Source of the DNA: Paramicrosporidium saccamoebae KSL3
Lineage: Eukaryota > Fungi > Cryptomycota
NCBI GenBank assembly: GCA_002794465.1
Contig: MTSL01000105.1
Location: 1-32,000, forward strand
Reading direction: 5' to 3'
DNA: 32,000 nt
Position numbers and translations under genes: made by a program. Shown here in pieces: positions 1 to 32,000 of the stretch; the first letter of the stretch is position 1; each line of letters begins with the position of its first letter. The notes under the pieces are model-generated. The model searched no databases, had not been told where the DNA came from, and saw only the letters and a list, made by a program, of their open reading frames with translations.

Positions 1-129
1 TTTGTTCACTGCTAATCCTAGAATTGTATGGATACAAATCTCACTGCCCTCAGATACCCAGCAAAGCGATCCACTCTAGCACACAAATACCCAACCAATC
101 AATCCTCTGCCTCTGCCTCTACGTCACAA
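1..129 (-). repeat. Dispersed intergenic repeat, copy 1 (runs off the left edge of the window)
   Basis: The reverse complement of 1-110 matches 31113-31222 with 6 mismatches. Homology extends to ccTCTACGTCACAA at 116-129, with an extra (cagagg)2 in this copy. Confidence 0.9.
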
Positions 130-178
130 CCATACCACATACCGCACGGGAATCTTATAGTCTCAGGACACTATACAA

Positions 179-1807
179 CTAGGACCATGCTTCTATTTGT
201 AGTCGATTATCTCTGGTTAGCTTTGCGGGGAGGTTGGGATCATTGGTAATTTCTACAATAGTCTTTTTGATTAGGGCCGGCAGCTTGCTATTGCCTGCCA
301 CGTAGACATATGCTCCTTCTTGTAAGAGCTTCTTTAGCATCTCACCGTTGCGTCGGAGCAGCTCGTCAAGGTGTTTTCGTGCACCCGGTAGATCCCGTGA
401 TCCAAGCGCAGCAATTGTTAGAGCGGGATAGCGTGGCCATTCGTCCCGGTAGTGGAAATCGTGTTCAAGGTAGCGACAGCCAAAGAACAGGAATTTCGGA
501 TTGGTCGGACAGTGTTGGATAATGGCTCGCATGGGGGCAATACCAGTGCCACCAGCAATCAGAATCAACGGAGTTTCACATGGAGGAAGGGTCCAATTCC
601 CCTTTCGGACGTCAATAGAGACAGAACTGCCGATGGGAAGAGGGGCCAGCCATCTTGAGCAGACTCCGAGGCGGGGGGTTGTGAGGTTTGTGCGATACTC
701 CACCATTGCCGCCGTAATGTGCACCTCGTCTGGATGCATCCTGGAGGAGGATGAAATGGAATATTCACGTGGTCGCAGCACCGGGAACAAGTCGAAAATG
801 TACTCTATCGACACTGTGGCGGCAAAGTCCCGAAGCACTTCTGCGGGTGTTCTTTTGGGTCTATAGACATAGTCTAAATAAAGATCAATGCCCTCTGCAG
901 ATGACAATTCAGCCAATTTTTCCCCATGTAATTCATCAACGGTCATTTGGGAGAGAATTTGGAAAAATATGCGCTTGGGTGGTGCAACAATGTCCAAATG
1001 GTACTTGAACAAGGATCGGATGGATATGGGATTTGTAGTAGGGATCCTTACCTCTGATCGCAAAGCAGTAACATGATAAACCTTGTCCTCCCACTTTAAT
1101 ATCTCGAGCAGCTCATCAACTAGCTTGTCAGAATTAACGGGCTTTAGGACAGCCACATCGCCGGGAACCATGGGACTGTAGTCGTCACATTTAAACACCA
1201 AATGACGGACATTTTGGAAATGCGACTCGGTGGTGATCCGTCGATTTTCAGTAAGCACCGAGTTATATTTCAAGGGAAAAAGTTGACCTTCCTTGGTGGC
1301 AGGACTGAGACGCACTTTAGGAGTATATTCCAAGATTGGATCGAGGGGCCACGCCAGCGTGTTGTAAAAGTACTCCCACAATGTGGCGCTCCAGGGAACA
1401 TAGGCACCATCAATACCCAGCGGATGTTGCTCGTCTGCATCCGCCCGTTCCGTGATAAACTGTGCTCCAAGTTGTTCCAGACGTCTGTACAGTCGTTTAC
1501 CCACATAGTTGAATTTCTCATACGACGAGTCTCCCAGTCCAAATACTGCACAATGCATATTATCTAGATTGGGATGGCTTTTCCGTAGCAAATCATGCCA
1601 GAAGGAATGCATCGTTGTGGGTGCTTCGCCATCACCGGTGGTAGAGACAAAGAAAACCACCATCTCCTCCTTTTCAATATTGCCACCGTATTCGTCCACC
1701 GACAACACGCTATACTGGATCTTCCGTCGATATGCTTCTGTTGCGAAACGCTCTGCATATTCCTGTGCAGTTCCCGACTGACTTGCATAGAGCACTTGTA
1801 GCTGCAT
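179..1807 (-). CDS. NDOR1: NADPH-dependent diflavin oxidoreductase 1 (Tah18/NDOR1 family)
   Basis: Flavodoxin motifs VLYASQSGTAQEYA, FFVSTTGDGEAP and VFGLGDSSYEKFN; FAD motif RPREYSISSS; NADPH motif IAGGTGIAPMRA; C-terminal EAWS; no membrane anchor (unlike CPR). Confidence 0.9.
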   Translation of the reverse strand: MQLQVLYASQSGTAQEYAERFATEAYRRKIQYSVLSVDEYGGNIEKEEMVVFFVSTTGDGEAPTTMHSFWHDLLRKSHPNLDNMHCAVFGLGDSSYEKFNYVGKRLYRRLEQLGAQFITERADADEQHPLGIDGAYVPWSATLWEYFYNTLAWPLDPILEYTPKVRLSPATKEGQLFPLKYNSVLTENRRITTESHFQNVRHLVFKCDDYSPMVPGDVAVLKPVNSDKLVDELLEILKWEDKVYHVTALRSEVRIPTTNPISIRSLFKYHLDIVAPPKRIFFQILSQMTVDELHGEKLAELSSAEGIDLYLDYVYRPKRTPAEVLRDFAATVSIEYIFDLFPVLRPREYSISSSSRMHPDEVHITAAMVEYRTNLTTPRLGVCSRWLAPLPIGSSVSIDVRKGNWTLPPCETPLILIAGGTGIAPMRAIIQHCPTNPKFLFFGCRYLEHDFHYRDEWPRYPALTIAALGSRDLPGARKHLDELLRRNGEMLKKLLQEGAYVYVAGNSKLPALIKKTIVEITNDPNLPAKLTRDNRLQIEAWS

Positions 1808-1892
1808 CTAATGATAAACGATTTTCATTTTTTTAAATGTCTTGATTTTTGATTGGTGGGGCTTGGCGGTTGGCGGCAATCTCACAGTGACG

Positions 1893-4391
1893 ATGGGCCT
1901 AACTTCAGCAAACGAGACGCCCCGTCAGTTTTTGTTGGGGAATAGGGATGAAAACTCCAGACTGTCGGGGATATCGGGAATATCGGCGCTGCCGGGAATG
2001 GCCGGATTGTCAGGAACACCCGGAACACCGGGAACACCGACTCCGTTCCACGACAGTGCGCGCAAGTCCATTGCCGCTCAGGGCATCAAGGAACACGAAA
2101 GAGTACGGCCATGGGACACTTTGGAATGCGTAGATTATTGAGGAACTGAGGGCAGAAGTCTTTGATATCCGGATGAAGCTGTACCGAACAGAAAAGGACG
2201 CGCGTGATCAGGCGCCCGAGAATGTAAAAAATGTCCTTGCTGAGGTTGTCAATAGAGTAATGATTGATTTTGTAGAACGACACTCTAAAGGCCAATAATG
2301 AGGCACTGCAAGTGGAAATTCGTTCTCTAAAGGAGCTTCTGATTGAGGCACAAAATGGAATTGAGGTGGCACGTCGGAACCATTCCAATCAGTAGGAAAT
2401 CCATTGGGTCTAATATTGTGCAGAGCGGATTTTGAGTCTGAAGTGGGGCGGATGGCCCAGGAGTTGGAGTTGACTCGTCAGCAACTGCTTCGCACGCAGG
2501 AACGTAACAAGGAATACGAACACCAAATGGAGCTCTTTGACAATGAAAGTCGACAGTATCGGAAATGTTGGAGGCGACTATAATTTGTAGAAATCATTTA
2601 AAGGTGAAAAAGCTGGAGCTGGAATGTCTGGGATTGGAGAAGAAGCTGGCCGACTTTGGCGACAAGATGGAAAAACAGATGGAAGAGATTAACGATCTGA
2701 ATGGAGAGCTTTCCGTCAAAAATGGACTGATCGACACCCTAAAGGGCGAGATGAGCAGCCTGCACAAGGAGATGGAAATGTTGATGCGCCAGAACCAGGA
2801 GCTGGATGCCAAACTACGTATTGCCGAATCAGAGCGTGATCAGGTCCGATCCGACATTAACCCGTTGCGTCGTCTTGAACAACTGGCAGCCCCCGGATCA
2901 CCTCGGAGTTCCATGGATGTGATGGAATCAAGACTGATCCGAGAAGTGGGACACACATCCAAGCAGTTGGAGGTGTTGGCCAAGACGCACGCTCTGTCAC
3001 AGTCGGAGAAGGAACAGTTAGCCGACTCTACTCGACGTCTCACCACTGAACTCAATTTGTCGCTCCGAGGGATTATGGAGATTTTGGAGACAATTGCCAT
3101 CAAAACGGGTGTGGCTGCCAATGTCAATGCCCACGATGTCACTCTTGAAGTGGCCATCAAGGAGCTAGAAAAGTTGTGCTCTGCCCTGTTGAATGAGTAT
3201 GAGAGCTTGAAGAGGGAAAAGGATGTAAATGCTGCTGAATTAAAGGCCACCGTGGACCAACTTGTCACTCTAAAATCACAGACTGAGAGGGCCCGCGATC
3301 AATGCCGTAATGCCACCGAATCGCTCTCTATGGTGGAGGGTGAGCTGGAAGTCACCCGCTCAGCTCTAACCAAAACACGCCAAGAACAGGCACTGTTGGA
3401 GAAGCGACTGCAATCCTATGACGAATTTGAGCTGCCAAAGTATCGCGAACAATGTGTGACCCTGCAAGAGTCAGTAAAGACATTGGAGCAGGAATTGGAG
3501 GAGCGTGAAAATCGCATTGTTGGCTACAAGAATGAGCTTGCAAAGATGCGCATGCATTGCACGCAGCTGGAGGAGAATGCCACCAAAACATCCGTTGATT
3601 CGCGCACCCTACATGAAGAAATTGTGCAGCTGAGGACTGCCAAACAGGACCTGCTCAAGATGTTGGAGAAGCAGGAGAATTTGTCAGTGGAGGCAAGTCG
3701 ACGACTGGAGGATGCGAAACAGCAATTGGCACAGGCTGAACGCACTAAACAGGCTGTTGAGGAGAACATGAGCAAGGAAGTGCGCACCCTCCACCTAGCA
3801 AACTCGGAGCTGCGTTCGCAACTAGCGGCGGCGTCCAGTGGTAAGAATACCAACGAGGATAGGATGGCAAGACTGCAGACAAACCTGCGGTATGTGGAGC
3901 AGTCAAATGAGGAGCTGTTGAAGAAACTGCAGGCAAAGGATGCAACATACAGTGCGTTGCTCCGTGAGCGCGAACTGCTCGCCGTGGAAAAGCAGACGCT
4001 TGAACGGGAATTGGCCGACGGACAAGGAAGCATTAAGAGTCTGGAGGCAGAGGTGGCTCGACTGAAGCGGGCCGACATCCATGCGCGTAGAGGTCATGAT
4101 GGAGCTGAACACTTGCAAGCCAAGATTGACAGTCTCAGCAGTATGAATATCTTCCTCAAGTCGCAAATTGAGTCCAAGGAAACGACGGTCCGTGACCTGG
4201 AAGACAAGCTGCGTCATCAGGACGGAGCCATCCGTCAGGCCTATGCCGACTGTGAATTGCAGCACCAAAAGATTAAGAAGCGCGAAATGGTCATTAGTCG
4301 GGTGTTGAAGCGACTGGAGAATATTAATGCAGTGGCCGGTTTGGGTTTCGATGAGCCCGAATCTGCGATGGATGAGAATGCGCGTTTTTGA
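1893..4391 (+). CDS. Centrosomin-motif-1 (CM1) coiled-coil protein, gamma-tubulin complex receptor-like (Mto1/Pcp1/CDK5RAP2 type); exons 1893-2102, 2134-2244, 2276-2391, 2424-2555, 2591-4391 (789 aa)
   Basis: Four GT-AG introns (31, 31, 32, 35 nt) restore one open frame. The spliced sequence IKEHERIIEELRAEVFDIRMKLYRTEK...VLAENDTLKANNEALQVEIRSLKELL fits the two-helix CM1 pattern and is followed by a long heptad coiled coil. Confidence 0.7.
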
Positions 4392-4417
4392 TTGACATTG
4401 AGTTTGAGATAAATAAT

Positions 4418-4476
4418 AGTTGATTCTGTCATTGTGGTGCATGGTAGAGTGGATTGCTTAGCTGGGTCTTTAAGGG
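4418..4476 (+). repeat. Decayed partial copy of the dispersed repeat
   Basis: 4445-4476 tagagtggattgcttagctgggtctttaaggg matches 27/32 with either full copy; gttgatt and tggtg are also shared upstream. Confidence 0.6.
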
Positions 4477-4501
4477 TGTGTCGCTATCCTGTTAGTATAG
4501 T

Positions 4502-4613
4502 ATCCCATTATTATAGCATCCCATTATTATAGCATCCCGTTATTATGGCATCCCGTTATTATGGCATCCCGTTATTATGGCATCCCGTTATTATAGCACC
4601 CTGTTATTATAAC
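4502..4613. repeat. 16-bp minisatellite x7 (atcccRttattatRgc)
   Basis: Seven contiguous units starting at 4502, 4518, 4534, 4550, 4566, 4582 and 4598 (last one degenerate). Confidence 0.95.
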
Positions 4614-4711
4614 CCCCTACGACTCCTGCTATAGTATTCTGCTGTTATAGTCATCATTATAATGTGCCGTTGACTTCTAGGACCAGGCAGCCAATGAAAA
4701 ATCAACCGATA

Positions 4712-4757
4712 ATCCCATAGATAACGATGCCCAATTTCCGGAGCCGCAGCTATAAAA
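4712..4757 (+). promoter_or_regulatory. U2 promoter: TATAAAA at about -31 and a TCCCA-containing upstream element at about -70
   Basis: tataaaa at 4751-4757; atcccatagat at 4712-4722 loosely resembles the plant snRNA USE RTCCCACATCG. The TATA box is more certain than the USE-like element. Confidence 0.55.
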
Positions 4758-4781
4758 GAGCCGGGGTAGCCGGACCAGGCT

Positions 4782-4962
4782 ATCCTCTCAAGCCTTTTGG
4801 CTTAGATCAAGTGTAGTATCTGTTCTTATCAGTTTGAAAACTGGTATGTCCCCACTGGGGACAACGTTTTCGAGCTAATTTTTTGCGGGGTCGGCTGAAC
4901 TGCTTGCAGTTGGTCGGCCACCGGTGTCCTTGGCATTGCAGTACCGCCATGCGACGCCGAAT
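4782..4962 (+). ncRNA. U2: U2 spliceosomal snRNA
   Basis: GCCTTTTGGCTTAGATCAAGTGTAGTATCTGTTCTT (branch-point recognition GTGTAGTA at 4811-4818); stem IIa tatcag/ctggta; stem IIb tgtcccc/ggggaca; Sm site AATTTTTTG at 4877-4885; stem IV loop ATTGCAGTACC. The 3' end is approximate. Confidence 0.97.
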
Positions 4963-5381
4963 GCATATATAACAAAATGAATTCCATAGCAAAGTAGTGG
5001 TGTGAGTCGGGTATGTGGTGCGCTCGTATTGTGCAGTCACCAGCGTTCTGTGGCTGCGTTATGCAGAGAGTACCATGGTTGTTCCTCTTGTGGTTACACC
5101 TTTACAACACCATGCTAGGCTGTACCTTTATTAACGCCGTTGTCACTCTATGGGATTGATTATATAAACGCCTTCCTAAATGAAGCACTTAGTATTTTCA
5201 TAGGATGATATAGTATTGCCACAATTCCGCTACTTTACCCCCTCTATCCCCTCCCTACCCGTTTACTCCCCTATTCCCCATTACACCACTGCCACCATGA
5301 CTCATTTGCCAGCTATGGTAGTGCTGGCAATCAGATTGACAGCAAGATTTAAATTGAGAATCGCCCCAATCCAGCTCAACC

Positions 5382-6986
5382 ATGTTGGCAAGAATAGTGC
5401 TCCTTTCATCGCTAGGATTGTTGTCTGCATTGCGCTTCAATGACTTGTCCAGCGGCAAGGACACCATAGCAAAGGGCCAAATCCAAGCAGGAAAGACCTT
5501 GCAGGTCACGGGAGGAGGTACAGTCAACCTGACTCTAGACAAAAAGATGCAGATGATAACAACGGGGAATGCATGGACAGCAGTGGTGCGAAACGGCCGG
5601 GTCATTGTGCTGCAACGCGGCGATGTGGAAAACAAAATGGTCGTCCAGGCAGGCGATATTGTGTTGGTGGACATTACGGAAAACTCGACGTCAGCGCTGG
5701 CAAACTTTGGGAATGTGGAGGACAAGGATGTGGGAAAGATTGTCGAGGAGATGGGAGGTGAAGTTCACGGAACAACCATTTTGACAGAGGAGGCATACAA
5801 ATCCCTTCTCCGACGAAAGGCACTCCGCAAAAAGGCTATACCCAATACCCTCCAACTCGAAAATCCACAAGTGCTGGTCCGAACCGAAGTGATCAAGCGT
5901 CCCAACGGCTTCTTTGCTCGGAATTCCAAGGGATACGTCCAGCTGGCAATGACCCCGAAAAATGAGATTCAGGCAACAGGAGTCAATGTACATTTGGCTG
6001 TACGGCGTCAAGGGGGAGGAGGCGTCGAGACATTCCCCACACTAGACGAGTCACCCAACGCCATGTGCAAATTTGCAGACATTGAAACGAGCATTCTAGT
6101 GCATCCGGGAGATCTTTTGGCTGTGACAATTCCGAATACGCAAACCGAAGTGTCCCAGGCAAAGTTTACAGCGCTGTTTGAGGCGGGAGTGAAGGGTAAC
6201 AAAAGAGAATCGATGAAGCATTTGCTGGAAGAACAGGAACTTTCCATTGTGCTGTTCGATGTGAGTACCATTGCTAGTAAAATCGGAGAAGCCAAAGAGA
6301 CAGGGAATCAATTGAAGACGAGCAACAAGGAGGTCAAGGAAACCAAAGACCAATCAGAAAACAATCGAGAGGAGGGGAGCAGGAAGCGAAAGAGAGAGGA
6401 AAAGGCAGAGGTAGAGGTAGAGGCGGTGGAGACTAGCGCAAAGAGAAGAAAGACACGCTCACGTACATCATCTACCAATCTGGTGGAAAATACCATTTTG
6501 CCCATAGCAGCCACGACTGCTGCTCTCACCACTACTACAACCAGCACTGCTCAGTCCCAGCCTCTGATCTCGACGCAGAATGTGACAAATGAAGTATCTG
6601 TACCGGGAGAGAAAATTATCAATGAAAGTGTACCGACTCTGCAAACTTCTCAATGGCCCCAGGAGAGCGTGATGGACGAAATGTTTACCCATTTTGAAGG
6701 GGTAAGTGACCAGAAGGCTCAGCTGGCGGTACAGCCCATCGAACTCGCACTTCCAACTGCAAAGCCGCAGGAGGAGAAATTCAAGGTACCGACGTCCCGT
6801 CCCAGAAAAACGCCCGCCAGTATCCGAGCCAGCGCCCGTCCTAACACTTCTCATCCAAGTCAACCCCGATCCAATGAACGCCCAAAGCCAGAATCGGCTC
6901 CACCCTTTGCATCGCGGGCCGTATACTTTAGTCCCACCTTGAAAAATCTCGTTCGAGACAAGACTAATGAGAAACGTCGCAAATAA
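5382..6986 (+). CDS. Orphan 534-aa protein: signal peptide, two related beta-rich domains, disordered tail with NLS-like clusters
   Basis: Long intronless ORF; hydrophobic N-terminus MLARIVLLSSLGLLSA; RKRKR (6381-6395), KRRK (6441-6452) and terminal EKRRK; TATA-like tatataaa near 5161. No family recognised. Confidence 0.8.
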   Translation: MLARIVLLSSLGLLSALRFNDLSSGKDTIAKGQIQAGKTLQVTGGGTVNLTLDKKMQMITTGNAWTAVVRNGRVIVLQRGDVENKMVVQAGDIVLVDITENSTSALANFGNVEDKDVGKIVEEMGGEVHGTTILTEEAYKSLLRRKALRKKAIPNTLQLENPQVLVRTEVIKRPNGFFARNSKGYVQLAMTPKNEIQATGVNVHLAVRRQGGGGVETFPTLDESPNAMCKFADIETSILVHPGDLLAVTIPNTQTEVSQAKFTALFEAGVKGNKRESMKHLLEEQELSIVLFDVSTIASKIGEAKETGNQLKTSNKEVKETKDQSENNREEGSRKRKREEKAEVEVEAVETSAKRRKTRSRTSSTNLVENTILPIAATTAALTTTTTSTAQSQPLISTQNVTNEVSVPGEKIINESVPTLQTSQWPQESVMDEMFTHFEGVSDQKAQLAVQPIELALPTAKPQEEKFKVPTSRPRKTPASIRASARPNTSHPSQPRSNERPKPESAPPFASRAVYFSPTLKNLVRDKTNEKRRK

Positions 6987-7174
6987 TACGATAATAAAGA
7001 GTACATTAGTAAATTGAAGAAAATTGGAAGTGTAACGAGCAATAAATATCTCTAATCACCTCTACAACTCTCATCCCTGACCACATTAATAATCACATCC
7101 CTACCCCCTACCTCCCTACCCACACCTACCATCCATAATACCCATCATCACAACTACATTCATATCGCGTCTAT

Positions 7175-10100
7175 TTATTGGTCAAAGAAAGAAGCCAAAT
7201 CCAAATTAATTTCGGGTTGCAACTTGAGCTTATTCAGCACCACAAGTCTATCAGGCAGTCGGGGCAACACCGAGGTGATTCCGGTGGCAGAGAGGGCCTG
7301 TTGTTGCAACGGCCGTACCAATGTCGCCCGTACATGACTGCGCTGTTGTTTGGTTGTGCCAGGAGCATTCTTAAAGTAATTACACAGATTCTATAGATTG
7401 TTAATGACAAAATGGCCGTTTACCTGAGGAATGGTGGTGCCAGGTAGGATGGCATGAATTTGTCGATCCATGGCATCATAGCCCAAAACCAATTGCCATT
7501 TGCAGAATTCCGTCAATGCGGCAGTGACAACGGGATGATGGTCGCCCAATTGGGTGGAGGAGAGGGCGGCAAGGAGGGCGGCCAGAATAGGACCAAAAAG
7601 CGTCTCATGCAGGACCGCCCGTTCCATCAACAGGGGCAGCCATCGCATCAGAATGGACAGCGTCTTTCCCAATGTGAGAGCGGCCTTCCAACGCAGCATG
7701 GCAGCAAGGAGCAGCACAATCTTGGGACAGAGAACTTCATCGCTGATGAGCATGCGGGCGAGGGGCGAATGAGAGGGTTCCGGGACGGGACGACGGGCTG
7801 AATCACGCAGAGCAACAATATCAAGGACGGGGTCGGTGCGTTTATCGCGCTCACTGACAGGACACAGCACATCATACAAAAGAGTCAACAGAGCATTGGT
7901 GGCTGCGGTAAGCAGCGTTTCCAATGCCGTCTCCATGCGCAATTCCGCCTGATCGGCCTGGGCCCGGAAAAAGGTTTGCCAGGCTGCCTCCAGCTGGACC
8001 AGTCCAAACCGCTCCACCAACAGGAGCATTGATGGTTGGGATGGCTGCACATTCGAAGCCAAAAACATGGGAGCTGCCAAATGTTTCGTCAATAATGTCC
8101 ATTGGGTGATGGAAAAGGCATTGCAATTGGCAAAGACTGGTTCCAGGGCTCCACCCAATGCGGAACTGCCCAATGTGCCAAAAAGTCCAAAATTCATATA
8201 AGCAGAGACGCGTAGCATGTAAAACCATCCCCGCAGACTTTTTGTGGAAACAGTGTCCATACTGTCGGCCATGGCCTCGGCATCCAACAGTTTTTCTGTC
8301 GCCGGCACATCGCCCGCCAAGGCGTCTTCACCAAACACGGCATCCCAACGCTCGGGAAAGGCGGAATTGCGGCGGTCATAGGCTGAATGCACCACAGCAA
8401 TCATCTGCGTCAATGCGGCAATGGCAGGGGGGACGAATTGGTTAATGAGCGTTCGGATGTCTCCAGCAATAGCCAATTTCTTCAATTGCGTCAACACGAC
8501 ATATAGCAGTGAATTAATGTTCATCAAATGTTGGCGATATTCAGCCGCAGCTGGCGTCTCTCTGGGAATCAATTCAGCAAATCCTGCACGCTCCAACAAC
8601 ACCTCCAATGACGGAGGTGCCAATGTCGTCAATGCCTCGGCCACAGGACCTAATACCAATCGCACTAATTCCACGCGCTGCATTGAGCCCTCCATACAGC
8701 CCGCAATGATCAATAGCATTTCAGTGAACAATCGTCTTTCCCGCAGAGTGGAGGTTTGACGGAATAGTCCTGCAATATAATCGAGGGCGGGAAGGAAGAG
8801 GGTGGGTTGGACGTGACAAACCCGCAGTATTGTTGTTCCTGCCCGCGCCGTAATCGCAAAGGTCATCGATGGTGTTTTGTCAATAGGCCAATTCGCTGCG
8901 GATGGCACTGTATAGGAAAGTGTCAGGGAAAACAGTTGTTGCATCAGAGGCACAAAAATGGCCGATTGAACCATTCCCAATGCGGGAATCAGAGTGCGCA
9001 TTGCCACAAACCACAAATACAATGTCTCTGGATGCATAGTGTTCACATTATCGGGACAGAGTACTGTGCCCAACTGTTTCACTCCCTCGGCCACATTTTC
9101 CATCTCCAACCGTCCCAAACACGCCTTTAATACACAATCCGTTGCATGCATCAGGGCATCCCATTGACGTAATCCCACTGTTCCCAAATCTGCACTCAGT
9201 CCGGTGGGTCGCTCGGCGAGGAATGTGCTAATGGCACCCGAGCAGAACTGCAACAGTGTGGCGGGATGATGGATTGCAATCTGTCGCAATAGTTCCATCG
9301 TGCGGTTTTGATGGGTGGAAAAGAGGGCCTCGAAATCCCTCTCTGCCTCCGTGTCTCCTTCGTCGTCTTCAAAATCATCGCGATTGTAGGGGACACGACG
9401 GCGTTCCTCGTCCTTGTTCTGGGCCAATGTCACCAGTGCATAGAGAAAGACACTCGATAGACGCGCCGTCATGGCCGGATGGGTCATAATCTTTTCATTC
9501 TTTGCCACCGAATTCCAGAACAAACCTCCAACGCTTGACACTACCAGCAGACTTGGAAAGTTGGACAGTTGTAGTAATACATCCAACACTGCATCCAATC
9601 GACTTGGAACACATGTTGCCTTCTTGTGTCCCATATGTGTTGCTGCCATTGTCACAAATACATCCGCCAGACGCTTAAAGTGTTCATATCCATCCGCACT
9701 GGTGGCGAATATTCCCAAAAGGGTCCGCACATCATCCACAATCGCATCAAACACGTTTGGCATCACATCGGCCTCTTGCGGACGACTCGTCCGTCCCGCA
9801 AACGTCAGCAACACATCCAATGCCGTTGATGTCAATTCTCCACTTTGTTGGGCAATCTTTAGTATTCCCCGCAGACATCCAATCACCGTCGTCTTTTCCA
9901 AAATCGTCCATAAGGATATGGAGCCAAAGGCTTCCATAAGACTCTCTAATAACGGCTTCATCAGTCGCATCTCCCCTGCACTCCATCCCGAACAATGCGG
10001 CAATAAGGCTGAAATCCGTTGCATCATCTGTGGCAGTACTACTGCTAGTGCCTTTTGCAGTTCAGGACGACGAGTGTCATCCCAAATCAGCTTCTCACTA

Positions 10101-10627
10101 CTGCCCTCCCGGGGATGGATTTCGTCAACAACCATCCGCGCCATCAGTAGTCCCATTTCGGTCCGAACCACCACTGTCGCATCCTGTTCCAACATTGTGC
10201 CCTGTTCTGTCACCAACTGCAACAGTTTGTCGAAAAAGTCGGGCCAGTATTGTGGCCAAATGCGCATTGCCAGCTGCGCCACCAGCATTGCCGTTTTGTC
10301 TTGCATCAGTCGACGTTCCTCTGGTCGTACCGCCACAACCAACGCCAACAGCGACCACACTCCCTCTCGCAATGTCTCTGCCTCTCCCACCACCAGTCGC
10401 GTCCGTACAAACGTCTCCAGTACATTCAGCCCGAATAGTCGCGCCGACAACGGCATTTCAATGGTGGCCAGCTGAAAGCCTAGCTGCGGCGCCTGGGGAT
10501 GCGTCTTGACGCATTCACACAGTGTGTGTGCCGTCGTCCGCACCTCTGTCGACGAGGATGGGTCCAGGATGACCCGTACAGCCTCCACCACCGACTCGAG
10601 ACGGATTTGCTCCCCTTCGCCCATCAT
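7175..10627 (-). CDS. XPO5: Exportin-5/Msn5-like karyopherin; exons 10627-7424 and 7390-7175 (1139 aa)
   Basis: N-terminus VEAVRVILDPSSSTEVRTTAHTLCECVK, LFGLNVLETFVR, LAMRIWPQYWPDFF, then HEAT-like helices. A 33-nt intron GTAAAC...CTATAG extends the frame to LDLASFFDQ*. Confidence 0.8.
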
Positions 10628-10817
10628 ACAATTTTTCTCAATTTCTTTTTCCTTTTCTTTCTTTCTCAGTCGCAAAACACAATCTATTGCATCTTGTTAG
10701 TCTATTCCCTGACTCTATCAGTAGAGACGCATTGATGGTTGTTCTGATGGCCCTGTCAATGACTCCCCGATGGCCTCACTAATCTATTTCTACCGAACCC
10801 TTTCTCAAGAGCCCTGG

Positions 10818-11147
10818 ATGGAATCCTTTGAGCTGCGCAAGCTGCGCGCATGCATGGTCTGCAGCGCCTTGCGCACCTTTGACCAGTTCCGAGAGTCAGG
10901 TTGTCCCAACTGCGAGTCATTTCTCGGTCTGCGCGATTCCGTGGACCGTATAGTCGACTGCACCAGTACGCTATGGAGTGGCACCGTTGGTGTTGTGCGT
11001 CCTGAGGGTAGTTGGGTTGTGCGGTGGCAACGGGCCGAGGGTCGAGGTGTTGGATTGTATGCCGTAAAGGTGGTGGGTCGACTGCCCGAAGAAGTCTTGG
11101 AAGTGTTGGAAAGTCGTGGTATCCGACCCGTCGTCAGCGACAGTTGA
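10818..11147 (+). CDS. SPT4: Transcription elongation factor Spt4
   Basis: LRACMVCSALRTFDQFRESGCPNCE zinc motif, DCTSTLWSG, SWVVRWQ, GLYAVKVVGRLP. The ATG at 10818 is preferred over 10770. Confidence 0.95.
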   Translation: MESFELRKLRACMVCSALRTFDQFRESGCPNCESFLGLRDSVDRIVDCTSTLWSGTVGVVRPEGSWVVRWQRAEGRGVGLYAVKVVGRLPEEVLEVLESRGIRPVVSDS

Positions 11148-11159
11148 ATTAGACATTTG

Positions 11160-11475
11160 TTATATATATATATGAAATTTACATGTAATGTATAGTGCGG
11201 TGTGGCACGTGTGTAATGTGTGGTGTGCGTAATGTGTGATGTGTGTAATGTATGTAATGTGTTTATATCCGAGGTGTGTCACAAGGACAATTGCTATATC
11301 CGAGGCGTGTCATACATGTGAAATTTATTATGTAACCATTGGATATATATATATAATTTGCTACATCAACCTTGGATAACCAACGTCAAATATATGTGAA
11401 ATTTGCTACATCAACCTTGGATAATCAACCTTGGGTAATCAATCTTGGGTAATCAACGTCAGATATATGTGCAAT
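11160..11475. repeat. AT/GT-rich patchwork of nested short duplications between convergent genes
   Basis: Two (TA)n runs, several gtaatgt units, tatatccgaggYgtgtca x2, aatttgctacatcaaccttggataa x2, caaYcttggRtaa x4. Confidence 0.85.
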
Positions 11476-11488
11476 TTAGAGAGTTGGG

Positions 11489-13084
11489 TTAAATACATAG
11501 GGTGTTCCGTATCAATGCTACCAAGGATCCAAAAGAGTCTTCAAGATCGCTGGTGCATGGCGTCATCATTGTGTCCTGGAACACCGTCTCGCCGTATCGG
11601 TGCTGTAGAGTCACCTCCATTAGGGACACTGCCCAGGCTACGTCATCCATCTCCACTGTTCCTCCTCGCAAAGAGGCCGCATGTTCAGCTGCTGTGGAGA
11701 GTAGAGATAGTTGTTTGGCAGGATGGTGGATCGGGATCTGACAGGCATCGTTGTGTCGATGTGTCACGTCTCGATATGCCGCAAAATAGTTGGTGGCATG
11801 TCCATGGGCATCCTGACTCCATCTTACTGTCGTCCATCGATGTGGCTCTGGCAATAATTTGGGGTCCAAATGTCCACGGACCAAATTGGACACCATTCCT
11901 TGTTGGACCAGTTGAGAGACTATCCGATCTTCGTCGGGCGCAGCAACAGTCCAATCAAAGTAAAAATCGAAATATTCATACATTTTGTGAATCTTTCCAA
12001 AGTGTTCCTTTCGTACAAACAATACTTGTGGCATGTTGCCTGCAATCCAAGACTTGATGGTCCTTGGATCGATCCCTTCGCTGTGAGATACTTGAGTGTA
12101 CAATTTATGACATTGGCGGATCATCCACGGATCACAATGATCGGAAATCAGCAGCTTGGCATCTGGATACAGCATCCGAGTCAACATGAGTATTCTCATC
12201 TTTTGGCTCGTCGGCAGTAGGGCGGCCAGTCCAGTCCAAGAACCTCTAACCACCAACGAGCAAAGAGGCTTGGATGTGGACTGCATCCCGGCTACTCGCA
12301 AATAAAATAGACCCGTCTTTAGACTGCACTCAGGGTAGCCAATCACCCAGCCTTCCTCCCCGACCAAAAGATGCTCCCTTCCCACTGGCACTAGCAAAGT
12401 TACATTCCTCTTCCACTCCCCCACCCAGCCTTGAACAAAAATCACTGTTTCGCTGACAGCTAGCAATGGCAGCTCCACCAACTCTTCCCTGCATTTTTCA
12501 CATCGAGTCATTCCCTTGGCGATATGTGATGACTGCATCTGCTGCACCGGCTCCTCAGCGCGACAACAGTCATTCATGCATCGATAGTATCTTGCCAACA
12601 ATGTCGTTTTCGGTGTTGAAATGCCGGTAATCTTGGTGTGAATTAGGAGTGGAGTGTTGATCGGTTCGTTAAAGGTACTGCCGGAGCGATACTCACAGCG
12701 AGCATAAAACTGTTGCTTACTCCGGCATTGGAGCCAAGGCAACATTGGGAAAGAAGGAAATGAGATTCGGGTGGCCAAGATGGTGACATTGGCCATCTCC
12801 GACTTTGCCAGAGTGGCAGCATTGTCCATATTTGGCTTTTCCAGCGCGATGGCATTGTCCATTACCGACTCGGCAATATCTTCAATCAGCAGACACAATT
12901 CGTCATAGGTCAACTTTAAGATATTAGTGTTTCGGCTTAGCAGGTCAAAGTCCACTCTCAGGATCACTCCAAGTATGCCATTTCCATCGAGGCCCTCTGT
13001 TGCATATGCATTTGCTCGCTCCGTCACTGCCGCATTCAAAGCCGCCCCAACCAGCGCATATATTTCGTCCTCATCGCCTCGCAT
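11489..13084 (-). CDS. MCMDC2: MCM domain-containing protein 2-like (degenerate MCM, Mei-218/MCMDC2 family)
   Basis: OB/Zn region TKITGISTPKTTLLARYYRCMNDCC...RCEKCREELVE; MCM lid-like STAAEHAASLRGGTVEMDDVAWAVSLMEVTLQHRYGETVF, recalling the MCMDC2 C-terminus; no Walker A or B motif visible. Confidence 0.7.
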   Translation of the reverse strand: MRGDEDEIYALVGAALNAAVTERANAYATEGLDGNGILGVILRVDFDLLSRNTNILKLTYDELCLLIEDIAESVMDNAIALEKPNMDNAATLAKSEMANVTILATRISFPSFPMLPWLQCRSKQQFYARCEYRSGSTFNEPINTPLLIHTKITGISTPKTTLLARYYRCMNDCCRAEEPVQQMQSSHIAKGMTRCEKCREELVELPLLAVSETVIFVQGWVGEWKRNVTLLVPVGREHLLVGEEGWVIGYPECSLKTGLFYLRVAGMQSTSKPLCSLVVRGSWTGLAALLPTSQKMRILMLTRMLYPDAKLLISDHCDPWMIRQCHKLYTQVSHSEGIDPRTIKSWIAGNMPQVLFVRKEHFGKIHKMYEYFDFYFDWTVAAPDEDRIVSQLVQQGMVSNLVRGHLDPKLLPEPHRWTTVRWSQDAHGHATNYFAAYRDVTHRHNDACQIPIHHPAKQLSLLSTAAEHAASLRGGTVEMDDVAWAVSLMEVTLQHRYGETVFQDTMMTPCTSDLEDSFGSLVALIRNTLCI

Positions 13085-13110
13085 GACACGGAATCATGCA
13101 CTAGATTTAT

Positions 13111-13269
13111 TTAATCATGCGCAAAATAAACTCTATGCGGCGAGCGGACGAATCGTACTGAACGTTCTTCAGTAGGGCCGGGCGGGACTTTAATTTCCGG
13201 AACAGTCCTCAGGACAAGACAACTCGCACAGCCAAATATCGCCATTAGAAATAAAAGGATGACTGTCAT
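13111..13269 (-). CDS. Possible 52-aa signal-peptide micro-protein
   Basis: ATG at 13269 gives MTVILLFLMAIFGCASC..., filling the gap between two genes. Supported only by hydrophobicity. Confidence 0.25.
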   Translation of the reverse strand: MTVILLFLMAIFGCASCLVLRTVPEIKVPPGPTEERSVRFVRSPHRVYFAHD

Positions 13270-13342
13270 ATAACCGTCGTATAAAGTTGTCAAAAAACCA
13301 CACAAGGACCCCCAACTGACCTTTGTGGAACAAGAAATCAAT

Positions 13343-15306
13343 TTATTTTTCGGGTCGAGCACTTTTGGATTTTTCAGGGGGCGCAGACTCATCCTCCGGC
13401 ATCCTCGGCGACTTTTTCATCTTTCCCAGGTTCCATTCCACTCCTGTCTCTACTCCCGCTTCCGTTTCCGGCTCTGAGTCGTCCTCATCCGGATCGCCAG
13501 ATAACTCGCCGAGCGACGAAATGCGCATTTCCATCTCCAGCAGATTGTCAAATCCGTTCCCCTCAACCGGTATCTCAATGGACGGCGTCTCTTCAAAGAA
13601 ACCCTCGCCTTCGTAATCATCTCCATCCAAATTCCACGGCGTTTCGGGCGAATCGCCTTCACTGTCAGTGTCGCTGTCGTCCGAGGAGAATACAAAGCGA
13701 TTCGGCAGACTGGCTATCACTTGTTGGCAAAAATAGCGGGCAAGTTGTTCTTCCGTACCAGTGGCAAATAGGCCTGTGAAAGAAGCCACCCCATTTGCAA
13801 TGTCTTCATTGGGAGGGGGAGGAGGTGCCTTGGAGCCTCCCAGAACAAGGGCATCTTTGATTTTGGTGTCGCGATATGACAGTTCACAGTACTCTTGCCA
13901 ATCCTCGTGCTCCAATTCAGTTGCCAGCTCTTTTCCTAACTCCTCTCCCTGTCTTTCCAGTAGATCCACTATTTGATCGCCGATCATGGTAATGTGTCCC
14001 ATGTGTCCCAGTCTATTTCCTCTCGGTCTCTGCATGATGGAATCATTGATCCTCTGCGTCTTTACAATCCGTGCAGTCAGCTTGCACTCCTTGAATATTG
14101 ATACAATCAATAGCCGGTGGATTTCGTAATTTCCTGTGAAAATGTTTCTCAAAAAATCAAACACTTCAGAGTGAAGCAGGTTGTTGTGCTGATGCACAAA
14201 GAACAATTCCTACAAATTAGTGTTCCATTCCATTGCAGTACCAGGAGAGAGTTGGCCGTGCCCAGAGACAAGATTGACTGCACAATGCTGGCATTCTGCA
14301 GGTACATGACGTGTGAGAATAATTTGACAGCTTTTAATCTCAAGAGACCCACAGGGTTGATTGGTCCTGATGGAGATTGGTATTGCGGCAGCGCTGCAGT
14401 GGCCCGGGAAGAGAGGAGCGCATGCAGTTTGGAGAGAAACGGATTAACCATCACCGCCACCTTTTCTATCAGTCCAGGCCAGCCCCTTTCTTCTCGACTC
14501 TGTACAATTTTCACCACAATCTGACAGAAAATATCTGTAACACATGCAAACAGCATCACATCCGGATCTTCAACAATGCTGCGCTCTAATACGGGACCAA
14601 ATTCCGCAACCATTGATTTCACTATGACAGGCACAGGGAATTCCTCTGGGAAGGGAAACGATAAAAACCCAATGATGACATTTAATGTGGAGATTTGGAT
14701 GTTCGAGTCGACGTTCTCCTTTAACGTATCAAAAATCTGTCTAAAAATAATCTGCTCATCAATTAGCCATCCAAGAAGTAGTGCTTCCCCCTCCTCAGTC
14801 CGCAGGGAGAATAGTCGAAACAAGACGTCACAAACCTCCATATTCCCCAGATAGAGCATCAAATCATTTACAACCTCGGGCCGCCGCCTCAATGAGTTGC
14901 TAATCTCCTTCGGGATCTTTCCCATCAAATGAACCAGCACCCTCGACCAGCACACGAGAAACGGCGCCATAGGTCTTTCCCCTCGTGGAAATTGCCAAAT
15001 TGGGTCGAGCAACGTGTCCTTTTCTTGCAGTCGCTCAAATAAGATTGAATGCTCTGAGCATATCAGCTCACACGCAATCAACGGATACCTCGTCCCCTTC
15101 TCCCCTTGCAATCCATGGCCCATCGCATATTCAAGGAGTCGGCCCAGTGTAGCTTCTTGGCCCAGATAGGCGAGGACCTTTTCGTCGCCGTTGCGCGTGC
15201 GCAGGATAATATTGTCTTGGTCCAGCAGGTCGTCCAGACCTTCCAGGCCGCGCTCTAGAATGCCATCGAGGTTGGCCGTCTGGTTACTATGACTCGGCCA
15301 GTACAT
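13343..15306 (-). CDS. SIT4/PP6 phosphatase-associated protein (SAPS family); exons 15306-14242 and 14209-13343 (643 aa)
   Basis: MYWPSH...LDDLLDQDNII, RYPLIACELIC, LLRLKAVKLF. A 32-nt intron GTACTG...CTAATTTGTAG gives LLELFFVHQHNNLLH. Also RGNRLGHMGHITMI and an acidic tail. Confidence 0.9.
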
Positions 15307-15367
15307 ACGTCTGTCTGTACGTCAGCGACAATTAATGCGCTTTAAATTTAAGATGGAAATGGCTTTG

Positions 15368-16569
15368 TTATTTCGGTTTGAAGAAACTAAGCAAGGAACC
15401 CTGCTTCTTTCCGCCATTCTCAGGCGTCGGTGTATTCTTGGCAGCGGGTTTTTTTGTGGTGGAATCTCCCTTGTGCTGTTCTTGGCTTGACGAATTCTCA
15501 TCGACTGGCACCATCTCGGTTATCATTTCAGTCACTAAATATCCATTTTCCATAAATGTCTTTGGCACTTTGATCGCTTTCATCTTGGGCCCAGTTGGCT
15601 CGCTTCGTATGGTGGGAGTCTCATCGATTTGCATTTCGTCCTCCAAAACTGGCTCCACCGGTGCTACTTGTTCCTCATCGCCACTCGAAAACGTCACGAA
15701 TGACTGGTTTGCGAGCTTTAGATCCTTGGCTTCAGCCGAATCTGACTCTGAAGCCGAGATTAAAACGGTTTCCGTCTCATCGGCGCTAAAAATGTCCGAT
15801 TTTAGCTTGCTCTTCAGATCGACTGCCAACTTTTTCACACTAGCATTCTTCCCCTTCTTGTTAGCCACACTGGTGCTACTCTTTTTTGGCTTTGATTTTG
15901 CCGGTATCACAGTTTTCGCAAGCTTTTTTGCCGCCTTGGGTGCAACAATAGGATCTGCAGTATTAGCAATGGCGACTTTGGGTTGGCTGTCAACTACCTG
16001 TTCCATCTGGACTTGTCCCTTCTGCACTGGCTCCGCCTGGGCTTGTCCCCTTTGTACTTGTTCCGTCTGGATTTGTTCCCTCTGCACTTGTTCCGTCTGG
16101 GATTGTCCCACCTGGGCTTGTTCCATCTGGGATTTCTGGTCGGTGGGATCCACAAAGACAGTGTTAGGCATCATAATTCCGGGCTCAACAACAAGCTTTT
16201 TGTTAACGGCAGCTAGCATGGAAAAATCGGAAACATTGTCGATTTGCAGACTATAGCAATCCGCCACTGCCTCCTCGCCTTCCAGTAATTCATCTGCCCC
16301 GACAACAGCAATACGAAATCCCCCAGCATCTAATGTTCGTTGCACCAGAAAAGTAGCGTTAATGCTGCTCTTGTGGCTCTTCCAAAATTCATTCAATTCA
16401 CTAGAAATTCAATATAGAAAACCTGGGCGTACTGTTGTGCTTGGCTAATCGTCATTTTGCATTCAACAGCCAGCAGCTTGCAGGTAACCTATACCATTAT
16501 CCATCTAACAATGCCGGTTACAATCCTCTTTTCCTGCAAAATCGCTCCTTCTAGCCATAATTGTGCCAT
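15368..16569 (-). CDS. POLD3: DNA polymerase delta subunit 3 (Pol32/Cdc27); exons 16569-16522, 16488-16433, 16400-15368 (378 aa)
   Basis: Spliced N-terminus MAQLWLEGAILQEKRIVTCKLLAVECKMTISQAQHELNEFW, CYSLQ motif, C-terminal PIP box KQGSLLSFF; introns of 33 and 32 nt. Confidence 0.85.
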
Positions 16570-16609
16570 CCCACAACGGCCCTCCTTCCCCGGTCTTACA
16601 AATACAGCG

Positions 16610-16834
16610 AACCTCGACCAGGGTCTTCATCGGGAACGATGGACGAGGAGCACCACTGGGACGCTAGTCGTCCTAGTTTGTGGTGTATATACCTCCGGAG
16701 CGTTTCGCGGTAGATGAAGGGTGCTCGCCGCAAGGCTTGAGCGCCCCTGCTGTATATTTCAGATCGCGCCCGAGCCGTTATGGCTGGCCACTAGTGGGTC
16801 TTGAGGGAGGGGAAAAACCATACAGCAGATAATT
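16610..16834 (+). ncRNA. snR30: snR30/U17-type H/ACA snoRNA (5' end uncertain)
   Basis: H box AGATGA at 16712-16717; internal hairpin gggtgctc/gagcgccc with a GCAA loop; 3' hairpin basal stem ctgctgt(16747-53)/acagcag(16822-28) enclosing m1-like ATATTTCAG (16754-62) and exact m2 AAACCAT (16815-21); then an ATA box (16829-31) plus 3 nt. Confidence 0.8.
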
Positions 16835-16869
16835 TCTCATTGTAAAAAAATCATCCATCCATTGAGAAT

Positions 16870-16955
16870 AGTGTGCCGTGGTGATAGTGTTATAATAAGT
16901 GCCGTAATAAGAGCGTTGCAATAATAGTGACCTAGTAATGGTGTCGTAATAGGCG
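16870..16955. repeat. Degenerate 13-15-bp array (gtgYcgtaataRg-like)
   Basis: Recurring taataag/taatag/gtgccg/gtgtcg units. The reverse complement loosely resembles the 4502-4613 unit (ttattat-R-gcac). Confidence 0.45.
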
Positions 16956-17310
16956 CTTATCAAACCATGCTCACTACCAGGCAATACCGGCGAGGTTTGT
17001 CTAGTGTCGAGTTTTTATGCAGTACTCCCCTTGTGGTGTGGTAGACGGTAGGCTAGCCGTCCATGCATAAGGCGCAATTGACCACAGCTAGCGGGTAGTG
17101 GTTAATGTGAGATATATAAAAAGACTAGGTGTAGATACAGGCCAGGACTGTGAGAGTGTATCCACAGACTAGGACTGATTTGACAATCACGTAATGCCAT
17201 GAGTAAAACTGTCGCTTTGTTTCATATTATAAGCGATACATTCTGCTCAGCAACCCAGCAGTACAACAACCCGGTAATACACAAGAATGCATCTGATTAA
17301 TTCACTACAG

Positions 17311-17490
17311 TGTACCCACTACACGGCTGACTCATTCACTCCAATGTATCCACCACAGAGCCGATTCGTTCACTCTAATCTATCCACTACACGGCCAGTT
17401 CGTTTACTCAAATGTATCCACTACACAGCCGCTTTATTCAATACACAGCCGCTTTATCCACTACTACACGGTCGATTTGTTCACTCCAAA
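17311..17490. repeat. Degenerate 34-bp minisatellite, about 5 units (tgtatccactacacggccgattcgttcactccaa)
   Basis: Units start at 17311, 17345, 17379 and 17413, followed by rearranged partial units ending next to the BAR gene stop codon. Confidence 0.85.
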
Positions 17491-17495
17491 TAGAC

Positions 17496-18455
17496 TCAGT
17501 TGAGAGCTGATAAAATTTCACTGCATTTGCGATGATAGACAACTTGCGCCTGAATCAATGCCTCAATGCAGTGGGTAGCCTCAGTCTACATATTAGATTC
17601 ATCAAAGTTGTACATATTGGATAAACGACTTCATCTCACCAATTGCTTCTTCACACGCAGAACTAAATTCCTTCTCGAGTAGATCTACTTCAGACTGCAG
17701 GTTAGCTGGAGGGGCTCCACGGATCGCCCTGAGACGGGCCTTGCAGGCATCCAGTTCCAGCCGGACACGAGTTGCACTCCTCCGGGCCCTCTACTCATTG
17801 TCACATACGCAGTCTCAGTTTTACATTGGCATTATCATAGGCTCCGGCGTAGGTGGAGAAGGGTTCAATAAACTTTCGGTTCAGTGTATGATTAAATTCC
17901 ATGCGGGCCTCTCCAAGCTTTGCCTGGATCTGTCCGTATCTCTGCAACAAGTCAGCCGCGGGTACATCGGTGGTGTCGCGGCTAAGTAAATCAGCCCCTT
18001 GAAGACAGACTTCTGCAGTGGCATGTTGAATGGTGGGTGGGAAACGCGACTCGGAGCGAACCTTGGTTTTGGTTCGAAACTCTTCAAATTTGGCATTGAT
18101 GTTGTCCATGGCGTCCATGAATGAGTCTCCAATTGGGGGCGCTAAACTGTCAAAATCCCAAGTGGCCGTACAGTAGTCATCCGAGGCATACATCTGCTTA
18201 GTCGCCCTCATCAGTCCATCAAACACAATCTTGATTTTGTCGACATTCTGTGAGGATGACCTTCCAGGACCCATTGTTTACCTCATCCAGCTGAACATAT
18301 GCTGGAGGAAAATTGGTAGTTTCCTCGGCAGTTCCCATTTTTTCTTGTGCAAACTAGACTGTTATTTGGGACTTGCTGCTTACCTGCTTGACTTGGTCAA
18401 AGCCCTTGGACATTTTCTTGGAAAAATCATCGAAACTTTGAATCGGCGGAGTCAT
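17496..18455 (-). CDS. BAR-domain protein, Gvp36-like; exons 18455-18384, 18353-18282, 18247-17825, 17790-17614, 17585-17496 (277 aa)
   Basis: Four phase-0 introns (30, 34, 34, 28 nt) give KGFDQVKQFAQEKMGTAEETTNFPPAYVQLDENVDKIK...RVRLELDACKARL...IEALIQAQVVYHRKCSEIL, an N-BAR/Gvp36 pattern. Confidence 0.85.
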
Positions 18456-18518
18456 GTTTTCGAGTGCGCAATTTACAAATTAAATGAATATTTAAAGAGT
18501 CGAATCGACCATAGGCCG

Positions 18519-18863
18519 ATGGCATCCTTTGTGGAGGACGAGGAGATTTGTTACGAGCCGGTAATAGAAGTGGCAGCCATAGCCTCCCAATTTGAATATA
18601 AGGAAAACGTACGGAATGCACCGGTTGGAGAGCGACGCCGCAAGACAGAGAGAGAGACGGACGAAAAACGACTATCGGGACGACAGAAACAGATTGATTA
18701 TGGAAAAAACACGATCGGATACGAAAGATATGTTGCCAAGGTCCCAATAAACGAAAGAAAACGCGGGGATCCAAAGACACCAGATAAGCATCAAGTGTGC
18801 AGTAAACGGAGCTGGGACGGACAGATCAGCAAATGGAGACGCCAGCTCCACCATTATGATTAA
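18519..18863 (+). CDS. SLBP: Histone mRNA stem-loop binding protein (minimal, 114 aa)
   Basis: ETDEKRLSGRQKQIDYGKNTIGYERYVAKVP...PKTPDKHQVCSKRSWDGQISKWRRQLHHYD matches the SLBP RNA-binding domain (RRQKQINYGKNT...PKTP...SRRSWDQQIKLW...LH). Confidence 0.93.
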   Translation: MASFVEDEEICYEPVIEVAAIASQFEYKENVRNAPVGERRRKTERETDEKRLSGRQKQIDYGKNTIGYERYVAKVPINERKRGDPKTPDKHQVCSKRSWDGQISKWRRQLHHYD

Positions 18864-18911
18864 TGTGATAACTAAATACTCTTAAAGTCACATTGGACCG
18901 GGGGAATTTGG

Positions 18912-20357
18912 ATGAGCAAACCGTCTTTTGAGCAGGTTGTGAATGTATCTCCTCTGGAAGAGACCAATCCAGGAGGACGTCTTGCCGAGGGGAAGCTGCT
19001 GCGGGCCGGAGTCAGCACCGGCAGCTTTCTGGCTTTCCTCTTCTCCGCCATGATGGCGATTGCGGGCCTAGTTTTTATCAATGCCGACCAAACCTATATT
19101 ATGGTGGACATTTTGGACTACCCGCGAAGCCAAGTGGGCACGGCAGCGGGTAACTTGGTGTTCTATGATGAGCTCCTTTCAATGCTGATGGTGTCGACAT
19201 GGGGTGCACTAAGCGATCGAATTGCACGACGATGGATATTTGCGAGTGGATTGGCACTAATGGGCCTGGCCACAGCATTGCATCCGTGGGCCACCAGCGT
19301 GTTTCCCAACAGCATCTCGACATTCTTCTCTTCCCTGTTGGCCTTCCGACTGCTCTTTGCGCTCGGCGGCTCTGCATCCACAGCCATGCTAACTGCCTTT
19401 ATTGGAGACTATTCCCGCGAGAGTAGTCGTGCCAAGGTAGCCGGAATTACCGGATTTAGCACGGGCATTGGAGCCCTATTTGCCGCATTAGTCCTCAGTC
19501 GAATCCCAACCTTTTTCATGCGCGACTCTAATCTGGTCCCCGGCGGACTTAAGGACGTCCCCAATGGCGGTGCCACTCTGATTATCACATTCGCCATAAC
19601 GGGTGCTTTGCTGCTTCTGGCCGCCATAGTAGCAGCACTGGCCCTGAGGCCACCGCCCGACCTCTTTGACGGCACCCATCGGAAGCTTCCACTGACCAAA
19701 CGAATCGGCGTGGGATTGTCAGCAATGTTCCATCCGCTAATTGCCCTCGCCTATGCATCCGGGTTTGTAGCTCGAGCCGACTCCATCGCTCTGACACTCT
19801 TTATAGCGCCCTGGGTTGACAATTATCTGACGGCACAGGGTTTGTGTCCGCCGCGAGACCCCCAAGTGTTGACAAGATGTCAGCCGGCAAAGAAATTGGC
19901 GTCCACGCTCATGTCAGTAGCACATTGTGCCATGTTGCTGGGTGCGCCACTGTTTGGCATTCTGGCAGACCGCATCGGTCCCATAGCTGCCATCTCCATC
20001 CCAGCGGGTTGTGGACTTTTTGCATTCTCTCTGCTGTCCAACATGTCTGCGCCTAACACCCCAATGGTCTACTTTGCCATGGGACTTGCCGGTATTGCTG
20101 ATATTGGAATGATCATCACCAGCATGGCTCTTATGGCCGGCGTCTCTTCTGCTCCCCATCGTGGAGCCCTTGCAGGCGTCTATTCCTTCTTTGGCGCCCT
20201 CGGCATCATTGTCACCTCCAAAGTGGGGGGTTGGCTGTTCGATGGAGTCAAAGAGACGGCTGCGTTTTGGGTGGTGGCGTTGGCCAGTGGTGGGGTCTTT
20301 GTGGCGGCCCTGCTGGTCATTTATAATCGACGAATCATCCCGCCGCTTGATCTATAG
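18912..20357 (+). CDS. Major facilitator superfamily transporter (12 TM-like)
   Basis: Motif A-like WGALSDRIARR and FGILADRIGP, multiple hydrophobic helices, HRGALAGVYSFFGALG. Confidence 0.9.
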   Translation: MSKPSFEQVVNVSPLEETNPGGRLAEGKLLRAGVSTGSFLAFLFSAMMAIAGLVFINADQTYIMVDILDYPRSQVGTAAGNLVFYDELLSMLMVSTWGALSDRIARRWIFASGLALMGLATALHPWATSVFPNSISTFFSSLLAFRLLFALGGSASTAMLTAFIGDYSRESSRAKVAGITGFSTGIGALFAALVLSRIPTFFMRDSNLVPGGLKDVPNGGATLIITFAITGALLLLAAIVAALALRPPPDLFDGTHRKLPLTKRIGVGLSAMFHPLIALAYASGFVARADSIALTLFIAPWVDNYLTAQGLCPPRDPQVLTRCQPAKKLASTLMSVAHCAMLLGAPLFGILADRIGPIAAISIPAGCGLFAFSLLSNMSAPNTPMVYFAMGLAGIADIGMIITSMALMAGVSSAPHRGALAGVYSFFGALGIIVTSKVGGWLFDGVKETAAFWVVALASGGVFVAALLVIYNRRIIPPLDL

Positions 20358-20417
20358 TCCTAGTTTTGTGATAAAAGCCGTATATAGCATATATAATGTA
20401 TTGTGTACCATCCCGCT

Positions 20418-20762
20418 CTAGAAAAGCGTGCAGGATCTACTCTTTTTGTCAAAGCTGCAGTTAAGAGTTACGATAAACTCTGAATCTTTTAGTGCTACCG
20501 ACGTCAGACTGCTGACAACAAAGGAACACTCTCTCCCCTTACTCGACAAAATAATACGGTCAATGTCGGTTACTGGCCAGTCCACCACAACCTCGGTCTG
20601 TTTTGGAGTCACCTGGAACGCAGTGTAGCTGTCGCTATCGTTCACCCACACTCGGAGCTGATCCACTCTGCCCTCGGTGGTTTCAAATATAAAGCGTGTA
20701 CGAGACAGAAAGCCGCTCCCAGACGCAATTATGAACAGGGCAGAAAAGAGAAACGTATACAT
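20418..20762 (-). CDS. Small secreted protein A (114 aa), C-terminus KKSRS-CTLF
   Basis: Signal-like MYTFLFSALFIIASGSG, alternating beta-strand pattern, CaaX-like end. Confidence 0.75.
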   Translation of the reverse strand: MYTFLFSALFIIASGSGFLSRTRFIFETTEGRVDQLRVWVNDSDSYTAFQVTPKQTEVVVDWPVTDIDRIILSSKGRECSFVVSSLTSVALKDSEFIVTLNCSFDKKSRSCTLF

Positions 20763-21021
20763 TCAGAGTAATAACTAGGTAGATGGCGTTGGCCAAGAAA
20801 CCCCTGCGTCAATAGCATTCCTCTAGCGCCACCCAAATATAGATAAACTAAAAGGCTGCACATGGACAAGTATTACCAACGCTGTCAGCAAGAGGAGCTT
20901 CCTCACGGTAACTCGCTTTCAACGATTGGCTGTCGGCGGAGAAGCGGCTCGGAGAGGTATCTATAACTAGTCCCTGCAACTCAATCCATCATCACTTTAC
21001 ACATGTTGAATCTTTCAGTAT

Positions 21022-21402
21022 TTACTGAAGACTACATCTACAACAACCTTCCTCTTCTTTTTCATCTCCGCGTGGGAAGAGGTCGTTAGCATGCTTCCAG
21101 TTCAGTTTGACAACCGTGATAGTGCCATTCTCCTCGTACGTCACGTCCCAATCCTTGGGCTCTAGCGTGCATTTCTTATCGTATATACTGCCAAGCTGGA
21201 CCGCTTCGACTTCACTTAGTGATATAGTAAAGGTTTGGCTGTCTTCATTGGGTCGAAGTTTGATACCAGTGCAGTAGCCGCTCTTCTTGCATAGCCAAAT
21301 GTGCTGAACTAGGCTTGGATCTGTAACAACAAATTTGACTATACTGCCCATGACGGTAATACAGTAGAGCAAAAGGATAAACTGCAAAAGGATAGCCGTC
21401 AT
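21022..21402 (-). CDS. Small secreted protein B (126 aa), C-terminus GCCR-CSLQ
   Basis: ATG at 21402; signal-like MTAILLQFILLLYCITVMG; CaaX-like end with upstream cysteines. Confidence 0.75.
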   Translation of the reverse strand: MTAILLQFILLLYCITVMGSIVKFVVTDPSLVQHIWLCKKSGYCTGIKLRPNEDSQTFTISLSEVEAVQLGSIYDKKCTLEPKDWDVTYEENGTITVVKLNWKHANDLFPRGDEKEEEGCCRCSLQ

Positions 21403-21918
21403 GTCGTGTATCAAGCAGCTTACCCTAATAGCCCCCACCCCTTAAAGGCTAAGTGATTGGTGTTAATCTGGCATGTAGCTCGTAGTGGGCATAATAGCCC
21501 TTTCAGGGGCCCCGATCTAGCGGGACATTCTCTCCGCAATCAAACTATTTAATAAGACGGCTTTCACAGTGGACGATAACTATCAATTCCCCATGCGTAA
21601 AGTATCGTGCAACGAACAGATTGGCATGGGTCAATTCGCCGTTACTGTGGGTGGCTGACTAGTTGACACTACAGAACCCCAAAAAGGTTCCTATCACTAT
21701 GGTTGTTGGTCAGGCCTCATCCTGACTGCATGGGCCAGTGCCTCTTAATAATATAAAGCAACCTTTTTACACCATGTCGGTGCACATGGAAATATATCAT
21801 TCCAAGGATTAGCGTAATGCCAGCTGAGACTCTTTGGGAAATGCTACCAGAATCGCTAAAGCCTGGTTAGGCTTAAAAACTGTTTAATGTGTGTGTAATC
21901 GATACTGCAGGTATACCT

Positions 21919-22209
21919 TTAGTAGCATATATTAACTTCCTTAGCCTCCATAGGCGGGATATCATAGCTTGCGTCTATTCTACGACCGTCCGCCAGATGC
22001 ACCTGAATTTTGGTCACGTCATTCCAATCTATAACCATGCTGGTGGAATTACCCACAACTGGCTTTTCGCCAACACAGAACCGGGACATTGGTTTGAAAA
22101 CACAAACTCCAATCACGGTACCGTTGCCAACAAAGTTAAGGGTTATGCGGGAAGCGATGCAATGGACGAGGAAGGAAAGGAGGATGCAGAAAAGAGCGCA
22201 CACTTGCAT
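21919..22209 (-). CDS. Small secreted protein C (96 aa)
   Basis: ATG at 22209; signal-like MQVCALFCILLSFLVHCIA; beta-rich; ends NICY. Confidence 0.65.
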   Translation of the reverse strand: MQVCALFCILLSFLVHCIASRITLNFVGNGTVIGVCVFKPMSRFCVGEKPVVGNSTSMVIDWNDVTKIQVHLADGRRIDASYDIPPMEAKEVNICY

Positions 22210-22624
22210 GAGGGGATACAGGGCCTGGAAACTCCAGAATACCCATGTAAGTACTTGTATTGTGATTGGCCAATACAATCAGATTTACGGATAACCGAAT
22301 TGGGAATTGTGAGGTTCGTGATAGGATCCTTTATTGAAATCCCTGGTCCTAGTTATACTGTATCGCAGGAATGAATGAATCTTACTCTTCTGTATTAGCT
22401 AAGAGAATCATTTTAATCGATCAATACGTAGGTATTGTGAGACTGAAAGTGGAGATCCTGTTAAAACATATCTGCTTATAATTAGCGGCCCTAGCCCAGA
22501 TAGCAATCCCACAATCCTGAGGATGATGACCTATAGAGGCGCCTTTAATAAAACTAGCCAACTCATCAACAGACCCTTTATTGTTTCTCCATCATATGAT
22601 ATGCTCTTACATATATGCATCAAA

Positions 22625-22948
22625 TTAAAAAATGAGTGCAATGTTTTGGCCTTGGACATTCTTCTTAAATCTTTCATGTGCTTCTATCTTGTGGGTCAAG
22701 CAAGCATCTCCTCTTATGAGCGTGATAGAGTCAATCTTTTCAGGATCCAGGCAAGAATAGTCAAAGGAAGAGCCAGGAATGTCTGAAAACGGGAACCAGC
22801 TATCACCACACTTTATAATTAGCCGCTCTATAGTAGTGGATTCACCGGCCTCATTCCTCCAGGTAAATTCGACACGAGTTGGTGGGACTACAGTCCGACT
22901 AGCCAATACAATGGAAAGCAACGACAAGAGTATCAGAGCGACCATCAT
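22625..22948 (-). CDS. Small secreted protein D (107 aa)
   Basis: Signal-like MMVALILLSLLSIVLA; VEFTWRNEAG and LDPEKIDSITL resemble proteins E and F. Confidence 0.75.
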   Translation of the reverse strand: MMVALILLSLLSIVLASRTVVPPTRVEFTWRNEAGESTTIERLIIKCGDSWFPFSDIPGSSFDYSCLDPEKIDSITLIRGDACLTHKIEAHERFKKNVQGQNIALIF

Positions 22949-23291
22949 AGCTGCTGCAATTAATTTATCTTTGATGGGCTAATGACATACTTTGGCAAGT
23001 GCTCCAGCGTGTTGAAACAATCCTCGACGGAAGGATCTCATGTCACGACAAAAATCATCTATTCCACGCCCCGTAGGCAGTGCTCCGGTGAATACTAGTT
23101 GAGATTGCACAGAGGCTTAAAAAACTCTGACAATCTATTTCGAGTAACATGTAGCGGGAGTTGATTCTCCGGGGTTGGATGGATATAAAGATCTCTTATC
23201 AGGGTTTTGATCCTAGATATACCTTTGCAGATCGTACCCTATTGCTCATTGGTGTATATACTATTAGTTTTATAAAAGTAGCCACTGGCAT

Positions 23292-23678
23292 CTATTGCTG
23301 TGAGCAGGCTCCTGAAGGCATGTTCCCATCCTCACCAACCGTTGGGGCAGAGTAATAGATTTTGAGAGACCGGGTATCTTTTAACGACTGTCTTTGACTC
23401 TCTGTCAACTTGATTACAAAAATATTGTTGGCGTCATGATAAAGTTTAAATTCCGTAATTCCATAGGGATCAGCTGTATATTCGAATCTGCAGCCATCCG
23501 GTTCGATGGGTATTATCCTGCAAAAGCGCCTGTTAGTTGTAGAGTTAAACCCAGCATGCACAAAGTTCACTTGGCGCCCACTCACGTTCTCCCAGTCGAT
23601 GTTAATTTCAAGCGAAGAGGCATATACTAAGGCGGAGAGGAGACAGAGAGCGAGGGAGAGAAGCAAATTACCAGTCAT
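23292..23678 (-). CDS. Small secreted protein E (128 aa), C-terminus CSQQ
   Basis: ATG at 23678; signal-like MTGNLLLSLALCLLSALVYA; paralogous to F. Confidence 0.75.
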   Translation of the reverse strand: MTGNLLLSLALCLLSALVYASSLEINIDWENVSGRQVNFVHAGFNSTTNRRFCRIIPIEPDGCRFEYTADPYGITEFKLYHDANNIFVIKLTESQRQSLKDTRSLKIYYSAPTVGEDGNMPSGACSQQ

Positions 23679-24048
23679 TGAGCTCAGGCAAAAATCCAAC
23701 ACCCTTGCAAATGACTTTAAACGGAAGGAGCCAAATCCCTGGTTTCTGGTTTTCTGGAGACTGGAATTGTTGTTCATTTGTCACGAAAGGGGTCTTTAAT
23801 GTGAACTATTAGCCCAATCTCATAGTGACGTGCGTCTAGTGGTCCCTCTATAATAATAACCGTGATCACAGCCGTGACCATAACATACGTGCAGGAATAA
23901 CGAGAGTCCTTTATAGTGAAAATTCTTTACTTGGTCTCCGCCACAATTGGGGATTTGGGGGTCCTGAACATGGCTAATTATTGGTACTCCACATACCATC
24001 ATGTCGACTGCCCCGCCTTGTAAAGCTTCCAATGCAATTTCTGCGTCC

Positions 24049-24115
24049 CATTTTCGGGAGCAGTTTCAATCATTTTCGGGAGCAATTTCAAGCATTTTCA
24101 GGGAATAATTACAAT
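24049..24115. repeat. 22-bp tandem repeat x3 (cattttcgggagcaRtttcaaN)
   Basis: Units at 24049, 24071 and 24093 (third degenerate). Confidence 0.85.
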
Positions 24116-24183
24116 CTAGCATGTTCATTATGAATGTGGCTTAGTTGGGTAGCTTTGGAACCCGAAACGGATTAAACTTTTCG

Positions 24184-24525
24184 CTACTGCTGCGAGCAAG
24201 TGGACGACGAGTCGTCAACCGAGTACGCGTAGAGGATTCCAAGCCAGCCCTTGGACAGACTTTCTCTCATGTCATCGTCGAGGATGGTGCGCCAGCTGTC
24301 CACTGCGGTAAAAAACTCTATCTCAGTGACACTGCCCGGATCGAACAGTCTGAATGTTACTCTGGGCTCATCGGTGCATTTTACATGTTCAGGATTTTGG
24401 TTGCTGGCATGGTGAATTCTCAGGGAAACTATAGGGGCTTGCGAACCGTCAATGTTCTTCCATCCAATTGTCACTTTAGTAGCTCGCACAAATGCTGTCA
24501 TGGCCAGCATCCATAAAATCAACAT
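24184..24525 (-). CDS. Small secreted protein F (113 aa), C-terminus CSQQ
   Basis: ATG at 24525; signal-like MLILWMLAMTAFVRA; VTIGWKNIDG, DPGSVTEIEF and DMRESL align with E. Confidence 0.75.
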   Translation of the reverse strand: MLILWMLAMTAFVRATKVTIGWKNIDGSQAPIVSLRIHHASNQNPEHVKCTDEPRVTFRLFDPGSVTEIEFFTAVDSWRTILDDDMRESLSKGWLGILYAYSVDDSSSTCSQQ

Positions 24526-24546
24526 GAGTCTCAAAATGGCTATAGT

Positions 24547-25683
24547 TTATAAATCGTGTATATACGGATAAACTCTGAAATCATTATACAGCAAGGTGCC
24601 ACTCTCATTGTAATGTAAAGCAATGTAACAATCGTGACAGTACGCACACGGATTATCATTACCCAGCCGATCATTGAGTGTAACCCAGCAAGCATAGCTT
24701 AGATCGCAAATCCGACATTTGCGTCTCTTCCTTCTCAAGTGATAGAGCTCAATTATGCCAGACCTTTCCTCAGGGGGGAGACCCCAGCGGGAGAGTTGGG
24801 CGTGATCAAATGGATGATCAAGGCGCAATTGCTCGACGACAATGTAATGCTCACATCGGCCACAGTGTACAAAGGAGTATGGGCGGCCTAGACGCAAGGG
24901 AACATCTAGCCAGGTGGTTTCATGCATGGCACGCATAGCGTAGGACCCGAAAAACTGTCTTCTGTCAGGATCTGCGTTGATCCACATACGAATAGGATGT
25001 GAAAGGTCCCGTGCGGCGGGATTGGAAATGTCACTATAAAAAGCGCCTTCGATGAAAAAGTATGAAGGAAGGAAATGCTCAGTGGAAGTTGGAGAATCTG
25101 CCCCGGGCACATTGATACCTGGAGAGGACGACCTTGGGTGGCCTTGTCGCGTAATCACCCGCTCGGAAAGACATGCGATCCGAGCTCTAAATTCTGTCAA
25201 ATATACAGACGCAAGAACATCAAATGTCTGCATCCTGGTTCCAGGCTTATTGCTGGAATAAACTGAAATGGTCAGGACAACATTAGGCTCTAAAGTTTCA
25301 GTGGAATGCTCCAAAATGTCCCGGGAAAGGACACTGTGCCGTGCAAGCCCAACCTTGTCCTGTAAGGCATTCTTGTATACGGTCATGGCCGACATTTTGC
25401 ACGAGGCAAGCCGCCTTTCCAGTTGAGACAGGCGGTCCTCAATTCTCTCAAATTCTTCGTTATCGTGTCCAGGCCCAATGACGGCGTCATTCTTGGCCTC
25501 AGCAGTGAAGAGCCGACAGGCAAGAGAAATATCATGTCCATCTTCGCGCTCAACTGTCATCCGATTAGTATCAAAGTGCTTTAGCATGCTCTCTACATGG
25601 CTATGGTCTATAGTATCCATGGTCCTTTGCCAGGTATTTGCCAACTTTGCAGGCTCAACAACATCGCCCTCATTCGTATTCAT
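24547..25683 (-). CDS. SNAPC3: snRNA-activating protein complex subunit 3 (SNAP50)
   Basis: SYFFIEGAFYSD, LRLGRPYSFVHCGRCEHYIV, and the Zn finger RKCRICDLSYACWVTLNDRLGNDNPCAYCHDCYIALHY...FRVYPY. Confidence 0.92.
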   Translation of the reverse strand: MNTNEGDVVEPAKLANTWQRTMDTIDHSHVESMLKHFDTNRMTVEREDGHDISLACRLFTAEAKNDAVIGPGHDNEEFERIEDRLSQLERRLASCKMSAMTVYKNALQDKVGLARHSVLSRDILEHSTETLEPNVVLTISVYSSNKPGTRMQTFDVLASVYLTEFRARIACLSERVITRQGHPRSSSPGINVPGADSPTSTEHFLPSYFFIEGAFYSDISNPAARDLSHPIRMWINADPDRRQFFGSYAMRAMHETTWLDVPLRLGRPYSFVHCGRCEHYIVVEQLRLDHPFDHAQLSRWGLPPEERSGIIELYHLRRKRRKCRICDLSYACWVTLNDRLGNDNPCAYCHDCYIALHYNESGTLLYNDFRVYPYIHDL

Positions 25684-25760
25684 GACCTGGGCCCGGGTAT
25701 CACTACGTCAGTTTAAACGAAAAGTTTACAAATAATTCGGATATTTTTTACAATATTGTG

Positions 25761-27935
25761 ATGGTCCGACGACGAACAATCGCAGAGGATGATGATGATG
25801 ATTCCAGAACTGGGTCAAGGACTAGGTCACGGCCACGAACTGGGTCGAGACCCAGAACCGAATCGAGAGCCAAGTCAAGACCTGTAACAGAACGAAAGCC
25901 AAGAACTAAATCAAAGAGTACGGAAAGGTCCCATAAGACTGGAACAGAATCAAGAACCAAGTCAAAGACTAGGTCAAGACCTGTAACAGAATCAAAGTCA
26001 AGAACTAAATCAAAGAGTACGGAAAGGTCCCACAAAACTGGAATAAGCATTCTGCCGGTCATCCCCGCTCGTATATACAAGCGGTGGATATTTGTTAGTA
26101 TTGTGCTCACGCTCATCTTTTCATGGTTCTTCATTCCATACTACCTCGATTCTCGCATTGTTCCTAAAAAACTAGGCCAGATTTCGGAATATTTCCTTGA
26201 AAACCCTCTCTTCCGCTTCCTCCCAGGGGCGGGCATATTTGGAGATGACTTTCTCGGCAATGTCACGGACATTTTAAAGCCGTTCTGGTCGGCAGAGACG
26301 GAGACAAACTCGCCCGGAAGGATTCTGGGAAGGAAAGGAGTAAAGGCCAAACATCCAGTGGTGATCATTCCGGGAATCACAAGCACGGGGTTAGAGCTGT
26401 GGGAGGGGTTTCCGTGCGCGCAGTCATACTTTAGACAGCGCCTCTGGGGGACTCTGACTATGATGCGTTTTATGGTAATGGACAGTGCCTGCTGGCTGCA
26501 GCATCTCAAGCTTAATTCAACTACCGGCACAGACCCAGACAATATAAAGCTCCGTCCCGCCCAAGGCTTGGAAGCCGCCGACTTTATTCTGCCGGGTTTC
26601 TGGGTCTGGGCCCCGATCATTGAAAATCTCTCCGAGATTGGCTATGACCACAATAACTTGATTATGGCGCCATACGACTGGAGATTGGACATGGCCAGAC
26701 TGGAGGAGCGTGATCATTACTTCACCCGTCTCAAAATGCAAATTGAACTACTGGTAAAGACAACGGGCGAAAAGGCGGCCATTGTCTCGCACAGCTTGGG
26801 CGGAGTAGTCTGGTTCTATTTTATGAAGTGGGTGGAAAGTAGTGTCGATTCAGACCTTATCAAAGGCGGAGGAGGTGGATCCTCATGGGTTGCCAAGCAT
26901 ATTCACGCTTCTGTCTCCATTGGAGCTCCCTATTTGGGGGTGCCCAAATCATTGAGTATGATCATTTCAGGAGAGATGAGAGATACGGCCCAGCTGGGAC
27001 AGCTGGAATCCTTCCTACTGGAAATGCTCATGTCGAAAAAGGAACGGCTGAGTCTATTCCGCTCATGGGTTGGTGGTTCCGCAATGCTTCCCAAAGGGGG
27101 TGATCTCTTTTGGGGAAACGGCAAAAAGGAAAGTCTGGTTGATGGGTCCCCAGACCTGGACTATGGACTGGTTAACATGGGCGAAGAGATTGCTCTGGAG
27201 GCTGGAATGAAGGCAAAGTATTTGACTTCTGATGTGGATGCCATCTTGCAAGCATTCCTCCCCCCAGGCATCTATGAGCGCATCAAGCGAGCCTATGCGG
27301 ACGGAGAAATGGCAGCACCGGCTGAGGTGGCCGATAATGATAATGATCCCCGCACCTGGACAAATCCATTGCGGGCACGTCTACCATATGCACCCGAGAT
27401 GACCATGTATAGTATATATGGGATCGGCAGAGACACTGAGCGAGCATACGAGTACGAAACTGTCCCTCGTGAGCAATGGCCTGAATCTTGGCAGCTCCTC
27501 GCTGATGAAGATTTGCTGTACCACCAACGCACCGATAACACGCCCGACATGTTGGTTCGAATAAAGCTGAGACTGGAGGCGGCTGAAAAGACCAAGAATC
27601 TGTACACTGGCATCTACCATGTGGATGGAGATGGAACAGTCCCTACACTCTCAAATGGCTATATGAGCGCCTATGGGTGGAAGAACTTGACCTATTTAAA
27701 CCCCTCGAAGATGAAAACTGTGACCCGTGAATACAAGGATGAGCCCCTTAGTGGAATTGGAACGATCCGCGGAGGACCCAAGACCAGCGAGCATGTGGAC
27801 ATTCTCGGGAATCATGAAGTAACCATGGACTTTCTCAAAATCGTCTCCACATGGGACGAGGAGGGCTCGGTGGAGGAGAGGATCCTCTCAGACATAATGC
27901 AGATGGCTGAGAAAATAAAAATCCCTATTTCCTAG
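25761..27935 (+). CDS. LRO1: Phospholipid:diacylglycerol acyltransferase (Lro1/PDAT, LCAT family)
   Basis: HPVVIIPGITSTGLELW, FRQRLWG, APYDWRL, nucleophile VSHSLGG, GDGTVPTLS, SEHVDILGN; N-terminal basic region followed by one TM. Confidence 0.95.
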   Translation: MVRRRTIAEDDDDDSRTGSRTRSRPRTGSRPRTESRAKSRPVTERKPRTKSKSTERSHKTGTESRTKSKTRSRPVTESKSRTKSKSTERSHKTGISILPVIPARIYKRWIFVSIVLTLIFSWFFIPYYLDSRIVPKKLGQISEYFLENPLFRFLPGAGIFGDDFLGNVTDILKPFWSAETETNSPGRILGRKGVKAKHPVVIIPGITSTGLELWEGFPCAQSYFRQRLWGTLTMMRFMVMDSACWLQHLKLNSTTGTDPDNIKLRPAQGLEAADFILPGFWVWAPIIENLSEIGYDHNNLIMAPYDWRLDMARLEERDHYFTRLKMQIELLVKTTGEKAAIVSHSLGGVVWFYFMKWVESSVDSDLIKGGGGGSSWVAKHIHASVSIGAPYLGVPKSLSMIISGEMRDTAQLGQLESFLLEMLMSKKERLSLFRSWVGGSAMLPKGGDLFWGNGKKESLVDGSPDLDYGLVNMGEEIALEAGMKAKYLTSDVDAILQAFLPPGIYERIKRAYADGEMAAPAEVADNDNDPRTWTNPLRARLPYAPEMTMYSIYGIGRDTERAYEYETVPREQWPESWQLLADEDLLYHQRTDNTPDMLVRIKLRLEAAEKTKNLYTGIYHVDGDGTVPTLSNGYMSAYGWKNLTYLNPSKMKTVTREYKDEPLSGIGTIRGGPKTSEHVDILGNHEVTMDFLKIVSTWDEEGSVEERILSDIMQMAEKIKIPIS

Positions 27936-27968
27936 TGCCGGGGCTGGAGCCGGGGTGTGGCTGAACTA

Positions 27969-29399
27969 ATGGATACAGTTGAACAAGTAACCCGCAAGTT
28001 GCGCAGATTGGCTGTGCAGAACCCGCGTGCATCTATAGATGCGCTCCTGAGATTCGTCCTCTGGGATAATAGCGCAAAGGACGTACCTGTACCAGAAGCT
28101 GCTGCTTGCCCAGAACCTGTGGAGAGCAAAAAGCACATTCTCATCCCAAGTCATGACCGAATGAATTCCGTTCTTAAAATGAGAGATACGTTCATACCAC
28201 CAAAGCCTCCTAGCATCCTTAGCAGCGTTCTTGGCTGGTTCCAAAACACGCCCGCCCGCTCTCTCGGCCGAAGGATCTGCATCATCGGCGTACACGGCTG
28301 GTTCCCCACTAGAGTGCTGCAAACAGTCGTGGGAGTGCCAAAGGGGACCTCTGTTCGGCTGTGTTTGATGATGGAGGAGGTGACCAAAGAGTTTGTTTCA
28401 AAGCAGCCCCTGTCGTTCTTTGAGACGCTACCAAGAATTGACTGTTTACCCTTGGAGGGCGAAGGATGCATCTTGGAGCGTGTTGAGCATCATTTCGCAC
28501 AACTTGATGATTTGATAACCACAGAGGACGGACAGGAGACTAGCGGGAGAAGTCTGGTTGAGAATGCAGACTCGGTGCTCTTTGTGGCGCATAGTCAGGG
28601 AGCTCCTGTCACTGCATTGCTCGCGGAACGAATGATTGATGCGGGCATCTTAAAACCCGAAAAGCAATGTGTCGCGGCATTGACATTGGCGGGTGTATTT
28701 CATGGACCGTTCCCGTCGCTGAGAGAGAATCTGGTGGTGAGATATGTAGAGGCGGATGCGGCTCGCGAATTATTCGAGCTGAATGAACCCACCAGCGAAC
28801 TCAGCATGAAAGTCCATGCAGCGCTGAACAAGGTGCTCTCACGTGATGTGCTTTTCTGCTGTATTGCCAGTTGGATGGACCAAGTTGTGCCGTTACACTC
28901 GGCCACTCTCCTAGGATTCTCGCATCCAAACATCTGGAGGGCGGTGTATATTGATGCGCATAACTATCAACCGGATTTTCTGTCGCAATTAGTGTTATCG
29001 GCACTGACCATGGCGAATGCATCGGTTCCTGGTGCTAGAGAATTGGTGGCGCAATTAGGCGAAGCATTGGCCGGGTCTTTGTATCAGAGCAATGCGCATT
29101 CCACCTTGTATGAGGATTATGGTGTATACAGTGCGGTACTGCGGTGGATGTACGCTATTCCAAGGAGTCAGTCCGCAATGCCAACCCTCCACCATGCAGA
29201 AATGGTACCGCGTCTAGTGGAGAATCCATACTTTTTGCCGTGGACCCTCCGAGGATTACTCAATGAAGAAGGTTTATCTAAATCCCCCATGCTCCTGCAA
29301 GACCTTACAAAACTGAAGGAACTGCACGAGGAATGGAGGCCGGATCGGAAGGTGTGGAAAGAGTTGAAGCTCCAAGCTGAACCACTGAGTAAAATATAG
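27969..29399 (+). CDS. Conserved fungal alpha/beta-hydrolase-like protein (yeast YML020W-like)
   Basis: IIGVHGWFPTRVLQTVVGVPKGTS, LEGEG, FVAHSQG, AGVFHGPF, DQVVPLHSA, NPYFLPWTLRGLL. Confidence 0.75.
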   Translation: MDTVEQVTRKLRRLAVQNPRASIDALLRFVLWDNSAKDVPVPEAAACPEPVESKKHILIPSHDRMNSVLKMRDTFIPPKPPSILSSVLGWFQNTPARSLGRRICIIGVHGWFPTRVLQTVVGVPKGTSVRLCLMMEEVTKEFVSKQPLSFFETLPRIDCLPLEGEGCILERVEHHFAQLDDLITTEDGQETSGRSLVENADSVLFVAHSQGAPVTALLAERMIDAGILKPEKQCVAALTLAGVFHGPFPSLRENLVVRYVEADAARELFELNEPTSELSMKVHAALNKVLSRDVLFCCIASWMDQVVPLHSATLLGFSHPNIWRAVYIDAHNYQPDFLSQLVLSALTMANASVPGARELVAQLGEALAGSLYQSNAHSTLYEDYGVYSAVLRWMYAIPRSQSAMPTLHHAEMVPRLVENPYFLPWTLRGLLNEEGLSKSPMLLQDLTKLKELHEEWRPDRKVWKELKLQAEPLSKI

Positions 29400-29517
29400 A
29401 AGCTGTACCATAAACTATATTACTGCACCATATCGGACGACCCCCACTAGATTGTTTTTGTGAATTAGTGAAATGTTTAGCCGAGCGCTGGTTGTCCACA
29501 TGGTATGAGGCATCACA

Positions 29518-29723
29518 GGCGGGGAATGGAAATAGTGACCCTCCTTGAACATGGAGGCGAGGAATGGAAATAGTGACTCTCCTTGGACATGGAGGCGAGG
29601 AATGAAAATATTGACTCTCCTTGAACATATTGGCCTTCCTTGAACATATTGACTCTCCTTGAGCATATTGACTTTCCTTGAACATATTGACTTTCCTTGA
29701 GCATATTAACTCTCCTTGAACAT
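29518..29723. repeat. Composite minisatellite: 38-bp unit x3, then its 19-bp half x5
   Basis: ggcgRggaatggaaatagtgactctccttgaacatgga x3, then attgactYtccttgaRcat x5. Confidence 0.95.
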
Positions 29724-29813
29724 GCCGTTGAGTCTATACCAGCTGGTAGTTCTTGGTCATTCACAAATCAACTATATTGACACCGTGGTAATACTCCTCA
29801 CCACGCAACAATT

Positions 29814-30894
29814 TTAATGCTCTAATGACACTTCAAAGCCAATGGAGGGAGACCCCAGAGAGGGAATTAGAGTGGGAACACTCTCAATCCCAGTGGGTTT
29901 GCTCCAAATAGGGCCCGAAGCTAAACCAACCCTTACATTTACACCACCCAACTTGCCTCCAATGCCCATTGCAATCCCGTGTCGCCAGGATGCCCGCAGA
30001 CGGAGTTGCTGGTATTTCTCTGGCGCATACACTAAACCGGCGGCCAAGTCGGCATCAAAACTGTGCACATTAACGTCGTAGCGGATAGATGCAGTGACGG
30101 CACGACGGATGGGAGAAGTGAGGGTCATTTGTAAGTGTCCCATAAGAGGATTCATCAAAAATGTCGCTACCATAGGTGCCATTCTTGGTTTATGGATCAA
30201 TGGCGACGTAACAACCGGCTCTTCAGGCAACGCGCCACTTGCTTCTGAGATCGGTATAGCCGATGGAATGGGTTGGTCCTGTTTCATAAGCAGCCATCGT
30301 GCACCCAGTGATAATCCGCCGCTATTCTCGGCACCCGTGTAGTATAGGTCACTACCAAGACGTAGATTCTCCGAGACGGCATAGAGATATTGACAACCAG
30401 CAATGCTACCGGTCGTTGTATAACATAATGCCAGGCTGTTATTCTCCGTCTGCCGAGACATGGACAGCTTGAGCTGTGAGCCCGAAGCTGGTGGTCTTGT
30501 AATGCTGGTGGCCACTGTAAAAGTCCAAGGGGGACCCAAACGCTTGACGAGTATAGCCTCTAGACTGCCAGTATCCAGCCATAATCGTCCAAGGGATAGT
30601 GAATTTGACGAACGATATAGTGTCCGCAATGATATACGACGGGTAGGAAGTTCCAGGGAAATGCTCCGCTCAAACTGCGCAGAAAGCCGACGGGAAATTG
30701 AAGATGTCGCACTGGAGGGTAGGACAAAGTCAATGATACCTATGATGAACAACGCGGACTGATAGAGTAGTACGATGTGATTCATGAACGAGGTCGGCGT
30801 AGGTTGGAATTATAGTCGAATCTAAAATGGACTTTAAGAAGGATTGACATTTCGCAGCTGCCCAATCCAGCCCAAAATCCTCAAAGTCGTCCAT
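29814..30894 (-). CDS. MDM10: Mitochondrial outer membrane beta-barrel Mdm10 (ERMES/SAM); exons 30894-30774 and 30739-29814 (348 aa)
   Basis: A 34-nt intron joins TYADLVHES to IIDFVLPS. Motifs GRLWLDTGSLEA, GSDLYYTGAENSGGLSLGAR, MNPLMGHL, RYDVNVHSFDADL. Confidence 0.85.
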
Positions 30895-31105
30895 CTACGA
30901 GTTATCTCAATATCTTTAAACTTGTGCAACTCGAGACCCACTTATACAGGCTCGTTATTATAGTCCACCACAGGTACTAGGGACCTGTTAATGTTTAAAA
31001 GTTACTATGAGGCAGTATCTGCCTATAATTAGTGGTCCCAATCCAGATGGACATTCACAAGTCAGATCTGTTTGAATGAGGGGGACTGCTCATCAATTTA
31101 TAATA

Positions 31106-31222
31106 TTGTGACGTAGAGGGTTGATTAGTTGGGTATTGGTGTGCTAGGGTGGATCGCTTTGCTGGGTATTTGAGGGCAGTGAGATTTGTATCCATACAAT
31201 TCTAGGATTAGCAGTGAACAAA
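31106..31222 (+). repeat. Dispersed intergenic repeat, copy 2 (inverted relative to copy 1)
   Basis: About 95% identical to the reverse complement of 1-110; the last 52 nt are identical. Confidence 0.9.
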
Positions 31223-31342
31223 CCCCTCTTCCCCGCTTGACAGTCCATACTATTTATCCCCACTACGCGACACGCTGATCAAACAAAACTTTTAATCCGT
31301 AGATAAACGCCCGCTCGTTCTTTTGCATATGACAAGTTTATT

Positions 31343-31849
31343 TTATTGCTCCATCTGATCTTCGATAGCCATAGACTCCATCTTGGATGCATTTTCAGCC
31401 TCTGTGGACTCTTCTTTATTACCCAAAGTCTCTTCAAAGAACTTTAGGATCTCAGTCCGTTGATGTTTATGGGCTTCACAGATGGGCGTCCGCTCGGCTT
31501 TATTCTCCACGGCCACTTTTGCGCCCGCAGCCATCAAGAACATGACCGTCTCCAGCTGTCCGGAGACACAGGCCCAGTGCAGGGCCGTATTGCCCTCGGC
31601 GTTTTGTACATCCAGGGCCGATGGAAGGTGCTGGACAAAAAGCTTGGCGCAAGGGAGATAACCGTTTGCGGCGAACATGTGTAACATGGTATTACCCCGA
31701 GAGTCCTGGGAGGCCAAACGTTCAGAGAGCCCTTGGACAACCAATTCTGAAACGAGCGCCGGTTCTCCGTATCGGGCAAATTCTACAAGCTGCTCGGCCG
31801 ACAATCTTTCAACGTAGATCTCCTCGTATTCATCCTCGTTTTGGGTCAT
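31343..31849 (-). CDS. YAR1: Ankyrin-repeat protein, Yar1-like (Rps3 chaperone)
   Basis: ARYGE, GNTMLHMFAANG, NAEGNTALHWACVSGQLETV, ENKAERTPICEA; small size and acidic termini. Confidence 0.75.
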   Translation of the reverse strand: MTQNEDEYEEIYVERLSAEQLVEFARYGEPALVSELVVQGLSERLASQDSRGNTMLHMFAANGYLPCAKLFVQHLPSALDVQNAEGNTALHWACVSGQLETVMFLMAAGAKVAVENKAERTPICEAHKHQRTEILKFFEETLGNKEESTEAENASKMESMAIEDQMEQ

Positions 31850-32000
31850 TTTCGTGATTGGAGCCCTGGTCGAATATGTAGAATTTGGGGGCTGATCAGT
31901 GATTTGACGTATTGTTTCTTATTGACTAATCAATATAAAGGGAGGCCTAGATGGCATTAATTGTGGGAATGCTCTCTTCACTGCTTGGATTCTTGCTGTT

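Follow-up and report, generated by a model that had tools for sequence, protein, structure and literature searches.

The gene at positions 18519–18863 of the analysed stretch is an SLBP orthologue that stands alone and is native to Paramicrosporidium saccamoebae (Rozellomycota). This stretch, called the window in the following, comprises the first 32,000 nucleotides of contig MTSL01000105.1 in assembly GCA_002794465.1. Probably, the two-module protein marks or stabilises the parasite's own histone mRNAs via their 3' stem-loop in a U7-independent manner. The deposited model of the gene, PJF18762.1, is wrong. That P. saccamoebae has SLBP is already known from a preprint dated 16 October 2026 (10.64898/2026.10.14.759114), which also contains the core of what an earlier note on this DNA had inferred. 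Additions to published knowledge are the corrected gene model, the tail-less architecture of the protein and an N-terminal motif of its clade.

The SLBP gene and its deposited model

The gene, its neighbours and the intron that distinguishes the deposited model are located as follows.

18519–18863, plus strand: complete, stand-alone SLBP gene (ATG at 18519, TAA at 18861–18863, 114 codons, no intron)
18456–18518, no strand assigned: divergent BAR/SLBP spacer of 63 bp between the two start codons
17801–18455, minus strand: 5' part of a BAR-domain gene with exons 18384–18455, 18282–18353 and 17801–18247; it may extend past 17801
18912–20357, plus strand: separate MFS transporter gene of 481 aa (Pfam MFS_1), starting 48 nt past the SLBP stop
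18795–18887, plus strand: spurious 93-nt intron of PJF18762.1, part of the unique two-intron solution, which fuses SLBP to MFS

The sole Pfam match of the 114-aa protein is SLBP_RNA_bind (PF15247, E = 2.8e-32, 111 bits at a cut-off of 27), with residues 47–114 covering positions 1–69 of the 70 in the profile. This HMM search bears out the near-complete SLBP RNA-binding domain that the earlier note had claimed. Its description of a 114-aa protein stopping at the domain end likewise holds: the open reading frame ends in LHHYD*, D114 is the final domain residue, and right after the TAA a stop follows within a few codons in each of the three frames. An intron that excises the stop codon while sparing the domain was considered and ruled out, since the stretch from the last helix to the TAA contains no GT and the downstream frames are closed.

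The head-to-head distance of 63 bp to the BAR gene, also taken from the earlier note, was recovered as the ATG-to-ATG gap. The BAR gene was spliced by hand using GT-AG introns of 30 nt and 34 nt, and the spliced product scores above both Pfam cut-offs (BAR_2, 41.4 bits; BAR, 38.8 bits). The 63-bp spacer is presumed to be a shared promoter. Compared with positions 1669–1731 of L006, a relative described below, it is partly conserved (e.g. TGAATATTTAAAG) though synonymous sites are near saturation. This conservation suggests a shared compact promoter element.

Relatives of the locus were found on five contigs (L002–L006). L006, a JGI metagenome contig with about 90% nucleotide identity, carries this ORF as well, again with 114 codons and an identically placed stop; the two SLBPs differ in seven amino acids, and sequence identity drops to 31% directly after the stop. 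In L003, L002 and L005, which are more distant environmental relatives, SLBP has its own stop two codons past the domain. The order BAR (minus)/SLBP (plus) is kept in L002, L003 and L006, with SAPS further out on the BAR side in L002. A downstream gene on the plus strand is readable in two of the contigs: in L003 the homologous MFS start (MSARTCKPSFEQVV) lies about 250 nt past the SLBP stop, and the next called gene of L002 begins 326 nt past the stop.

An intron within the SLBP domain, after VP[KR], is present in L003 (2534–2569, 36 nt, containing TACTAA) and in L005 (494–541, 48 nt). It is absent from the SLBP genes of the window, L006 and L002, which indicates that members of the clade have lost or gained this intron.

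The window SLBP is under strong purifying selection. Against L006, dN/dS values according to Nei-Gojobori are 0.032 (whole ORF), 0.044 (aa 1–46) and 0.022 (domain) at a dS of about 0.9. Against the more distant relatives pN amounts to 0.11–0.24, with synonymous sites being saturated.

The GenBank annotation gives a different picture, with one 660-aa product across 18519–20771 that combines SLBP_RNA_bind and MFS_1. Exactly this 660-aa sequence is deposited as PJF18762.1 (UniRef100_A0A2H9TM13) and labelled "sugar transporter", and an exact look-up in the protein collection retrieved neither the 114-aa SLBP nor the 481-aa MFS product. By enumeration of GT-AG introns, the sole two-intron solution for 660 aa consists of 18795–18887 (93 nt) and 20316–20492 (177 nt). 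The first of these introns deletes SLBP residues 93–114, that is 22 residues with helix C and R97, plus the stop codon. These 22 residues are conserved, and purifying selection acts on them.

It is barely conceivable that the SLBP-MFS fusion is the true product. The deposited model does have a transcript basis, as Trinity transcripts served as evidence for the MAKER annotation of the genome (PMC5701793). Overlapping transcripts and spacers of 48 nt, however, readily yield fused models. Introns that are evident in the neighbouring BAR gene and in SLBP genes of the relatives measure 30–48 nt, as opposed to 93 and 177 nt in the fusion, and the 93-nt intron would cost the protein conserved domain residues including R97. 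Moreover, four relatives have their own SLBP stop; the MFS or next gene is about 250–326 nt away in two of them, and in two the sequence after the stop is unconserved. Synteny, the conserved stop codon and selection contradict the fusion.

As a consequence of the deposited model, proteome-based surveys inherit a mislabelled P. saccamoebae SLBP with a truncated RNA-binding domain. In the published survey of fungal SLBPs, PF15247 was run against NCBI proteomes (10.64898/2026.10.14.759114); for P. saccamoebae it presumably matched the truncated fusion PJF18762.1. The strings 'fused', 'truncat', 'C-terminal', 'transporter' and 'TPNK' do not occur in the text of that preprint, and no other paper in the literature collection searched links SLBP with Rozella or Paramicrosporidium.

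Two further observations concern deposited models on the BAR side. The 1180-aa 'SAPS' model (13343–18274, minus strand) appears to merge SAPS and a 342-aa gene with exon 3 of BAR, and BAR exons 1–2 (18282–18455) are absent from every deposited model.

The RNA-binding domain and its flanks

Within the protein, four elements are relevant for the comparison with other SLBPs.

18537–18623, plus strand: clade-specific N-terminal region, aa 7–35 (DEEICYEP...FEYKENVRNAP), shared by the relatives
18657–18860, plus strand: SLBP RNA-binding domain, aa 47–114 (Pfam, match to 4tux and 4l8r chains, AF2, Foldseek)
18777–18788, plus strand: TPDK, aa 87–90, counterpart of metazoan TPNK (alignment to 4l8r_C)
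18807–18809, plus strand: R97, counterpart of human R181 (alignment to human SLBP)

The 114-aa protein was modelled with AlphaFold2 (AF2) from an input alignment of 20 sequences. The pLDDT is at least 93 over the domain, for which helices are predicted at aa 49–63, 66–74 and 96–111, and the N-terminal 44 residues are of low confidence. Among PDB entries the best Foldseek match is 4qoz_C with a TM score of 0.94 (normalised to the target) and an rmsd of 0.6 Å. Significant matches are SLBP chains only, and no unrelated fold was found with E < 1. Judging from this model, the domain has the three-helix SLBP fold and is superposable on the solved SLBP domains.

Human SLBP, whose domain was solved in ternary complexes with stem-loop RNA and 3'hExo (4QOZ/4L8R), has the same three-helix fold with 55% identity; the alignment contains one one-residue gap (E = 1e-18). 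The motifs RQKQI-YGKNT, TPxK and S-K/R-R-SWD are common to both proteins. They differ in their flanks: human SLBP has about 125 residues before the domain, including the SLIP1 motif, and about 70 after it, whereas the window SLBP has 46 unrelated residues before and none after. The best sequence match among solved structures is the Drosophila domain (4TUX/4TUW/4TV0), which aligns ungapped with E = 7e-20 and shares the fold. According to the entry title of 4TUW, however, the crystallised Drosophila fragment includes a C-terminal region past the domain, and this region has no counterpart in the window SLBP. The SLBPs described for early-diverging fungi, including Rozella allomycis, P. saccamoebae, chytrids and Blastocladiomycota, belong to the same family with a conserved domain; they resemble the window SLBP in having no SLIP1 motif, and few U7 factors are reported for these fungi (10.64898/2026.10.14.759114).

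Two sites known from the human protein were inspected. Human T171 is a phospho-site whose phosphorylation increases RNA affinity, and R181, the sole residue in base-specific contact, recognises the G in the second base pair of the stem (PMC10388802). T87-P88 of the window SLBP align to human T171-P172, and both residues are invariant in 20 homologues. Human N173 is replaced by Asp, an exchange common to most of the non-animal homologues aligned, and K90 of TPDK is conserved. R97 is invariant in both alignments, A1 (20 homologues) and A2. Based on these alignments, the putative guanine-reading Arg (R97) and the putative Thr-Pro switch (T87-P88) are kept.

The region C-terminal to the RNA-binding domain is absent from the window SLBP. 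In alignment A1 all of the other homologues (19/19) run on into a tail with Pro and acidic residues. For the five clade members with a readable C-terminus the tail comprises 0 aa (window and L006) or 2 aa (L003, L002 and L005), and tails of at most 5 aa were found in 6 of 200 SLBP-like proteins collected. In animals, the region C-terminal to the SLBP domain is needed for processing.

In place of the animal N-terminal part, the window SLBP shares the motif [DE][DE]EI[CD]YEP … [FY]-x-YK…VRNAP with L006, L003, L002 (P0211), L004 (P0080) and L005 (P0083). The region has a pLDDT of about 57–60 in the AF2 model and is predicted to be disordered (aa 7–35); it is a candidate partner-binding linear motif. 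In L003, a short tandem expansion of AATGTAAGA-type units encoding NVRNVRNVSNVRNV was observed in this region (2366–2406); the corresponding part of the window SLBP has NVRNA only once.

The SLIP1-binding motif of animal SLBPs consists of a Trp, a Val four residues on and subsequent acidic residues (PMC3763545). The N-terminal motif of the window SLBP was ruled out as such a W-x3-V-E-x2-E motif, because aa 1–46 contain no Trp. The closest SLIP1-like pattern, Y12-x3-I-E, contains a Pro and is not kept in the relatives. The missing C-terminal tail and the missing SLIP1 motif fit the idea of a minimal form that had been put forward for this protein. With its domain and a head of 46 residues, it is about the smallest natural SLBP among those compared here.

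Origin of the gene

P. saccamoebae is a rozellid (Cryptomycota) and an intranuclear parasite of Saccamoeba (PMC5701793). It is exceedingly unlikely that its SLBP gene stems from contaminating host DNA or was recently acquired from the amoeba. An exhaustive representative search with SLBP yielded 2668 matches, the best of which are environmental proteins. The nearest named homologues are from a streptophyte alga (68% identity), Entamoeba, red algae, oomycetes and insects, and no named fungus is among the matches of the length-extended search. This order, together with a short and highly conserved domain that yields no resolved phylogeny, would be compatible with a foreign gene. Entamoeba marina, however, is 67% identical in the domain, no higher than the alga; by sequence identity, the window SLBP thus appears to have no special affinity to the sole amoebozoan seen. 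In addition, SLBP is found across early-diverging fungi (10.64898/2026.10.14.759114).

The surroundings of the gene also speak against a foreign origin. SLBP lies inside a contig of 93,366 bp, is surrounded by fungal-type genes, and the base composition is even across the window. Its neighbours are only 63 bp and 48 nt away, and they recur next to SLBP in several divergent relatives. Contamination or transfer, too, is at odds with synteny, the conserved stop codon and selection.

The fungal-type gene set that the earlier note had recognised is indeed present. The window contains genes for a Tah18-type diflavin reductase, an exportin-5/Msn5-type karyopherin, SAPS, SNAPC3, an LRO1-type acyltransferase and MDM10, besides U2 snRNA. 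The LCAT/LRO1 ORF is 97% identical to a Paramicrosporidium saccamoebae protein, and the next named matches, from Rozella allomycis and Mortierellomycetes, are at 41–44%.

Three of the loci concern small RNAs. A full-length U2 spliceosomal snRNA gene is located at 4780–4966 on the plus strand (Rfam RF00004, 146.5 bits). A homologue of SNAPC3, a subunit of the snRNA-activating protein complex, is encoded at 24547–25683 on the minus strand (Pfam, E = 8e-45). In animals the SNAPC complex drives snRNA-type promoters; SNAPC3 is therefore relevant to the question whether U7-like RNAs could be expressed in this lineage. In a gene-poor stretch, positions 16611–16834 (plus strand) match the Rfam family SNORA73 (H/ACA snoRNA) below threshold (21 bits, E = 0.19), which could reflect a divergent snoRNA or chance.

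Histone stem-loops and the proposed role of SLBP

No histone gene was detected in record positions 1–55731 of MTSL01000105.1 by Pfam labels and tblastn with the four core histones, and none in the contigs of the five relatives. The window has no Rfam match to Histone3 or U7, even at E up to 10. A scan of the whole window with the stem-loop pattern GGYYYTTYTNARRRCC, allowing at most two mismatches, returned 4 matches with 4.1 expected, which corresponds to chance.

The published survey (10.64898/2026.10.14.759114) reports that SLBP is absent from Dikarya and present in early-diverging fungi, and that stem-loops lie downstream of most P. saccamoebae histone genes, H3 being the exception. Cryptomycota are described as having comparatively conserved stem-loops, and also mixed states of stem-loops and poly(A) signals. 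The SLIP1 motif was found in Metazoa only. Few fungi are reported to have factors associated with U7; LSM11 and a U7-like RNA are given for Rozella, whereas on this point P. saccamoebae is not mentioned. Outside animals, the survey accepted any 6-bp stem with a 4-nt loop and one mismatch within 300 nt, followed by RNAfold, and the same screen also calls hairpins in Dikarya, which are without SLBP (10.64898/2026.10.14.759114). We estimate about one chance candidate per 300 nt for this screen before the RNAfold filter. The published stem-loop screen is permissive and not specific.

The earlier inference was that this lineage retains stem-loop control of histone mRNA, possibly without U7. Retention of SLBP itself has gained support from the genuine domain, the strong purifying selection and the native position in an early-diverging fungal genome. 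That P. saccamoebae controls its histone mRNAs through stem-loops, and does so independently of U7, is plausible and has been reported in the literature.

For the mechanism, we propose that the window SLBP would bind the canonical stem-loop with 6 bp and a 4-nt loop and a G at the second base pair, and that the target stem-loops would sit near the 3' termini of histone mRNAs made by the parasite itself. Since it has neither the C-terminal region, which serves U7-dependent cleavage, nor the SLIP1 motif, which serves translation, SLBP would most likely only mark or stabilise these mRNAs and recruit a partner through its N-terminal motif. The formation of the 3' end would be left to other machinery, probably cleavage and polyadenylation. 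Such a role is compatible with the state of "stem-loop plus polyadenylation, little U7" proposed for Cryptomycota (10.64898/2026.10.14.759114).

Alternatively, the domain may have been kept but repurposed, for instance for non-histone stem-loops or in storage or repression, with histone mRNAs being ordinary polyadenylated transcripts. We regard this as rather unlikely. With the tail and the SLIP1 motif both lost, the effector functions of animal SLBPs are gone. The missing stem-loop after H3, the mixed states in Cryptomycota and Coemansia, a fungus with SLBP but without stem-loops, point in the same direction (10.64898/2026.10.14.759114), as does the low specificity of the published stem-loop calls. 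On the other hand, each RNA-contact feature tested is canonical and very strongly constrained, which is most simply explained by a canonical target. Furthermore, in Rozella allomycis loops are reported about 26 nt past the stop of all core histone genes (10.64898/2026.10.14.759114).

A very improbable explanation is that SLBP is a parasite effector, i.e. a bare domain released into the nucleus of the host amoeba, where it would occupy the stem-loops of host histone pre-mRNAs without processing. P. saccamoebae grows within the host nucleus (PMC5701793), and a competitive blocker would be expected to consist, like this protein, of the domain without the processing tail. Given the SLBP of Entamoeba marina and the joint occurrence of LSM10 and LSM11 in several slime moulds (10.64898/2026.10.14.759114), the host probably uses the same loop. 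However, the N-terminus (MASFVEDEEICYEP...) is acidic and has no hydrophobic signal-peptide core, several environmental relatives have the same architecture, and histone stem-loops of its own are reported for the parasite (10.64898/2026.10.14.759114). In the most far-reaching form of this idea, just as improbable in our view, SLBP would be a competitive decoy in the host nucleus, and the histone supply of the host would be uncoupled from DNA replication. In a milder form, the clade would have evolved a two-module SLBP with a new N-terminal motif that couples stem-loop recognition to non-U7 machinery for 3'-end formation or decay.

The presence of SLBP in early-diverging fungi overturns the textbook view of fungi as being without stem-loop control of histone mRNA, a step just made by the broad survey that names P. 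saccamoebae (10.64898/2026.10.14.759114). What the present analysis adds to this published finding, namely the corrected gene model and a minimal architecture that is conserved and strongly selected in the clade, is useful but modest. As a minimal SLBP provided by nature, the window protein lends itself to the question of how the domain functions in the absence of the animal modules for processing and translation.

Follow-up and report, generated by a model that had tools for sequence, protein, structure and literature searches.

In this study, we analyzed a 32,000-nucleotide stretch (the window) of contig MTSL01000105.1 of Paramicrosporidium saccamoebae, an intranuclear parasite of Saccamoeba and a relative of microsporidia, and found that four of six small tandem ORFs (A, B, E and F, but not C and D) have a cysteine exactly four residues from the C-terminus: A ends CTLF, B ends CSLQ, and E and F both end CSQQ. 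The best single explanation, which we put forward tentatively, would be that A-F form a lineage-specific tandem cluster of small predicted secreted beta-sandwich proteins and that A, B, E and F, once secreted, are prenylated by the host. If true, the parasite borrows the lipidation machinery of its host, as some bacteria do. An earlier note, made from the DNA alone, had counted the same four proteins with Cys at -4 and had proposed a eukaryotic intracellular parasite; the count was confirmed, and the proposal is borne out by P. saccamoebae living inside an amoeba. The six ORFs (96-128 aa) occupy positions 20418-24525 on the minus strand, in tandem and without overlap:

18912-20357, plus strand, flanking gene for an MFS transporter (Pfam PF07690)
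20418-20762, minus strand, gene A, ORF of 114 aa, tail DKKSRS-CTLF
20421-20432, minus strand, CTLF codons of A (TGC ACG CTT TTC, stop codon directly after)
21022-21402, minus strand, gene B, ORF of 126 aa, tail EEEGCCR-CSLQ
21025-21036, minus strand, CSLQ codons of B (TGT AGT CTT CAG)
21919-22209, minus strand, gene C, 96 aa, ends NICY
22625-22948, minus strand, gene D, 107 aa, ends IALIF, without GenBank annotation
23292-23678, minus strand, gene E, 128 aa, tail SGA-CSQQ, without GenBank annotation
23295-23306, minus strand, CSQQ codons of E (TGC TCA CAG CAA, stop TAG)
24184-24525, minus strand, gene F, 113 aa, tail SVDDSSST-CSQQ
24187-24198, minus strand, CSQQ codons of F (TGC TCG CAG CAG)
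24547-25683, minus strand, flanking gene SNAPC3, a conserved housekeeping gene (Pfam PF12251, E = 8e-45)

The MFS gene and A are convergent, with 60 nt between their stop codons. SNAPC3, for which orthologs were found, was used as the synteny anchor. An adjacent cluster on the contig codes for clearly wall-like, low-complexity secreted proteins. The GenBank annotation of A-F consists of a truncated B and an F fused to the SNAPC3 model, and nothing else. A is absent and is covered in antisense by the MFS gene model, C is also absent, and the B model (21022-21351, 109 aa) starts at an internal Met and omits the hydrophobic N-terminus; it is from this truncated model only that B is taken as a gene. 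The exact A sequence was not found in a collection of 15 billion proteins. F appears as a C-terminal extension of the SNAPC3 model PSACC_01433, joined to it by a predicted intron. We rejected this fusion, since the unspliced SNAPC3 ORF already spans the whole Pfam profile (1-199 of 199) and, in a metagenomic relative, F starts past stops in all frames and a repeat-bearing spacer of ~75 nt. A 125-aa GenBank model opposite C (21997-22374, plus strand) was rejected as well, since the antisense frame has an omega of 0.92 and is broken by three stops in the relative.

Comparison with this relative indicated that C-F are real genes, being kept in frame with a dN/dS of about 0.3. Only the sense frame was open in both species, and omega ranged from 0.30 to 0.34 (for F over the first 83 codons). 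The orthologs of C (L006:1357-1647; 50% amino acid identity, omega 0.32, ending TLTF) and D (P0005, L006:674-997; 66% identity, omega 0.30, ending IALTF) have the same lengths as their counterparts, whereas the E ortholog (P0004, L005:1958-2470; omega 0.33 over the core) also ends CSQQ. The first 83 amino acids of F were 70% identical with an omega of 0.33, these 83 codons being the only part compared. An in-frame ATG at 23777 would extend E upstream to 161 aa; in the DNA alignment the ATG of the 128-aa form was kept between the species and the region upstream of it was not conserved in frame.

E and F were only 23% identical over 121 aa, and their paralogy, assumed in the earlier note, was upheld by blastp (E = 2e-5). 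D proved to be a further paralog, aligning with E and F at seven invariant columns (W, N, G, F, DP, I). Searched against 1.84 billion representative proteins, the D/E/F profile retrieved just the orthologs of D (2e-14) and E (4e-21), so that the family appears confined to the Paramicrosporidium lineage; it was absent at the syntenic site in a more distant relative. Membership of A, B and C in this family was not supported (hhalign E = 0.1, 0.48 and 0.17); the sole hints of it are that the A and E models have a similar order of secondary structure and share a weak Foldseek match (4v4c_B). With homology of A and B to D/E/F unsupported (hhalign E = 0.1-0.5), the earlier estimate of about three independent observations of the motif seems fair. 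Together, A-F appear from their sequences to be real, lineage-restricted and fast-evolving proteins, a pattern expected of effector families. Microsporidian 'host-exposed' families, such as the large Nematocida families, are tandem, fast-evolving, signal-peptide-bearing orphans confined to single lineages, and A-F share these traits, with signal-peptide-like N-termini. On the other hand, no sequence or fold relationship between these families and A-F was detectable, and no C-terminal prenylation motif was found for them in the literature searched.

We then considered how often Cys at -4 occurs nearby. A 36-kb part of the contig contains 70 ATG-initiated ORFs that reach 80 aa or more. Seven of these had it, four of the seven being A, B, E and F (4/6 vs 3/64 background ORFs; Fisher's test, p = 5e-4). 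When E and F were counted once, the probability of at least three of five was 1e-4 to 9e-4 at background rates of 2.4-4.5%. In the same 36-kb sample, Cys at -4 was present in 5 of 12 signal-peptide-like small ORFs and in 2 of 58 others (p = 0.001). These values argue against chance plus shared ancestry, that is, against terminal tetrapeptides without function and an A and/or B that are perhaps not expressed genes. Such a reading, which we consider very unlikely, could draw on the small sample, on the paralogy of E and F, on comparative support that is confined to C-F and does not reach A and B, and on the many other kinds of pattern that might have been noticed in the window. Codon-usage scores were also weak: the proposed frame was not the best one for B, C and E, and that of A ranked first of six only weakly. 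However, the A model is confident (AlphaFold, single-sequence; pLDDT 86.3, pTM 0.76), purifying selection acts on four of the six genes, and CSQQ is conserved through synonymous changes with the position of the stop kept.

This last point deserves detail. In the relative, the motif of E is encoded by TGT TCA CAG CAG followed by TAA, i.e. with two synonymous changes and a different stop codon, and both the motif and its distance from the C-terminus are kept; 6 of the 15 residues before it are substituted. That E and F end in the same CSQQ at 23% identity likewise points to selection on the tetrapeptide. Judged by E, F and the E ortholog, CSQQ is selectively maintained. AlphaFold modelled E as a beta-sandwich (pLDDT 81) followed by a 19-residue disordered tail (residues 89-107 as coil) along which pLDDT falls to 49. 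Thus, the predicted layout of E is a folded domain, a disordered tail and CxxX, as in prenylated proteins. C and D stop precisely with the last core strand, D directly after it and without a CaaX tail, which suggests that the CxxX tail is an added module.

CSQQ is non-canonical, and this was counted against prenylation, as was the lack of the motif in C and D. However, farnesyltransferase (FTase) is restricted chiefly at a2 and X and not at a1, and CKQQ was 100% farnesylated in a yeast reporter (PMC10320760); CAQQ appears in a list of farnesylated motifs as that of HSP40 (PMC5769771). The motif of E and F has a2 = Q and X = Q, the same as in these proven tetrapeptides, and differs from Pex19, STK11/LKB1 and NAP1L1 (CKQQ) and from plant HSP40 J2/J3 (CAQQ) only at a1. 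In contrast to what is proposed for E and F, these CxQQ proteins are cytosolic, lack a signal peptide and are prenylated in the cell that makes them.

The tails of A and B are of another kind. CTLF and CSLQ are canonical CaaX boxes, with an aliphatic a2 (L) and X = F or Q, and in Ras/Rho proteins the second signal before CaaX is a basic stretch or extra cysteines. A carries the basic stretch (KKSRS-CTLF) and B, whose acidic linker GDEKEEEG leads into CCR-CSLQ, the extra cysteines (GCCR-CSLQ). The likeness has its limits: A-F have no GTPase domain, and A has only three residues in its basic stretch, which was modelled as a hairpin turn and not as a free tail. In the A model, an all-beta domain follows the N-terminus, SCTL forms a beta-strand that pairs with the Cys85-bearing strand, Cys85 lies opposite Cys94, and the last strand is held in a hairpin (pLDDT ~77). 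With the CTLF strand placed beside another Cys, the model would favor a disulfide over a free CaaX for A. Of the tail described in the earlier note, the sequence KKSRS-CTLF stood, whereas the model makes a free CaaX end less likely. The wider reading of host-prenylated effectors given there is supported in part, by the identity of the parasite, the reality of the genes, the selection on the motif, the layout of E, the motifs themselves and the naked growth of the parasite in its host.

The A model brings in a different possibility, namely that A-F are secreted to act as structural or extracellular components, whether in the spore wall, in the polar filament or on the parasite surface, that the near-terminal Cys makes an intra- or intermolecular disulfide, as does the tailpiece Cys of polymeric immunoglobulins, and that any likeness to CaaX is incidental. 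We regard this as unlikely, though worth serious weight. Besides the Cys85-Cys94 arrangement, the mature parts of A, D and E have an odd number of cysteines, C ends NICY with Cys at -2, the neighboring cluster encodes wall-like, low-complexity secreted proteins, and microsporidian polar tube proteins are disulfide-linked. However, disulfide formation would demand no exact -4 position and no fixed residues at +1 to +3, whereas CSQQ is the same in the paralogs E and F (23% identity) and in the E ortholog. In addition, the E tail is predicted to be disordered and not docked on its domain, and prenyltransferases prefer the very aaX residues found in A and B. The C ortholog has not kept the cysteines of C, which suggests that Cys is not generally structural in the cluster.

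Host prenylation would also depend on the N-termini, which we assessed heuristically by hydrophobic stretch, small residues at -3/-1 and a rough hydrophobicity sum. All six begin with 13-23 uncharged hydrophobic residues, their N-termini are among the most hydrophobic in a comparison of 93 ORFs, and small -3/-1 residues are found in each (ASG, VMG, CIA, VLA, VYA and VRA for A to F). The N-terminus reads MYTFLFSALFIIASG in A and MTAILLQFILLLYCITVMG in B, each followed by Ser, and MLILWMLAMTAFVRA in F, followed by Thr. Both the hydrophobic N-terminus and the small -3/-1 residues were kept in the C, D and F orthologs. On the other hand, Lys or Arg was found in the n-region of none of the six, and basic residues directly followed the hydrophobic stretch in five; by the hydrophobicity sum only F, and less clearly A, was non-transmembrane, whereas B, C, D and E were compatible with an anchor. 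The h-region and the small -3/-1 residues fit a cleaved signal peptide in all six, whereas the n-region charge (0/6) and, for B-E, the hydrophobicity sum leave room for an anchor.

The hydrophobic segment may instead be an uncleaved N-out anchor, or may not target the ER at all, in which case the beta-sandwich and the CaaX would both be cytosolic, the CaaX would be a substrate of parasite enzymes, and the products would be parasite membrane proteins and not effectors. Basic residues that are missing before the stretch (0/6) and present directly after it (5/6) are the charge pattern of such an anchor, and four of five neighboring secreted proteins do have Lys or Arg in the n-region. The uncharged stretches of A-E are 17-23 residues long, B and E have negative hydrophobicity sums, and P. 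saccamoebae is reported to have retained conventional CaaX-bearing Rho GTPases (PMC13393502). We nevertheless find this reading improbable. The stretch of F, kept in its ortholog, has only 13 residues, too short for a bilayer, and in all six proteins the small -3/-1 residues are followed by Ser, Thr or Gly, like signal-peptidase sites. Cys pairs within the domains of D and E and one N-x-S/T sequon of E are conserved between the species, which fits an extracytosolic domain. To our knowledge, a transmembrane segment at the N-terminus combined with a prenyl group at the C-terminus is a rare architecture.

How host prenylation of the secreted proteins could work may be outlined as follows. The signal peptide would take each protein into the parasite ER and out past the parasite plasma membrane. 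P. saccamoebae is intranuclear and grows inside its host as a naked, wall-less protoplast (PMC5701793), so that a secreted protein would pass straight into host nucleoplasm or cytoplasm and meet host enzymes without a translocon. Prenyltransferases are mainly cytosolic, and with the parasite in the nucleus the proteins would have to exit the nucleus or meet a nuclear pool of the enzyme. There, the CxxX of A, B, E and F would be lipidated by host FTase or geranylgeranyltransferase-I (GGTase-I), and the lipid would anchor the proteins at host membranes. The basic stretch of A and the palmitoylatable cysteines of B may tune the address, E and F would be farnesyl-only, 'shunted' proteins like those ending CKQQ and CASQ, and C and D, without a tail, would remain soluble. 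It is the combination of selection on CSQQ, the modelled domain-tail layout of E, the CxQQ precedents and the naked protoplast that makes host prenylation the best explanation. There is precedent in amoeba-infecting bacteria: CaaX effectors of Legionella are lipidated by host FTase and GGTase-I, and the lipid sets their membrane address (PMC4322725). Legionella pneumophila AnkB/'Pel' resembles A, B, E and F in the CaaX end. In contrast with A-F, the Legionella effectors are bacterial, use a type IV secretion system, have known domains and are experimentally proven, whereas A-F come from a eukaryote with its own prenyltransferases, would leave by a signal-peptide route through the ER, have an orphan beta-sandwich and are a sequence-level prediction.

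Two other classes were compared and rejected. Precursors of a-factor-type lipopeptide pheromones are also small proteins of the fungal lineage that end in CaaX, but they are 30-80 aa long, cytosolic and ABC-exported, without signal peptide or fold, whereas A-F have hydrophobic N-termini and A and E have modelled beta domains of ~90 aa. GPI-anchored proteins carry a hydrophobic attachment signal, which is absent here, the C-termini being polar or charged and ending 3 residues past the Cys. Finally, a further signal-peptide protein, 8 kb off, ends CRRI.

Analysis of the small-protein island showed that its six ORFs (A-F) were all on the minus strand, did not overlap one another, and were bounded by a convergent MFS transporter gene (18912-20357, + strand) and a SNAPC3 homologue (24547-25683, - strand; an adjoining 378-aa ORF, Pfam PF12251). 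In database comparison, this SNAPC3 ORF matched PSACC_01433 of P. saccamoebae best, with 100% identity.

ORFs of the island, with window coordinates, strand, length and C-terminus
A: 20418-20762, - strand, 114 aa, C-terminus DKKSRSCTLF
B: 21022-21402, - strand, 126 aa, C-terminus GDEKEEEGCCRCSLQ
C: 21919-22209, - strand, 96 aa, C-terminus NICY
D: 22625-22948, - strand, 107 aa, C-terminus ALIF
E: 23292-23678, - strand, 128 aa, C-terminus SGACSQQ
F: 24184-24525, - strand, 113 aa, C-terminus SSTCSQQ

Four of the six (A, B, E and F) had Cys at position -4, exactly as the earlier note had stated. Among the 70 ATG-initiated ORFs of at least 80 aa in 36 kb of the contig, seven had Cys at this position, and four of the seven were A, B, E and F (4/6 in the island vs 3/64 elsewhere; Fisher's test, p = 5e-4); when E and F were counted once, P(at least 3 of 5) was 1e-4 to 9e-4. 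The pattern in A-F is real and non-random, and chance, against which these values argue, is a highly improbable explanation.

The coding status of the ORFs was assessed by comparison with a related species represented in JGI metagenomes 3300042203-5, whose SNAPC3 was 81% identical to that of P. saccamoebae.

Orthologs in the related species
F ortholog: contig L004, first 83 aa only
E ortholog (P0004): contig L005
D ortholog (P0005): contig L006
C ortholog: contig L006, 1357-1647

For C, D, E and F, the proposed sense frame was the sole frame open in both species, with omega (dN/dS) values of 0.30-0.34 and a synonymous excess (p = 2e-4 to 5e-6). These comparative sequence data settle that four of the six genes are real. 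AlphaFold run on the mature sequence of A alone gave a pLDDT of 86 and a pTM of 0.76, a model confidence that would be unusual for a sequence that is not a protein, and the evidence for B was its GenBank model alone. Codon-usage scoring, which has too little power in this genome to settle whether an ORF is coding, ranked the proposed frame best for A, D and F and not for B, C and E. Taken as a whole, the A-F genes are real and mostly unannotated. No upstream motif common to the six genes was found above shuffled controls, and a scan for bacterial promoters and terminators, irrelevant for a eukaryote, stayed at chance level. Intergenic distances here were very small: the divergent SNAPC3 and LCAT ORFs were 74 nt apart (25684-25757), LCAT and the ORF after it 21 nt (27936-27956), and SNAPC3 and F only 21 nt, so that, as in microsporidia, promoters or transcripts must overlap the adjacent genes. 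In the related species, the spacer from the SNAPC3 stop to the F start was about 75 nt long and carried tandem ACGATATATA(A/G)AC(T/C)AT-like repeats (L004:1380-1465, L003:1740-1797).

The proposed paralogy of E and F was borne out (23% identity across 121 aa, E-value 2e-5), and D could be aligned to both, with invariant W, N, G, F, DP and I. A search of 1.84 billion representative proteins with the D/E/F profile recovered no relatives other than the orthologs of D and E; the other three matches (P0006-P0008) were unrelated repeat proteins. Profile comparison with hhalign gave no link between A, B or C and D/E/F, and no significant match to any of the A-F proteins was found in Pfam, PDB sequence or Foldseek searches. 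The predicted structures of A and E had a similar strand order, and both models weakly matched transthyretin-like sandwiches. In a more distant relative (L002; Logan SRR28640822, 5372 bp), SNAPC3 was 40% identical and the divergent LCAT-SNAPC3 pair was kept, and an eIF5B/IF2-type GTPase lay downstream of SNAPC3, where the small-ORF island would be. Judged by sequence similarity, the A-F cluster is lineage-specific and fast-evolving, since the profile search recovered D and E orthologs only and the island was absent from L002. The 1.9-kb stretch that precedes the E ortholog (L005:1-1957) had no similarity to the F-E spacer of the window, which is about 500 bp long (400 bp to an alternative upstream ATG), and the island has therefore been rearranged or has received an insertion between the two species.

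With regard to the C-terminal motif, the E ortholog also ended in CSQQ, with synonymously changed codons (TGC to TGT, CAA to CAG) and a different stop codon (TAG to TAA), the motif and its spacing from the terminus being unchanged, while 6 of the 15 tail residues before it were substituted. The tails of E and F had the last four residues alone in common. As far as these sequence comparisons go, the C-terminal motif is under selection. C, D and their orthologs terminated right at the last core strand, which indicates that the linker plus CxxX is a module added to some members. In the E model, residues 89-107 formed a coil with pLDDT falling to 49, and the tail arrangement so predicted is the layout of prenylated proteins. 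An aliphatic a2 residue with X = Q or F is canonical for CaaX sequences, and CSLQ (B) and CTLF (A) are of this type. The cysteine position that characterizes prenylation substrates was found in A, B, E and F, and the residues upstream of the CaaX sequence (KKSRS in A, CC.C in B) resembled the two classic second signals. For the CxQQ type, CKQQ (Pex19, STK11/LKB1, NAP1L1) is a well-documented farnesylation motif; its modification in a yeast reporter was 100%, and the authors of that study concluded that FTase is selective chiefly at a2 and X and that a majority of CXXX sequences can react (PMC10320760). CAQQ of a plant HSP40 is a further farnesylated case (PMC5769771). GPI signals, PTS1 and ER-retention motifs were ruled out by the C-terminal sequences. 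A-F are not fungal a-factor-like pheromones either. A different role for the terminal cysteine, in a disulfide or in structure, would fit the A model, in which the SCTL strand was predicted to pair with the strand holding Cys85; the resulting disulfide-stapled hairpin is a live alternative for A, and for the set we consider such a role rather unlikely.

The N-termini of A-F were among the most hydrophobic locally. A basic n-region was present in none of the six vs four of five neighbouring secreted proteins, and R or K stood just past the hydrophobic stretch in most of them. These features would suit N-out anchors with a cytosolic C-terminus, which the parasite's own enzymes could prenylate, and P. 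saccamoebae reportedly keeps conventional CaaX-bearing Rho GTPases (PMC13393502). Against such prenylation on the parasite side, all six N-termini had small residues at -3/-1 followed by Ser or Thr, an arrangement kept in the orthologs, and this explanation appears improbable. A rough Hessa-scale hydrophobicity sum, by which several real MFS helices also scored as poor transmembrane segments and signal peptides were not separated from anchors, ruled out a membrane span for F only and, less clearly, for A. For E, the ATG ahead of the hydrophobic stretch was conserved at the DNA level; a 2-nt insertion past it in the relative (L005:2080-2110 vs window 23620-23680) put this ATG out of frame, and the ortholog as called started 56 codons upstream. 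This indel may be an assembly error or may reflect a different start codon. An intron of 45-47 nt over the hydrophobic region of E, whose splicing would take out the signal peptide and preserve the reading frame in each of the two species, was rejected because no adenine, and hence no branch point, lay between the donor and the final TAG and because the donors (GTAATT, GTACTT) were poor.

The source organism proved to be a parasite, as had been guessed: P. saccamoebae belongs to the Rozellomycota or short-branch microsporidia and develops inside the nucleus of Saccamoeba (PMC5701793). On the sequence evidence, we tentatively regard prenylation by the host as the best single explanation for A, B, E and F. 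In the fuller proposal, which is possible and which we hold with reserve, this eukaryotic parasite would export small beta-sandwich effectors through the signal-peptide route of its own ER; the conserved CaaX sequences would be of no use in the parasite secretory pathway and would become lipid anchors only through host prenyltransferases. Given the intranuclear life of the parasite, the destination of the proteins might be the nuclear envelope or ER of the host, in the manner of lamins. The closest functional analogue is provided by the CaaX effectors of Legionella, to which FTase and GGTase-I of the host attach lipids, in macrophages as well as in protozoa (PMC4322725). In the limited literature covered, host prenylation of pathogen proteins was reported for bacteria only and no report was found for secreted proteins of a eukaryotic parasite, an absence that is not proven. 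If true, A-F would be the first case outside bacteria, a known strategy in a new kingdom with a new export route, and the combination of a signal peptide with a conserved terminal CxxX would serve as a simple sequence criterion by which to find host-directed effectors in Rozellomycota, Microsporidia and other parasites that live naked in the host cytoplasm or nucleoplasm. It would also offer a starting point for understanding the way in which an intranuclear parasite targets proteins to host membranes, and it could be tested by routine means (Cys-to-Ser mutants, prenyltransferase inhibitors and alkyne-isoprenoid labelling).

Whatever the mechanism, the public annotation lacks A, C, D and E and has two incorrect gene models beside them, so that secretome surveys based on the annotated proteome of this genome would miss the family. 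Exact look-up in public protein sets found only a truncated B (109 aa in GenBank, starting at an internal Met), and no exact sequence of A, C, D or E was present in a collection of 15 billion proteins. In GenBank, F forms the C-terminal exon of a 564-aa model that fuses it to SNAPC3 (PSACC_01433, 24184-26050, - strand). The predicted intron of this model deletes the conserved SNAPC3 C-terminus and stop codon, and its N-terminal extension overlaps the region in which the divergent LCAT gene starts. Since the unspliced SNAPC3 ORF already spans the entire Pfam profile, and since the F ATG in the related species is preceded by stops in all frames and by the repeat-bearing spacer, F is a separate gene and the fusion is probably an annotation artefact. 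The GenBank 125-aa hypothetical protein antisense to C (21997-22374, + strand) had an omega of 0.92 and three stops in the relative, and on this comparison it is probably spurious. A 660-aa model (18519-20771, + strand), likely a further fusion artefact, joins an SLBP RNA-binding-domain ORF (18231-18863) to the MFS transporter ORF and continues beyond the MFS stop, antisense across A. The published annotation was made with MAKER, using an Augustus model that had been trained on Rhizopus, and all predictions were retained (PMC5701793); such errors are thus unsurprising in a compact genome.

Elsewhere on the contig, a second cluster of small signal-peptide proteins, low in complexity and wall-like, extended from window positions 31951-32000 to record position 36050 (L001:1-4100, the same record beyond the window). 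Its members were a repeat protein rich in Gly and Gln, two mucin-like proteins rich in Thr, a GW/CNPC-repeat protein and a DNR-repeat protein; one protein of the cluster, Arg-rich and 210 aa long (record 32439-33071), also had Cys at -4 (...RRRRWSFCRRI). Finally, the gene for a SAPS (SIT4 phosphatase-associated) protein (13343-15306, - strand) was divided between two ORFs that overlap (14149-15306 and 13343-14206), which implies a short intron or a frameshift.
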